Source: Pelagomonas calceolata
Taxonomy: Eukaryota
DNA length: 64,000 nt
Assembly (NCBI GenBank): GCA_918797485.1
Contig: CAKKNE010000001.1
Coordinates: 4,836,001 to 4,900,000 of the forward strand
Reading direction: 5' to 3'
In this document: piece after piece, positions 1-64,000 of the stretch
Layout of the letters: the number at the start of each line of letters is the position of its first letter
Numbering within the stretch: position 1 is the stretch's first letter
Notes under the pieces: model-generated
What the model saw: the letters and a program-made list of their open reading frames with translations, nothing else
The model's database searches: none
Told to the model about the DNA's origin: nothing
Translations under genes and position numbers: made by a program

Positions 1-2245
1 AGAGCTTCTTGTAGCCGGGCGTTCTGCGATTACGCGCGTCGTCGATCGCCTGACACATTTGGTCGACCCAGAACCCGGAGGAGCGGAGCAGGACGAGCTG
101 GCCGCCGCCCTGCGCTCGCTCGATGGATTTGTCGAAGGCTCTACTGTCCTTGCCGCACATGACAGCTGTGGCGTGCGGCAGGAGGCGCCACAGGTACCTC
201 GAGAAGGCGATCTTGTCGGCCTCGTGCCGGAAGAAAATCATATGCGTGCAATACGGCGAGAGTTCCGCCCGCAGGATCTCACATAGATGGTCCAGGTCGT
301 CGTCTGCTTCCTTATTGTCGCCGGGCAGCTGCGTCCCGTGAGCTCTCCGCAGGCGCATCGCGCAGTCGCGCCGCGGCCACTTCATCCGAAGCTCTTTCAC
401 CATGCCGTCGACGGCCGTGCTTGTCTTTTTGTACGTGTAGACGGTGCGCGCGTCCTGGAAGTTCGGGGCCGCGTAGCTGTAGAGGTCGATCGGGTCTTCG
501 CCATACCTCCAGATCTCGAACGGGCCGCGCTTGTCCGGCGCGTCTAGCTCCTCGGCCACAATCTTTTTCATCGAGCTCTTCAGACGTTTCATAATCGTTT
601 TCATCGAGCTCTTCGGAGGTTCGTCGCCGTCTGCGTCGAAGCGCCAGGATTTCACGACCTCTTGGAGTTTTCTTTTGGAAGTAAGCGACTGGTCCGTCGT
701 GTGCAGTCCCAGGTAGGTCAGACCTGAGACGTCGTTGAGCTGCGAAAAACGCTGGATGCCTTTTTCGAACATGGCGGGCGACTTGTTGAACGATTCCCGG
801 CAATTCCACTCCGAGATGAGCCAGCCCTTCGACTCGTACGCGGCCTGCACGACCGCGCCCATGAACGCTGAGCCGCGACTCGCGTAGTTTTCCATCCGGA
901 TATCGTAGAGCCGCTTGTCGCGTTCCACCTGTCGCTCGCGGAGCAGCTTTTCGGCGTCCAGGGTAAATTGTTCCTTGGTAATTTCGGCGTTCTTCACGGC
1001 CTCGCAGACGTCCTTCCAGGCCTTCTTCAAGTCCTTGATGCTCTGGACTAATTGGTCGCGGTACATCTCGCGCTTCTTTCCCTGCAGTTCGACCAACACT
1101 TGGTCCGCGAGCGCATCGATGTCAGTTGCAGGCGCGGCAGATGGATTCTTCGAGTCGCCCGACGCGCGATCTTTGGTGAGGGGGCTGTTTACCTCAGCCT
1201 CAGACGCAGGCACTGACAGAACCTCATCTGCGGCAGGCGCCGGGGCTTCGGCTGATCTCCCATCCCTACCATGCCCGCCCGCATAAGCCTCAGCCGCGAG
1301 GGCCTCCGCAGCAAGCCCCTCCGCGGTGCGCACAGGATCGCCCAGGAATCGCCCAGTTTCCCGGACGAGTTTGTGTTCCTTGAGCAGGAAGTTTTTCGCT
1401 TTCATTTCTTCTTGCCCAGGGTCCCTCTCGAAGCACCAGGCCACGAGCTCATGCGCCGTTTTCGGCATCTTTACAGTGTCATCGCCCAGCTCTTCGAACT
1501 CTTTGCTGACCTCTTCGAACTCCCACAAGCCCGTGCGCGTCAGGGCTATTTCGCGGTCAAATGTCGTTGCCAGAACTTTGTTATCCAGGGCTTTTAGTGG
1601 ATCTTGTTTGGGGGCCCTGCGCTTGAACCACGATTTCTTGATGGCGTAGCTGTAATGGTTCAAGGCGCGTATGAACTCCACCCCGGCGCTGTTATAGGTG
1701 AACAGCGCGTGCGCCACTTCCTCGCTTTTCGTCAGGTTCATCTGTAGTACCTTGTTGTCGACGATGTTCTTGTCGAGCATTGTCAGCGTCCCCCACGCCG
1801 CGAGCGCCGCCCGCGCGCGCTCGTCCGACAGCGACATGAGCCGCTGGTCGGATTCTTCCTGGGAGGACCGGGACCGGACCTGTCCCGCAACGGAGTCGAG
1901 CTGCGCCTGGAAATCCAGCGTAGAGAAGCCGCTCTCCCACCAGCCGTTCGCGCCCAGGCCGCGAAAGCACATGGACGGCAACTCTAGCCCGAAGGCGTCG
2001 ACGAACTCCGCGAGGACCTCCTCCGGCGTGCAGGCGCCGGGCGCGTTGTTGTTGCAGAGCATGTACTTGCATTTGATGCGCGACTCCTCGAAGTAGATCG
2101 AGCCGTATTTGTATCGGCCGCCGCGCTCGTCCACGGGGGCATCGGACCGCCTCGTCTCATCCATGGCCTCATCCATGGCCTCGGCCTGCGAGTCGCCTGG
2201 CGCTGGGGCTGGCGCCTCGTCCTGCGAGTCGCCGTCGGCGGTCAT
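1..2245 (-). CDS. Large protein truncated at the window start; possible SLOG/TRPM-N (LSDAT-like) domain plus coiled-coil region
   Basis: Minus-strand frame from ATG 2245 (MTADGDSQDEAP...) appears open to base 1 (...TPGYKKL); checked at both ends, and it is missing from the ORF track, consistent with having no stop. Segments TPEEVLAEFVDAFGLELPSMCFRGLG, PYCTHMIFF and QLVLLRSSGFWVD loosely resemble TRPM MHR1/2 SLOG motifs. Confidence 0.6.
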   Translation of the reverse strand, partial: MTADGDSQDEAPAPAPGDSQAEAMDEAMDETRRSDAPVDERGGRYKYGSIYFEESRIKCKYMLCNNNAPGACTPEEVLAEFVDAFGLELPSMCFRGLGANGWWESGFSTLDFQAQLDSVAGQVRSRSSQEESDQRLMSLSDERARAALAAWGTLTMLDKNIVDNKVLQMNLTKSEEVAHALFTYNSAGVEFIRALNHYSYAIKKSWFKRRAPKQDPLKALDNKVLATTFDREIALTRTGLWEFEEVSKEFEELGDDTVKMPKTAHELVAWCFERDPGQEEMKAKNFLLKEHKLVRETGRFLGDPVRTAEGLAAEALAAEAYAGGHGRDGRSAEAPAPAADEVLSVPASEAEVNSPLTKDRASGDSKNPSAAPATDIDALADQVLVELQGKKREMYRDQLVQSIKDLKKAWKDVCEAVKNAEITKEQFTLDAEKLLRERQVERDKRLYDIRMENYASRGSAFMGAVVQAAYESKGWLISEWNCRESFNKSPAMFEKGIQRFSQLNDVSGLTYLGLHTTDQSLTSKRKLQEVVKSWRFDADGDEPPKSSMKTIMKRLKSSMKKIVAEELDAPDKRGPFEIWRYGEDPIDLYSYAAPNFQDARTVYTYKKTSTAVDGMVKELRMKWPRRDCAMRLRRAHGTQLPGDNKEADDDLDHLCEILRAELSPYCTHMIFFRHEADKIAFSRYLWRLLPHATAVMCGKDSRAFDKSIERAQGGGQLVLLRSSGFWVDQMCQAIDDARNRRTPGYKKL

Positions 2246-2330
2246 CGCCAGGTGCGGCTGCCCCCCAGAGCGTTTCTTAGACACCCGTTCCTTAGACGTC
2301 CCCGGACGTCCGGCAGCCCGGCGTTACTCG

Positions 2331-2351
2331 CTAGTGCCTCTGTTCCGCTAG
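2331..2351. promoter_or_regulatory. CTAGTG-N9-CGCTAG upstream motif
   Basis: CTAGTGCCTCTGTTCCGCTAG between divergent genes. Confidence 0.5.
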
Positions 2352-2536
2352 TCTCGGCTGCTGCTTGGTTTTTTGGGTCCCGACGCTCGACAGCTTGCTC
2401 GTGAGAGCACAGGCGACGCGTCGAGACTCCTAAACGAGCGCTTCGATCGATCCCGCAAGCCCACGCTCCGCCGACAGCTCTGCAAGCTTTGCAAAAGCAA
2501 ACCCCATCACAGCCATGCAAGCTTCATAACAACAAA

Positions 2537-3751
2537 ATGCGCCGCCTCAGCCGCCAGCCGCGGCACCTGCAAAAGGCATCAGTGCGGGACCGAAGAAAGG
2601 GCCGCAGCTCTTTGGCCGCAACAGTGCTGGCGGTCACGGGCGCGTGGCTGCTCGTCGCGTGGTGGGCGCACGCGCGCCACGCGCCGCCCGCCGCCGCGCC
2701 CGCGCACCACGCGCCGCAGTTCAAGCAGATGCACGACGCGATGCGCGCCGCCGCCGCCGAGGTGCAGTTCGAGCCTCCTGAACCGCGGCCCGAGCGGCAA
2801 TCAAAAAGAACAGACCCCTACGGCAACGCCACGAAGGTGCTCGGCTTAGAAACGTGCGCCGCCTTCCGCGCCGCGAACCCCATCATATCATCAAGGCGCT
2901 TCGCGCCCGCGGGCTTGTTTAATTCGGCGACGAACGCGCTCTGGCAGACCATCTTATCCAACTGCCGCGTCTCCGAACATGGCAGGAACGACCTCTTCCA
3001 CCCGCCCTGGGGCAAGCACAACCCCGCGTCGTGGCGCGGCCGCCACCTGGCCAACATGTTCACAAATTCATCAGCACTCGGCTGGCGGCCGCGCATGGCG
3101 AGCGTGCTGCCCGTCGTGACGGTCAAGGACCCGTTGACCTGGATGCCGTCGATCTGCCGCCACCCCTACGCCGTGCGCCTCTCGTCGAAGCAGCGAACGA
3201 AGTGCCCTTTACCGCTGGACGCGCCCGTCTCCGTGGCATTCCAGCGGGCCCAGGTGGTGTACTACGATAACCTGGTGGACCTGTGGAGCCGGTGGCACGG
3301 CGAATATTATCAAGCGGCGTGGCCGCGGTTACTCGTACGGTTCGAGGATTTGTTGTTTGAACCCCGTGCTGTAGCTGGCGCGGTCTGCGATTGTTTGGGT
3401 GACGCCCTGTGTGGAAATCAACCAGTGCGTCGGTCGAGCGGTAAGGAACCAGCATCACCACGCCATCGAGCAGGCGTCGCGTCGATGGCGGAACGCGCCG
3501 TAAATTTTGATTTCCACACAGGTGGTGCTCTCGCGTCCGAGGCCGAGTTTAAGATCGACGGCCGGAAGACGGGCAAGGGCACGGCCTTCGGCCACGCGGC
3601 GGATACGAATAGCCGCGCCCAGGCGCTCGCGCTCTACGGGTCTTCGGTGAAACGAATGGAGCCCTACTCAACAACCGACGTGGCCTTCGTGCGCGCGCGG
3701 CTCGCCTCGGATGACGTCTGGCGCGGGCTCGGCTACGATGCCGTGCGATAG
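2537..3751 (+). CDS. Type II membrane protein with sulfotransferase-like (P-loop) fold; intron 3399-3521
   Basis: N-terminal TM (LAATVLAVTGAWLLVAWW); motifs AGLFNSATNAL, WGKH, VTVKDPLTW, LLVRFEDLL. Splicing gives CDCLG/GALASEAEF. Confidence 0.65.
   Translation: MRRLSRQPRHLQKASVRDRRKGRSSLAATVLAVTGAWLLVAWWAHARHAPPAAAPAHHAPQFKQMHDAMRAAAAEVQFEPPEPRPERQSKRTDPYGNATKVLGLETCAAFRAANPIISSRRFAPAGLFNSATNALWQTILSNCRVSEHGRNDLFHPPWGKHNPASWRGRHLANMFTNSSALGWRPRMASVLPVVTVKDPLTWMPSICRHPYAVRLSSKQRTKCPLPLDAPVSVAFQRAQVVYYDNLVDLWSRWHGEYYQAAWPRLLVRFEDLLFEPRAVAGAVCDCLGDALCGNQPVRRSSGKEPASPRHRAGVASMAERAVNFDFHTGGALASEAEFKIDGRKTGKGTAFGHAADTNSRAQALALYGSSVKRMEPYSTTDVAFVRARLASDDVWRGLGYDAVR
3399..3521 (+). mobile_element. 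Introner-type TIR element forming a 123-nt GT-AG intron
   Basis: TIRs CTGTGTGGAAATCAA (3407) and TTGATTTCCACACAG (3521); diverged 8-bp TSD GTGACGCC/GTGGTGCT; internal hairpin CGCCATCGA...TCGATGGCG. Confidence 0.9.
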
Positions 3752-3813
3752 CCCGTCTGGACCTCGCGGCGATGGCGTGACGGGGACAATATGTTACTAT
3801 AAACAGTGTTGTG

Positions 3814-4338
3814 TTAGGTCGACTCCTCGTCAGCCTCCTTCGCCGCGGCCGCCGCGGCCTTCTTCGCCTCGGCCTCGGCCTTCTTCGCGGCGGCCGCCTT
3901 CTTTTTGTCGGCCGCGGCTTTTTTTGCGGCCTTCGCGTCGGCCGCCTCCATCTTCTGCTGGAGGTAGTAGGCGTAGGAGACGCCGTAGATGGCCACGACG
4001 ATGCCCGCGAGCCCCGTCAGGTCCAAAGCGATCTCGGGCAGCGAGAGGTCCAAACTAAACAAGTCCTTCTTCGACAGGAGGTCGTTGCCCTCGTACCAGG
4101 TCGTGAACTCGCCGATCGTCAGCTTGCCGTCCCGCGTCGTGTCGGCGAGCCGGAACTCGTTCTCGATGGCCGTCGCCGCGGACGCGGCCCGCGACGCGCC
4201 GAGCGCGAGCGCCGGCGCGGCGGCGAGCAGGCCGCGCCGGGCGAGTTTCGCCGGTGCCGGCGGCGGTGCCCTCTCGGGCACGCGGAGGGCACCGCTCGTT
4301 CGCAAGAGGAGCAGCAAGGCGGCTGCTATCCTAGCCAT
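3814..4338 (-). CDS. Small predicted plastid/thylakoid membrane protein with one EF-hand and a Lys/Ala-rich tail
   Basis: Signal peptide MARIAAALLLLL, twin-arginine-like LARRGLLAAA..ASA, EF loop DTTRDGKLTIGEF, TM LAGIVVAIYGVSYAYYL. Confidence 0.65.
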   Translation of the reverse strand: MARIAAALLLLLRTSGALRVPERAPPPAPAKLARRGLLAAAPALALGASRAASAATAIENEFRLADTTRDGKLTIGEFTTWYEGNDLLSKKDLFSLDLSLPEIALDLTGLAGIVVAIYGVSYAYYLQQKMEAADAKAAKKAAADKKKAAAAKKAEAEAKKAAAAAAKEADEEST

Positions 4339-4655
4339 GCTGCAAAGGAGATGATACAGGTCAGCACGGTGCAAAAGCGATTGCCAGCCGGGTGCAGCAA
4401 TAAGAATGGCACTGCGTCGAGCGCTGCGTGCTGTTGATTCGATGCGTGAGGTGCAGCGCAACGAGTTTTGGAGGCTGAAATGCGCCGTCCGCGTCACAGG
4501 GTAAGGTACTTTTTTAGATCTTACTCAGAAAAGGGGGGATAAAAAGTACCGGTACCTTAGGTATGCAACACAGGTCGGTTCCTGGGTTGTGTTTGACGCC
4601 AGGACTCATCGATCCCATGATCACGCTAGCATATACCCCACGACACACTTACAAA

Positions 4656-5428
4656 CTAGGGCTGCTCCGTCCGCGTCCAGAGCGCGAGCCCGCCGCCGCC
4701 GCCGCGCGCCGTCGCGATGACGTCGTCGCAGTCGATCCAGTTGAAGAACGGCTTCTTGCCCTGCTCCGCGAGTTTTACGTTGTTCTCCGAGCCGAGGCCC
4801 GTCGCCGCGCCGATCTCCGCGGCGCCTCCTTTGCCGAGGTCGAAACCCAGAGCGCCTCCAAACACCTCGATCCGCGTGAAGTCGAAGGTCAGCTTCCTCG
4901 ATTCTTCATTAAATTCCATGGGCCCGAAGAAGCGCACGGCGGCCCAGTCGCCGAAGAAGATGCCTGCGTCGAACGCGCGTCGATGGCGTGATGTGGGCTC
5001 AGTGATTTACCACACAGAGTAGGACCGTTCGTAATTTTGGAGGCGGCGAGGTCGAACGTCTGTACGGCCTTGACCGGAAAATAATTCACGCGCGCCCCGG
5101 TGCGCTTCTGCCGCGATATCGTGCCCGTCGTGAACACCAAACGCCAGGCGCCCGTGAGCTTGTCGGCGATCGCCGCGCCCGCAGAGGCGCCCTCGGCGCG
5201 CGACCGCTCCTTGCACGATTGCTCCAGGCCTAGCAACGCGTCGACGACCGCGTCGCTCTCCTCGTTTTTCGTCTCCGCCGCTCGCCGGAGCACCACGCGG
5301 TCCTGCTCGATGGCCTCGGCGTAGTCGGCTGCCCTGAGGACGTGGACTGCTCGCAGACGCGTCGGCGCGAGCTGGAATCCAGCCGCAGCCTGAAATCCAG
5401 CCGCCGTCAGCAGTAGAACGTATTTCAT
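4656..5428 (-). CDS. Plastid lipid-associated (PAP/fibrillin-like) protein; intron 4964-5025
   Basis: Bipartite presequence MKYVLLLTAAGF; LTGAWRLVFTT motif; C-terminal ARGGGGGLALW. Splicing joins KITNG/IFFGDWAAVRFFGP. Confidence 0.7.
4964..5025 (-). mobile_element. Degenerate introner remnant, 62-nt GT-AG intron
   Basis: GTCCTACT followed by CTGTGTGGTAAATCA (TIR starts 8 nt after the donor); core CACGCCATCGACGCG; 3' end eroded to CGACGCAG. Removal restores the frame. Confidence 0.75.
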
Positions 5429-5533
5429 TATTGATGCAATTTGCACGCAGTTAAAGCAGGAATATCCAACCGCGGTCTTGGTGCAATTTGCATACGATGA
5501 AGCACGAATATCCTCCGCAAAAAGCAGCGCTGG

Positions 5534-5555
5534 CTAGCGTGTGTAAAGACTCTAG
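5534..5555. promoter_or_regulatory. Upstream motif variant, reverse orientation
   Basis: Reverse complement CTAGAGTCTTTACACACGCTAG between divergent genes. Confidence 0.45.
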
Positions 5556-5647
5556 AAACCAGTCAAAAAGCGCTTTTTGATTGCCAGCTTGCTGGGGCAG
5601 CGTAAATGCCAGCTTGATTGCAAACAATCAAGCACAGTGGAAGACAA

Positions 5648-7702
5648 ATGGGTCTCCTCGACGCCCTGGACGAGTCCATCGCCACGGTCGAGGCGGAGCA
5701 CCAGGAGAAGGGCAGCCCAACTACTGCCACCCTCGCCTCGACCGCGGCCGCGCCGCCCGCGTCCTGCGGCACCTACGAACGCACGTCAGCACCAGATACG
5801 TACCGCTGCGCCGCGAACGGCTTCTACCTCTACAAGCGGTCGCCGAATTCGTGGTGCGTCGGCAAGGAGCCCGGCGGCGCGTCGTGCAAGTGCTACCAGA
5901 GCAAGAAGGGCTGGCAGTTCTACGTGAGTAAAAAGTGGACGCTGCGCGCGGACGTGTCGCTGACGTGGGACGATGCGACGGGCAGCTCCGCAGACCCGTC
6001 CGTGCCAGCTGCGGAGGAGGCCGCGCCGGCGCCGGCTGCCGAGGCTACTGCCGCGGAAAAGCCCCAGACGACGGCGCGGGTCCAGGGCGGCATGCTGGCC
6101 GGCGACGACGACGCGACCAGCAGCTCCGGCGACGACGACGAGGAGGTCGAGGTCGCGGAGGCACCAGCGGCGCCGCCCGCGAAGACGCCGGCACCGACGG
6201 CAGAACCCGCGAAGAAGAAGACCTCCGACGCCTTCGGCCTCGCCTACACGCCCTACGAGGTCTACGACGCCGCGGCCGCGCGGAACGCCGAGTCCTCCGA
6301 CGACGAGTCCGACGCCGAGTCCGCGACCGCGGCGCCGGCGAACTCGCCACCAGTGGCAAGTCAAGCCACAGGCGACGCCCCAGACCTCCCCAGCGACAAG
6401 GTGAGGTCTTTAGATAGCGCGCCACCACCAAAAAACGCGAACAACGGCAAGCCGCGGGCCGGCGCCAAGGCCCCGCCGCCGGCGCACGTCGTGCAGGACC
6501 GCCCCTCGGCGCCGTCGGAGCCCAAGCCAAGCGCCCAAGACGCGCCAGCAGCCAAGGCGCCGCCGCCTCCAAACGTCGTACAAGATGCGCCTTCCGCCGA
6601 GGCCAATGCACCGCAGGACGGCGCCTTCAAGGCCTTCGACCCCGCGGTTTTAGCAAGGACCGTGGCCGCCTACCGCGCGCCCGTCGCCGCGGCCCCGGAT
6701 TCAAACGAAGACGCCTGGGCGAGCATCAAACCACCCGAACAAGAGGAGGCCGAGGAGCCAATCAAAGCCGAGCCCATCACCTACGACGAGGCCCTGCGCC
6801 ACTTCCAGGGTTTAGATATGTCAAGTGATCAAGGAAAGATCACGCCGACGCAGCCCGACCAGAGGCACCTGCTCAAGCGCATATTCAAGAGAAGGCCCGA
6901 CCTCAAGGCGCCGGACGCCGAACGCGACTTCGTCTTCCTCGTGGCCCTGCAAAAATATGATCCGAGAGTGCCGGTCCACTGGCGCATGATCCACACGGTC
7001 TTCCGCGAGCTCACGCCAAAAAACAAGCCGGTGCCGTGCCCGACGCTCGGGGCGCACTGGGTCCGCATCGGATTTCAAGGAAATGACCCGCGCACGGATG
7101 TGAATAGGGCCATGCGCTGCCTCGCGCTGTTGCAGTTATTACACCTGCTTGAAAAAGAGAGACGCCTCGCGGGCGCCCTCTTCCGCGCGGCGAACCAGGG
7201 CGGCATGTAGCAGTGTGGAAGTACCAGTCCGGACGCGAGGGGCCTTCGACTCGCGCCGATCGCGGTGATGGCGTGCTGGTGGGGTCTACACCGCCTCGAC
7301 GCCATCGACGCGACCGCTTCGTCACGCGCAGGCAAGGACTGGCCCTTCGCGTGCACGTCCATCTCCTTCACGCGCATGGCTGTGCAAAAGTTGCGGTCCG
7401 GCAAGTTGAATGGTAGCTGCAACGCGCTCGGCGTCCTGCCAGCGCTGCACGAGTGCCACGCGGCGCTCTTCCGCGACTTCCTCGCGCGCATCCGGAGCGG
7501 CCAGGACCGGTTCTGCGCGCTGAACGACATTCAAGAGGGGAAGAAACCAATAAAGGTGGCCAAGAAGACGAAGCCCGCCGCGGCGAAGGCGCGGGTAGAG
7601 GAACCGCCCGCGGCGTTCGCGGCGCTCGGGGGCCTGCCCGACGACCCCTCGTCTCAGTCGTCGTCGGGCGCGGCCCTGGGGAGGCGGTATCTTGTAACGT
7701 AG
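5648..7702 (+). CDS. ELMO/CED-12 domain protein (ELMOD-like); GC-AG intron 7203-7331
   Basis: HWVRIGFQGNDPRTDVNR..CLALLQLL and WPFACTSISFT are ELMO-domain motifs; low-complexity N-terminal half. Confidence 0.8.
7203..7331 (+). mobile_element. Degenerate introner, 129-nt GC-AG intron
   Basis: GCATGTAG then CAGTGTGGAAGTACCAGT; downstream flank GCAAGGAC (5/8 TSD match); core CGCCATCGACGCG. Splicing gives NQGG/KDWPFAC. Confidence 0.75.
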
Positions 7703-8010
7703 GTTGTTCTACTTTTCCTCCTCTCGGGTCTCTCGCGCGCGGTGCGTGGGTGCTCGTTCGAGGCGAGCTGTCGCAGATGCCCCCGGCGCCTGTCCTAATG
7801 GTGCGAAGAAGACGGGTGACACGCGGGCCACGCAGCCACCTGCGTGCGGGTTCCGCCACAGCGCGGCAGCCAAAGCGGCAAAACAGCGGGCTGGAGGGGT
7901 CCCAGCGCGCTTCCAGCAGAGCTCCTCAGGCCGCAACGAAGCAGCGGCTCCGTCGACTGCCGGGGGCAGCAAAAATCAGCACTGCTATTGACGGCCTCAC
8001 TACATAAACC

Positions 8011-8343
8011 ATGGCGGCCCCGGAGGCCATCACCTACATCTCACCGGCCCACGAGGCCATGAAGCCCTTCGCCGAGCGGCCCGCCAAGGACGAGAAGCAA
8101 GAACATGGAGCGATGGTCGGCATCCCCGCGGACGTGCTCAACACGTACAAGCCGCCGCTCTCCGACGACACGCCGAATTTTTACGTCGAGAACAAGCAGG
8201 AGAAGCGCGTGAACGTGACGCAGGAGTCGCTGACCGCGGCGCTCGAGGAGGCGGCCGAGGTTCAAAGAAGGGCGAACGAGGCCTACGTCAAGCAGTTCGG
8301 GCAGTGGCCCGCGGAGCTCGAGGCTCTCGCGAAGAAGGAGTAA
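8011..8343 (+). CDS. Hypothetical protein, 110 aa
   Basis: ATG in an AAACC context, strong GC3 codon bias, convergent with the next gene. Confidence 0.65.
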   Translation: MAAPEAITYISPAHEAMKPFAERPAKDEKQEHGAMVGIPADVLNTYKPPLSDDTPNFYVENKQEKRVNVTQESLTAALEEAAEVQRRANEAYVKQFGQWPAELEALAKKE

Positions 8344-8346
8344 GTG

Positions 8347-9720
8347 TCACCTATACTTAAGAAGCCGCGCCTGCGCTTCAATACATGCCGCGTAGTCCCG
8401 CTCGACGTCGTCCGCAGTCCCTGCCAGTAAAACCCAGCCCACATCCGTCTTGATGTCGGTCGTGGCCGAGACCTCCTCGCCCTCCCTAAAACTCTCGTAG
8501 ACCTCCATTTCCACCAAAGTCGGCAGGTTTTCGAGAGTGGATAGGGCGTCGGCGTCGATGCCACTCAAAACACCACTAGAGAGACAGGAAATGTGGAACA
8601 GCAGCCCGTCTTCCACCATCGTTGGTGTAGATGCGGTCGCCGCCCACTCCTCGGAATCGGGCACGCACGCGGCCGCTGCTAATGCGATGGCGTTCGGGCC
8701 CTCTATACATCTATCGACGAGTGGCCGCACGTTGGCGTTGTGAAATCTTGCGTTGATCTCGACGAGCGTCGGGACGCCATCAACAACAATGAGCTCCGAG
8801 TGCGCGGGCCCGTTCGCGTGGCCCGCCGCGTCCAATGCTTCTATCAGTGAATCGATTATTGGCCGCGTCGCGCCGTCGACGGGGACCAACCTTGTACATT
8901 GGTAGACAAACCCGACCTTGTCGTACCTCCACAGAGCCGTGACCTTGTGCTCGCCATGCCGCGACACAGAATCAATAGCGTACTCGGGGCCTTCCAAAAA
9001 CTGCTGCGCTAGTATCACATCATTCGAGCCGCCCGCGTAGCGCGTCGTCGCTCGCAACGCGGCGAACGCGGCGGCACAGGCCTCTTCGTCACAACATTTG
9101 TAGACGTCCTCGGAGCCGACGCCGCGGCAGGGCTTGACGATGATCGCATTCCTCTCGGCGCGATAAAACGCCACGAGCTCGTCTTCAGTTTCACAAAGTG
9201 CCTGGCGGCAGTGCGGTAAGTTATGCTCGCGCAGCGTCTCGTGGAGCAGCCACTTGTGTCTTCTAGAAGGACCCACGGCGTTGCGGAACTCGCAACCTAG
9301 AAGGTTTGATAGCTGCTCGGCCGTCGCGATGCCCGCGTCGCTCTCCGAGAGGCACGCGAGCGGCGGCGCGGCCCCTGAGAGCCACTCTTCGCCATCAGTG
9401 CGGGGCGCGAGCAGTCCCAGGGGCGGCTCGACGCCGTTGGCGGCGGCCAGGCCCTCCGCCATGTAGTCGGAGAAGATGGTCGCGACGGCGACGCCCCGTT
9501 CCAGCAACTCCTCAATCAGCGCGACGCCCAGGTAGTCGCAGAGCGGGTCGACGACCACTGCCACGCCCACCGCGTCTTCGTCGGCCGGCGGCCGCAGTGC
9601 TGCCTGCATGCCGTCGGGCCGCGCGAGGTACGGCGCCTCCCGCTTCAATTCCGCGGCGAGGATCTGGGCGCGCAGCGAGGCGGCGGCGCATGGTAATGCT
9701 AGGAGTAGTATAGGTGCCAT
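8347..9720 (-). CDS. ATP-grasp domain protein (amino-acid ligase-like) with signal peptide
   Basis: IIVKPCRGVGSEDV, QQFLEGPEYAID, GPAHSEL, LVEINARF. Confidence 0.85.
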   Translation of the reverse strand: MAPILLLALPCAAASLRAQILAAELKREAPYLARPDGMQAALRPPADEDAVGVAVVVDPLCDYLGVALIEELLERGVAVATIFSDYMAEGLAAANGVEPPLGLLAPRTDGEEWLSGAAPPLACLSESDAGIATAEQLSNLLGCEFRNAVGPSRRHKWLLHETLREHNLPHCRQALCETEDELVAFYRAERNAIIVKPCRGVGSEDVYKCCDEEACAAAFAALRATTRYAGGSNDVILAQQFLEGPEYAIDSVSRHGEHKVTALWRYDKVGFVYQCTRLVPVDGATRPIIDSLIEALDAAGHANGPAHSELIVVDGVPTLVEINARFHNANVRPLVDRCIEGPNAIALAAAACVPDSEEWAATASTPTMVEDGLLFHISCLSSGVLSGIDADALSTLENLPTLVEMEVYESFREGEEVSATTDIKTDVGWVLLAGTADDVERDYAACIEAQARLLKYR

Positions 9721-9924
9721 GCGTGCTAGCTTTGCATTCGTGCTATTCTCTGCAGCATGCAGGCTGCAGTAGGCTGCAGTAGGTCAAGTTGAGCGGTTCG
9801 AGACCGCTGCAATGCTGGGCACGAGGAACGCTAAGACGAATTATATGTGCTGAACCCGTTTGCCAGCTGATAATCAATCCAGTCGCGACCGCACACGCCT
9901 TGTTTTGTCTTTATATTTTTGCTG

Positions 9925-9946
9925 CTAGCGTTGCGACACACACTAG
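9925..9946. promoter_or_regulatory. CTAGTG-N10-CGCTAG motif, reverse orientation
   Basis: Reverse complement CTAGTGTGTGTCGCAACGCTAG between divergent genes. Confidence 0.5.
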
Positions 9947-10123
9947 AGTTTTATGGGTCGAGACCTGGCTCGGCCCTCTAAACTCGGCCGCTACGCCGGT
10001 TGGGCTTCGCAAACTAGCGCTGCGAGACCGCACAGCCCATAGCGAAAAAGCCCTGTTCCTCTCCCCGTCTCGAGGGGAGCAAGTCGATAGGCGCTCCAGG
10101 AGCAAGTCGATAGGCGGCGCAAG

Positions 10124-11936
10124 ATGCCGCGCTCGCAGCCCTCGCCGGGCGGCGCATTCCCGCCCGAGCCGCCCCTCTCGCCGAGCGTCTCGCCCGCCAG
10201 CGCGGACCGCGGCCGGAAGAAGAGCGGCTCCGGCCACCGGCGCCGCGGCTCGTGGTCGCTCGAGCGGCCGCGCGCGCACTCCTTCGACGAGGCCGAAGGG
10301 CGAGCGTTAGGTGAGGACAGCGACTCGGACCTGAACACGCTGCCGACGCCCGCGCGCAAGCAAAGAAGGTCCACGGGCCGCGTGCGGCGCTTCCTGCGCC
10401 ACGAGGCCAACGTCGTCAAGGGCGGCTACAAGGCCACGAAGCGCAACGTCGGCCGCTTCGGCCGCTTCCTCACGAAGCCCATGCGCCCGGGCCGCGGCCG
10501 GGACGAGGGCGACAAGGCCGCGCGGGAGATCCCGGCGACGCCGCGAGCGCCCTGCCCGGCGGACCTCGCCGGGCCGGCGCTGCGGGCGGCGATGCGCGCC
10601 GTCTGCGCGGCGGCCCTGGTGGTTGCCGCCGCGGCCGCCGCCGTCGCGACGGCGCCGGCGCCGCGCGCCGCGGACGCAATCATCATGCTGGCCGCGCTCG
10701 TGTCGCTATTCGCGGCCTGCGACGCGTCGATGAAAGCGGCGGACCGCCTCGAGACGACGTACAAGGCCCATCAAGAGGAGGACGACGAGGACGACGTGAT
10801 CAAGGAGGCGCCCCTGACGTTGGTGAAAGAAGGGACGTCCGACGAGTCTGGTACGTGGGCGCCGGGCCGCGGCGCGGACTTCGCCGTGCGCTCGTCCACC
10901 TACTTAGAGAACGGCGTGAAGAAGCCATCATGTGAACCGCTCTACACCGTGGGCGTCGCGGGCTTCGCTATGTCTGCGGGGGCCGTGAATGACGGGAGCC
11001 GGGCCTACCCCGAGGTCCTCGAGAAGTTGCGGGGCGAGGACGCTGACAGAGACGTCTTTACGGATGCGAGTTCCCCTTTACCAAAGTACGTCATGATCAC
11101 GATGAACTCGCCCCTCGAGGCGCCCTCCTTAAGAAAGAAGGCCAAGGGCGAGAAGACGGCCGTGTTTGTGTTTGCGCTGCGGCGCAACGACGCGGCGATA
11201 GCCAAGGCGCCCAAAGCGGCCGTGGCTCTGGCGACGAAGTGGCTCTCGGACGCGCCGAACGACCCAGGATTGTCTGGAAGGTTAAAGGGCATCTTCCACG
11301 CGTCGGGCGACGGCGTGCCGAACCTCGCCAAGAAGTGGAACGGCAAGCCCGTGCTCCTTGCCGCGTCCGCGGCGGTGCGGTAATCAACCAATCTCGGCGG
11401 CGACGCGGCCACACTGGCACCGTCACGCCATCGAGCAGGCGTCGCGTCGATGGCGTCGAGGCCGACGCACAAAGGCGCAGTGAAACTCGTTTCTGCACAG
11501 GTCGGCGGGCTTCGGCGGCCGCGAGCGGCCGGGCATCAGCCGCTTTATTAGGGGAGCGGACTGCCTCGAGGTGAACGTCGACGTGAGCGAGAGTTTCACC
11601 TACATCGCGCGCGGCGCCATCTACTTAGTCACCGACAAGCTGCGTGACATCCGCATTAAATTTGGGTTCGTCGTCGAGGGCCGCGAGCGCGACGAGCTGT
11701 GCAGAAATCAAAATTTGCGCCGCCTGCTCGATGGCGTGGCGGTGTGGGTCTTAGACCCCTCGATTCAGTCATCACGGCCGCGTTGTCGCGCACCCGACTC
11801 ACTGGTTGATTTCCACACAGGCGACGAGCTGCCCGAGGCGCTCATCACGGCGGTGGACGTGCACCAGTTCGACTGGCGCGCGTGCGTCGACGGGCTCGTG
11901 CAGGCGGATACGCCGTCGGACGACGACGAGGCGTAG
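10124..11936 (+). CDS. Membrane protein with EDR2 C-terminal (DUF1336-like) domain; introns 11365-11500 and 11689-11820
   Basis: FAVRSSTYLENGVKKPS, RLKGI, WNGKPVL, LEVNVDV, FGFVVEGRERDELPE after splicing; two hydrophobic segments upstream. Confidence 0.8.
11365..11500 (+). mobile_element. Introner, 136-nt GT-AG intron
   Basis: TSD GTCCGCGG/GTCGGCGG (7/8); eroded TIRs CGGTGCGGTAATCAACCA...TTTCTGCACAG; intact core CACGCCATCGAGCAGGCGTCGCGTCGATGGCG. Confidence 0.85.
11689..11820 (+). mobile_element. Introner, 132-nt GC-AG intron with perfect 8-bp TSD
   Basis: GCGACGAG-CTGTGCAGAAATCAA...TTGATTTCCACACAG-GCGACGAG. Confidence 0.92.
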
Positions 11937-11973
11937 TAGGCCCCTGTGCTGTGAACATAAGATACACTCACAC

Positions 11974-13080
11974 TTAGCAATCAGGGTCGCGCGCAGACCT
12001 CCAGAAAGAGAGGCACTTCCAGAAGAGCTCGTCCGGGAGGACGAGAGGCGCGGCGGCGTCCGCAATCGTGCGTGTCCGGGGCCGCGTCACTTTGCAGCCG
12101 CTCGTCGCTTCCAGCTCCTCGATCGCCGGCGCCTCCACGGTCCTCCGTTTGCGGCGGCGCCCTTGGGGCTCCTGGGGGAAGAGCCGCGCCAGCAGGCCCG
12201 GCGGCGCGGCCGCGCGCCGCCGCCAGCAGAGCTTCTGGAGCACGAGGAGCGCGAGCCTCGGGACGTTGCTGTAGCGTGTCCAGGACCTGGCGCGGCGCAC
12301 GTCGTGCAGCAGGTCGATCGTGCGCTCGCCCTCGCCCGCGAGGCGTGCCTGGCCCTCCGCGATATAGTACCAATCATCCGGGTCGAGAGGTTCCGAGAAA
12401 ACATGCCGGTCGTACCGCTCGCCTTCCACCGCCTCAATCGCGAAGCTGTACGCCGTCCGGCCCGCGCGGTCGGTCCTCTTGAAATCCGCGCCCCGGCTCA
12501 GGAGCAGGCGGACGACCTCCCACGAGACCGACGCCTTCGCGGCCGCCATGAGCGGCGTCGGCGGGTTCATTTCGTCCTCCTCGTCCTCGAAGTCGGAGAA
12601 CTCGTCGCGCACGGCTTGTTGCACGATCGTGCGATACGCGTTCGCGTCGGCGCCGGCCGAGAGGAGCGCCGCCGCGAACGCGGGCGTGTGGTACGACGCC
12701 GCGGCGTGGAGCGCGGTCATCCCTTCCTCGTCGCGGTAGTTCACGTCCGCGCCGTGCTCGATGAGCAGGCGCAATATGTCCAGCGACTCGTCGGCTAACG
12801 AGGCGTCCTTGGCGTGGCGGTAGCTCGCCTCGCCCGCTACGGTGGTGAGCAGGCCCGCAGGGATGGCGGCCCCCTTGTCCAGCAGGACGGCGACGACGGC
12901 CGGTGTCGCGCTTCCTCCAAACTTGCGGATGGCGTAATCCAGCACGTTTCTGTACGACCGATTGTACGGCGCGTACCCGTGCTCGTCGAGGACATCGAAG
13001 GGCGCGTTAACTTGCTCGGTCTCGATGTCGCGCAGGACCGCCAGGTTGTCGGTATCGACCGCTTCCCGGATCTCTTCCAT
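11974..13080 (-). CDS. Ankyrin-repeat protein
   Basis: LLIEHGADVNYRDEEGMTALHAAA, TPLMAAA..VVRLLLSRGAD..DRAGRTA. Confidence 0.9.
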   Translation of the reverse strand: MEEIREAVDTDNLAVLRDIETEQVNAPFDVLDEHGYAPYNRSYRNVLDYAIRKFGGSATPAVVAVLLDKGAAIPAGLLTTVAGEASYRHAKDASLADESLDILRLLIEHGADVNYRDEEGMTALHAAASYHTPAFAAALLSAGADANAYRTIVQQAVRDEFSDFEDEEDEMNPPTPLMAAAKASVSWEVVRLLLSRGADFKRTDRAGRTAYSFAIEAVEGERYDRHVFSEPLDPDDWYYIAEGQARLAGEGERTIDLLHDVRRARSWTRYSNVPRLALLVLQKLCWRRRAAAPPGLLARLFPQEPQGRRRKRRTVEAPAIEELEATSGCKVTRPRTRTIADAAAPLVLPDELFWKCLSFWRSARDPDC

Positions 13081-13275
13081 CGTTGTCGCGCGCGCGGCGT
13101 GCGCGAGGACAGTATGGGCCGAGTGCCTTCAAACTGCTCTTAGCAGCGCGGGCACCCGTAGGCGTTCGCACACCGGTAAAGGTGGGCTGTGGAAGACCTC
13201 TGTGAGCCAGCGCGGCCTCCAGTAACGCGATGTGGGCGCTGTACAGTGCCAAAACTTCCGCTTGGAGTGCGCTTT

Positions 13276-13297
13276 CTAGTGTCTTACTGGACGCTAG
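13276..13297. promoter_or_regulatory. CTAGTG-N10-CGCTAG motif
   Basis: CTAGTGTCTTACTGGACGCTAG between divergent genes. Confidence 0.55.
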
Positions 13298-13755
13298 CTA
13301 GTGCGTGGTGGCACGTTTTCAGGTATCGCGGGGGCCTCGCTCAGGCTAGTCTTGGGAAGCCCCCCGTCTGTGCCTGCCTGGTTCTGGTGGGCGAGTGGTG
13401 ATCGTCCCCGGCATCCGAGTGCGCTCGCGCGCCGCTGGTGGGGCCTTGAGCCCTCCGGACGACGACGTCTCTGGCGTTGCCGTCTGAATTCCGGACGCCC
13501 GGCCGGGTGCGGGTGGGCCCGCCGCGGTCCTAGTGGCCGTGGTGCGCCGAGTCCGTTGAGCCAGTTAGAGGACCGCGTCGGGTCCAGTTTCAGCCTTACG
13601 GGCTCGTTGGGCTAGGGGGCTAGCGTGCGGGTTTGGGTAAGCAGCGGGAGGGAGGGCACGCGCATCACGAGCCGCATTTCCGCCGCACTATCTATGTGAC
13701 ATTGATAATATATCATGAGGCATCTATTTTTTGCACACCCAAAAGCCTGAGACCT

Positions 13756-16134
13756 ATGCTACGGTGCACGCTAGCCGTCGCGGCGTGCACAGCTTTGCAG
13801 CTGCCCAGCACAAGGCAGCAGCCGCTCACGAAGCACGCGAAGCCGCCAAGCGCGAAGCCGCCAAGCACCCCGCCGCAGGACCCATTCGCGGCGGAGACGA
13901 CGCGCCGTGCCGCCCTGCGCACCACCGCCGCTTCAATAGCGTTCGCCGCGCTGCCGGCCATCGCGAAGCGGGCACCGGAGGAGCAGCTCGTCTGGATCCC
14001 CGTGGCAAGTGATGTAGCGTCCAAACCCCAATTGGCCTTCGCGCAAGTCGAGAAGCGCTACGGGCTGCGGTTCGTCGAGTACCTCGCGCGCATTTTACTC
14101 AACTACGACCCGGCCTCCCGAAGGTGGTGGGAGGCGAGGAGACGCGAGGCCGCCGGCGCGTCATCTGCTGATCAGAGAGCACGGAAGCGCCAGCAGGCCT
14201 ATTCTTCCTTCGTGGCATCTGTCGAGTTATCCCTAGCCCGAGGCTACTTGGACGACGCCGGCACGGCGAAATTGTTCGACGCTTTGTCGACGAACGTCTT
14301 ACCGAGAACCATTGCGGGTAGAAGAAGACTAGCACAGCTCGGAGCCCTGTCGACGACGGACCTCAAACCCACGGCATCTGCGGTCATAAACGCCCAGAAC
14401 GGCACTATAGACAGAGTCGAGGTCCTGCAAGGCGGCGGCGGCTACGCGTTGAAGCCCCCACCGAAGGTCTCCGTGGACTTCACGCCCACGAGCAACAAGA
14501 CGTTCTTCGACGGGCCCCAGACGAACTACGCCGAAAACTCCGAAGCCCCAAAATTCACCGTCAAAATGACGCCGACCGGCAAGGTCGCCTGCGGCGACTT
14601 GATCTCGAAGGGCGGCGGGTATGATCAAGCGCCCTTCGTGAAGGCGCCTCCACCACCTCTTGGTGGTACTCCTGCTAAATTAACGGCTATAGTACAAAAT
14701 GGCTCCGTGACCGAGATTCTCGTCGAGGACCCGGGTAGTGGGTACGATGGAGGGAAGGTCGTACCTTTGATAATAGGCCCGCCGAATCGAGGCGGACTGC
14801 AGGCCACGGCGACCGTAGGCTGGGACTACGCGGTCGGTGAGATTCTGGTGGAGTCGGGCGGTTCGGGTTTTAACGAGTCCGGTACCTTGTCGTTGATGAT
14901 ACCCGCTGGTGCGAAAGGGCAAGCTAAAGCGATAGCTACGTTGACCAAGGGCGACTGCGGCTGTCTCAATCTCAAAAGAAGTGACTTCCGCGGGAACTCG
15001 TCTGATAACTTGCTGAGGTTGTTGCCTGCGGGTTTGGCGCCTACTCTGAGAAGGGGCAGGTACGTCATACCCGAAGTGGAAGCCTTAGAGTATAATCAAA
15101 CACAACAGACGGGTGTGGACTACGTCTTCGGTACCCGAGGCTTAGAGCCCGTGAGAGAAGATGAAGTGACTCTACAACAGTACGCCGTGCTCGGGGCTTG
15201 TGGTGCTGTGTGTACGGCCGCTGCTCATGTCGCCTTGACACCGCTAGAACTGGTAAAAACGAAGCTCCAAACTAGTTCAGCAACTTCTGCCGTGGACGTA
15301 ACCAAAGAAATCTACGAGGAAGATGGGCTACTCGCCTTGTTCGCGGGTTGGGAGCCTATTATCGTAGGATATTTCATCAATGGCTTCTTCGCCTTCGGTT
15401 TGACGGAGTTCCTGAAGCGCATCGTGGCCGCTCAACTCGCGTCGGACCAGGCCTGGGCGGCAACAGTCGTCGGAAGTTTGGGTGCGGCGGTCGTCGCTGT
15501 CGCTGTCGTGACACCTTTTGAGGCCGCGAAGGTGAGGATACAGACGCTGAAGGCCAATCCCTCGTTACTGGATACGTGGTCCGTACTGATAGAAGAACGA
15601 GGGGGCTGGTATGATGGTTTATTTGGAAGGAGCCTCGGTGCCCTCATAGCGAAGGACGTCGTGTTTGCCGCTTTTAAATTCGCGGTCTTCGATGCTGTCA
15701 GAGGCGCGATACTCCAGGCCTACCCCCCGGCGGCCAATGATGCTTTATTTGTGTCTATCATCGCGGGCGCCGTCGCGGGCGCCTGCGGGGCTGTTGCGAG
15801 TCAGCCCTTGGATACGACCTTTGCGAGGGTGGAGACCGCGAAGAAGGGCCAGGACACGGGAGTGTTCGCGACGTTCCGACGGGTCGTCGACGAGGAGGGC
15901 TTTGATGCTTTGTACGCCGGCCTCGCGCCGCGCATGTTCTTCGCCGCGGCGTTATTGGCCATCGAGTTCGCCATCTTCGAGGCGTTGCGGGACGCGTTCC
16001 ACGTGTCGCGCGACGACTTCGCCTACGCTTTGGATGCTCTAGCGACGGCCGTGCGGACGCCGTCGGCCGCGCCCGCGTTGCTTGATTCGGCGGCGCAGGC
16101 CGCGGCGCAGGTGGACCAGTTCGGGCGCATATAA
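13756..16134 (+). CDS. Mitochondrial carrier family (phosphate-carrier-like) protein with predicted plastid presequence and Gly-rich GxGY repeat region
   Basis: Three carrier signatures (TPLELVKTKLQ, TPFEAAKVRIQ, QPLDTTFARVE); N-terminal MLRCTLAVAACTALQL; repeats at about 14400-14950. Confidence 0.85.
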   Translation: MLRCTLAVAACTALQLPSTRQQPLTKHAKPPSAKPPSTPPQDPFAAETTRRAALRTTAASIAFAALPAIAKRAPEEQLVWIPVASDVASKPQLAFAQVEKRYGLRFVEYLARILLNYDPASRRWWEARRREAAGASSADQRARKRQQAYSSFVASVELSLARGYLDDAGTAKLFDALSTNVLPRTIAGRRRLAQLGALSTTDLKPTASAVINAQNGTIDRVEVLQGGGGYALKPPPKVSVDFTPTSNKTFFDGPQTNYAENSEAPKFTVKMTPTGKVACGDLISKGGGYDQAPFVKAPPPPLGGTPAKLTAIVQNGSVTEILVEDPGSGYDGGKVVPLIIGPPNRGGLQATATVGWDYAVGEILVESGGSGFNESGTLSLMIPAGAKGQAKAIATLTKGDCGCLNLKRSDFRGNSSDNLLRLLPAGLAPTLRRGRYVIPEVEALEYNQTQQTGVDYVFGTRGLEPVREDEVTLQQYAVLGACGAVCTAAAHVALTPLELVKTKLQTSSATSAVDVTKEIYEEDGLLALFAGWEPIIVGYFINGFFAFGLTEFLKRIVAAQLASDQAWAATVVGSLGAAVVAVAVVTPFEAAKVRIQTLKANPSLLDTWSVLIEERGGWYDGLFGRSLGALIAKDVVFAAFKFAVFDAVRGAILQAYPPAANDALFVSIIAGAVAGACGAVASQPLDTTFARVETAKKGQDTGVFATFRRVVDEEGFDALYAGLAPRMFFAAALLAIEFAIFEALRDAFHVSRDDFAYALDALATAVRTPSAAPALLDSAAQAAAQVDQFGRI

Positions 16135-16413
16135 TTTGGATAGTTCTTAGTTCTTGGGATTCGTCGCACCGCGCGGCTTGACCATCCATCCAAAACCCGA
16201 CGCCCCGCACCGCTCCCGGGACGCGTCGCCGAGGCGTCCGGCGTGCCTTCGAGGGCTGCGCGCCCGATTGCCACTGCGGCCCGTTGGGCACGTTGGCAGC
16301 AAGACCGGCGGCGCTGCGCACGACGCCATCGACGCGAAAAGGCAGCCAGAAGGCAAAGGGCAGCACGCGCACGCCGTCGAAGCGAGCAACGGGCAGCGCA
16401 AACACCGCTGACG

Positions 16414-17112
16414 ATGCCGGGCCCGCATGGCAGCCCCCTCAAGAGCGCCAATGGCTTCCGCAACATCCTGCCCATGACGAGATCAGAAAGACGCTCCCAG
16501 CGCGACAAGGTCGCGTTAGAAAAGGATAGACTGATGAAGCGCACGGGCCTCGCCGCCAGGATGCACCGGGAGAACGCGCCGCGCACGTCCGATGGCTTGG
16601 TGGTCCCCGAGGCCAACGCCGCGGGCTTTTGCAGCGACGCGGACCGCTTCCACACCGACGTTGCGGGTGAGGAGTTTCTCAAAAGACGCGCGAGGTACGA
16701 ACGGGAACAAACGAACTACGCGACGAAACGCGAAGGCCGCGTCAAGCAGGAGGAGCAACGCTGGGCCGCTCTACAGGAGGAGAAGCAGCAGGAGGACGCG
16801 TACTGGTCCAATCAGAGAGAGATAGGCGTCAAGGACAAGAAGAACAAGTCGAGCGTGCCCTATGATGCTTTGACGTTACAGTACGCTCCGGGCTTGGATG
16901 GTGAGCGCTTGCGTTTACATGATGATAAAATAAGGTACCGCGCGGCGCTGCGATCGAGAAATCTGCAGACCAAGGGCGAAAGTCGATGCGGCTACGACAT
17001 CTTGAACGGGCGGGACAAGCCCGACTTAAGGCTTCCCGAGGAGCCGCAGCCGCAGCGCGAACTCGCGGAGCACATCGCCAAAGTTCGCGCCGAGGCGCTC
17101 TCCCATAAGTAA
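16414..17112 (+). CDS. Hypothetical coiled-coil protein
   Basis: Open frame with coding-like codon use and a charged helical stretch; no family recognised. Confidence 0.65.
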   Translation: MPGPHGSPLKSANGFRNILPMTRSERRSQRDKVALEKDRLMKRTGLAARMHRENAPRTSDGLVVPEANAAGFCSDADRFHTDVAGEEFLKRRARYEREQTNYATKREGRVKQEEQRWAALQEEKQQEDAYWSNQREIGVKDKKNKSSVPYDALTLQYAPGLDGERLRLHDDKIRYRAALRSRNLQTKGESRCGYDILNGRDKPDLRLPEEPQPQRELAEHIAKVRAEALSHK

Positions 17113-17128
17113 GTATTACTCGGAGTAT

Positions 17129-17680
17129 CTATTCGCCCTTGATGCAGGCCACGAGCCAGTCGAAGCCCTCGGAGAGGCCCTTGCCCTTCGTCGCGCACGT
17201 CTCCTGGATGGACCACTGGCGGTTCCGCACGTCCGGCAGGCCCAAAGCCTCCGAGATCTCCTTCGCACCCAACGCGCCCTTCTGGTCCTGCTTGTTCGCC
17301 AAGACTAGTAAGATCGCGTCTTTGAGCTCCTCTTCGTCGAGCATCGCTTGGAGCTCTTGTCTCGCCACTGCCAACCGTTCCCGATCGGCACTATCCACGA
17401 CAAAGATGATCGCGTCCGTGTTCGGATAGTAGCACCGCCAGTACGGTCGGATCGACGTCTGCCCTCCTAAATCCCAGACTTGGAATTTGATGTTTTTGTA
17501 TTGTAATGTTTCGACATTGAACCCAATGGTCGGAATCGTCATCACCTCCTCGTCCTCGGCCTCGTTCTGGAGCTTGTACAAGATCGTCGTCTTGCCCGCG
17601 TTATCTAAGCCGAGGATGAGTATCCGCACCTCCTTGCTGCCGAAGAGCGACTGGAAGACGCGCGAGAAGAGGATGCCCAT
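17129..17680 (-). CDS. ARL1: ADP-ribosylation factor-like GTPase 1
   Basis: MG myristoylation start, [40 protein letters not shown]. Confidence 0.95.
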
Positions 17681-18172
17681 GGTTTATGGTTTTTGTGCGT
17701 CCCACGCAGCTGCGGATGGCGTGTCACGCGTCCCGGCGGTTTTGGGGATTTCGGCTGCGGTGCGGCGCTAACGTCGCAAAGAGCGCAGTGGTTCACGATA
17801 AGAGCAGTCGCAGTGATCCCCCAACGGTCTGTCTTGGCGAGCTGCGCCGGAGAGACCCGTCAAAATCGACCCGATGCCAAAATAATTTTATTACTGTATG
17901 GTTATACCACCGTGCGACCCCCTATTAGTGTACCTTGTAACTTAGCCAAAGCCGCCCCTGAGGCCCCGGGAAGGGGTGGATGGAAGGGCACTGCGAAATT
18001 CCCGCAGACGGCTCCGATATATCCCCCGAGCCTCACATATACCGGACCCAGGATCCCTCTACAGGTCCCCGCGTTCGTCCCCGCGCGTCTCCGCCACATT
18101 ACTCGGAATTGCGCCCCTCCGCACGCGAGTAATACGCTCGGATTCCGCCCTTACGCACGCTATGAACACAGA

Positions 18173-18545
18173 TCAGGACGCCTTCTTCTTCGACGGCGGA
18201 CGGCTCTTCTTTTTCTTCGATGATCCGCCCCCGCCCTTCCGTCGCCGCTGGATGAAGCGCGCCAGGACGGCGACCAAGGCCGCGGCGACAAAGGACGCGC
18301 CGATGGCGCGCTGGTGTTTCACGATTCCGGTCTCCTCGGGGATGCGCGGCACCTCGCCGGCGTCGAGGTCCTGCGTGCGAGCGTAAACGTTCGGATAGAC
18401 GGTATGGGGGACGCCGCCAACGCACGTGCGAAAAGCCGCTCAGCGCGTTCTGCACCTCCTGCTTGCACGGCAGCGAGAGCTCGTTGCTCGGCGAGTCGAG
18501 CGAGGCCTCGACCTCGCGGCGGCAACTCAGGCCGAGCATGGCCAT
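18173..18545 (-). CDS. Small membrane protein with basic C-terminus; conventional 55-nt intron 18371-18425
   Basis: Intron GTGCGT...CGCAG joins LSGFSH/DLDAGEVP, followed by TM IGASFVAAALVAVLA and RRRKGGGGSSKKKK; start uncertain. Confidence 0.55.
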
Positions 18546-18783
18546 GACGCTGTCGATCGTCTCCCTGCGAGGGCGGCGCGGCGTTCTTGCATGAATGCGC
18601 GTCGGCGCGCGATCCACGTCGGTGGATTTGCAGTACTGATTTTGCTGCGACGCCGGCTCCAACGTGTCAAACTCATCGGCAGAAGGCATTATTTGTGATC
18701 GATGGAACGCGTCAGTGAGCCGCCGGTCCCTGCGCTGCCTAGCAGCCGCGTATGCCGCACTTGCCGTACGTAGCAGCTCGAGC

Positions 18784-18804
18784 TTAGCGTCGGTAACACA
18801 CTAG
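18784..18804. promoter_or_regulatory. CTAGTG-N9-CGCTAA motif, reverse orientation
   Basis: Reverse complement CTAGTGTGTTACCGACGCTAA. Confidence 0.5.
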
Positions 18805-19034
18805 CTAGCAGCCTGGGCAGACGCCGCTGCCGCTTGCTCGCGACAGCAAGCACTTTAGTACGCACCACTGCGCGTAATAGCAAGCCTCCATATACCTGAA
18901 AGACTGAGGGACAAGCATCTGCTGCGCAGTGCCGCCCCGCAAAAACAGGCTGAGGACGTCGCCGGCGCCGCTTTACGCCGCGCGCGCATAAGGAGCAGGA
19001 GCCGCCGTCGCCGCGAGACCACGAAGAAGAAACC

Positions 19035-20531
19035 ATGTCCGGCTCCCTCCTCGAAAGCGCGAGAAGCGCCCTCGAGGAGATCGAGGCCCTCGAGGTCTTG
19101 GCGGTAGACACGCTCGGCCAGAAACCGTCTGGAGCGAAGGCGTCGATGGAGCAGCAAGGAACATTAAAAAATGTGGTCGAGGGCATGACCGCCGCCGCGT
19201 CGACCTTAGGTGCGTTACACGATGATATTGGAGGCACGTTCGGAGGAGAGGTCGCGAAGATGAGAGGTGTTGGTGTTTTTACGAACTTTTACGGCGCGCT
19301 CAAGGAGACGCGGGAGTACTACGCGCGGCACGGCGCCACGGCGGCGATCGGCCAGCAGCAGGCCTCAAGTCAAGCGGCTGTAGCTCGTGCGAAACGAGTA
19401 GAAACAAAATTCAGCGGCGAGGAGACGTGGGGCAAGTATTTGGATCTCAGCGCGAGGCATCGGGAGTTCTGCAATTTACCGAATGCGCCCGTGGATCTCG
19501 ACTATGTGACTTATTTGAGGCATCTCGGGTCGAAGCCTTTTTCCACCCATGTCGCGGAAAGCAAGAAGACGCACGGCGGGTATGTGCGCTACGCGGCGGC
19601 GATGGATGCTTACTTGACGGACTTCTGGGCGCGGACGCAGCCGCTCGTGCCTCTAGAACCGTTGTTGGCCGAACCCTTACGGGCCTTTGAAAAGTCCTAC
19701 GCGGAAAAGAATCAGACGAATGGTGAAGCGCTGGACCTGCGGACGTTTCGGACCGTAGAATCTTTAGAAGCTCTGGGCTTAGATCGACTGAAACGGGCCC
19801 TCCAAGCCCTCGGGATGAAGTGCGGCGGCGACGTCAAGGCGCGGGCAGCGAGGTTGTTTTCGGTAAGAGGCGTGCCCGTCGACAAGATCGATGCGAAGTT
19901 GAAAACGAAGAAGCGAGCGAGGGAGGAACCAACCGTTGATCGGAAGTACCGCACGCTGCTGAACGACGCTAGAGTAGACGCGTTGTTGGACCATCTGCGA
20001 CCTGTCCTAGATGCGACCACGCGACGAGCGGAGAGGAAACTCACTAGAACCAAAGATGAAATCGACGCCGAGGCCCGGGACGAGGAGTTCGGCATCGTGC
20101 AGGCGGCGCCCGAAGAAGAGGAATCTGATGATGAAGACCCGCTCGATGCTCCCTTATATAACCCGAAGAACCTGCCGCTCGGCTGGGACGGCCGGCCCAT
20201 CCCCTACTGGCTCTACAAATTGCACGGCCTCGACCAGGAGTTCAAGTGCGAGATCTGCGGCGACGCGTCGTACTGGGGCCGGCGGGCCTTCGACCAGCAT
20301 TTTAACGAATGGCGCCACTCGCACGGCATGCGCTGCCTGCGCATCCCGAACAGCGCGCACTTCCACGGCGTCACGAAGATGGACGACGCCGTCGCGCTCT
20401 GGGAGCAGCTGCAAGAGAGGCACGAGGCCGAGGCCTTCAAGGCGGAGCGCGACGAGGAGTACGAGGATAGCGACGGCAACGTGCTGAACCGAGCGACGTA
20501 CGAGGACCTCGCGCGCCAGGGGATGCTTTAA
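19035..20531 (+). CDS. SF3A3: Splicing factor 3A subunit 3 (PRP9/SF3a60)
   Basis: [77 protein letters not shown]. Confidence 0.96.
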
Positions 20532-20557
20532 GTTAGACCTATTTTACCCCATCGCCA

Positions 20558-20902
20558 TTAGACGTACCTCGCGCCGCTCCGCGTGTCGCCCACCGAGAGG
20601 AAGCCGCCAGCGTTCTTCACGTTCGTATACCCGGCGCCCCGCAGCGCCTCGGCCGCGCGCCGCGACCGGCCGCCGACGGCGCAAAAACACAGGATCGGCG
20701 CGTTTTTGTCCGGGAGCCGCGCGGTCGCCGCGGCGACCCAGGCCCCCGGCGCGTCGCCCATGCGCAGCGGTATGTGCAACGCGTCCGGCAGCGACCCGTC
20801 CGCCTCGAGCTCGCCCGCGCCGCGCACGTCCACGAGCGTCGCCGTCTCGAGCAGCGCCTCCCAGCCGTCGTCGTAGGCGACGTCGGACGGATCGTTCGGC
20901 AT
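20558..20902 (-). CDS. Single-domain rhodanese-like protein
   Basis: LVDVR..E...GSLPDALHIP, active loop CAVGGRS, GYTNVKNAGG; start uncertain. Confidence 0.85.
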   Translation of the reverse strand: MPNDPSDVAYDDGWEALLETATLVDVRGAGELEADGSLPDALHIPLRMGDAPGAWVAAATARLPDKNAPILCFCAVGGRSRRAAEALRGAGYTNVKNAGGFLSVGDTRSGARYV

Positions 20903-21112
20903 GTCTGAACGCTTGTATTCGACTCGTGCGCCGGCCAAGACGACGCACAGCCCTTTAGTTAGGAGTGGTGTGTTTGGAGCTAGCGATCGCTATCGATAAG
21001 CGCTATTCGCAGGAGGCGTCGCCGCTATATCAGCAGCCGCCCTTTGACTATAAATGCGTATAAGCAGCTATAACATACGCAGCGTATACTTTTGTGTTAT
21101 CCCATAAAAATG

Positions 21113-21133
21113 CTAGTGGCTCACTGCCGCTAG
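21113..21133. promoter_or_regulatory. CTAGTG-N9-CGCTAG motif
   Basis: CTAGTGGCTCACTGCCGCTAG between divergent genes. Confidence 0.5.
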
Positions 21134-21304
21134 CTAATTCCGCAGGAGGTCTTGCGGCTTTGGTTTCAGCTTTCGCAAGTACGGGGCCCTACAACTGCCC
21201 GATTCTCCGGGCGTCGTGTGTCTGCGCGACACCCTCGCGGAACACATTATTCAACAACGCTCGCAGCGTGCACAAAAGTCAGTAAAGCTGCAAACAGCCA
21301 AACG

Positions 21305-24300
21305 ATGGCCGCGGCGCGTCGACCGTCGGCGACGGCGCCGGCCCGCCGCACGAAAACCAAGCTCTCCCTCGAGGATGCGCGGAAACACTTCCAAGCGCAG
21401 CTGCCCCACCGCATCGACGCGCCGAACCAGGCGCTCGGCTTCCGCAAGGCGCGGCAGGGCGAGGCCATCAGCGCCGAGACGGGCAAGGAGGCCGAGCTCT
21501 ACCCGCTCTGCTCGTCGACGATGCTCGAAGAGTTAGATAGTTTTGGCGTGGGCATCTCTTTGTATTTCCGACAGCTGTTGGCGCTCTTCGCCGTCGCGGC
21601 GCTCTGCGCGCTCATCCTCCTCACTTCTGGTTTGTACAACGCGAGTACGTGCGACTCGGACGAGATCAAGGACGGGTCCATCGACAAGGGCGGCCGCGAC
21701 TTAGACTATAGGCAGAGCGGCACGTCGACGGGCTCCGCGGCGGGCTGCTTAAGGAAGGACCTGTCCGTGGCGAGGAACGTCGCGCCGGACATCGCCGTCT
21801 GCGTCATCATGCTGCTCGCGGCCCTCATCGCCGACAAGATGCGGAGCCGCGCCAAGTCGCACGTCGACGAGAACGCGCAGACGGCGTCGGACTATACGAT
21901 TGTCATACGGAACCCGCCGCGGCACATTATTGATCCCGAGAATTACCGGAGCTTCTTCGAGGAGCACGTGAACGACGCCGTGGTCTGCGTCACCATTGCG
22001 AAAGATAATGGGTTACTGATGACGCTCATGGCGCAGCGCTTTGGGTTTAAACGAGACTTAGCCGAGTTCGCGAAGACCAATGTCGAAGAATTGGGTACGG
22101 TCGGGCGGTTGATTCAGCCCTTTGTCTATGGTATGGGCTTGCTGAAGACGCCGAAGTACGCCCAGGATAACCTAGAGAAAGTAGAAAAGCAACTCAAGGA
22201 GTACATCCAGGAGCATTCGAGGGTCACGGCGCCACCGACGACGGTCTTCGACCACCAGGGTCCCGACGGAACCTGGACGCCGTTTCGGGCCGAGGACTGC
22301 CTCCAAATAAAAAAGGCCATGGACAAGAACGACGACGGCGTCGTCAAACTGGACGGCGTCCCCTTCGAAGTACGTTGGGGCTCGAAGGCGACGTCGAAGA
22401 AGATGCCCACTCGCCCGGACACGGACATGATCCAGGTCAATATCAAGAACGACAACACGCGTATCGTAAGACACAGAGAGGAGCGCGTCTCGGAGTTCGA
22501 CTGGCACAAGCCCAGTAGGGTCTACGTGACCTTCGAGACGGAGGCGGGCATGGAGCACGCCCTCGAGACCTTCGAGACGTCGGGCTTTCGGAGGATGGTC
22601 TCGAAGTACTTGGGCTGGGAGAGCGAAAATACTCCTGAAGCGTTTGAAAATGTGGTATTGAATGTTTCGCGGCCCGTCGAGCCGTCGGAGATCCTGTGGC
22701 ACACGTCGCACGTGCGGCGGTCGGAGCGGTGGGTGCGTTTAACTGTATCTTTTGGATTGACGGCGGCGCTCGTCGTGGGTGTCTACTACGTCAGCATCAA
22801 CATCGACGACGCCAATAGTCTAGCGCTGTGGGTCACCTTCGTCAATAGCGCGTTACCGGTCTTCCTGAAGGCGATGCAGCTGATGGTCGAGGTCCATAGG
22901 GAATATGGCGACGACCAGGACTCCATGTTTTTGAAGCTACTTTTATCAAGATGGGCGAACACGGTGATCGCGGCATTTATTGCGTACGGTAGAAGGAGTC
23001 GGCTCTCGGCGACGGCGTTGTCCGGGGTCATGTCCATCTTGTTGATGGACGCTTTTCTGTTACCGGTACTGCGGGTTTTTGATGTGTACGACTTATTTAT
23101 GCGGTACGTTGTCGGGCCTAGACAACCCTCCCAACAGGACATGAACGCGCTCTGGTCGGGCGCGGACTGGAACATCGCCGAGCGGTATACCGATATTATG
23201 AAGACGTTGGGGGTGGGGCTGTTCTACGCCGCGGCGGTGCCCTACGGGTTGCTGGTGACGGCGGCGGCGCTACTCACGTCCTTCTTCGTGGACCACTACT
23301 GTCTGCTGCGGTTGTGGGCCTGGAAGCCGGACTTTGACGACCAGATTAGTAGGCGGGCCATCGGGTGCATCGCGTTACTGGTCTTCGTGCACGTGCTCGT
23401 GGCGCAGTACTTCTTCCAGAACTGGGGCGTGTACCCTACTGCTGCTATCGAGAATTATTGCTTTGACTTCACCGGGTCGTTCATGAGTAGAAAAGAAGCG
23501 CTCAGGGCCGGCGATTGTGACGCTACGACGATCTCGGCAGGGCATTGTCTGAGCAAGTTCCTGGTCTGCGCGCCGTCCAATGCTGAGGACAAACCCTGGG
23601 AGCGAACGTCGGCCCAGAAGTTGGCCCGCAGGGCGTACCCTATCATCGGCGGCTTCGCGCTGGCCATCGCAATCTGGCGCCTCGTCGGCATCGTGTTCAA
23701 GAGATGCCTGAAGGAGTTCATCTGGGGCACGCACAGCCACGACTACGACAAGCAGATGCCCGTCGGCTTCCGCGACTTGGGGGACGAGATGGCCATCAGC
23801 GCGTACGTGCCGACGGTCCCGCACCCCGTGCCCGGCGAACCCCCGCTGATCGCGGCCAACATCACGGGGCTGCCGGACGACTTCCTGCCGCTGCCGCCGG
23901 GCAAACCCAAGGAGTTTTACACCATCTGCAACAGAGGATACATGGGAGAGTCGCCGTTCGGAGCCGTCCGGGACCTCGCGCCCGCGCACATGCAGTCCGA
24001 CTTCCAGGGGCTCCTGAAGGATCTGCTGCACGACATCTTCGGCGAGGTCCAGTTCTGGGGGAAGGAAGGCACGACGACCGGCGCGGACCATGGTACGATG
24101 AGCGCCGCCGACGAGGCCGCCGCCTTAGGCGGCGGCGTCGACGCGACCGCGGCCGCGCCGTCGCCCCAGGGGGACGACGACGACTACGGCGGCTACGGCG
24201 GCATGGGCTGCGTGGACCCCGACGCGCCGACGCCGAAGCTGCCGACGCCCAAGGCGCCGTCGGTCTTTGCGCAGCCGCCGTTGCCGACGCCCAAGGCGCC

Positions 24301-24523
24301 GTCGGTGTTCGCGCAGCCGGCGCCGCCGGCGCCGCAGCCCGTCTCGTACGCGCGGCCCGCGGCGCCGCGGCCGGCCCAGCCGGCGATGCCGCTGCCCGCC
24401 GTGCCGCGGCCGCCGCCCGCGGCCCTGCCGCCGGGCTGGCAGCGCATGCTCACGGCCGACGGCCGCGAGTACTTCGTCGACCACAACACGCAAACGACGT
24501 CCTGGACGCGGCCGACTTTTTGA
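21305..24523 (+). CDS. OSCA/TMEM63 (CSC1)-like multi-pass channel with inserted WWE-like domain and C-terminal WW domain
   Basis: GVGISLYF, TASDYTIVIRNPP, VYVTFET, PVEPSEILW, many TM segments; WW domain LPPGWQRMLTADGREYFVDHNTQTTSWTRP. Confidence 0.8.
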   Translation: MAAARRPSATAPARRTKTKLSLEDARKHFQAQLPHRIDAPNQALGFRKARQGEAISAETGKEAELYPLCSSTMLEELDSFGVGISLYFRQLLALFAVAALCALILLTSGLYNASTCDSDEIKDGSIDKGGRDLDYRQSGTSTGSAAGCLRKDLSVARNVAPDIAVCVIMLLAALIADKMRSRAKSHVDENAQTASDYTIVIRNPPRHIIDPENYRSFFEEHVNDAVVCVTIAKDNGLLMTLMAQRFGFKRDLAEFAKTNVEELGTVGRLIQPFVYGMGLLKTPKYAQDNLEKVEKQLKEYIQEHSRVTAPPTTVFDHQGPDGTWTPFRAEDCLQIKKAMDKNDDGVVKLDGVPFEVRWGSKATSKKMPTRPDTDMIQVNIKNDNTRIVRHREERVSEFDWHKPSRVYVTFETEAGMEHALETFETSGFRRMVSKYLGWESENTPEAFENVVLNVSRPVEPSEILWHTSHVRRSERWVRLTVSFGLTAALVVGVYYVSINIDDANSLALWVTFVNSALPVFLKAMQLMVEVHREYGDDQDSMFLKLLLSRWANTVIAAFIAYGRRSRLSATALSGVMSILLMDAFLLPVLRVFDVYDLFMRYVVGPRQPSQQDMNALWSGADWNIAERYTDIMKTLGVGLFYAAAVPYGLLVTAAALLTSFFVDHYCLLRLWAWKPDFDDQISRRAIGCIALLVFVHVLVAQYFFQNWGVYPTAAIENYCFDFTGSFMSRKEALRAGDCDATTISAGHCLSKFLVCAPSNAEDKPWERTSAQKLARRAYPIIGGFALAIAIWRLVGIVFKRCLKEFIWGTHSHDYDKQMPVGFRDLGDEMAISAYVPTVPHPVPGEPPLIAANITGLPDDFLPLPPGKPKEFYTICNRGYMGESPFGAVRDLAPAHMQSDFQGLLKDLLHDIFGEVQFWGKEGTTTGADHGTMSAADEAAALGGGVDATAAAPSPQGDDDDYGGYGGMGCVDPDAPTPKLPTPKAPSVFAQPPLPTPKAPSVFAQPAPPAPQPVSYARPAAPRPAQPAMPLPAVPRPPPAALPPGWQRMLTADGREYFVDHNTQTTSWTRPTF

Positions 24524-24930
24524 TTCCCTTTTCGTCCCCTCTCTCCCGTGGATAAATCGTTTTCTTGGACACCTCGGCGTTTCACGCGGTTCCAGTGTTG
24601 GCCTACCGCTAAGGTTCTTTGTAACGGGGGCTCCAGGATCGGTGCAGGGAGCCGTGTCTGGCGTCTCGAGGGGTACGACCGGGCTGAATGCGTGTGTCGG
24701 ACAGCGTGCCATTTCCCGACATCGAGATACATCGTCGAGGCGACTGCCGAAGGCAAATTGGTGCCTGCAATCGCGCTGCGGCGACGAACGCAACACGACA
24801 GGCACACAAAATTCCACCAGTAGTTTCGCGCATAGCCGCTGCGTTGCGCGCCGCGGCTTTGCGCGTCCACAAGGCGCTGTCATCAGAGGCCCCTCTGATA
24901 AATTTTCAGCCAAGCCCACCGCGGCGCGCC

Positions 24931-25935
24931 ATGACCGCGTCGCCGCCACCAGCGCACCGCGCCCCGACGGGCCCGGCGCCGGCCGCGGCCCAGGACCGCA
25001 GCCAGCAGCGCAAGCAGCTCCTCGACCTCGCCGCGGAGCACGCGAAGTTGCTGAGCGTGCTCATCGCCGACTGGGCCGGCGACGCGGGGGCGGCGGCGAC
25101 GCCCCGGGACGATGGCCCGGCGGTCCGGTTGCCGCCGATTGAAACCAGGCGCCCGGCGCCCGTCGACACCGGCCGCCACGCCCACGCGGACCTCGCCACG
25201 CCCCTCCCGGACCTCACGCCCATCGCGACGCCGCGCGTCGACGACGCGGCGGCGGGCCCGGTGTCGCTCTGGAGCCGCCGCAAGCCGCTCCCGGCGCAAG
25301 TCAAAGCGACGCCCGCGCGCCCGAAGACGCCGCCGCGGCCCAAGAAGTCGCCGCGGCCCAAGTACTCCCCCCTCGAGCCCAAGCCGGCGCGGCCCGCCGC
25401 GGTCCCGGCGCCGCGCGACGCGGTCCGGCGGCGCCTGCGCGCTGACGTCGCGGCGCGGCTCCGTGCGTCGCGCGCGTCGTCCTCCGACCTCCGGGTCGTC
25501 GAGCTCGCCGGCGACGACGAGCCGCTGACGTCGCCACTCGTCCTGCGGCCGGGCCCGCCCGCGGCGTTCGCCGAGCGGTCGGCGCTCGTGACGCCCGCGC
25601 CCGCGGACGAGGGCCCGCCCACGCCCGCTGCGACCGTCGTGACGCCGCCGTCGAGCGTCGACGCGGAAGGCTGGGACCCGCCGACGCCGGAAATCCCGCC
25701 GCGGACGGCGCTCGTCGCGCCCATGCCCCTGGCGACGAAGCAGACGGCCCTCGTCGCGCCCGCGCCCCTCGTCGCCCACCCCGCCGTGGTGGCGCCGGCG
25801 CCCTTCGTGCGCGCGAAGCCCACGGCCCTGGTCGCGCCGGCGCCCGAACCGTCCGGCTCCGGCCACTACCGGTCCGGCTCGGGGTCCTTCCCGACGAAGA
25901 TGGGCGTGGGGCGGCGTCGCTGCGCGACCGCGTGA
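24931..25935 (+). CDS. Proline/alanine-rich hypothetical protein
   Basis: Long frame after ATG 24931 with repeated (T)ALVAPAP motifs; frame choice less certain in very GC-rich DNA. Confidence 0.5.
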   Translation: MTASPPPAHRAPTGPAPAAAQDRSQQRKQLLDLAAEHAKLLSVLIADWAGDAGAAATPRDDGPAVRLPPIETRRPAPVDTGRHAHADLATPLPDLTPIATPRVDDAAAGPVSLWSRRKPLPAQVKATPARPKTPPRPKKSPRPKYSPLEPKPARPAAVPAPRDAVRRRLRADVAARLRASRASSSDLRVVELAGDDEPLTSPLVLRPGPPAAFAERSALVTPAPADEGPPTPAATVVTPPSSVDAEGWDPPTPEIPPRTALVAPMPLATKQTALVAPAPLVAHPAVVAPAPFVRAKPTALVAPAPEPSGSGHYRSGSGSFPTKMGVGRRRCATA

Positions 25936-26266
25936 CGCGTCTTCCCTCCTGTGCCCCCTTAATGTAACGTTCTTCGTAAAGGCATCAGACTGGGGTTGTA
26001 GATGATGTTTCCGTGGGGGAGAAGTGCCGGCATTATCACGGGTGGGTTCGGGTTTTGCGGTTTTGCCGGCTCGATCGAAACTTTTGCATTAACGCTGCAC
26101 TGCGGGCCTCTGTCGCACGAACCGGTTAGCGCACGGCTGCAAGGACACTTCAGGGAAGGCCTTGCGCAAAAATCGGAGCTCGAAACGCCTCACCTGGTGC
26201 CAAATACAAATTAGAGCTCGGCAGCCCATTACAAAAAAAAACGCCTTCAAAGGCAACGAAGCAACC

Positions 26267-27346
26267 ATGGCCACGATGGAGACGACCGACGCACCCCAGA
26301 TGATCGAGCACAAGAACGTGTCCCTGACGTACACGCCCTACGAGACGCGCTGGGTGCCGTGCTCGGCGCGTTTCGTCTGTTGCGGGATCACGCCGAAGGC
26401 CAAGGGCAAGCTCGAGGTTTATGAACTCAAGCAGGGCAAGCTGGAGGTCGTTGCCGAGAAGATCCACGGGAGCGGGTTCAAGTGCGGCACCTTCGGCGCT
26501 TCGTCTTTATCCGAGAGGTCTATAGCGACGGGCGACTACAAGGGCGGTTTGAACATTTTTGATCTGGAGCGACTCGACGTGCCAACCTTCAGCATTCCGA
26601 CGGCCCACTCCCAGATCATTAATGGGATTGACGGCGTTGGTGGATTAGGTATTGGCGGCGGCGCGCCCGAGCTCGTGACCGGCTCGCGAGACGGATGTGT
26701 TAGAGTCTGGGATCCTAGGGTGAAGGAATCTGTCGTTTCGTTAGAACCGGTCGAGGGCCAACCAGTGAGGGACTGCTGGACGGTCGCCTTCGGCAACAGT
26801 GTTGGAGACGAGCGGTGTATCGCAGCCGGCTACGACAACGGCGACGTCAAGCTCTTTGACCTGCGGACGAACTCCATGCGCTGGGAGACGAACGCCTCGA
26901 ACGGCGTGACCTGCGTCGAGTTCGACCGCAAGGACGTGGAGATGAACAAGCTCGCGGTGTGCACGCTCGAGTCGCGGTTCCGCATCTTCGACGTGCGGAC
27001 GCAGCACGCGGAAGAGGGCTTCGCTCATGTCGCCGAAAAAGCCCATAAAGCCACCGTCTGGCTCGCTAGGTTCCTACCACAAAACAGAGATGTGTGGATG
27101 ACCGGGGGCGGCAACGGCGGCTTCAACCTCTACACGTACCACTACCCGCCGAAGCGCCAGATGCAGCACAAGGACGACTCGCCCTGCGGCGTGCCGGGCA
27201 CGGTCGAGCTGCTGAATTCCCGGGTCATTTCCACGCAGCCGATCGTGTCCTTCGACTGGTCGCCGGACAAGGAGGGATTGGCCTGCCTCGCGTGCCTCGA
27301 CCAGACGCTCCGCGTGTACATCTGCACGAAGCTCGAGAAGTACTGA
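26267..27346 (+). CDS. WDR92: WD40 protein WDR92 / dynein axonemal assembly factor 10
   Basis: FKCGTFGASSL, TGSRDGCVRVWDPR, RDCWTVAFGN, AGYDNGDVKLFDLR, EFDRKDVEMNKL, DWSPDKEGL. Confidence 0.93.
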   Translation: MATMETTDAPQMIEHKNVSLTYTPYETRWVPCSARFVCCGITPKAKGKLEVYELKQGKLEVVAEKIHGSGFKCGTFGASSLSERSIATGDYKGGLNIFDLERLDVPTFSIPTAHSQIINGIDGVGGLGIGGGAPELVTGSRDGCVRVWDPRVKESVVSLEPVEGQPVRDCWTVAFGNSVGDERCIAAGYDNGDVKLFDLRTNSMRWETNASNGVTCVEFDRKDVEMNKLAVCTLESRFRIFDVRTQHAEEGFAHVAEKAHKATVWLARFLPQNRDVWMTGGGNGGFNLYTYHYPPKRQMQHKDDSPCGVPGTVELLNSRVISTQPIVSFDWSPDKEGLACLACLDQTLRVYICTKLEKY

Positions 27347-27648
27347 GTGCGCGGTGTTTCCTAAAATTTTGCATTTACTTCTTGTCTCGCGGACGCGCGG
27401 GCCGTCGACCTCGGCGTTTTCTGGCCCCGGCCTCGGGAGGCGTCGGCCGCCGTGCATATGCATCGGTCCAGGGAGCTTTTCTGAGCCGCCCCCAAGCGCC
27501 GAAGGCTAGTGGCGTCGTCGACGAGGTGCGAGGGCAGGGCAATCACCACGACATTCGGCGCAGTACGCGAGTTACGTGAGCACCCACGCCACAGTACTGC
27601 TCGAGATATCTGCATCAATTTGGGCTGTGACGTAGAGCTCTTACCGTA

Positions 27649-28305
27649 ATGATGGTGAGCACTACAGCCCATGCCCTCGGCTGCTTGGCATTAGCCGCCG
27701 TAGCCGCTGCGTACACCCTCCCGTCAACAAAAATCAATGCGCCGCGCTGGCGACGAACGGCGCGCCGCGCCGTCGACCTGAGCCCGTTCGAGGAGGAGGT
27801 CATCCGTAGCGCGGACGACCAGTACCCGCTGACGCTCGATAATGTTGAGATGATTTTAGACGAGCTGCGGCCATACCTGATGAGCGACGGCGGTAACGTC
27901 CGCGTGTCGGGCATCGAGGGTCCGGTTGTACGCCTGCAGCTCGAGGGCGCCTGCGGCGACTGCCCGTCGTCGACGATGACGATGAAGATGGGCTTGGAGA
28001 GGCGTCTCAAGGAGGCCATTCCCGAGATCTCCGAGGTCGTCCAGGTGCTGCCCGACGCTCCCGATATTACGGAGGAAGCTGTAGATGAGGTGCTCGACGG
28101 CGTGCGGCCGTTCCTGTCGGTCGCGGGCGGGTCCATCGATTTGGTGAGCGTCTCGGGCTCGGGCGGCATCCAGCCGACCGTCGTGCTCAAGCTCGAGGGC
28201 AAATCCGCGTCCTTGTTTTCGGTGAAGAACGAGATCTCGCAGCGCATCCACCGCCACTTCATGGCCTCGGGCTTACGCGTAGAATGGGACGGGGACAACA
28301 ACTAA
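27649..28305 (+). CDS. NFU: Plastid NFU-type Fe-S cluster protein (two NifU-C domains)
   Basis: LDELRPYLMSDGGNV, GACGDCPSSTMTMKMGLERRL; second domain lacks the CxxC; bipartite presequence. Confidence 0.9.
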   Translation: MMVSTTAHALGCLALAAVAAAYTLPSTKINAPRWRRTARRAVDLSPFEEEVIRSADDQYPLTLDNVEMILDELRPYLMSDGGNVRVSGIEGPVVRLQLEGACGDCPSSTMTMKMGLERRLKEAIPEISEVVQVLPDAPDITEEAVDEVLDGVRPFLSVAGGSIDLVSVSGSGGIQPTVVLKLEGKSASLFSVKNEISQRIHRHFMASGLRVEWDGDNN

Positions 28306-28529
28306 TTGTACTTTTAAAAATACGAGGGCGGGGGCGGGGCGGGCGTTCGGTCACGCAGACCCCGCGGCATCCCGCGGCGGCAGATGCGGCGGCCGGGTGG
28401 CTAGGCGGCCTAGCTCTAGATTAGCTCTAGATAAGCAAAGCAAAAATACCCACCTCGACGCCATCGCCGCGGCGGCGCTACACACAGAGCTAGATCATAA
28501 CTTTACACACTCCCCGAACGCAGAAAGAA

Positions 28530-29780
28530 CTACATCTGCGCCGAGAAGACCGCGTTGTGCCGCGCCACCCTTGGACCCTCCTCCTCGTACTGCGCCCGCG
28601 TGTGGCAGACGCGGAAGAACTCGCCCGTCGACGAGAGCATACTTCCACCAAACCAGACCGCGAAGCGCTGCATCTGGTGGCTGATGACCGAGACGTCGAT
28701 CTTTTGCGGTTGGGCCTGCTTGCCCAGCGAGCCTAATCTCTTCACGTTCGCATCTAATCTAGCGTCGACGCGCTTCTTGACGTCCCTTTGGAGTCGACGG
28801 CCGAAGTCCTTGAACATCGTCGACCCGCCACTGAGGACGATGTTCTTGTACAAGCCTCTTCTCGTGTCGATGGGGCACTTGACGATCGATTCATCCACCA
28901 CATCAGGCAAAGGCGTCAAGAAATCGGAGGAAAAGATCTCGGGGTTGAAGAAGATCTCCGGACCTAAGAACCGTTCGTACCCGACGTCCGCGACCCACGG
29001 CTGCTTCGTGCGCTTATGTTGCCCTTCGTAGGTCCTGAAATATTTGGCGGGGTCGCTGTCGTACTTCGCGAACTCCTTGGCCAGGTCGGGGCACACGTAC
29101 GAGTGCATTTCTTTGATGCGCTTCGCTACTTCTAGGGCGTCCTCCGCGGGCACCGGTTCTCCCCGTTCCCTCAATAATCTATGCACAAAGGCCGTAATAT
29201 CTCGACCAGCTAGCGGGATGTGCTTGATGCAACTCCCAATCACGTAGCCCTCCGCGACCGGGATGACATGGGTCACACCATCACCCGAGTCAATGACCGT
29301 ACCAGTTAATGTTCGCTCCTTGACGTTCTTCGACGTCCACGAAGCAGCTAAAGCCAACACCGCTTGCACGGCGATGTATAAGCCAGGTACATTAAACGTC
29401 TCGAACATGATCTCCGCGGTGAGCTCCCTATTTTCGGGCGTGTTTAAGGGCGGTTCCGTGAGTAAGACATGGTGTTCTTCCGGCTCACACCGCAAATATT
29501 TGAACAGGCATCTTTGCCACAAACGCTCCATATTGTCCCAATTCTCGATGAGCCCATGTCTTATCGGGTAGTTCACTTGGTGCGTCGTCGCGTGGGCTAA
29601 CGCTTCGTTGCCAATATAAAAGTCCAGATCGTCCACACCATCCACGGTAGCCTCCTGGCCGCCTTTCAGGGCTCGGGACGCTACTACGGTCGGCACGATG
29701 TACTGGGGCTCACAGTTCCCCGCATAACCCATCTTCGTGTAGCCCGTGCCATTGTCAATGACGACGGACGGTTTTTGCAT
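28530..29780 (-). CDS. ARP3: Actin-related protein 3
   Basis: [59 protein letters not shown]. Confidence 0.97.
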
Positions 29781-30190
29781 TTTTATGGCGCGCGCACGCG
29801 CTCGGCGGCGTCGCGCCGCTTTTGCCGGGAGAGCGTGCTTCTAAAGCCGTGCGCAAGGGAGCGAGTTTCGCGGCCTCAGGACGGTTTCACAGCGCGAGCG
29901 ATCGTGTTTTCAGCGTATTGCTGCGGTCGCTGCACGCGCGGCAGAGATGCGCGCGCAGGCAATTGCTTTGGGCCTGGAGGAATTTTAATTAATAGCTAAA
30001 AAATAGGCCGCGCCGCTATTAGTCCGCGCACCCACGTTGTCGCGTGATCACAGATCGTCTCGCATCAATTCATCGATAATCTGTCGCCGCCTTTGCACGA
30101 AACCGGCGCGCACCGCCCAAACAAACACCTCCAGGGTCAGCTAGTCGCAGCGTGCTGAGCGCCGCGACGCGCCAAAGAACACCAGCAGCC

Positions 30191-30646
30191 ATGGCCATCA
30201 AGTTCGTCCTCATGGTCAACAAGCAGGGCCAGACGCGCCTGTCCACCTACTACGAGTGGCTGTCCATGCCCGAGCGCGTCGCGCTCGAGGCCGAGATCAT
30301 CCGCACCTGTTTGTCTAGATCGGAATTCCAGTGCTCCTTTGTTGAATATAGGGGCTACAAAGTAGTATACAGACGGTACGCGTCCTTGTTCTTCATTGTG
30401 GGCGTCGACCAGGACGGCGAGAACGAGCTCGGTATTTTAGAGTTCATCCACGCCTTGGTCGAGACGCTGGACAAGTACTTCGAGAGCGTCTGCGAGCTCG
30501 ACATCATGTTCAACCTGGAAAAGGCCCACTTCATCCTCGACGAGATGGTCGTCGACGGCTGCGTCGTCGAGACGAACAAAGTGAACATCCTCAAGCCCAT
30601 CGCGCTCATGGAGAAGGCCTCGGAGGAGAAGTTGTTTGCGCGATAA
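30191..30646 (+). CDS. AP4S1: Adaptor complex AP-4 sigma subunit
   Basis: [43 protein letters not shown]. Confidence 0.9.
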
Positions 30647-30692
30647 CTCGTGTGTTAATTATCCTTAGATTTAGGGAAATCCTACCCCACTA

Positions 30693-31703
30693 CTACTGCC
30701 CGCCGCGCGCCGCCGCCGCGACGCGGTTCGAGGCCATGACGGCCTTGATGCCTCCTTTCAACTTCCTACGGGCGTTCCACTTCTTCATGTTGTCGATCGT
30801 CTTCGACAGGTCCGTAGTAGACAGCTCGGTCGCGTGCTTCGTGAACCAGTCGTGGTTCATGGCCGCGGCTGCGGAAGGTCTTTTGGAAGGGTCCACTTGT
30901 AATAAAGACTTGATGAACAGTTGGGCCTCCGAACTGACGGAGGACCAGTACCTCTCGTCGAAGGTAAACGCGCCTCTCTTAATCTGGGCGTACATGTCCG
31001 ACACGCCGTTCGCGTCGTCGAAGGGCGGATAACCTCCCAACAGTATGAACACGATGACGCCGCAGGACCACATGTCCACCTCGAGCCCATAAGGTTTTTC
31101 TCTTATGATCTCCGGAGCGACATAAGCAGGGGTACCACAGAGATCCCTGAGGGGTTTTTTACATTCGGTCGCGAAGCCAAAATCCGCTAACTTGATGTCG
31201 TGGTCGTTATGGGTGCTCTTGAGGAGTAAGTTCTCCGGTTTTAAGTCGCGGTGGGCTATTTTCTTGCCGTGGATGTGGTGCAAGACGTCTAGCAGGACCC
31301 AGACTAAATCCCGAGCCTCTTTCTCGGAATAGTAGACGCGCTGTACTATTCTGTCAAATAATTCGCCACCCGCGACCACTTCCAACACGATATAATAATG
31401 AGAACGATCCTGCGTAAAGTCAAAGTACTTGACGACGTGCGGGTGCCTCAGCTTCGAGAGAATACCGACCTCGACGTGGAGGGCGTCGATGTCTTGCTTC
31501 GACAACTTGGACTTATGGACGACTTTGACCGCAAATTTGTCCTTGTTCTTGCGGTTGATGCCGAGTCGTACCGTCGAGAAAGCACCATGCCCTAATTCCT
31601 TGTCTAGTTGCAAGTCCTCGAAGCACGTGTAGCGGTGGCTGTCCGCATAAGGACCGTGGTCGCCCTCGAAGCAGGCGAAGCAGCTCGAGGCCTCGGCGCC
31701 CAT
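30693..31703 (-). CDS. Ca2+/calmodulin-dependent-family Ser/Thr kinase
   Basis: LGHGAFS, GGELFDRI, HRDLKPEN, DFG, CGTPAYVAPE; CaM-binding-like WNARRKLKGGI. Confidence 0.93.
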   Translation of the reverse strand: MGAEASSCFACFEGDHGPYADSHRYTCFEDLQLDKELGHGAFSTVRLGINRKNKDKFAVKVVHKSKLSKQDIDALHVEVGILSKLRHPHVVKYFDFTQDRSHYYIVLEVVAGGELFDRIVQRVYYSEKEARDLVWVLLDVLHHIHGKKIAHRDLKPENLLLKSTHNDHDIKLADFGFATECKKPLRDLCGTPAYVAPEIIREKPYGLEVDMWSCGVIVFILLGGYPPFDDANGVSDMYAQIKRGAFTFDERYWSSVSSEAQLFIKSLLQVDPSKRPSAAAAMNHDWFTKHATELSTTDLSKTIDNMKKWNARRKLKGGIKAVMASNRVAAAARGGQ

Positions 31704-31931
31704 GGTTCGTGGGACTGCTGCGCGTCGATGGCGCGCGGCGGCGGTCTTTTGGCTGGTCTGCTGTTTCTAAGGCAGCAGGGTATTTATTGCTCAGGCGCGG
31801 TTGCGCGCACGCTCTCGTGCAAGCTCGCTGGTCACGGCTACTGGGAGGCAACCACAAGCTCCAGTTGACGCGTACCGTGCGTCTACCGCGAGTAATCCAG
31901 GCGAGGAGATGCCTCTGCTGTTTTTGCTTGG

Positions 31932-31953
31932 CTAGTGTCTTTCAGGCCGCTAG
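31932..31953. promoter_or_regulatory. CTAGTG-N10-CGCTAG motif
   Basis: CTAGTGTCTTTCAGGCCGCTAG between divergent genes. Confidence 0.55.
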
Positions 31954-32276
31954 TCCGGAGCACAGTAGTCTCCGAGGGATCTGTGTTTTGACCACCGGAC
32001 GGCTCGCTTCCATCTCGCAAGGGACACGCTCTCTATAGCGCGGCATCTCGCAGCGCGAGGGCCAGGTTAAAAGCAACGCCTCGCCCCACGCTCCACCGGC
32101 AGCCCCTGCGACGCGGCCCCTGGACTTTCCACCGGAGCCCGTTTGCCGTCGAGTTTCTTTCGCCCGTCGCCCCGACGCGCGCGGCAGCCCCACAGGGGAA
32201 GAGAGGCGCTAGGCAGCCTCTCTCACACGCGACGCCTCGGCGGCGCCCCGTCTGAGCAAAGCCCGCGGGACGAAAA

Positions 32277-32975
32277 ATGGCGCGCCTCACGAACGGCGAC
32301 GACATGCTGACGTTTTGGAGCCGCGCGCAGTACATGCGGCGCGAGGTCGAGCCCGACGTCACGGAGCTGCAAGCACATACCTCCCAACTCTACCCGCCGT
32401 CGTTCTGGCTGACGAAGAAGCAGGCCCAAAGGCGGTGGGCGTCGTCGATGACCTCCGCGGATCGAGCCGCCTACGAGAAACGACGGAATTCCCACCGCCA
32501 GTTCGTCTCGCCCATGCGACGGCGAGGCGAGGCCGTCATGAACTCGCCGAACAAACCGACGTCGATCTTAAGCCGGTCACATACCCCAAAGACGCCGGCC
32601 AAGGCCAAAACCAATCGCGAGAAGAAGGCCGAGATGCGGGCCGAGTTCCGCCAAAAAATCAAGGATAGGGGCTCCTGGAAGTACGTGACCCAGGCGGGCT
32701 GCTCCTTCTACTACAATGAAACGACGGGCATGTGCGAGACGGAACCGCCCGACTACGTGCGGAAGCGCGGCATGGTTAGGGCAGTGGAGGCCGCGAACTT
32801 TTTGGGGCGGAACATCCAGGCGGAGCGGAAAGCGGCGCCGGACGCCGACGACTGGATCAAGCAGATGATCGCCGACGAGGAGGCGTCGCGCGCGGAGGAG
32901 GACAGTCTGGCCGAGGACTCCTTCTCCTTCCTGGACGAGTGGTCGCGCGAGGGGCCCACGCGCTTTAAGTGGTAG
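32277..32975 (+). CDS. Hypothetical protein with a WW-like motif
   Basis: WKYVTQAGCSFYYNETTGMCETEPP; coding-like codon use. Confidence 0.65.
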   Translation: MARLTNGDDMLTFWSRAQYMRREVEPDVTELQAHTSQLYPPSFWLTKKQAQRRWASSMTSADRAAYEKRRNSHRQFVSPMRRRGEAVMNSPNKPTSILSRSHTPKTPAKAKTNREKKAEMRAEFRQKIKDRGSWKYVTQAGCSFYYNETTGMCETEPPDYVRKRGMVRAVEAANFLGRNIQAERKAAPDADDWIKQMIADEEASRAEEDSLAEDSFSFLDEWSREGPTRFKW

Positions 32976-33519
32976 CCATTAGACTTCTGACGTACTGACG
33001 GTAGTCGATGTTGGCCCCAAGGTCCAATTCCTCGAACTCGTCCGGCGTCAGGCGCTCCGGCGACGCGAAGTCGCAGAGCAGGTGGCGCAGCGTCTCTCTA
33101 TCTAAAGTACCCGAGCCGCCGTCGTCAAAGAGCGCCAGGAGCTTCAGGAGCTCGGGCTCGGCGCCGCGCGCGCGGTCGAGCTCGGCCGCCGCCGCCTCGC
33201 AAAAAGCGTCGCAACTCAAAAAGCGCGCGCCGCGCCGCGCCGCGAGGAAGCGGTCGACCGCCGCCTCGCCGTCGCCGAGGCCGAGCGCCCGCACGGCCTC
33301 GCGCGTCCGCGGCGCGTCGAGGCCGCGGCCGTCGTCGCAGGCGGCGAAGACGGCCCGGAGCTGCTGCTTCGTCGTCTCGTCGAGCTCCGGAGCCGACTCG
33401 TCCGGCGGCAGCATCGCGGCGAAGCGCGGTTTCGGGGGCAGCGCCGTCGCCTGGCCGTAGTTCGGCGGCGGAGTTTTTGGGGGTAAGGCATTCGGGGAGT
33501 CGAGCTCTTCGACCTGCAT
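32965..33519 (-). CDS. Degenerate calmodulin/centrin-like EF-hand protein
   Basis: QLRAVFAACD, LFDDGGSGTLDRETLRHLL, LTPDEFEEL..IDYRQYV. Confidence 0.7.
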   Translation of the reverse strand: MQVEELDSPNALPPKTPPPNYGQATALPPKPRFAAMLPPDESAPELDETTKQQLRAVFAACDDGRGLDAPRTREAVRALGLGDGEAAVDRFLAARRGARFLSCDAFCEAAAAELDRARGAEPELLKLLALFDDGGSGTLDRETLRHLLCDFASPERLTPDEFEELDLGANIDYRQYVRSLMATT

Positions 33520-33525
33520 CCTGTA

Positions 33526-33646
33526 GGCTGCCCCCTGTCTTCAAATTGCTTATACCAGCGGCTGTCCGCGCTGCTCAGGAATGGGGCTGCCCCCCTGTCT
33601 TCAAAATTGCTTATACCAGCTGGCTGCCTGCGCTGCTCAGGAGTGG
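33526..33646. repeat. Imperfect tandem duplication of about 60 bp (2 copies)
   Basis: GGCTGCCCCCTGTCTTCAAATTGCTTATACCAGC..GCTG..GCGCTGCTCAGGA begins at 33526 and again at 33585. Confidence 0.85.
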
Positions 33647-33871
33647 TGGTAATTGTTCGCAGTCTCTAAATCGCCAGGAAATAAGGAGCTTTTCGCCACA
33701 GAGTGCAAATACGCCGCGCCTCGAGCTCGAGGCAAGAAATCTAGTGTGTCGATACACTAGACATTATTGCTCTCCGGCTTTTTGCAGAGCGTGGTGGGGC
33801 GCGGCGGGCAGCAGGTTAAGCTGGTGACTACCAGGTTGAAGCGCTGACCACGCCTGACAACACGAGCAACG

Positions 33872-34834
33872 ATGAAACCCCACCAACTCGCCCTCACGGC
33901 AGCGGCAACGCTCGTCGCCGGCGCTTTTGTCAGGTGGCTGCTGGCGGACGACGACGACGAGAAGGATGACGAAGCGGCGCACCGAAAACAAGCGGCGCTG
34001 CGCGCGCGGGCCCGCGAAATTAAAGCGCAAAAAGCCATGGCGCGGCGGCCGAAGCGCGCGCGGCCGACGGCCGCCAAACGATTACAACAAAACAACGCGC
34101 TGGCCGTGGCCTACGGCGGGTCGCAGGATGCCGTGGACGTGGCCGCGCGCGCGCTGCGGGCCGCCGAGGCCGCGGCCCGCGAGCGGCTGGACGCAGCGCT
34201 CAAGGTTTACGACGGCCTTTCGACGGACGCGCCGGAGATCGAGGTGGACCTCGCGTGGTGGGAGCTCATGGACGCGCGCCAGCGGCGGAGTCTGGGGCGG
34301 CAACTCGCCGACACGGTCGCGAAGTGTCGGCGGGCGCTCAAGCCGACGATCGTGACGCTGTCGTCGTATACGAACGAGCCAAAGGCGCACCTCGAGGCGA
34401 TCGGGTCCGCCAAGTGGCCCGTGGTTCGCGACGCGCGCGACACGTGGAAGCGGCGCCGGGAACGCACGGCGCGCGTCGTCTACCTCACGCCGGACGCCGA
34501 CGAGGCCCTGGAGGGGCTCGAGGACGGCGTGACGTACGTCGTGGCCGGGCTTGTAGATAGACCCGTGCGGAAGAATTGTACGCGGGACGCGGCGAATTTA
34601 CACGGCTGCGAAGTGCGGCGGCTGCCGCTGCGCGAGTTCCGAGGTGCTATGAAGCGGCGGCGCGAGGGCATCCTGAACGTGGACGTCGTCGTGCACATTT
34701 TGTTGCGGTACCGGGACAATGGCGGCGACTGGGCCGAGGCGTTGCAAGCGGCGCTCCCGGACGGGAAAGCGACGCCGCACCGGCTGCAGCCCCGGCGCAT
34801 AGCCGTCGTGACGCCGCCCCGGACGCCGCCTTAG
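33872..34834 (+). CDS. TRM10: tRNA m1G9/m1A9 methyltransferase-like (TRM10, SPOUT)
   Basis: VVYLTPDA..LE....YVVAGLVDR, RRLPL, ILNVDVVVHILL, DWAEALQAALP. Confidence 0.82.
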   Translation: MKPHQLALTAAATLVAGAFVRWLLADDDDEKDDEAAHRKQAALRARAREIKAQKAMARRPKRARPTAAKRLQQNNALAVAYGGSQDAVDVAARALRAAEAAARERLDAALKVYDGLSTDAPEIEVDLAWWELMDARQRRSLGRQLADTVAKCRRALKPTIVTLSSYTNEPKAHLEAIGSAKWPVVRDARDTWKRRRERTARVVYLTPDADEALEGLEDGVTYVVAGLVDRPVRKNCTRDAANLHGCEVRRLPLREFRGAMKRRREGILNVDVVVHILLRYRDNGGDWAEALQAALPDGKATPHRLQPRRIAVVTPPRTPP

Positions 34835-34868
34835 AGTCAGCAGTAATAAATTACGGGAGATGAATTGT

Positions 34869-36117
34869 CTAGTCGCTCGCGTCGGTGTCCGCGAAGACGA
34901 CACGCAGCGCTGCCTTGGCGTCCGGCGGGGGCGAGGGCCTTCCGCTCGGCACGTCGAGGTCCCTACTGGAGTCCCTACCGGAGATGGCCGCCGACGTGAG
35001 GACCTTGTCCGGCGCGGCCTCGATGAACTTCAGCCCCAGGTACTCGAGGAAGCGCCTGACTAATTTCACGGTGTGGGCCTCCTCGTTCCAGACGATCTTG
35101 AAGGGCGGGTCCCAGCTCTGCAGGTGCTGCGCCGCGAGGCCGCAGCAGAAGGCCACGATCGCGATCATGATCCGGATTTTTAGGGTGGTGGCCGCGTCAT
35201 GTGGCAGGAGTCGGTCCATGAACGTAGGAGGCACGCGGTACTCCCGGTCTTCCTCCTTCGTCTGGGAGGACCTGTGTAGAAATTAACCAGTGAGTTAGGT
35301 TATCCTGAGAAATATTGCGTGGACCTTCGTGAGCTGATTTCCACACAGGGGAGGACGTCTTCCCGAGCTGCACCTCGATGGCGCCTACTTTAATGCGCGG
35401 ACCGCCCGCGGCCCGCACCTCGGAATGGCCGCCGACCCAGACGATGACCGGAAAGCCGAACGACTTGGCCCGCTCGACGGCCGCCCTTATCTGTTCGACG
35501 CCCCGCTTGCCGATGGGGTTCGCCCTTAGATCCAACTCAAAGCGTTTCGACGTGTCGAACGCACACGGCGACGAGAGTTGGTGGAGCGGATTGGCGCAGC
35601 TAGCTATTAATTGAGCCAGTCTCCTCGCTCCTTCGTTGCTGATGCCATGGTGCTGGATGATCAAGTTGCGCAGTCGCCTCTTTTCCTTCCGCACGAACTG
35701 CTTCCCGTGCAAGCGTTTCACTAGGTCCTTGATGCCGTCGTCGCCCAGCGGCTCCGCCTTTAGCGTGAGGTCGAGCGTCGTGCACCGCTTGAGGTTGATC
35801 TCGCCGTCGTCGCACCACTCGCCTTTTAAGCGCTTGCGCTCCCGCTTCTTCGATCTTATGTTATCCGTGCGCACGCGCGCGTAGGTGGCCGCTCCCACCA
35901 GCAAGGCAATGATCAGCGCGATCGCATATAAACCATAGCGCTGGAAGGTTTTTGATTTTTCGAGGAAGTTTGCCTTTTGGAGGCCCGGCAGGCCGGACTT
36001 CGCCCGCAGCTCTGCGAAATAAGAGCGCAGCTCCTTGGTCGGCGTGTCCTCGTCCTCCTCGGCGCGGCTGCCCTTTTTGGGTTCCGGCTCCGCGGCGCTG
36101 CTCCGGCGCGAGAACAT
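34869..36117 (-). CDS. Membrane protein with short RNI-like LRR region; intron 35272-35356
   Basis: TM YGLYAIALIIALLVGAA; LGDDGIKDL, ISNEGARRLA, LDLRANPIGKRG; splicing gives LGKT/SSQTKEEDREYRVPPTF and a second TM. Confidence 0.7.
35272..35356 (-). mobile_element. Introner, 85-nt GT-AG intron with perfect 8-bp TSD
   Basis: Minus strand GTCCTCCC-CTGTGTGGAAATCA...TTAATTTCTACACAG-GTCCTCCC. Confidence 0.92.
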
Positions 36118-36200
36118 GGTATGGGCTGAGCGCGGGCGGGTGGCCTCGCTTACGGTTCCGGGTGAACAGCTCAATTGCAGCCAAAGAACTGAAATGCATG

Positions 36201-36222
36201 CTAGTGCCTTAGTGACCGCTAA
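36201..36222. promoter_or_regulatory. CTAGTG-N10-CGCTAA motif
   Basis: CTAGTGCCTTAGTGACCGCTAA upstream of the 36117 start. Confidence 0.45.
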
Positions 36223-36418
36223 CTCCGGTTCGTCTGCCGAGGCGTTCGGCGGGGGTTGCCGGGGCGGTTCTGCTAAGGAGGTATGCTGTTCTGAAAACGC
36301 GGCACGCGCCCGCCGCCGATGAATCGACAACGCGGGGTCTCCAGGGCCTCCGCCCACTCGTCCCAGCATGACCGACGCATGCGCTAGCACAGTCTCGTAA
36401 CCTTACGCGACGACACAG

Positions 36419-37411
36419 CTAGCGGAGTAGCGCGGCGAGCAGCGCCCCCGCCGCGAAGGCGCCGCCCATCAAAGAGAGGCGGCACGGCGAGGAGGACCCA
36501 CCGCCGAGCGCGTCCTGCGCCAGGGTCAGCGCGCCGATGATGCCCGCGTCGTTGCCGTGGGGCGACGGCACGATGAGCGTCTCGGCCGCCGCGGCCGACG
36601 CCACGGCGGGCACCGGGATGTAGCCGTTCAAATATTGGACCGTCTTCGCCCGAATTCGCGGAAAGAGCGACGCGCGGAGCATGACGCCGCCGCTGAGCAC
36701 GATCTTCTCGGGCGACACGACCAGGATCAAGTTCGCGCAGAGCGCCGCGAGGTAGTGCGCGGCCACGTCCCAGACCGGGTGGTCATCAGGTAAATCCTTG
36801 AGGCCGGCCGTGTCATTCAACCCCGCGCGTTTTGCCAAAGCGCCGGACGCGCACATGGCCTCGACCTCGGCCCAGCCCGGGCAGTTTAATGAAGGGTTGT
36901 GGCCCGCAAAATCATCGCCCGGGTAGCGCGGCACGCAGGCGTGGCCCGCCTCCGGGTGCAATAATCCATGAACGGGCGCGCCGTTCACGACGAGGCCAAC
37001 GCCGACGCCGGTGCCGACGGTCGCATAGGCGACGCACGACGGGTCCTCTCCTTTGTCGATCATGGCGCGGTATTCGGATAAAGCGGGCGCGTTCACGTCC
37101 GTGTCGAACTTGACTGGCACGCCGAAGATGTCCAAAGCGCCGACGACGTCCGCGTCGCGCCACAATTTCTTCGGCGTCTTCGTGATGTGGCCATAGGTCT
37201 TCGATGATGTTCTTGGGTCGACGGGGCCGAAGGTCGCGATGCCCAGGGCGTCGAAGGACCGCTGTCTGAGCCAGGCTTTGCACTTGCTTAGGGTCTCTTC
37301 CGGCGTCGTCGTCGGGAACGAGGCCCTCTCAATGATATTCTCGGGTTTGTCTTTCGCGATGGCGACGACATAGGTCGTGCCGCCGCCTTCTACTGCGGCG
37401 AGGACGGGCAT
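36419..37411 (-). CDS. ROK-family fructokinase
   Basis: AVEGGGT, GIATFGP, FDTDVNAPA, TVGTGVGVG, HPEAGH, EAMCASGAL. Confidence 0.9.
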   Translation of the reverse strand: MPVLAAVEGGGTTYVVAIAKDKPENIIERASFPTTTPEETLSKCKAWLRQRSFDALGIATFGPVDPRTSSKTYGHITKTPKKLWRDADVVGALDIFGVPVKFDTDVNAPALSEYRAMIDKGEDPSCVAYATVGTGVGVGLVVNGAPVHGLLHPEAGHACVPRYPGDDFAGHNPSLNCPGWAEVEAMCASGALAKRAGLNDTAGLKDLPDDHPVWDVAAHYLAALCANLILVVSPEKIVLSGGVMLRASLFPRIRAKTVQYLNGYIPVPAVASAAAAETLIVPSPHGNDAGIIGALTLAQDALGGGSSSPCRLSLMGGAFAAGALLAALLR

Positions 37412-37742
37412 CGTTCGTGCGCGGGTGTGTGGATTGAGTGGTCCTGCTGTGTCTGTCCTGCGCGCTTGTGCCGCGGATGTTTCGAGCGGCAGCGTCAAGA
37501 GGGCAGTACGGCGCTGCAGGAAACTTGTTTTCTCAGCGTGTGAGGCAGATATGCGCCTGCAAAAAGGCTGTGGCTCAAAAAACTGATTTTTTTCAGCCGC
37601 AAAACCCGTACCGATTCCGAGCATATATATCTCTGAGCCGTAGGCGTTTTCGTGGCTCGTAACAAGTCGCCCATGATCGCTGCTGCCGCCACCCAAGTAC
37701 GCCCCGAAAGCGACACTGAAATCAGACACAGTCTCTTACACA

Positions 37743-39170
37743 TCACAACGCGACGCTCTCGATGTCGCCCTCCCCAACATTGGGCTTCGGCGACGCCGGC
37801 GCGGGCGGCATCGGCGGCGCCGCCGCCGCCTGGGCCGCGTAGAAGCGCTTTGTGCGTCGCCGAATCTTGGCGTAGCGGTAACAACTATGAGCTAGGATGC
37901 CCACGACCGATAAAGCAGCGAACGCAACCAACAGCTGCGCCCAGACGGACGGGTCGTCGACGTCCACGTAGCCGCCCTTGCCGTGCCAGCCGCCGCCCTC
38001 GCACTCGCCCTCGCACGCAAAGCCCACCCGCAAATTCTCCACGTCGTATAACGTATAATAGGCCTCCGTGAAGACGTCGCCTAAAATCCAGTACGGGGAC
38101 CCCGACGCCTTCTGCACCTTGACGACGCACTCGCCCCAGCGCGAGCACGACACGTAGTCGCGCGCTCGTAAAGGAAAGACGTTGTCCGGTTCGAGACTAA
38201 AACTCAGGTCGGGAAAATCGTCCTCGCTCGCGTAGTAGCACGTGACGTCCTTGCAGTTCAAGCCGCGTGTCACGGCCGCGACGAAGTCGTCATACACATC
38301 ATCGGGCAATCCTAGACCGGACGTGCCGCTGTCGACAATCGAGTAGCAGCCCTTGGCGCACCACGCGTCGCCCACTTCTAATTCTACTCCTTTGAGTTTC
38401 GTGAGCCAGTATCTTAAGGTCGTGTCCTCGTCGCCGCGTCTCACTAACGGCGTGTAGTGCCACGACGCGTTCTTGCCCACGAGCGATAAGTCGTAGCTTC
38501 CGAAGGCCAGATGGGATTTTTTATCGTCGGGATTCGTCGACAAATACACGGAGAAGAGGTAGGGCACCTCGGGGTGCTGCTCGTGCAACAACTCTAGTAA
38601 CGTGGGCTGCGTGACCATGGCTAAGCCTGGAAAGGCCATCCCTGCAATCCCGTCCATCATAAATTCCCTAATTTCTTCATCTTCGTAGTCCACCTCGCCG
38701 AACTTGACCTTCTCTATTTTGAGGCCACCAACAGTAACGGTGTCCCTGGCTTGCGCGCCCGTGACGCGACCGCTGCCGTAGTCCACTTCAAAAGCCGCGG
38801 GCGTGCCGTGCGGGTTCATGACCTGTTCATATGTGGACGACTTCGACCCGTCGAAGGTGTCGTGCTTGCCGCACTTGGCGCCGCACTTTTTGGCCGGCAG
38901 CCACAAGTCGCTGCTCCCGGTGTCGAACACGACCGTCAGCTTCTGCGGCGGCGTGCCGATCTCCAGCGAGCCGACGTACTGATTATTAAAATAGTCCGTC
39001 AGGGAGATCGTGTGGTCCTCCTTTGTACTTAATTGGCGTCGGTGGAGCTCGGTCGTGAACGCCGCCGCGGGCGCGCCGATCGGCGCGAGGGCGAGGGCGC
39101 TTCGCGTGAGCGCTGTGGCGCAGAGGGCGAGCGCTGGGGCCCGTGTTCGTCGTCGTCTGCCTCGCGGCAT
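37743..39170 (-). CDS. Pepsin-family (A1) aspartic protease with C-terminal TM
   Basis: VVFDTGSSDLW, YGSG, IVDSGTS, WILGDVF..YYTLYD...RVGFA. Confidence 0.93.
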   Translation of the reverse strand: MPRGRRRRTRAPALALCATALTRSALALAPIGAPAAAFTTELHRRQLSTKEDHTISLTDYFNNQYVGSLEIGTPPQKLTVVFDTGSSDLWLPAKKCGAKCGKHDTFDGSKSSTYEQVMNPHGTPAAFEVDYGSGRVTGAQARDTVTVGGLKIEKVKFGEVDYEDEEIREFMMDGIAGMAFPGLAMVTQPTLLELLHEQHPEVPYLFSVYLSTNPDDKKSHLAFGSYDLSLVGKNASWHYTPLVRRGDEDTTLRYWLTKLKGVELEVGDAWCAKGCYSIVDSGTSGLGLPDDVYDDFVAAVTRGLNCKDVTCYYASEDDFPDLSFSLEPDNVFPLRARDYVSCSRWGECVVKVQKASGSPYWILGDVFTEAYYTLYDVENLRVGFACEGECEGGGWHGKGGYVDVDDPSVWAQLLVAFAALSVVGILAHSCYRYAKIRRRTKRFYAAQAAAAPPMPPAPASPKPNVGEGDIESVAL

Positions 39171-39674
39171 CGCGGCGGACGGCGTAAAGAGTGCCCAGGC
39201 GAATGAGGCAGAGGGCGCTCCACTAACGCTACGGGGGGGCGTCTCGCCAAGCACAGCTCCTCTGCGACGTCTGGCAGCCACTATAAACGACTTGGCGTGT
39301 CGTGCGCGGTTCTCAGTGGGCGCGCAGCGGAGGCCGCACAGCAATGGCCGCAGCTGAGAAAAAGATGTGAGCAGCCCTCCCTCAGGCACTGACCGATGCG
39401 TACGACGCATCGACAACTGATTTACGGACAAGCGCCAGGGAGCCCCACCAGCGTCCCCTAACCTCCACGAGCCGTGTACTTCAGTCCTCATAGACCCACT
39501 AACAACATACAATCACCATGGTACATATACGATGTGATCATCCGCGGCACCGTCACCGCAACACGAGAAAAAAAATTTCAACGGGCCCAGCCCCAGAGTA
39601 TGTATACACGGGCGGGCGGGGGGGAGGAGCGCGAAAGGGGAGGAACTGGAAGGGGGCCGAACGTGAAGTCGGGT

Positions 39675-42600
39675 CTACTCGATGCCTTCGGCCTCGAGGA
39701 TGTTGTGGCGGTACATGCGGTGGGGCGCCTCGCCGGCCGAGGGGTGGGCCTTCGGCACGTTCGTCTGCGAGAATTTGATGAGGTACTCGGGGTACGCCTG
39801 GGCGTCGTGGTACGTGACGTAGATGCTCGGCTCCTTGCCGGGCTCGGTGTCGACCGTGGAGTCGAAGAGCAGGTTCTTGGCGTTGTCGCGGATGTCGGGC
39901 GTGAGCGCGTCCTTGACGCCCTTGCAGTACTGGCCGACGACCGCGCGCACGAGGAAGATCGACTGCACGCCCTGCGGGTCCGGGCGGCAGTAGAGCGGGT
40001 AGGTCGAGTACTTGGCGTCGCGGGCGAAGTAGACGCCCTTGCCGTAGAACGTCGCGTTCTTGCCGCAGAACGAGCGGTTGAAGCCTTGTTGGAGGATCTT
40101 GGGCACGATGTCGCCGGGGCAGCCGTGGAAGAGCCAGCAGCGCACGTACTTGCGCAGGGCCTTGCTCTCGTCCTCCTCGCGCGCGCAGATCTGCGACTTC
40201 TTCACGGAGTACGACTGCCAGAGGCTCACGTTCTGCACGCGGTCGATGGAGTAGATGCGGAAGTTCGAGCGGTTCAAGGTCAACATGAAGGCATTCAAGA
40301 CGCGGTTGTACTCGTCCCGCGTCTTCGCGTCGCGCGGGTCGAGGCGGAAGAGCTCGGCCATGAGCGGGTCCTTGACCTCGTCCCAGTACGCCGGCGGGTC
40401 CAAAGCCGACGCGCCGCCGCTGCCCCCGAGGGCCTTCTGGAGCTCGGCGAGCTGGTCCGCCGAGGGCACCTCCGTGTTCTCCATCTCGAACCAGCCCTGG
40501 TCTCGCGACCAGCCGACCGGAGGAGTGTCTGTCGGCGCGCCGGCCGCCGGCATCATGAGGGACCCGAAGGCCCATTTGCCGTCGTCGTGCTCCCGGGCGA
40601 TCTGCACGATGCTCCCGACGTGGAGCACCATGCAGGGCTCGTCGGCGTCGATGTCCGAGGGGCGGTCCGCGCCCTGCTCGACGTCGCGCGACGCCGGCCG
40701 CGCCACGGGGACAACCGGCGGCGCGTCCCGCAACATCTTGCGGCTGAAGCCCGTCCTTAAGTTCGTCTGGAGCATGCGCTCGACGTCGGCCTCGTACGCC
40801 GCCGTGAGCTGGATCTTGCCCTGGCGCGCGACGAAGGCCTTCTCGAGGCGCGCGGAGGCCGCGTCGTCGTAGGGGATCCAGTACGGCGGCTTGACGACGG
40901 GGTGGGCCGCCAGGCGCGCCGGGCTCTCCTCCCAGTACCAGCGCGCCGGCGCGGCCGGCGGCCCCGCGCGGCCGCCGCCGCCGCCGCCGCCCCCGGGCGC
41001 GGCGGCCTTGACGACGGCGCGCATGCCGACGACGCTGTCGCGGAAGTTCTGGAGCTCCTCCTGCTGCTCGGAGATAATGGCCTTCTGGGCTTTGCTTTTC
41101 GCCTGTGTGGAAATCAACCAGTGCGTCGGGTGCGTCGGCGATGACGCGGCCGTCCTGGCTCGGTCGAGCGGCGAGGAACCGGCATCGCCACGCCATCGAG
41201 CAGGCGTCGCGTCGATGGCGTGGAGGACGACGCGATGATTCAGCACAAACGCGCCGTAAAATTTTGATTTCCACACAGCTCTTCACCTTCATCTTCTTGC
41301 GGTAGAAGTAGAGGAAGACCGCGAGGCCGAGGAGGAGGACGCACATGACGACGATCATGGCGATGACGTAGCCCGGGACCTCGTTCGACCCCTTCTTGCT
41401 CGGCGTTTTGCACGTGCCGCCGTCGCACTCGCCCTCGACGCACGGCCAGTCGCCCGAGCAGAAGCCGCCCAGCATGCCCGCGGAGGTGCCGTACATCCCG
41501 GCGTACATCAGGTCGAATCCCTTCTTCGGGACCGGGTTGTTCAGGTCGGACTCGAAGACGGCGACGAACTTGCCGCTGGTCGCGGTGTATTCGAACTCCC
41601 ACTCGGCGGGATCGTCACCGCCCTTCAACGTCCCCACCAGCGTGCCGTCCTCGTCATTGTTGTAGATCTTGACGGCGTCCGTGGTGGACGTGAGCGCGCC
41701 CGACGCCTCGACGTCCCAGACCAGGGCCTTGAACGACAGGCCCGTGAAGCCAGGCGACACTTCGAACTCCCAGCGGCACGTCGTCATCGCGGGGTAGTCC
41801 GTCGCATCCGCCGCGCTCTTCCCCGAGCTCGACGAGAACGAGCCGTGCCCGTGAACGCCGTCACGTTTCTGCGTGCCGGTGCAGTGATCCAGCGCGCAGT
41901 TCTTGATCGGCGGCGTCCAGTCGCCGTCGCAGTTGTCCTTAATCGTACTCGAAGTCGGAAGGGACCTGTATTTGAGCTCGAAGCCGCCGTTGTCCGTGGC
42001 GCCCACGGCCGTGTTGCCGAGGCCGTCCGACTCGAACGTCACGAAGACGTCGCCCTCAAAAAGTAATGGCGAGGGCGGCGTCGAGCCCGTCGCCGCGTAG
42101 AGCAGCTTCGGCTCCGTCGCTGGATCCGTGAGCGAAAAGCCCGTCGGCGCGGTGCCACCCGCGTAGATCTTGACGAAGTCGAAGCCGTTCTCGATCGCGA
42201 GCTGCGTGAACTCGAGCTCTACGTAGCTCGTCGTCTCGATGCGCCAGCCGCAGCGCGAGTTCGGCGCGTATTTATCCTCGGTTGTGGCCTTTATGGACTG
42301 CTGAGTTCCGGATGCTTGTTTTGTGACGACGCCGAGGCAGTAGGCGTACTCGCAGCTCGCGCCGCTCGTCCCGGCGGCGCAATTGGTGTTGGGGGCACTC
42401 CCTATGGAGCTGGAAGTCGCTTCAAAGCCCACGTCCTCGAGCACGCCGATCGCGTTCTCGTCGTAGCTATTCGTGGTCCATTTGACCGTGACCTCATCCT
42501 TAGAGCGGATCTCCGGCAGGTCGCTCGCGTCCCACCGGCCGGTGAACGCCGCCAGGAGGTCGCCATCTTTGTTGTAGAACTCGAGCCCGTCGTCGGGCGT

Positions 42601-44031
42601 CTCCGACATAAGTTTGGTGATGTCTATGGTTACGTAGGTGCTGGACGTGAATTTCCACTCGCAGTTCTGGTCGGGCGCGTAGGCGGCCGTACTCCCAGAG
42701 CCATCGTAAATTGTCTGCCCGGCCGAAAGAGTGCCCCCCGTGCACGTGCTGCCGTCTTTCTCCTGGACGGAGGCGGTTTTGCCTAAGTCGAACTCGCCGT
42801 CGACGATGGGACCGGCCGTGTCAGCCGCGAGCAGCGTCTGGTAGTCGCTGTCCGAGAGTTCCTGGAGGGCCGTTTTGTAATAGTTGCCGTCGTAGTAGGG
42901 CGCAGGGTCGCCGCACGTACCGCCTCCGGCGCAATCGGCGTTCGACTCGCACGTCTTAGCAAAGTCGTCGGAACAAATCTTCGCGGAAGGGTCCTCGGCC
43001 AGCACCTTCTGCTCGTAGAAGAAGTAGGCCGAGTTCTGAGTCATCTTGGGGAGGTCGTAATATTCTTCAGCATATTTACCGTTACTATCGGGGAGCTGGT
43101 CATCGACGCTCAAGTACTCGAATTTCTCGACGGCCTTTTTGGTGGCATCCCTATCGTCGTTGCTTATGCTCGCGCTGCCGAGGTACTCCTGGAGGTAGGA
43201 GAATTCCGTGACGATTTCGTTGTAGTCACCACTCGTCCCCCAGTTGCCCGTGTCGAGCTTCGTGGCCGCCGCACTCTGCGTGTAGTCGTAGCGCGTCTGC
43301 TCGAAGGCGGTGACGAGCTTCTTGACGAGGCTTGGATGACTCGCGATGAACTCGTTGGAGGCCGCCAGGACGTTGCCAGTGACATATTCCCACTGAGCCA
43401 CCGTCGTGGCGTCGACCATGGCGCGGCCCCCGTTGGCCTCCATGTACTGCATCGTCGTGCCCCAGATGCACGCGCCGTCGATGGTGCCGTCATCCCAGGC
43501 CGCCTTGATTTCATCCGGCGACATGAACACGAGGTTCACGTCCGTCAGGTCCATGCCGGCGTTCGCGATGACCGCGAGCGCGACGTAGTGCGTCGTGCTG
43601 GTCTTCGGCACCGCGATCGTCGCCTTCCACGTCTCGTTCGAGAGCTGCTTGGGCTCGGTGAACTGCTCGCGCGTAATGAGCGCCTCCGCCGAGCCCTTGA
43701 TGTGCGCCATTGCGACGGCCTGGAGCGCGCCGCGCCGCGCCGCCGACGCCGCGTACGGCGTCGAACCGAGCAGCGCCATGTCCAGGTCGCCCGAGTCGAG
43801 CTTTTGGATCGAGTAAATGCCGCTCGACTGCCGGTAGAAGGTCCAGCACTCGGCGCAAACGGTAGAACTTGTAGTAGTAGGACTCGTCCAGCAATCGTTG
43901 AGCCAGTCCGTCATGATGGCCAGCGCCTCCGGGTTGGAGTCCCCGAACGTGCCCACGCGGATGCGCTTGGTGCACGTTTGCGCCGCCGCGAGCCCGGGCA
44001 GCAGCGAAACAAGGAGGGCGCGCATCGCCAT
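39675..44031 (-). CDS. Single-pass receptor-like ADP-ribosyltransferase (signal peptide, TauA-like SBP, CUB/EGF modules, TM, WWE, SH3-like, PARP catalytic domain); intron 41103-41286; about 1390 aa
   Basis: Exons 44031-41287 and 41102-39675 join in frame (RKKMK/AKSKAQK). Motifs: LDSGDLDMALLGSTP, IAVPKTSTTHY, AWDDGTIDGACIW; YAPNSRCGWRI..GFDFVKIY; WYWE..WIPYD..QTNLRTGFSR; LFHG, YGKGVYFARDAKYS, YPEYLIKF. Confidence 0.88.
41103..41286 (-). mobile_element. Introner, longest copy (176-bp element), 184-nt GT-AG intron
   Basis: Perfect 15-bp TIR CTGTGTGGAAATCAA; TSD GTGAAGAG/GCGAAAAG (6/8); central hairpin. Confidence 0.93.
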
Positions 44032-44330
44032 CGCTTTTTTGCTGCGGGACGTCCCCGGTTGTGGTACGGTACGCCGCGCTGCGAGGGGAGGCAGCCCCAC
44101 GCTACGCCTCGGCTTTCTGCCGCACGCCTCGATCCTCGGAGACCTCTGTTCCAAAGCCGAGCCGGGGAGGAATCCGGGGAGGGGGGGTCGGGGATGCGCG
44201 GCGGCGCCATCGTCTCAAGCAGGACCGTACTCCTCCGCGTCGGAGCTATAGGAGGAGCGGCCGGTTTGGAGCTTACAGTGGGGTTTTGAGAAACAAAGCC
44301 GCGCGGCGAGCCAGATTATAAAACTGAACA

Positions 44331-45275
44331 TTACAAAACCGGCCTCAGCTTCGCGAGCTCGCGCTTTAAGCGCGCGCGCTCACCCGCTTTAAGACCGCAG
44401 TCCGCGAGGAGGTCTCCGAGGTCCCCGGCATCGCGCGCCTCGACGAGGTCCTCAACGCCGACTTTCTCCGCGGCGAAGGTCGCTTCGAACTCGTCCAGGC
44501 GGGCCGCGCGGAGCAGGTCGGCGAGGTCCCCCACCGGCTCGGGCGCCGCGACCGGCTCGGGCGCCGCAGCGACCACCAGCGCGGGCGCGGCGACCACCGG
44601 CTCGGGCGCCGCCTCGGGCTCCGGCGCGGCCGCGGCGCCCTTGGCCTCCAGGGCTGCGTCGCAGCGCGCCTCGAGCGCCGCGAACTCGAGCGTCGCGGCG
44701 AGCGCGGCGGCGGCGGCGGCCAGGTCGTCGCCCACGGCGCGCTCGAGGTCGGTCCGCGCGCGGAGCCGCTCGATGGCCGCCGCGCCGCCCACGCCCGCGA
44801 AGGCCGCGGCGAAGGGTCCGGCGCGGCAGTGCTCGGCGAGGAGCGCCGCGGCGCAGCGCAGGCACCGCGGCGCCTCGCAGTCGTCGTCGTCGTCGTCCTC
44901 CGCGTCGGCGCCCGCCGCGAACCAGGCGAGCGCCGCCGGCCAGCGCGTCGCGGCGGCGCCGGCGAGGAACCGCGCCGCGTCGGCGATCGAGAGCGTCGCG
45001 TCGGCGAGCGCCGCCCGCAGCGGCCTGAGCGGCGGCGCCAGGATCGCGCGCCGGAGCGCCGCGGCGCGCGCGGGCCCGCCGCCGTCGTCGTCGCCGCGCG
45101 AAGCGATGGCGCGCTCGAGCGCCTGCACGCGCGAGGCCAGCTTCTTGTCGCGCGCGAGCGCCGGCGACACGCTGTCCGCGTCGAGCCACGTCGCCTCGTT
45201 CGCGCCCTCGACCGCCGGGTCCGCGTCGAGGTCGTAGGCGCCATCCTCGGTGAGCTCTTGGACCAGGGTGGCCAT
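44331..45275 (-). CDS. Ala-rich protein with C-terminal SAM-like domain
   Basis: LADLLRAARLDEFEATFAAEKVGVEDL....LADCGLKAGERARLKREL. Confidence 0.65.
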   Translation of the reverse strand: MATLVQELTEDGAYDLDADPAVEGANEATWLDADSVSPALARDKKLASRVQALERAIASRGDDDGGGPARAAALRRAILAPPLRPLRAALADATLSIADAARFLAGAAATRWPAALAWFAAGADAEDDDDDDCEAPRCLRCAAALLAEHCRAGPFAAAFAGVGGAAAIERLRARTDLERAVGDDLAAAAAALAATLEFAALEARCDAALEAKGAAAAPEPEAAPEPVVAAPALVVAAAPEPVAAPEPVGDLADLLRAARLDEFEATFAAEKVGVEDLVEARDAGDLGDLLADCGLKAGERARLKRELAKLRPVL

Positions 45276-45493
45276 TTTTCTTACGTGTATCCTCGCTTTT
45301 GCTCACACGCGATCGATGCGGCGCCTCGCGGTCGGGTAACTCCTGAGAGCACGCTGTAGAGTATGCGGCAGTGCCCGACGTTGCACGACCTTGCCGTACG
45401 CGTTCTCTATGTGCAGCAAATGATTGCGCCAAGCTTTCTTTCGTCTGTGTTGATGTCTGGAGACGGATCGAGGACTCAGGACTTGGCTGCTTG

Positions 45494-45514
45494 CTAGTGT
45501 CTTACCGACGCTAG
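45494..45514. promoter_or_regulatory. CTAGTG-N9-CGCTAG motif
   Basis: CTAGTGTCTTACCGACGCTAG between divergent genes. Confidence 0.55.
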
Positions 45515-45758
45515 CTAATCACTTTTGCAACTTTGCTCCGACAGCCAAAAAAATTCACCAACCACATATATATACATTTTGCCTGGCGCCTATCACCCGC
45601 TTGGCTCGAGTCTGCAAGCTGCCGCCTGCTGAAGTGCGACACACTGCTCTCCCGACACGCTCTCTGAGACACAAACCTTTTTGGATCCGCGCGTGAGAAG
45701 GCGCTATCAAGCTCACCACTCCAAGACGGCTGCGCGCACCTTACTCTTGTTAGCAGCC

Positions 45759-46670
45759 ATGGCTGAGGAGCTAAGGACCTCCTGCGCGTTGTACGCGTAC
45801 AGCGCAGCAGCGCGCTCGTGCGCCGAGGGCGTCGCACCGCTGCGTGCCGAGGCGCCACGGGCAGCGGCTGGTGGCGAATCACCTGGCAAGCCGGCCAAAA
45901 TCTTGCGGGACCGCGCGCCGTCCGCCGAGGCGGCCACCACCGAGGCGCCGGCCAAGAAGAAGCCCAAGCCGAGACTGACGCACTTCTTCGCGCTGCGCGT
46001 GGCGCCGGACGCGCTCCGTGAGACTGCCGGCGCCCTGCAGACGGCGCTCGTGGAGGCCGACAAGGATCTTTCCAAGTGCGTGATTTCACCGGAGAAGTTC
46101 CACGTCACGCTCGGATTGCTCTCCCTGGGCGCGGGAGATCCCGACGCGCGCCAGCGCGCCGAGGCCGCCCTCCTCGAAGCCGCGGCCGCACCGCCGCCGA
46201 CGGTCGTCTTCCCCGGGCTCGACTCGTTCGGCGACCGAGTGCTCTTCGCGAAGGTCGAGGATGCGTTGGGCGACGGGCGGCTCGCGGCCGTCGCCGCTGC
46301 GTCCAAGCGCGCGCTGGAGGCACACGGCTTCCCGAACCAGCCCGATTTCGCGCCGCACATGACGCTCGCGAAGACGAGCAAAGCGCGCACGCGCCGGCGG
46401 CTGAAGATCCCCAAGGCGTCCTGGGCCGCGCTGGCCGACGCGCCCGCCGCAGGGACGCAGACCCTCGGCACGATCGAATTGCTTAGCATGGTCGGCGACG
46501 ACGGCAGCGGAGGCTACCCAGTCGTCGCGGCGGCGCCGCTCGGCGGCGGGGAGCTCGTGACGCCGTCTGACGGCGCCACCGTCGAGGTGTCTGCACCCCG
46601 CAGCAAACGCGCGCGGTGGAAGCGGAACACGCGGGCTCGCCGCGCCGCGGCCTCGGAGAAGACTGTTTAA
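45759..46670 (+). CDS. AKAP7-like 2H phosphoesterase
   Basis: THFFALRV and two HxT motifs (FHVTLG, PHMTLAK); GLDSFGDRVLFA. Confidence 0.85.
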   Translation: MAEELRTSCALYAYSAAARSCAEGVAPLRAEAPRAAAGGESPGKPAKILRDRAPSAEAATTEAPAKKKPKPRLTHFFALRVAPDALRETAGALQTALVEADKDLSKCVISPEKFHVTLGLLSLGAGDPDARQRAEAALLEAAAAPPPTVVFPGLDSFGDRVLFAKVEDALGDGRLAAVAAASKRALEAHGFPNQPDFAPHMTLAKTSKARTRRRLKIPKASWAALADAPAAGTQTLGTIELLSMVGDDGSGGYPVVAAAPLGGGELVTPSDGATVEVSAPRSKRARWKRNTRARRAAASEKTV

Positions 46671-46733
46671 GTGAACTTGAATCGTGACTCGGACTCGGAA
46701 CTACCTAATGCTCAAAGTTTTAGTTACGGCGGC

Positions 46734-47951
46734 TTATTTCTTGCCCTTCTTTTTAGCTTTTTTGGCGGCCGCGTCGCGTGCGGCCTTATTCTTGGCCGCT
46801 AATTCATCTGCGATTTTCGCCTCGGCCTCCTTGCGCTGCCGCCGCTCCTCGTCCATGGCCACCATGCGCTCGAGGGCCCGCGCGTCGCGCTGCTCCTGGT
46901 AGTAGACCTCCAACAACCTCCGCTCCTCCTCGGCGTCGGCCATGGCCTTGCGGCCGGCCTCCTCGCGCGCGAGCTGGTCGCGGTACGCCTTTTCCCGCTT
47001 GTTTTTCGCTTTGGTTTCACGCTTGTTGTGCGCGATGCGGTCGGCGATGCGCTGGGCGTCCAATTCCAGAATGCCGCCGTGGCCCACGTCGAAATCTATC
47101 AAAGTTTCGTTGGCCACCAGCGCGTCCGCGATGGCCGCGCCCGCGGCCGTGCCGAGGTCGCAGCGCCACATGTTCAACCGTGTGAGTGTTGTGTTCGACC
47201 CTAACGCTTTGGCGAGCGCCACGACGCCGGTCTGGTCCGTCGACTCGTTCGTGAGGGGGTTCGTCTCCATGTTCAGCGCCCTTAGGGTGGTATTGACGGT
47301 GAGCGCATCCCCCACACTCCGGCAGCACCGCGGGCCGAAGCGGTTCTCCGAGACGTCCAAGGTCCCGATACTCGTGTTGCGCTTCAGCATCCGGCCTAGT
47401 TGCGCGCCCGCAAAGTCCGACAGGCCGTTCCGCGACAAATCCAGGCACGTTATACTCGAAGACGACCATAAAGCCTTCGCTAAAGCTCTACAAACGATGG
47501 AGTCGCACTCGATGCGGCACGCGTCGCGCGTCTGGTTGTTCTTTATTGTATTCAACCAAGCCTTGGCATCCAGCGAATCATGAATCGCGTCCTGCTCCTC
47601 CCGTAGTTGTTTTTCTAATTGTAACCGCTTCTTCTGGAGCTTGGCCTTCATGCGGTTGCGCTGTAGCGCTGCTCTTTTTTCCGCTTTCAACTTCTCCAGA
47701 TTTTCTGAAAACTCCTTATCGAGCACTTTTTGCAGTTCTCGAGCGTCATCATTGAAAAAGCCCTTCGGGTGCATGCCCCGCCGCTCGAACTCGACGACCA
47801 GGTCCTCCATCTTCATCTCGAAGGCGTCCATGGGCTTCATGTCGCTGAAGTCGAGGTCGTCGTCGCCGCCCGTGAAGTCGTCGCCGTCGTCGGCCTCTAA
47901 TACATCTTCCGTGCCGAGGGCCTCGAGCTCCTCGTTCGTCACGACGATCAT
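46734..47951 (-). CDS. RNI-like leucine-rich repeat protein with coiled coils
   Basis: ITCLDLSRNGLSD, NTSIGTLDVSEN, NTTLRALNME, NTTLTRLNM. Confidence 0.85.
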   Translation of the reverse strand: MIVVTNEELEALGTEDVLEADDGDDFTGGDDDLDFSDMKPMDAFEMKMEDLVVEFERRGMHPKGFFNDDARELQKVLDKEFSENLEKLKAEKRAALQRNRMKAKLQKKRLQLEKQLREEQDAIHDSLDAKAWLNTIKNNQTRDACRIECDSIVCRALAKALWSSSSITCLDLSRNGLSDFAGAQLGRMLKRNTSIGTLDVSENRFGPRCCRSVGDALTVNTTLRALNMETNPLTNESTDQTGVVALAKALGSNTTLTRLNMWRCDLGTAAGAAIADALVANETLIDFDVGHGGILELDAQRIADRIAHNKRETKAKNKREKAYRDQLAREEAGRKAMADAEEERRLLEVYYQEQRDARALERMVAMDEERRQRKEAEAKIADELAAKNKAARDAAAKKAKKKGKK

Positions 47952-48380
47952 GGTCGCGGTGGTGGTGTTGCTGGTCCGCTAGCGCGTCGCGTGTTGGTCG
48001 ACGTGAGGGCTGCCCGGGACTACTTGTCTGGTGCGTGCTAGTTCGCTGCCCTTGGAAGCGTTGGTGGGTGCGCGCCACGACTTATTTAGCTGCGAACCGT
48101 GTGCCGGTGGTGGTCGGATCACGGCCGGCGTACCAGGCAATTTGTCGGCGGGAGCGCTGCGGGCAGACGGGCTAGAGGCCTGCTGCTAGGCCGCCCCCCT
48201 GGCCGTCGCGTGACCGAGTCCTCGACGGGGCCACCGTCGCCCACTGTTCTGGGGTTCTGTTCTGGCGATCGTTTCCCCCGGCGTATGCTGCTAAGAAAGA
48301 CGCGGCCCGCGCCCCCCCGCGTGGCCAGGCTCGGAGTTCTAGCTCGGAGTCGTACGCAAGGTGATAACAAGCAAAGGAAT

Positions 48381-51354
48381 TTACAAACAGAATTGGATGG
48401 TGCCGCCGGCGGGGGGCGAGTCCGACGCCTCCTCCTCGTCGTCGTCGTCCCCGTCCTCCTCGTCGCCGCCGGCGAACGAGTCGATGAGCGCCTGGTAGCG
48501 CTTCGGCATCAGCGGCGCGAGCTTTGTGAAATAATGCGACGTGAGATGTAGGTTCATGAGGGCGCACGTGACGTCCTCGGCGTCGCTCACGGCGCCTCGC
48601 ATATGCGTCGCCATGCGAGCCCTCCAGTCGGTGACTCTGGGGAACGTCTCGTCAATCTCCTTCGCAAAGGCGGTCTCGAGCCAGGCCTCGAAGACCTGGT
48701 CGTGGGCTAGGCGCAGGAACCTGTGCATAAATCAATCAGTGAGTCGGGTGCACTCATGATTCAGACGCGCCGCGACAATTTGATTTATGCACTGGCAGGA
48801 ACGAGTAGTGCTTGAAATCGACGCGGCCCGGCTCGTCACGGCCGCAAAGATACGCGTGCTTTGCGAGCACGTCTTCCAGCGGCCTGAGACAGTCGCGCCA
48901 CTTCTCTTTCGCATCCGCATGAGCCTTGCGCTTCTCGGCGTCACGGTGGTCCTCAATACACGTAGGCGAGGTCGATGCGACGCCAAACCAGGAGCCCATC
49001 ATCCCATCCGCCGCCGTGCCGTCCGTGAGCGCGCCCTCGGCGGACGCGAGCGTCGCGGCCGCCTCGGGGTACCACTTGCAGGCCGCGTCGACGACGGCCG
49101 CCGAATCACCGACGAACTCGCTCGTGCCGTCCTCCAGCACGCGGACCACGGCGGGATAGGTCGCCGACTTCGATTCAGGCAACGCCGCGAACCACCTTTT
49201 TTCAAACCACGCCGGTTTACGGTGCATATCGCCCAGGATCGTCTCGTACGGGATATTTGCATGGCGCAAACACGCGGCGGCAAAGGCTGAGAATGCGCAG
49301 CATTGTTCGATCGGTTGGTCCGGATTGGAATCGTGTCGCCGGAGCCCACCGTAGATCAAATAAACGCCGGGCTTCGTCATCATCACTGGCTCGGCGTCGA
49401 GCTCTGCGTGCAGCTGTTCTAGCCGTTGCTCCCGGGGCACGTGCTTGCCGTACGCGTCGACGAGCTCCTGGTAGCGCTTCGGCAACAGCGGCACGCATTG
49501 CGGGAAGAACCGATTGATGAGATGGAGGTTCGTAATGGCCACCGCCGTCTCCGTATCATCGCTTACGGCGCCGCGCACCAGGGGAGCCATGCGCCCCCTC
49601 CAGTCCGCGACGCGCGGGAATGACGCGTCGAGCTCCGCCGCAAACTCGGCGTCCAGCCACGCGGCGAAGACGTAGTCGTGCGCGAAGCGCAAGAACGAAA
49701 ACTGCTTGAAATCCACGCGCCCGGGCGTGTCGCGGCCGCTCAGGAACGCGTGCTTCTCCAGCACGTCTTCCAAAGGCCGCACGCAGCCCTTCCACTTCTC
49801 CCTGGCTTCCGCGTAGGCACGCCGCTTCTCGGCGTCGCGATGGTCCTCGATGGTCACCGGCGCGCTGGAGCACACGGCCCACCACGCGCCCATGCAGCCG
49901 TCCGCCGCGGTGCCCTCGGCGAGGCCGCCCGCGGCGGACGCCAGCTTTTCGGCCGCGTCCGGGTACCACCTACACGCCGCGTCGACGACGGCCGCCGAAT
50001 CGCCGACGAACTCGCTCGTGCCGTCGTCCGACACTCGGATGATGGCGGGGAACGTCGCGGACTTCGACTCCGGCAGCTCCTTGAACCACCGCTTCTCGTA
50101 CCACTGCGGCTTGTGGTGCGTGTCTGCGAGAATCGTCTCGTGCGGCACTCCAGCTTGGCGCAGGCACATGGACGCGAATGCCGAAAACGAGCACGTCATC
50201 TCGAGCGGCTGATCCGGATTTTCTTCGTTCCGCCGCAGCGCGCCGTACACGAGGTAGAGCCCGGGCTTCTCCATCGGCGGCTCCTTATCCAACGACGCGT
50301 GCAACTTCGCTAAACGCGCGGCCCGCGTCGCCGCAAACTCGCGCGACCGCCGAGGCTTCGACAGGGGCACCACTTGCGAGATCTTATCAAAGTCGATCTT
50401 CGGCTTGCCCGTCTTCTCGTCAAAAGTAGTCGCGTCCACGAAGCGGTGGTCCACCACCACATCGTCGCTCAGCGAGTAGCGCTTGATGCAATGTAAGTCG
50501 TCGTGGAAGACGCCATCCCTGCCCACAAAGGTGACCGTGATATTCTTGCGCGCTGAGTTCTTCTCCCAGTCGTCGAGTACCGGTTTCAAGGGACTGTTGT
50601 CGTCGATGCGGTGCGCAATGCTATAAATCCCCGTAATGACCCCGGGCATCGACACTTCGAGATGTTCGTTGCGCACGTAGCTCTCGCCCTCCGGCGTAGA
50701 CACTGGAGTCAGCAACGATAGCTTCGCGTCCGGATGATAGATAAGATTACATCGCTTGTTGCCGAGCCGTATTAACAAATACGGCACGCCTCTTCGTTTC
50801 ACGATGCAGGCGCGATCGCCAAACACGAGCTGCGACTGGGGGTGCTGGAACTTCGTGCAGACGATCGCAAACACGAGCACGTTCAGGGCTAGCCCGGTCA
50901 AATGCTGAAGCACGCCCAGGGCGAAGGCCGTGCCGCTGCGCGGCTCCATCTGCCCCCAGCCCATGGTCACGATGTTCTCGCACGCGAAGGCCAGGGAGCG
51001 CACGAACGGCTTGTCCGACAGAGATAGAGCCGACCCGTCGATGTCGTTCGCGGCGGCCAGCGTGACGCACGCCCAGAGCGCCACCGTGCACACGTACGCC
51101 AACACGCAGTAGCTCAGCATCGTGCCCCAGCTCATGTCGAGCATGCTAAAGTACAGATCAGTTACCTGCACCCGGCCCGTGGCGCGCTGCTTGATCTGCG
51201 CGCGCATCGAGCCCTGTTTTTTGCGCCGCAGGTCCTCCGAGGACAGCCGCGCCTCGGGGTTCGTCAGGGGCAGCACCTTGCTGCTCATCTGGCGCAGGAG
51301 CGTCGTCTTCGCCACGGCCTTGCGGAAGCGGCCCTTGCCTTCGCCGCCGCCCAT
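48381..51354 (-). CDS. Inward-rectifier-type K+ channel fused to two GST-fold (DHAR/CLIC-like) domains; intron 48721-48802; about 963 aa
   Basis: TDLYFSMLDMSW, pore VTMGWG, KFQHPQSQLVFGDRACI..GVPYLLIRLGN, HRIDDNSPL; repeats CSFS..KPQWY..TFPAI..GDS and CAFS..KPAWF..TYPAV..GDS. Confidence 0.85.
48721..48802 (-). mobile_element. Introner (variant TIR), 82-nt GT-AG intron with perfect 8-bp TSD
   Basis: Minus strand GTTCCTGC-CAGTGCATAAATCAA...TTGATTTATGCACAG-GTTCCTGC; splicing gives HYS/FLRLAHDQ. Confidence 0.92.
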
Positions 51355-51930
51355 GATTCTCGTCGCGTGGGCAGCCCCCAAGTCGTGTGTGCCTGTGGCA
51401 GCCCTTATTCCACTGCCGCTCGCCTCAAAAGCGGTGCTGTGCCGCCGTGGGAGCACGCAGGAAATGCTGGTTTGAGACCGTGCACACTGTGGCCGCGTCA
51501 ATAGATGTGCGTATGGCGCTTTAAGCTTGATCACATGCAGCGCAGAGAGCGCGGGTTTTGCACCTGGACAAATAGAACGAACCAACTCCCACCCGTGCCG
51601 CCCGTAGGGCTCGTGGATAGCTAAGACCATAGCTGCCCGGCTCGCCGCGGCCGCCCGCTCGCGGCTCGCTGTAACAGGGAGCCCGAAGAAGAACCGGAAT
51701 ATCGCGCGCAGCGGCGTCCCCACTGCACCCTTGCTCGACGCGACCCCCGCGCGGGCCGCCGCGCTACGGCGCAGCCGCGCTCCCCAACTTTCCCGCGCTT
51801 TCGGCGGCCGCGCGCCGAAAACGGGGCAGCACAATCGAGTTTCGCCTAACGCCGCCGCCGCGGTCACGCCGTCGCCGCCTAACGCCGCCGCCGCGCCCAC
51901 GCCGCCGCCGCAACGCAGATCTTTCGCACC

Positions 51931-52380
51931 ATGATGAAGCTCCTCGCCCTCCTCGCGACGGCCACGGCCCTCAAGCAGCAGCCGAAGGCGCTCGCCGTGC
52001 GCGGCGGCGGCATCGACAAGGCCGGCGTCGTCAAGGCCGTCAACGTCGCCTGGGGCCTCTACGCCGCGCAGATGCTCCTCGTGCCGTCGAAGATCCAGAA
52101 CGACCATTTTGAAGAGAAGGCGACCAAGATGACGGACTTCGCCTGGCGCGGCCACGGCGTCTCCGTGGCCGCCGGCATGTGGGCGCTGACGAAGCTCGAC
52201 ACGGAGGACGCGTTCAAGATGGCCATGGCCTGGGTCGCCGGCATCGCCATCGCCTGCCCGTACAACGCCAAGTTCGACCTCTTCGGCACCTACAAGCAGA
52301 AGTATCCGATGCACTACGTGCCCGAAATCCTCATGCCGGGCCTCCTCGCCGCCGGCTTCATCGCCAACCGGGCCGAGTAG
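51931..52380 (+). CDS. Small multi-pass membrane protein with signal peptide
   Basis: MMKLLALLATATA, VRGG motif, hydrophobic segments, extreme GC3 bias. Confidence 0.7.
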   Translation: MMKLLALLATATALKQQPKALAVRGGGIDKAGVVKAVNVAWGLYAAQMLLVPSKIQNDHFEEKATKMTDFAWRGHGVSVAAGMWALTKLDTEDAFKMAMAWVAGIAIACPYNAKFDLFGTYKQKYPMHYVPEILMPGLLAAGFIANRAE

Positions 52381-52456
52381 ACACCTCGAGAGTGTGCCTA
52401 CCATGATCCGCGCCTACCCGCGCCCAACGCTGGCCAAGTTTAATTCACTAACGTAA

Positions 52457-52759
52457 TTACACGACCTCCTCCTCCTGCTGGATGAACGGGTTCGCGATCT
52501 CCTCCATGCCGTCGACCGGCGACACGAGCGACACCTGCAGCCCCCGGCACACCACCAGGCCCAGCCTCCTTCTTTCGTCCGTCTTCTTGTAGGGGTCGTC
52601 GGGGTCGTGCATCTCCTCGACGCAGTCGTCGAGCACGATGTTTACTAATTGATCGAAACCCTTCAATACGCCGCGCACTTCTCTACCGCCCTGGAAGGTG
52701 ACCCTTACCTCCTTGTCGATGCACTTCTCGAGGTCTATTACTATTGATTTCGTGGCCAT
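52457..52759 (-). CDS. LSM7: U6 snRNA-associated Sm-like protein 7
   Basis: DLEKCIDKEVRVTFQGGREVRGVLKGFDQLVNIVLD, LGLVVCRG..VSPVDGMEEIANPF. Confidence 0.93.
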   Translation of the reverse strand: MATKSIVIDLEKCIDKEVRVTFQGGREVRGVLKGFDQLVNIVLDDCVEEMHDPDDPYKKTDERRRLGLVVCRGLQVSLVSPVDGMEEIANPFIQQEEEVV

Positions 52760-52949
52760 CGTTTCTCGGCTCGCGCGCCGCGGCGGCTGCTCGCTGCTAG
52801 GAGGAGCTGCTCTGTTTTTACTGCCGTTCAGCAAAAAGCTGTGGCGAAAGCGATAGCGACTTGTTGCAGGCGTGTCAGGAAGCAATTCACACGCTCGTTA
52901 TCTTGCGGCGCGGTCGTGATAGCGCAAAAAAAGCTCGGCGCGGCGCGGG

Positions 52950-52971
52950 CTAGCGGCCTGTAAGACACTAG
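52950..52971. promoter_or_regulatory. CTAGTG-N10-CGCTAG motif, reverse orientation
   Basis: Reverse complement CTAGTGTCTTACAGGCCGCTAG between LSM7 and PGK. Confidence 0.55.
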
Positions 52972-53569
52972 CTTTTTCCGGATACGTCTCCAAATCCTGT
53001 GTGGCGGTCAGGGGGAGGCTTATATGCATAGTTGCAGCATAATTATGGCTGCGGGCAGCCATGGATCCTCGTATAACGGAGGGATACCCTGAGGCCCATT
53101 CACCGACCTGTCTTCCTGGAACGCGATCCACGGGCAACAACAACATGAACGAAGCGTGGGAAGAGACCTCCGTAATAACAAGGGCGGATTTCCGAATGAC
53201 TTGGCAAGCAAAGAGGTACGTCGACAGCCAAGTCTATTTGTAGCACGCCTGCGCCTGCATCCAACCGCGTAAATTTGCTTCACGGCAGTCACCGGTGCAC
53301 ACATACCCCCTGCCGGCATCAACTTTTGCAAGCGCGCGCGCATGGCTGCGCAATAACTCAGCGATCACAGCCCAGCTGGATCATGGCTTTGCACGCGCCG
53401 ACGCATGCAGCACCGATGGCTGCACCCCGCTTGCGGCACCCGTGATTGCATGCGCCGCGCGCCTGCGGCAAAAACCGCTGTATCGAGACACACCACAACA
53501 AAAGCGCGCCCCGCCGCGGCCTTCCGAACAAACTCATAACGTCCCCGCCCCTCCGCAGCCAATAAAAAC

Positions 53570-54862
53570 ATGAAGGCCGTCATCCTCGCCCTCGCGCTCT
53601 CCTGCGCCGGCGCCTTCGCGCCGGTCAACAAGGCCGCCGTGCGCGCGCCGGTCGAGCTCGAGGCCAAGAAGTCCGTCGCGGACCTCTCCGAGGCGGACCT
53701 CAAGGGCAAGAAGGTCCTCATCCGCTGCGACCTCAACGTCCCCATCAAGGAGGGCGTCATCGGCGACGACACGCGCATCCGCGCGTCCGTCCCGACGGTC
53801 AAGTACCTCCTCGACAAGGGCGCCAAGGTCGCGATGTGCTCGCACCTCGGCCGGCCCAAGGACGGGCCCGAGGACAAGTTCTCGCTCGGCCCCGTGGCCA
53901 CGCGCATGGGCGAGCAGCTCGGCAAGGCCGTGAAGATGGCCCCCGACTGCATCGGCGACGAGGTCGCCTCGATCGTCGACGGCATGGGCGACGGCGAGGC
54001 CCTCCTCCTCGAGAACACGCGCTTCTACAAGGAGGAGACCAAGAACGACGCCGCCTTCGTCGAGAAGCTCGCGGCCCCCTTCGACCTCTTCGTCAACGAC
54101 GCGTTCGGCACGGCCCACCGCGCGCACGCGTCCACCGAGGGCGTCACGAAGTACCTCTCGCCCTCCGTCTCGGGCTACCTCCTCGCGAAGGAGCTCGAGT
54201 ACCTCGCCGGCGCCGTCGACGAGCCCGTCCGCCCCCTCGCCGCCATCGTCGGCGGCTCCAAGGTGTCCTCGAAGATCACGGTCCTCGAGTCGCTCATCAA
54301 GAAGTGCGACAAGGTCATCGTCGGCGGCGGCATGACCTTCACCTTCCTCAAGGCCCAGGGCAAGGCCGTCGGCACGTCGCTCGTCGAGGATGACTTCATC
54401 CAGACGGCCAAGGACGCCATGAAGCTCGCCGAGGAGAAGGGCTGCGAGCTCATCTTCCCGAACGAGATCCTCGTCGCCGACGCCTTCGACGCCAACGCCA
54501 ACACCCAGGTCGTGTCCTCGGACGCGATCCCCGACGGCTGGATGGGCCTCGACAACGGCCCGGCGGCCACGAAGATGATCCAGGACAAGCTCGCGGACTG
54601 CAAGACCGTCATCTGGAACGGCCCCATGGGCGTCTTCGAGATGGACGCCTTCGCCAAGGGCACCTTCGCCATCTGCGACACGCTCAAGGAGCTCACGGAG
54701 AAGGGCGCCATCACGATCATCGGCGGCGGCGACTCCGTCGCGGCCGTCGAGAAGGCGGGCCTCGCCGACGCCATGTCGCACATCTCCACGGGCGGCGGCG
54801 CGTCGCTCGAGCTCCTCGAGGGCAAGGTCCTCCCGGGCGTCGCCGCGCTCGACGAGGCCTAA
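53570..54862 (+). CDS. PGK: Phosphoglycerate kinase, plastid-targeted
   Basis: Presequence with [60 protein letters not shown]. Confidence 0.98.
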
Positions 54863-54964
54863 ACGCGGCCTCCGCACCCCTATGTATGGCGCTGGCGCAT
54901 ACGGCGCTGCGCGGTAACAATTTCGTTATAGTCTACCCACCGTGTCACGTACGTCACAACAAAC

Positions 54965-55872
54965 TTATATCCTAAGGCTCCCGACCTCGCCCGCGAGCGC
55001 GTCGTCGACGTCCTCGCGCGGCGCCTGCGCCTTCTGGCGCGCGCGCGCGAGATCGGCGGCGCGGCAGCATTTTTTGTAGCGCTTGCCGCTGCCACACGGG
55101 CAGGGGCCCTTCGGCGCCTTGGACGCCTTGAGGGGCTTCGGCGGTCGGTCCTCGGGCGCCTCGACGGGCTCCGGGCTCGCCGGGCGGGGCGCCTCCGCTC
55201 CGATGTGCGGCAGGCCCGACGAGGGCTCGGCCGAATAGTCGTCCTTGAGCCGCACGGAGTTGTAGTGCGCCTCGCCGTGGTACGACAGGTGGACCGTCCG
55301 CGTCGCGCTATTGTCGTCGGCGCAGATTTCGAACTTCGGCGCCTCGAGCTGGTGCACGACGACGTTGACAGATCGCAGGTTCGCGGCCGCGACTAACTCC
55401 AAATTCCCACCCCACCTGCGCGAACAAAAGCGTCGCGGGCACGACGCGTCCACCTTCACGCCATCGACGCGAGCCACAAAGTGCGTGACGCAGACGCGCA
55501 CTCGCCGTCGCGTCCGAGCCTTGCCAAATAGTCGTCCCAGTCTTCATCATCTTCAACGAACCACTTGAAGCGCTCCTCGTCGCGCCGCATGAATGCGACG
55601 ATTTCATCTCTATACTTGCCGTGGTGCTTCGCCGAGCCCTCGACCTGGTCCGCCAGCGCTCGGAACAAGCAATTGCCGTCGGCGTCGACTTCATTGACTC
55701 TCAGTCCTGCGGCGGCTAATTGCGCGGCGAAGCGCTTGTCTTCGTCGTCGGTGTAGCGGTCCCGGTCTTTCCGCCGCCGCTTTCGCTCCTCGCGCTCGGC
55801 CTTCTTGTTCTTTTGTTGCGCCGCCTTCTCGGCGCGCTTTTTCTGCTGCTTGGGCTTGCCGCCCTTCGGCAT
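54965..55872 (-). CDS. OTU deubiquitinase (OTUD3-like) with C-terminal SEC-C motif; intron 55416-55501
   Basis: DADGNCLFRALADQ, DGE/WGGNLEL after splicing, HYNSVR, PCPCGSGKRYKKCC. Confidence 0.9.
55416..55501 (-). mobile_element. Highly degenerate introner-derived 86-nt GT-AG intron
   Basis: CTGCG 8 nt after the donor, CGCAG end, core CGCGTCGATGGCGTG; TSD barely detectable. Confidence 0.55.
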
Positions 55873-56121
55873 TTTTTACCGTATTAGTGGCGGCGCGTGG
55901 CACATCGTGTTATGCTGCTTGTGTGGTGGCCGCAGCGACGGCGTATTGCTGGCGTATATTGGCGCTGTGCAAGGCAGACCTTGCGTTGAGCACACTGAGA
56001 AGCCGGGTGAGCTCCAGCGCTGCAGGAACAGCTTCACCGGACTCGTGCTTTGCTTGGCACAGCCAGCTCACACAACTGACGTGACTAATAAGCGAGTTGT
56101 GCCGCGAGCCATTCGGCCGGG

Positions 56122-56143
56122 CTAGCGTTTTGTGACACACTAG
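56122..56143. promoter_or_regulatory. CTAGTG-N10-CGCTAG motif, reverse orientation
   Basis: Reverse complement CTAGTGTGTCACAAAACGCTAG between divergent genes. Confidence 0.5.
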
Positions 56144-56209
56144 GGCAGCATTTTTCACGCGCGGCGCTGCGGCCGTGTAGCGCCATCGACGCGCTCCCGG
56201 GCAGCCTCC

Positions 56210-56614
56210 ATGGCCTCCGACGGTGACGAGTCCAGCCCGTCGGGAACGATCCGGGACCTCCTGGTGGAGCTGCCAGATGGGGACTACATGTACAAGCATG
56301 CGGAGGCGCCGACGCGGGACCTGGAGTACGAAGAGCTCGCGCGCGTCGTAGAAGCCGCCCGCTCGTTAAATTTCTACGAGAGGGCGCGGCCCTGGGACGA
56401 CCTGCGACGAATCATGAAACGAAAAGCAGTCGCCTCGGTGCGTGTAGACGATCGCGCCATGACCGATCTCGAGGCGCTGCGCCAATCCTGCGCGAAATTA
56501 CAAAAGCGCATCAGCCGGTTCGGCAAGGCGCAGCTTGACGCGCTCCCGAAGGGGGAAGTACTCGTGAAGGCTCTTCGCACTTACGTCGCTCCGGACGCCT
56601 CCCGCCTCGCGTAA
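56210..56614 (+). CDS. Hypothetical protein, 134 aa
   Basis: ATG-initiated ORF with coding-like composition downstream of the upstream motif. Confidence 0.55.
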   Translation: MASDGDESSPSGTIRDLLVELPDGDYMYKHAEAPTRDLEYEELARVVEAARSLNFYERARPWDDLRRIMKRKAVASVRVDDRAMTDLEALRQSCAKLQKRISRFGKAQLDALPKGEVLVKALRTYVAPDASRLA

Positions 56615-56862
56615 GGCCTGTTTTGTTGTGGAGTTGTTTCGCGTCGAAATCGTATGATACGAGTCCGTTCGCGGGCAAATCCGTCGAGCCGAAACAAATC
56701 GGGTTTTGGGGGCAAATCGGTGCGTGATTTTGGGCTTGTTGCTCGCGCCTGCCAGTGAATAAGGCTGCGTAGCATCACTTATGATCGCTGTGCCCTGCAC
56801 TTCAGCATCTTAGGCAAGAGCAGCGCTCAGGAGGGCAAATCAGTAAAGGCACAGTGGCCTAG

Positions 56863-58632
56863 ATGAATTGGCCGGGGGGACAGCGGGACTCCACGGTGGA
56901 CAATCGACCGAGCTGGATGACCGCTCCGCCACCTGCACCAGTTAGTCCCGCGAAAGCCATCAAGCGCCCGAACCCGAGCCGGTTCCAGGCGCCGGCGCCG
57001 GCGCCGGTTGTTGCTCCGCCAGTGCCCGTGGCTGCGCCGGTTGCCGCGCCGTCTGTGCCGCTCGCCGCCCGAGCACCGCCGGCCAACCACTACGGCCCGG
57101 CGCCGCCCCAGGCGCCGCCGGCGGCGCGCGGCCGCTGCGGCACCGCGCTCGACTACCGCACGCGGCTTTGCAAGCACTGGCTCGCGTCCGGCGGCACGTA
57201 TTGCCCCTACGGCGCGCGCTGCGACTTCGCGCACGGCGAGGACCAGCTCCTGCGGTACTACGCCCCACATCCGCCGCCGTATACGGGATCGCAGCACGGG
57301 CAGCCGCCCTCGCCGCCACGCGGCCGAAGCCGGTCCCGCGGGCGCCGCCGCGGCGGGCACTCTCGACGCCGCCGGAGCCCCTCGTCGTCGCGGTCGTCCT
57401 CGTCATCATCTTCCTCGTCGTCGTCGTCCGGGCGGCGCTCGCGGTCACGCTCGCCGCGCCGCAACCGTTACGACACGGCGCTGCCGCGGCACGGGCAGCC
57501 GCCAGCACGGGCGCGCAGCCCGTCGCCCGCGCCGGGCCTCGGACCACGACCGAAACGGCGCCACCTCGTCGCGGCGGCGGAGGCAGCGCCCGCGCCCGCT
57601 GAGGACGACTTCGACGAGCTGTACTCGGAGGTGGCCGCGCCGGCGCCCGCCGCCGACGCCGAGGAGGACGAGTTCGCCGTCAAGTTAGGAATGAGGACGG
57701 CTCCGGCGCCGGTGTCCGCCGCCGCGCCGGTCGCTACTGATGACGACTGGGGATCCGCGAGCTTCGGGATGGCGCCGAAGCCGGCACCGGCGCCAGCCAA
57801 CGCGTCGGAGGCCGTGGCCGTTGACGCGCTGGACACCGCCGACGACGACGACGACGCTGATTTCACGGTGAAATTGGGGATGAAGAGGCCCGCTGAGCCT
57901 TCGTCGCCAGACGATGAATCCGAGCCGTCGCCGGCGCACGTGTCGCAGGAGGCCGCGCCGTCGCCGGCCCCGGCCGCCGCCGAGGCCGCGCCGCCGGCGT
58001 GGGAGCAGAGCGCCCGCGAGCTGCTCGAGGCGGTGCGGGGGAAGGGCCTCCTCGAAATCCGGTCGGCGCTGACCAAGCACAAATTCAAATGCGGCCCCCG
58101 AGTCCACGGCTCGTCCTATTTTTGTTTCGAAGCGCCGGGGCACTATCCGTGCGTCTACGACATCATCGGCGAGCGGTACAAGGACTCGAAGACGGCCACA
58201 GCCAAAAGCTCCATGCGCATGCGCTCCCATCCACAACTCATCATGTACCTCGAAGGAGCGCTCGCACGCGGCGCCTCGGTGCGCCTCGAGTCGGCCTGGG
58301 ACTGGGCGGCGCACACTGGTTCGCGGTCGAGGAGCCGCTCGCCGGCGCAATTGGAGCCGACGACGGCGCCGTCGTCGCCGCCGCGCACGCCGCCGCCGAA
58401 GCGCGCGTCGACGGCCGAGCCGACGACCGTCTACGAGTGGTGCGAATCGAAGAAATGGACGCCAACGACCGCGCGCTACCGAGACATCGTCATGTGCTGC
58501 GACGACCTGGACGCGCTCGCGAGCTTCTGGGACCACCCCGACCGGGAGGAAGTGCTCGCGGACTGGTCCACGCTCGCGCGATCGATACTGAGGCGTGGGA
58601 TCAAGGAGCTACAGGCGGCGCGGGCTAAGTGA
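56863..58632 (+). CDS. CCCH zinc-finger protein with RS-rich and Pro-rich regions
   Basis: YRTRLCKHWLASGGTYCPYGARCDFAHGEDQL; RSRSRSPRR. Confidence 0.85.
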   Translation: MNWPGGQRDSTVDNRPSWMTAPPPAPVSPAKAIKRPNPSRFQAPAPAPVVAPPVPVAAPVAAPSVPLAARAPPANHYGPAPPQAPPAARGRCGTALDYRTRLCKHWLASGGTYCPYGARCDFAHGEDQLLRYYAPHPPPYTGSQHGQPPSPPRGRSRSRGRRRGGHSRRRRSPSSSRSSSSSSSSSSSSGRRSRSRSPRRNRYDTALPRHGQPPARARSPSPAPGLGPRPKRRHLVAAAEAAPAPAEDDFDELYSEVAAPAPAADAEEDEFAVKLGMRTAPAPVSAAAPVATDDDWGSASFGMAPKPAPAPANASEAVAVDALDTADDDDDADFTVKLGMKRPAEPSSPDDESEPSPAHVSQEAAPSPAPAAAEAAPPAWEQSARELLEAVRGKGLLEIRSALTKHKFKCGPRVHGSSYFCFEAPGHYPCVYDIIGERYKDSKTATAKSSMRMRSHPQLIMYLEGALARGASVRLESAWDWAAHTGSRSRSRSPAQLEPTTAPSSPPRTPPPKRASTAEPTTVYEWCESKKWTPTTARYRDIVMCCDDLDALASFWDHPDREEVLADWSTLARSILRRGIKELQAARAK

Positions 58633-58639
58633 TTTTGTG

Positions 58640-58667
58640 TTAGCGGCCTGTACAGGTAAGACACTAG
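58640..58667. promoter_or_regulatory. Upstream motif with extended (16-nt) spacer, reverse orientation
   Basis: Reverse complement CTAGTGTCTTACCTGTACAGGCCGCTAA upstream of the nitrile hydratase gene. Confidence 0.45.
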
Positions 58668-58812
58668 CAATTCGCAGAGCATGAGCTTTGCTCGCTCTGT
58701 GTGCGCCACTGGGGCAACGGCTGCATGCCAGAGTTTTGGTACAGGGCCAAGGCATCCTTGTGCTCCAGTCTAGCCCAAAAGACGCATCGCTAAGACCTCT
58801 TGCTGGTGACAA

Positions 58813-60171
58813 ATGATTGCACACTACTGCGGTCGTGCTCTGCGGCGCCTCACGACGCTGCCACGGCACTTCGCGTCGTCGACGTCGCTGCCCGTCGACG
58901 ACGGGTGCGGCCAATGGCCCGTAGGCGTCGGCAGAGGGTCGAAATCGCCGGGCTACAGCGGCGTGCACGACGTCGGTGGTATAGAATCACTGCTGGCCGT
59001 GAGACTCGACACGCGCGAGCGACCCTACGATTACTGGGAGCGGACGACGCATGCGCTCTTGGTTACGCTGATCGGCAAGCGGCATCTGACCGTGGACCAA
59101 CTGCGCCGTGCGGTTGAGCAACTCCACCCAGAGCACTACGCGGCGTTCGGCTATTATGAGAAATGGGCCGCCGCGATGGCGCAGCTCGCCGTCGAATCTG
59201 GGCTCATCCAGAGCGGCGCGCTCGCGGACCCAGTACGAGACCCGCCGCCGGCCAAATTTCACGTCGGCGACACGGTCGTGGTCCGCGAGGAGGTGCTTGC
59301 TTCGCGGTGGCGGAAGCCACACCTTCGAGTCCCGGGGTACGCCTTTGGTGCAAGCGGCGTCGTCGAGCGCGTCTGTGGCGCCTTTAGTGACCCCGAGACC
59401 CTCGCCTTTTCGCGGCCGGGCGAAGATGTGCCGAAACAGAATTTATATCGCGTCCGCTTCGAGTCCGCCGCGCTGTGGCCCGAGGCGGCGGCGTCGTCGA
59501 CGGACACCGTCGACGTGGAAGTCTACGAGAGCTGGCTGGCGGCGGCGCCGACCGCGCATGACCACGATCACGAGCATGAGGACGAGGGACCCTACACGCC
59601 CGCGCGGCGCCTGGCCGATCAATTACTAGATGCGTTGGTTATGGAGGGAGTCGTGTCGCGCGAGGAGCTGCGGCAAGCCGTCGAGCGCCTGGACGCGATC
59701 GGTACGCAGCAGGAGGGACCGCGCCTGGTCGCGCGCGCGTGGGTCGACCCAGACTTTCGGAATCTGCTCCTGCGGGACGCGACGGCCGCGGCGGGGGAGC
59801 TCGGCATCGCGGCGGTGAACTCCACCGCACCCACAGTCTTGACGGCCGTCGAGAACACGCCGTCGGTGCACAATCTGATTGTGTGTACGCTCTGCTCCTG
59901 CTATCCTCTGAGCATCCTGGGCCTCTCGCCGCCGTGGTACAAGTCCCGCGTCTTTCGCGCGCGCGCGGTGCGCGAGCCGAGGCGACTCCTGAGCCAGGAG
60001 TTCGGGCTGGCGATACCGGACGACGTCGCCGTGCGCGTGCACGACTCCACCGCGGACCTCCGATACATCGTCCTCCCGCGGCGACCGGCCGGGACCGAGG
60101 GCTGGTCGGAGGCGGACCTCGCCGCCCTCGTCACGCGGGACACGATGATCGGGACGGCTGTGTGTAATTAG
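58813..60171 (+). CDS. Fused beta-alpha nitrile hydratase, cobalt type
   Basis: Beta: GVHDVGG, YYEKWAAA, FHVGDTV, HLRVPGY..G..GVV, YRVRF..LWP, VEVYESWL. Linker HDHDHEHED. Alpha: GPRLVARAWVDPDFR, VCTLCSCYP, PPWYKS..RARAVREPR, VHDSTADLRYIVLP. Confidence 0.95.
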   Translation: MIAHYCGRALRRLTTLPRHFASSTSLPVDDGCGQWPVGVGRGSKSPGYSGVHDVGGIESLLAVRLDTRERPYDYWERTTHALLVTLIGKRHLTVDQLRRAVEQLHPEHYAAFGYYEKWAAAMAQLAVESGLIQSGALADPVRDPPPAKFHVGDTVVVREEVLASRWRKPHLRVPGYAFGASGVVERVCGAFSDPETLAFSRPGEDVPKQNLYRVRFESAALWPEAAASSTDTVDVEVYESWLAAAPTAHDHDHEHEDEGPYTPARRLADQLLDALVMEGVVSREELRQAVERLDAIGTQQEGPRLVARAWVDPDFRNLLLRDATAAAGELGIAAVNSTAPTVLTAVENTPSVHNLIVCTLCSCYPLSILGLSPPWYKSRVFRARAVREPRRLLSQEFGLAIPDDVAVRVHDSTADLRYIVLPRRPAGTEGWSEADLAALVTRDTMIGTAVCN

Positions 60172-60196
60172 TGTTTCTGAAAACGCCACCTTACGC

Positions 60197-63100
60197 CTAG
60201 GCGACGAGCAACCGGAGCAGGAAGACCTCCTCGGACTGGTCGTGCTCCGAGTTGACGTAGAGGAGGCACTGCAGCATGCCGCGCCGGTGCACGGCGGGGA
60301 AGTAGAGCCGCAGGTACTCGACGCCGTTCGGCGGGATCGTGACCCGCGCGCCGCCGTCGCGCGGTCTCAGAACGTTCTCGTCCGACGAGACCAGGCCGAA
60401 CGACTTGGGCCGGTTCCAGGGGTTTCGATACGGAATGCGCTTGGTCGCGGCCTTGCCCAACGACAGCTCGACATCATAAGTTTTCGTAATTGTGGGCTGC
60501 GAGCTGACAGCGGTCATGAGCCACGCCGCCACCAATTCATGAGTGTCCGTGTCGACGAGGTGGACGTGGACGCGCGCGGCGCCGCCCTCGCGCGCCCGAT
60601 AGTGCACGGCGAACTTGTTGTGCGCGTGGGGCACCAACCTAAAGTCCTGGGGCGGGTCGAAGGTCGCGTCTCCAATCGACGCGCCGCCGGCCGGCGCCGC
60701 GTACGCGCGCACGACTCTGGGAGTGCGGTCGCCCCTTACGACCAACTCGACGCCCGCGGCCTGGCCCGCGACGCCGGCCAAATCCGCTCTGAGTCTCGAA
60801 TGGACGACGACGTGCCACATCTCCGCCAATCGAGCGCAGAACCGGTCGCGGAACACGAGCACGAAGAACTCGCCGACACTGGGAAAGGCGCCGACCCGGG
60901 CATATTTGAGCAGCACCTCGTGCGCCCCGGGGCAGTCCTGGGACTCGCGCCATTGGATACTGACATCGGACGCATCACCTCGGCCAGTGCCGACGCAGTG
61001 CACGTACATGGACCGGTCATCCGTTGCCCTAGGTGCGCCGGCCTGGGCGGCCCAGCCGCCCAACGCTCCTAAATCTTCCATCGGCGCCGGTGCGTTGGGC
61101 ATCACTCGCACACACCTCTTCAGGATCTCGCCCTCGGCCTGGTAAAATCTAAACGTCCGATCGACGACACACGCGCGTTGTCTAGCTGTGACTTCCGTCG
61201 CCGCCACGACAAACCCGCCGGCGGCCACGAACCGCACGGGCACCGTCCTCGCATCATCCTCCTTATCGTCGTCGCGGCCCCAGCGCAGATCGTGCGACGG
61301 CGGCGTCAAAGACAAAAACGCGAAGGGGATGCGCACGGTCTCGCGCGCCATCAGTAAGACCATGGGCGGCGCGCCCGGCGGGCCGGAACCGTCGATCATG
61401 TCCGCCTCGACCGCTCCTTGACCCACGGTCCCGAACGCCACGGGCACATTGCGTCTCAGATGCTGCCACTCCTCCGCCGATGTGACCACCCTGAGCTCCT
61501 TCTCGCCCTTGGGCACGTCGACGGCGAACCGCTCGGCCCTCCCAAAAGGGTTGGTTAATTCGACCTCGAACCAACAAGTAGTGCCGAACCTGGGGTAGAT
61601 TTGCACGGCACTCAGCATGGACTTGGCGAGCATGCCCCGCACCATCTCCTTCTTCGCGCCTTCTCTATACCATTGCGTGAGGGCCAACTCGTCCCACTCG
61701 TCCGTCAGGTTCGAGTCTGGGGAAGGCCCCTTTAACAATCTTCTGGCTCGTGAGGGCGCGGCACCACCTCTCACGCGAGCCAATTGCCTCAACTGCCTCT
61801 CCCTAAGAGCGTCGCCGGCCTCCCTCCTAGTATCTTTGGGCACGCCGCCAGCATCCACAAGACTCAACCCGAGCTGCATCAGGAACTGCACAAAATCAGA
61901 CCGTACGATACTACCAGAGTTGTCCCGGTCGTACTGCGACGCGAGTAAGCGCACGTCGCCGCCGCGCGCCGCCACCTCCCGCGCCGCCCTCCTGAGTTTC
62001 TTCTCGATGGCGCGGACGTCAGGATCGCTGCTGAACTCGTAGGTCTGGGCCACCAAGTCCAAATCCTCGTCGTCGCCACCCTTCTCTACTGTTCTGGATG
62101 AGGCGGGCGCTTTCGAATTGCGGCAGAACGCGAGGAACTCTTTGATCGACACGTTCCCGTTTCTGTCAGAGTCTAGATCTCTCTTTACTAAATCTTGCAC
62201 GTCCCGCTTGTCTAACGAGTCGAAGATGCCGAGCTTGCTCAAGCCACCGAGTAATTCGTTGACCGAGAGTGAGCCGCTGTCGTCTTCGTCTAACGCTTCG
62301 AAGACCGAGCGTAGCGACGTGCCCTTCTGCTCCGTCCTCAGGAGCAATGCGCGCAGCTTCTCCCGCACCAGATCGGGGGAGTCGCCCTTCTTGATGATAT
62401 CTTTGCTATTCTTCGCCCGGTGGCTCTTGATGAAACTCCGTAATTCTCGCGCGTCGATGCCCCCGGAATCGTCCGCATCTAGGCTTCGTACTAACGCTCT
62501 AGCGTGCTTCTTGTCCAAGGAATCAAACACCTCACCTAGACCGCGTAAGCCGCGATACAATTCGTCGCCCGTGACGCGGCCGTCGCCGTTCCTATCAAGT
62601 CGCGCGATAAACCCATCGACGTCGCCGCCCTGGTCCTCGAAACTGATCAGTAAATCACCTAAATGGTCGGCGTCCTCGCTATCCACTTCCTGGGGTCCGT
62701 CGCGCGCCTCCCGCGCCAGCCTCACGAACTTTCGTAACTCGACCAGGTCCAAATCTCCGGAATTATCCTTGTCCAGGGCCTTGACGACGCGGCGCGCGTC
62801 GTCATCAGAGAAGTGCGCGAAGGTCTTGCCCAGTGATTTCAAGCCGCTCCGCAGCTGTCGCGCGTCGACCGCGCCGCTTCGATCAGTGTCCAGTTTCCTA
62901 AAAGCCACGGCCAGGTCGGCGCCGTCGTCCTCGAACGCTAACAGTAAGTCGGCGAAGGCTCGTAGCGCCGGATCTCGTAGCGCCGGGTGCGCCATGATTG
63001 TTAATGGAGGTGTCGGCGGTGAAGCCGACGGTTCTCCCAGATCTTGGGCGATCTCGTCCGGGCTTCCGACGCCGCCCCTTTTCGCGAAGGCTGTTACTAC

Positions 63101-64000
63101 ACCAACAGACGGTCTACCTCCAAATCTCTCGAGGACCAATCGACGTTGTTCAGAAGACGTCCCCGTAGCACCTATCACATTCATCGCCTCCGACAGGCAG
63201 GCCTCGTCCACGCTCGATCCGCGCTTCTCCAGCGCCTCCTGGAAGGATGATCTTCCGCTCTTGGCACAGGCGGCTCTTAGCGAAGCGAGCACCGCACTCT
63301 CGGCCTCGCCGACCTTCCCACTACTACCCAACTGCCGCGTGAACTCTTCCAAGCTGATTTGATTGTCCCCATCGTCGTCGTACAACCGAGCCAAGCCGCC
63401 CGCGTCGGCGTTCGTGATGTCCTCCAGACCCGGTAATTCGCGCAAACCCGCGGCCAACTCATCGCGCGTAATCGCGCCATCTTCATCCTTGTCAAAGTGC
63501 TTGAACGCTTCGCTAGGTGCCAAATCCGACGAATGCACGATCTGCCTTAGTTTATTCTCGATACTAAACACGACGTCGCGGCCCATGAAACTTTGGAGTT
63601 CCCTCACACTTATCTTGTCATCACCATTTTTGTCGAACATCTGAATGAGGGCGTCGATTTCCTTACTGTCAGATCGAGAATCGCCCGTCATGTCCTTGAA
63701 CGTGCCCAAGGCCCTCAAACCTGCTTTGAGTTCCGTGTCCGTGATGAAGCCGTTGTCGTTCGAATCCCACTCTCGGAACGCCGCTTCGAGCGTCGTGCCC
63801 TTGCCCTCCGCCGCTAAGAGGATGGTTCGTAAGCGTCTAGCTAGCACAGCCACGTAGTTGCAGCCCGCAAACCTTAAGAATTCTGCTAAAGACAAATTGC
63901 CGCTGGCGTCGAGGTCGATCCTATTCAATAGTTTTTGCGCATCGGCATCTTGCACGCCCTTGAAGACTCCCAATGAATCCAATCCGGATCGTAGTTCGGA
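60197..64000 (-). CDS. Multi-EF-hand protein with nephrocystin-4-like C-terminal region; 5' end lies outside the window
   Basis: More than 10 EF-hand loops (e.g. DSNDNGFITDTEL, DKDEDGAITRDEL); C-terminal FEVELTNPF, VVTSAEEW, VVDRTFRFYQ, ITKTYDV..KRIPYRNPW, YVNSEHDQSEEVF resemble NPHP4. Confidence 0.75.
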   Translation of the reverse strand, partial: SELRSGLDSLGVFKGVQDADAQKLLNRIDLDASGNLSLAEFLRFAGCNYVAVLARRLRTILLAAEGKGTTLEAAFREWDSNDNGFITDTELKAGLRALGTFKDMTGDSRSDSKEIDALIQMFDKNGDDKISVRELQSFMGRDVVFSIENKLRQIVHSSDLAPSEAFKHFDKDEDGAITRDELAAGLRELPGLEDITNADAGGLARLYDDDGDNQISLEEFTRQLGSSGKVGEAESAVLASLRAACAKSGRSSFQEALEKRGSSVDEACLSEAMNVIGATGTSSEQRRLVLERFGGRPSVGVVTAFAKRGGVGSPDEIAQDLGEPSASPPTPPLTIMAHPALRDPALRAFADLLLAFEDDGADLAVAFRKLDTDRSGAVDARQLRSGLKSLGKTFAHFSDDDARRVVKALDKDNSGDLDLVELRKFVRLAREARDGPQEVDSEDADHLGDLLISFEDQGGDVDGFIARLDRNGDGRVTGDELYRGLRGLGEVFDSLDKKHARALVRSLDADDSGGIDARELRSFIKSHRAKNSKDIIKKGDSPDLVREKLRALLLRTEQKGTSLRSVFEALDEDDSGSLSVNELLGGLSKLGIFDSLDKRDVQDLVKRDLDSDRNGNVSIKEFLAFCRNSKAPASSRTVEKGGDDEDLDLVAQTYEFSSDPDVRAIEKKLRRAAREVAARGGDVRLLASQYDRDNSGSIVRSDFVQFLMQLGLSLVDAGGVPKDTRREAGDALRERQLRQLARVRGGAAPSRARRLLKGPSPDSNLTDEWDELALTQWYREGAKKEMVRGMLAKSMLSAVQIYPRFGTTCWFEVELTNPFGRAERFAVDVPKGEKELRVVTSAEEWQHLRRNVPVAFGTVGQGAVEADMIDGSGPPGAPPMVLLMARETVRIPFAFLSLTPPSHDLRWGRDDDKEDDARTVPVRFVAAGGFVVAATEVTARQRACVVDRTFRFYQAEGEILKRCVRVMPNAPAPMEDLGALGGWAAQAGAPRATDDRSMYVHCVGTGRGDASDVSIQWRESQDCPGAHEVLLKYARVGAFPSVGEFFVLVFRDRFCARLAEMWHVVVHSRLRADLAGVAGQAAGVELVVRGDRTPRVVRAYAAPAGGASIGDATFDPPQDFRLVPHAHNKFAVHYRAREGGAARVHVHLVDTDTHELVAAWLMTAVSSQPTITKTYDVELSLGKAATKRIPYRNPWNRPKSFGLVSSDENVLRPRDGGARVTIPPNGVEYLRLYFPAVHRRGMLQCLLYVNSEHDQSEEVFLLRLLVA

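What the first reader, a model, noticed from the sequence alone, without database searches (positions are those of the whole stretch)
39675..44031. Candidate receptor ADP-ribosyltransferase: TauA-like ligand-binding ectodomain coupled across the membrane to a WWE-SH3-PARP module
Seen: the ORF track splits this gene in two, but removing the introner at 41103-41286 gives one ~1390-aa frame. It has a signal peptide; a solute-binding domain (~43970-43000: LDSGDLDMALLGSTP, GSAEALI, IAVPKTSTTHY, MSPDEIKAAWDDGTIDGACIW); three CUB-like modules with Cys-rich EGF-like spacers (~42720-41410); one TM followed by RKK (~41380-41300); a short coiled coil; WWE (~40940-40735); an SH3-like segment; and a PARP catalytic domain (LFHG, YGKGVYFA, PSIYV, YPEYLI). 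Established: the SBP motifs resemble the bacterial taurine ABC-transporter binding protein TauA (SsuA/NMT1 class). An H-Y-I triad without the catalytic Glu marks mono-ADP-ribosylating PARPs, and WWE domains bind ADP-ribose. Inference: the layout mirrors a receptor kinase with an ART as the output, converting an extracellular taurine/sulfonate-like signal into intracellular mono-ADP-ribosylation. I know of no description of this architecture.
Basis: partly seen in the sequence, partly recalled or inferred. Interest (0 to 1): 0.92.

Follow-up and report, generated by a model that had tools for sequence, protein, structure and literature searches.

The report
Receptor PARPs with swappable sensor domains
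A marine alga splices one gene that joins a bacterial-type small-molecule binding domain, through a single membrane helix, to an ADP-ribose-tagging (PARP) domain, and the same PARP tail sits behind many other sensor domains in algae and choanoflagellates, so these proteins likely form an undescribed class of receptors that would signal by ADP-ribosylation.

Summary
Confirmed and wider than reported. RNA reads skip exactly the 184-nt introner (58 and 49 stranded reads), giving one 1390-aa protein: Pelagomonas calceolata Pca_1p27270. Layout: signal peptide, TauA-fold binding domain (Z 39.6), three CUB-type domains, one TM helix, a short helix, an SH3 domain with a WWE domain inserted in it, and a PARP15-like H-Y-I catalytic domain. 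The same tail follows a TM helix in 99 of 100 aligned homologues from pelagophytes, diatoms and choanoflagellates, behind Venus-flytrap, TauA-like, PstS-like, Bmp, Cache or LRR ectodomains that have been swapped repeatedly. The same ectodomain feeds a guanylyl cyclase in an ichthyosporean. Best reading: a receptor mono-ADP-ribosyltransferase, probably switched by ligand-driven change in a dimer; activity and ligand control are untested. Taurine as ligand is doubtful: two of TauA's taurine contacts are replaced (Q30 to F, D205 to N). The domain list stands in an automatic annotation table, but ten open-access searches found no description of such receptors.

The parts
43978..44031 (-). Signal-peptide-like N terminus (aa 1-18)
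   Evidence: Hydrophobic stretch ending in an AxA motif; same in P0001, P0002, P0004; no predictor run
42865..43968 (-). TauA/SsuA-fold solute-binding domain (aa 22-389), with a Cys-rich insert at aa 353-373
   Evidence: Pfam NMT1 E 4e-10; TauA 6SSY E 7e-25; model vs 6SSY Z 39.6, rmsd 1.4 A over 293 residues
42403..42744 (-). CUB-type domain 1 (aa ~430-543)
   Evidence: Pfam CUB_2 E 5e-4, below cut-off; all-beta in the model; boundaries read from DSSP
41959..42339 (-). CUB domain 2 (aa ~565-691)
   Evidence: TSG-6 CUB Z 15.3, rmsd 1.8 A over 111 residues; Pfam CUB
41494..41883 (-). CUB domain 3 (aa ~717-846)
   Evidence: Best Pfam CUB stretch 741-843, E 1.8e-15 for the protein
41410..41460 (-). 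Four-Cys juxtamembrane spacer (aa 858-874)
   Evidence: Sequence; no Pfam EGF hit here, EGF hits in distant relatives P0173, P0176
41305..41367 (-). Single transmembrane helix (aa ~889-909) followed by RKK
   Evidence: Kyte-Doolittle 19-mer peak 3.2; helix in the model
41103..41286 (-). 184-nt introner intron, GT..AG, 15-nt TIRs, 8-nt target duplication
41034..41102 (-). Juxtamembrane helix (aa 916-938), continuing aa 910-915 of exon 1
   Evidence: Helix 2-23 of the tail model; a basic-then-amphipathic stretch in the 23 homologues printed
41004..41030 (-). First strand of the SH3 domain (aa 940-948)
   Evidence: SH3 chains align from tail residue 25-27
40722..40949 (-). WWE domain (aa 967-1042) inserted between strands 1 and 2 of the SH3; pocket W972, Y1018, Q1027, N1029, T1032, R1036
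   Evidence: Pfam WWE E 1e-7; Z 10.4-10.8 to TRIP12, DTX1, HUWE1; spacing as in HUWE1
40464..40643 (-). Rest of the SH3 domain (aa ~1069-1128)
   Evidence: VAV SH3 Z 8.0, rmsd 2.0 A, 65 of 65 residues, model range 27-215; Pfam SH3_2 in homologues P0114, P0123
39765..40403 (-). PARP catalytic domain (aa ~1149-1361); H1241, Y1273, I1342; R1258 and D1348
   Evidence: Pfam PARP E 1.6e-20; PARP15 E 8e-39, Z 26.0, rmsd 1.5 A; conservation
39675..44031 (-). Whole gene, 1390 aa; P. calceolata Pca_1p27270 / CAH0366247.1
   Evidence: Binding domain, WWE and PARP 100% identical to CAH0366247.1; five flanking genes in the same order as in the genome paper's table

Best explanation
This spliced gene encodes a single-pass membrane protein with a TauA-fold binding domain and three CUB-type domains on one side and an SH3-WWE-PARP module on the other, and it likely works as a receptor that turns binding of a small anion outside the cytosol into mono-ADP-ribosylation inside. 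Shown: one transcript across the intron, the domain order, intact catalytic and ADP-binding residues, and a family of about 100 relatives in which the same tail sits behind different sensors. Predicted: the folds and the nesting of the WWE inside the SH3. Inferred, in order: (1) a ligand closes the two-lobed binding domain; the oxyanion half of the TauA pocket is kept and the amine half is weakened, so a sulfonate- or phosphonate-type anion without a free amine is more likely than taurine; (2) the CUB stalk and TM helix of a dimer pass the change to the juxtamembrane helix, which runs straight into SH3 strand 1; (3) two PARP domains are brought into or allowed to form a PARP15-like contact and become active; (4) the enzyme adds single ADP-ribose units to itself and to partners; (5) the WWE reads terminal ADP-ribose and, sitting in the SH3's first loop, would couple that mark to partner binding or feedback.
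For: Splice and expression. TM helix just upstream of the tail in 99 of 100 aligned homologues. Ectodomains among those 100: 44 Venus flytrap, 17 TauA-like, 9 Cache, 6 CUB-only fragments, 5 LRR, 4 flytrap plus 5'-nucleotidase, 3 PstS-like, 1 Bmp, 1 nucleotidase multi-pass, 10 other: nearly all recognised ones are ligand-sensing folds. Swapping: P0003 (TauA) and P0046 (flytrap) share 89% in the tail and nothing outside; P0004 (TauA) groups with P0047/P0048 (flytrap) at 100/99; one clade of flytrap tails is rejected, p-AU 5e-34. The same binding-domain-plus-CUB ectodomain feeds a kinase-homology/guanylyl cyclase in Chromosphaera perkinsii (P0176). Triad: H 100 of 101, Y 101 of 101, third position I/M/L/V 101 of 101. 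WWE pocket W 99, Y 86 (F 13), Q 99, R 99 of 101. PARP15, the closest solved domain, needs its catalytic-domain dimer for activity (PMC12572374); its salt-bridge pair R576/D665 maps to R1258 (101 of 101) and D1348 (100 of 101).
Against: No activity, ligand or location was measured. The R/D pair is also present in the animal PARP14-like proteins printed, and PARP14 and PARP10 domains are monomeric in vitro, so it does not show a dimer. Some swaps rest on single assembled contigs (P0046 has one member) and could be assembly chimeras; the flytrap group was named after a first tree had been seen. No read bridges 40959-41006. The ectodomain model was built on an alignment that holds TauA-like proteins, so its closeness to TauA is partly built in. 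Only one N-glycosylation sequon lies in the 890-aa ectodomain.
Confidence: 0.7

Rival explanations
1. A membrane-anchored mono-ART whose activity is constitutive or controlled from inside (by ADP-ribose, NAD+ level or clustering), while the ectodomain serves capture, adhesion or trafficking.
For: CUB domains are often scaffolds (Foldseek hits: cubilin, neuropilin, PCPE-1); the tail carries its own ADP-ribose reader; a flexible Gly/Pro linker lies at aa 951-966 (pLDDT below 50).
Against: The flexible linkers lie inside the SH3 insertion, not between TM and SH3; six unrelated sensor folds are used with one tail; binding-pocket residues G61, G79, T132, W176 equivalents are kept in 24-25 of 25 eukaryote-type rows.
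Confidence: 0.12
2. A ligand-regulated ART that senses the lumen of the ER, vacuole or phagosome rather than sea water.
For: A signal peptide and one TM helix do not fix the compartment; only one sequon.
Against: A long Cys-rich stalk, and LRR/HRM or flytrap ectodomains in relatives, are typical of surface receptors (own knowledge).
Confidence: 0.08
3. The PARP domain is not a protein-modifying enzyme: it is an NAD+-binding scaffold, an NAD+ hydrolase, or modifies RNA ends.
For: PARP15 also modifies RNA (PMC12572374 abstract); PARP13 shares the fold and is inactive.
Against: H and Y are kept in 100 and 101 of 101 rows and the D-loop matches active PARP10/14/15; the paired WWE has the HUWE1/TRIP12 pocket for terminal ADP-ribose.
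Confidence: 0.08
4. Two adjacent genes, or a chance fusion, joined only by a reading of the intron.
For: No single record bridges the GGC repeat; read depth is higher over the PARP end.
Against: 107 junction reads and two contigs; four full-length homologue clusters at 52-59% identity, one with uninterrupted 1355-aa ORFs on contigs up to 44 kb; 3' excess is partly reads of paralogues.
Confidence: 0.02

Closest known systems
Receptor guanylyl cyclases (natriuretic-peptide-receptor type) and trypanosome receptor adenylyl cyclases (recalled)
   Same: Solute-binding or Venus-flytrap ectodomain, one TM helix, a helical linker and a cytosolic nucleotide-using enzyme; 44 of 100 family members carry the ANF_receptor domain; this gene's own ectodomain type sits on a kinase-homology/guanylyl cyclase in Chromosphaera.
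   Different: No kinase-homology or cyclase domain; the output is SH3(WWE)-PARP, a protein modification and not a second messenger.
Receptor kinases (RTKs, plant LRR-RLKs; recalled)
   Same: Type I topology, exchangeable ectodomains including LRR, a writer enzyme paired with a reader domain for its own mark.
Clade 3 mono-ARTs PARP15, PARP14, PARP10, PARP12
   Same: Catalytic fold (PARP15 Z 26.0, 40% identity), H-Y-hydrophobic triad, D-loop, WWE ahead of the PARP domain.
   Different: Those are soluble proteins with macro, RRM, KH or zinc-finger domains; none has a signal peptide, ectodomain, TM helix or SH3. Perina et al. (PMC4245714, passages) mention TM segments in a sponge and in rhizarian clade 3 proteins but no ligand-binding ectodomain.
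PARP16 and ecto-ARTs (ARTC)
   Same: Membrane-bound ADP-ribosyltransferases.
   Different: PARP16 is anchored by a C-terminal TM and has no ectodomain; ARTCs have the enzyme outside the cell and an R-S-E triad (recalled).
TauA, taurine-binding protein of the E. coli TauABC importer (PDB 6SSY)
   Same: Fold and best sequence match; G61, G79, E106, S131, T132, W176 equivalents kept in this protein.
   Different: Q30 is F and D205 is N; scores 105 bits against a 304-bit cut-off for TIGR01729; fused to a receptor, no transporter.

Membership tests
Clade 3 mono-ADP-ribosylating PARPs (PARP10/12/14/15) | PARP catalytic fold closest to PARP10/12/14/15 | tested here: met
Clade 3 mono-ADP-ribosylating PARPs (PARP10/12/14/15) | H-Y-hydrophobic triad without the catalytic Glu | tested here: met
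   H1241, Y1273, I1342 align to PARP15 H559, Y and L659; Glu in 0 of 101 rows
Clade 3 mono-ADP-ribosylating PARPs (PARP10/12/14/15) | Measured mono-ADP-ribosyl transfer | not testable with these tools
   Needs an assay
PARP15-type dimer-activated ART | R576/D665 salt-bridge pair | tested here: inconclusive
   Present (R1258, D1348) but also in PARP14-like proteins, whose human form is monomeric
PARP15-type dimer-activated ART | Catalytic-domain homodimer | not tested
   The complex predictor was not available
TauA taurine-binding proteins | Type II solute-binding fold closest to TauA | tested here: met
   Z 39.6 to TauA against 29.5 to SsuA; E 7e-25 against 1e-8
TauA taurine-binding proteins | Taurine contacts Q30, G61, G79, E106, T132, D205 | tested here: not met
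   4 of 6 kept; Q30 is F29, D205 is N220
TauA taurine-binding proteins | NCBIfam equivalog cut-off (TIGR01729) | tested here: not met
   105.2 bits against 304.25
ADP-ribose-binding WWE domains (HUWE1/TRIP12 type) | Trp, Tyr-x8-Gln-x-Asn-x2-Thr-x3-Arg pocket | tested here: met
   W972, Y1018, Q1027, N1029, T1032, R1036 have the spacing of HUWE1 Y1658/Q1667/N1669/T1672/R1676
SH3 domains | Five-strand barrel aligning over a whole SH3 | tested here: met
   21 of the 50 rows (rank 30 and ranks 32-50 bar none but ZAP at 31 give 20) align 54-74 residues across tail positions ~25-215; best Z 8.0, rmsd 2.0 A; Z is moderate and rests on a predicted model
SH3 domains | Binding of proline-rich peptides | not testable with these tools
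   W1092, G1118-W-F1120 are conserved but the first loop is replaced by the WWE
Receptor guanylyl cyclases | Ligand-binding ectodomain plus one TM helix | tested here: met
Receptor guanylyl cyclases | Kinase-homology and cyclase domains | tested here: not met
   The tail is fully accounted for by SH3, WWE and PARP
Receptor kinases | Cytosolic protein kinase domain | tested here: not met
PARP16 / ecto-ARTs | C-terminal anchor, or enzyme on the outer side | tested here: not met
   TM helix precedes the PARP and is followed by RKK
Introner elements | Multi-copy intron with TIRs and target duplication, spliced out | tested here: met
   definition from PMC11282704 passages

The most novel reading that the evidence does not exclude
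Receptor PARPs are a further class of enzyme-linked receptor, beside receptor kinases, phosphatases and cyclases: a conserved SH3(WWE)-PARP output unit is plugged behind exchangeable chemical sensors in pelagophytes, diatoms and choanoflagellates, is switched on by ligand through a PARP15-like dimer, and lets phytoplankton read dissolved metabolites such as sulfonates directly as ADP-ribosylation.
Probability: 0.55. Interest if true: 0.93.

Novelty: categorically new. Interest (0 to 1): 0.84.

Why it matters
ADP-ribosylation is known as an answer to DNA damage, viruses and stress inside the cell, and an early survey listed Aureococcus and diatoms as lacking PARPs (PMC2964712). A family of about 100 single-pass proteins that wire nutrient-, peptide- and LRR-type sensors to a mono-ART would add a new output to the short list of enzyme-linked receptors, give abundant marine algae a testable chemosensing pathway, and offer a natural ligand-switchable PARP for studying how clade 3 PARPs are turned on. 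Its presence in choanoflagellates bears on signalling before animals. Every part is of a known kind and function is untested; the novelty lies in the coupling.

Tried and rejected
No whole genome was held, so paralogues were seen only as diverging reads and contigs and in the genome paper's table, which was cut when stored (three receptor-type PARP rows among five PF00644 rows). The complex predictor was not available, so the dimer was not modelled. The metagenome scan gave 1 locus from 60 candidates, covering only the gene's start. The ESM Atlas gave no usable hit for the SH3-WWE part. The wide VIA search of the ectodomain was not run; the second look at Foldseek's matches was used. A first likelihood tree of 107 rows did not finish; FastTree and an 18-row IQ-TREE run replaced it. 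Earlier findings: nothing by sequence or by the full word list; eight loosely related notes, none on a receptor PARP. Rejected: taurine as the likely ligand (pocket changes); the public gene model's boundaries (it reads a different intron end and drops 17 aa at 354-370, whereas RNA shows the 184-nt joint and no gap at 354-370); a tandem WWE-then-SH3 order; any role for the introner beyond being a cleanly spliced insertion (relatives lack it); a functional link with neighbouring genes.
Full report
OBSERVATION. On the minus strand a 915-codon frame from 44031 ends at 41287; a 184-nt GT..AG intron follows; a 475-codon frame runs from 41102 to the stop at 39675. Joined they give 1390 aa without a stop, with GC3 of 0.86 and 0.97. 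The intron has 15-nt terminal inverted repeats, has further copies in the window and an 8-nt target duplication that is exact in two other copies: an introner whose removal restores the original sequence. In poly(A) RNA, 58 and 49 reads skip exactly these 184 nt, all on the strand expected for this gene (two runs of one sample, about 6% and 12% read), and contigs of two other runs show the same joint; one contig runs from 44132 across the joint to 41007. The tool skips the GGC repeat at 40959-41006, so no record bridges it. Continuity there comes from the open genomic frame and from single ORFs on 2.6- and 4.6-kb contigs that cross both joint and repeat with 96-97% identity in the tail (P0320, P0333).

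IDENTITY. The binding domain, WWE and PARP are 100% identical to CAH0366247.1 of Pelagomonas calceolata, and the flanking genes (ROK, aspartyl protease, an unannotated ORF, AKAP7-like, LRR) match the rows around Pca_1p27270 in Supplementary Data 2 of PMC9481584. That public model is already one protein, but it has a different intron end and lacks 17 aa at 354-370, neither of which the RNA supports. The table lists PF02825, PF09084, PF00644 and PF00431 for it; the main text has no occurrence of PARP, ADP-ribos, WWE or taurine.

ECTODOMAIN. The first domain's best solved match is E. coli TauA by sequence (E 7e-25; SsuA 1e-8) and by model (pLDDT 84.9, pTM 0.84; Z 39.6, rmsd 1.4 A over 293 residues, model range 22-389; SsuA Z 29.5). 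The alignment behind the model held TauA-like proteins, so part of that closeness is built in. TauA binds taurine through Q30, G61, G79, T132, E106 and D205; Q30A and D205A lower affinity from 1.6 nM to 3.5 and 22.9 uM and E106A abolishes it (PMC6906117, passages). Here the equivalents are F29, G71, G89, T146, E116 and N220. In 25 eukaryote-type rows (this protein and 24 long relatives) Q30 is F in 25, G61 and G79 are kept in 25, T132 in 24, E106 is E in 5 and Q in 19, and D205 is D in 1. The backbone oxyanion site is kept and the amine site is weakened, so I infer an anion without a free amine, such as isethionate or DHPS (candidates from own knowledge), and put taurine as the main ligand at about 0.2. 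Three CUB-type domains follow: two pass Pfam, the first is weak; Foldseek finds cubilin, neuropilin, PCPE-1 and MASP.

CYTOSOLIC TAIL. The model (66 sequences, pLDDT 86.9, pTM 0.69) has a helix at aa 917-938, then an SH3 domain whose first strand is aa 940-948 and whose remaining strands are aa 1069-1128: whole SH3 chains align across tail residues 25-215 (VAV SH3 Z 8.0, rmsd 2.0 A, 65 of 65), while WWE chains align to 52-127 (Z 10.4-10.8). The WWE is thus inserted in the first loop of the SH3, between low-confidence linkers. Pfam SH3_2 hits in two homologues begin at profile position 13-15, as a split domain would give. The WWE pocket has HUWE1's spacing (PMC11269756, passages) and is conserved; that type prefers terminal ADP-ribose, the product of a mono-ART. 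The PARP domain is closest to PARP15 (E 8e-39; Z 26.0, rmsd 1.5 A). H1241 is kept in 100 and Y1273 in 101 of 101 rows; the third position is I 71, M 13, L 11, V 6 and never Glu.

A FAMILY. A search with the tail among longer proteins gave 344 hits at E 1e-20 or better among 7984 scored candidates; 120 were listed. I aligned 100 of the 120 with the window, leaving out by eye 20 rows with low coverage of the tail: 15 animal PARP14-like or similar, 2 kinase-PARPs... in detail P0062, P0112, P0113, P0131, P0138, P0140 and P0142-P0155; three of these (P0062, P0112, P0113) do have hydrophobic segments. Of the 100, 99 have a hydrophobic helix shortly upstream of the WWE (median 72 aa). Their ectodomains are Venus flytrap (44), TauA-like (17), Cache (9), CUB-only fragments (6), LRR (5), flytrap plus 5'-nucleotidase (4), PstS-like (3), Bmp (1), nucleotidase multi-pass (1) and unrecognised (10); about seven are multi-pass. 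Named sources are Aureococcus anophagefferens, Cylindrotheca, Nitzschia inconspicua, Seminavis robusta and the choanoflagellates Stephanoeca diplocostata, Helgoeca nana and sp. UC4; most rows are unnamed environmental sequences.

SWAPPING. On trees of the tail, TauA-like and flytrap members interleave. P0003 and P0046 are 89% identical in the tail with unrelated ectodomains and a break just before the TM; P0004 groups with P0047/P0048 at 100/99, the latter on 93- and 46-kb contigs; holding five flytrap tails together is rejected (p-AU 5e-34), with the caveat that the group was named after the first tree. P0321 has a flytrap-type stalk on a tail 96-98% identical to this gene in SH3 and PARP. 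Single-contig cases could be chimeras. Conversely, the TauA-like ectodomain is found on a kinase-homology/guanylyl cyclase in Chromosphaera perkinsii (P0176; stalk colinear at 23% identity, pairwise E 1e-4) and on a multi-pass TRP-like protein (P0260). Input and output are each portable, which is how receptor families behave.

MECHANISM. Shown: one transcript, domain order, intact residues, family. Predicted: folds and nesting. Inferred (0.7): ligand closes the binding domain, the stalk and TM of a dimer move the juxtamembrane helix and SH3, the PARP domains become active, the protein mono-ADP-ribosylates itself and partners, and the WWE reads the mark. PARP15 needs a catalytic-domain dimer built on R576/D665 (PMC12572374; abstract, passages, one results section and the discussion read), and R1258/D1348 are nearly invariant here. 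Against reading much into this: the pair is also in animal PARP14-like proteins, and PARP14 and PARP10 are monomers in vitro. The dimer was not modelled. Rivals: ligand-independent anchored ART (0.12), lumen sensor (0.08), non-protein-modifying PARP (0.08), two genes (0.02).

PRIOR KNOWLEDGE. Six aimed at the architecture; three of them returned no paper and the listings of the others showed no such receptor; one search was swamped by clinical papers; some searches served TauA, PARP15 and introners. Passages by term search: PMC4245714 mentions TM segments in a sponge and in rhizarian clade 3 PARPs but no ligand-binding ectodomain; PMC2964712 lists Aureococcus and two diatoms as without PARPs; PMC7335047 and PMC12716839 have no occurrence of PARP or WWE in the main text; PMC3417536 and PMC13224862 showed nothing relevant. 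One review of ART natural history that I recall was not held. Subscription papers, bioRxiv supplements and most supplementary tables were not seen, and automatic names such as 'receptor family ligand binding protein' or 'taurine ABC transporter periplasmic ligand binding protein' with PARP already stand on Nitzschia records. The architecture is on file; I found no description of it as a receptor class.

VERDICT. Real, spliced, expressed and conserved; one member of a broad family of apparent receptor mono-ADP-ribosyltransferases. Interest 0.84.

Noticed in passing
window 3407-3521, 11697-11820, 35272-35348, 48721 onward: Further copies of the same introner; the copies at 11697 and 35272 have exact 8-nt target duplications.
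   Followed up: partly
window 42913-42975: A four-Cys insert in the binding domain that none of the five homologues aligned has; the public gene model cuts 17 aa of it, but an RNA contig covers it without a gap.
   Followed up: partly
P0176 (Chromosphaera perkinsii), P0260: The TauA-like plus CUB/EGF ectodomain on a receptor guanylyl cyclase and on a multi-pass TRP-like protein.
   Followed up: partly
P0119, P0126, P0130, P0134, P0135, P0139, P0141: Family members in which the SH3(WWE)-PARP tail follows several hydrophobic helices, some behind Cache, ephrin-like or nucleotidase domains; possibly 7TM-type receptor PARPs.
   Followed up: no
P0324, P0326: A WWE 97-99% identical to this gene's joined to ankyrin repeats on 1.0-1.6-kb contigs; real fusion or assembly chimera.
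   Followed up: no
PMC9481584 Supplementary Data 2, Pca_4p05310: A P. calceolata protein listed with a periplasmic-binding domain, a ligand-gated ion-channel binding domain and a WWE.
   Followed up: no
window 42848-42983: 16 and 8 reads skip 134 nt with unknown letters between and non-canonical ends; probably reads of a paralogue.
   Followed up: no
window 44334-45275 (-) and 45762-46667 (+): Upstream ORF with no Pfam match, and an AKAP7-like 2H phosphoesterase gene beyond it; no link to the receptor shown.
   Followed up: partly
P0121: A Cache-type member filed under the ciliate Tiarina fusa; may come from prey or a contaminant.
   Followed up: no
P0144, P0145, P0131: Kinase-PARP and PH-PARP fusions with a closely related catalytic domain and no TM helix.
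   Followed up: no
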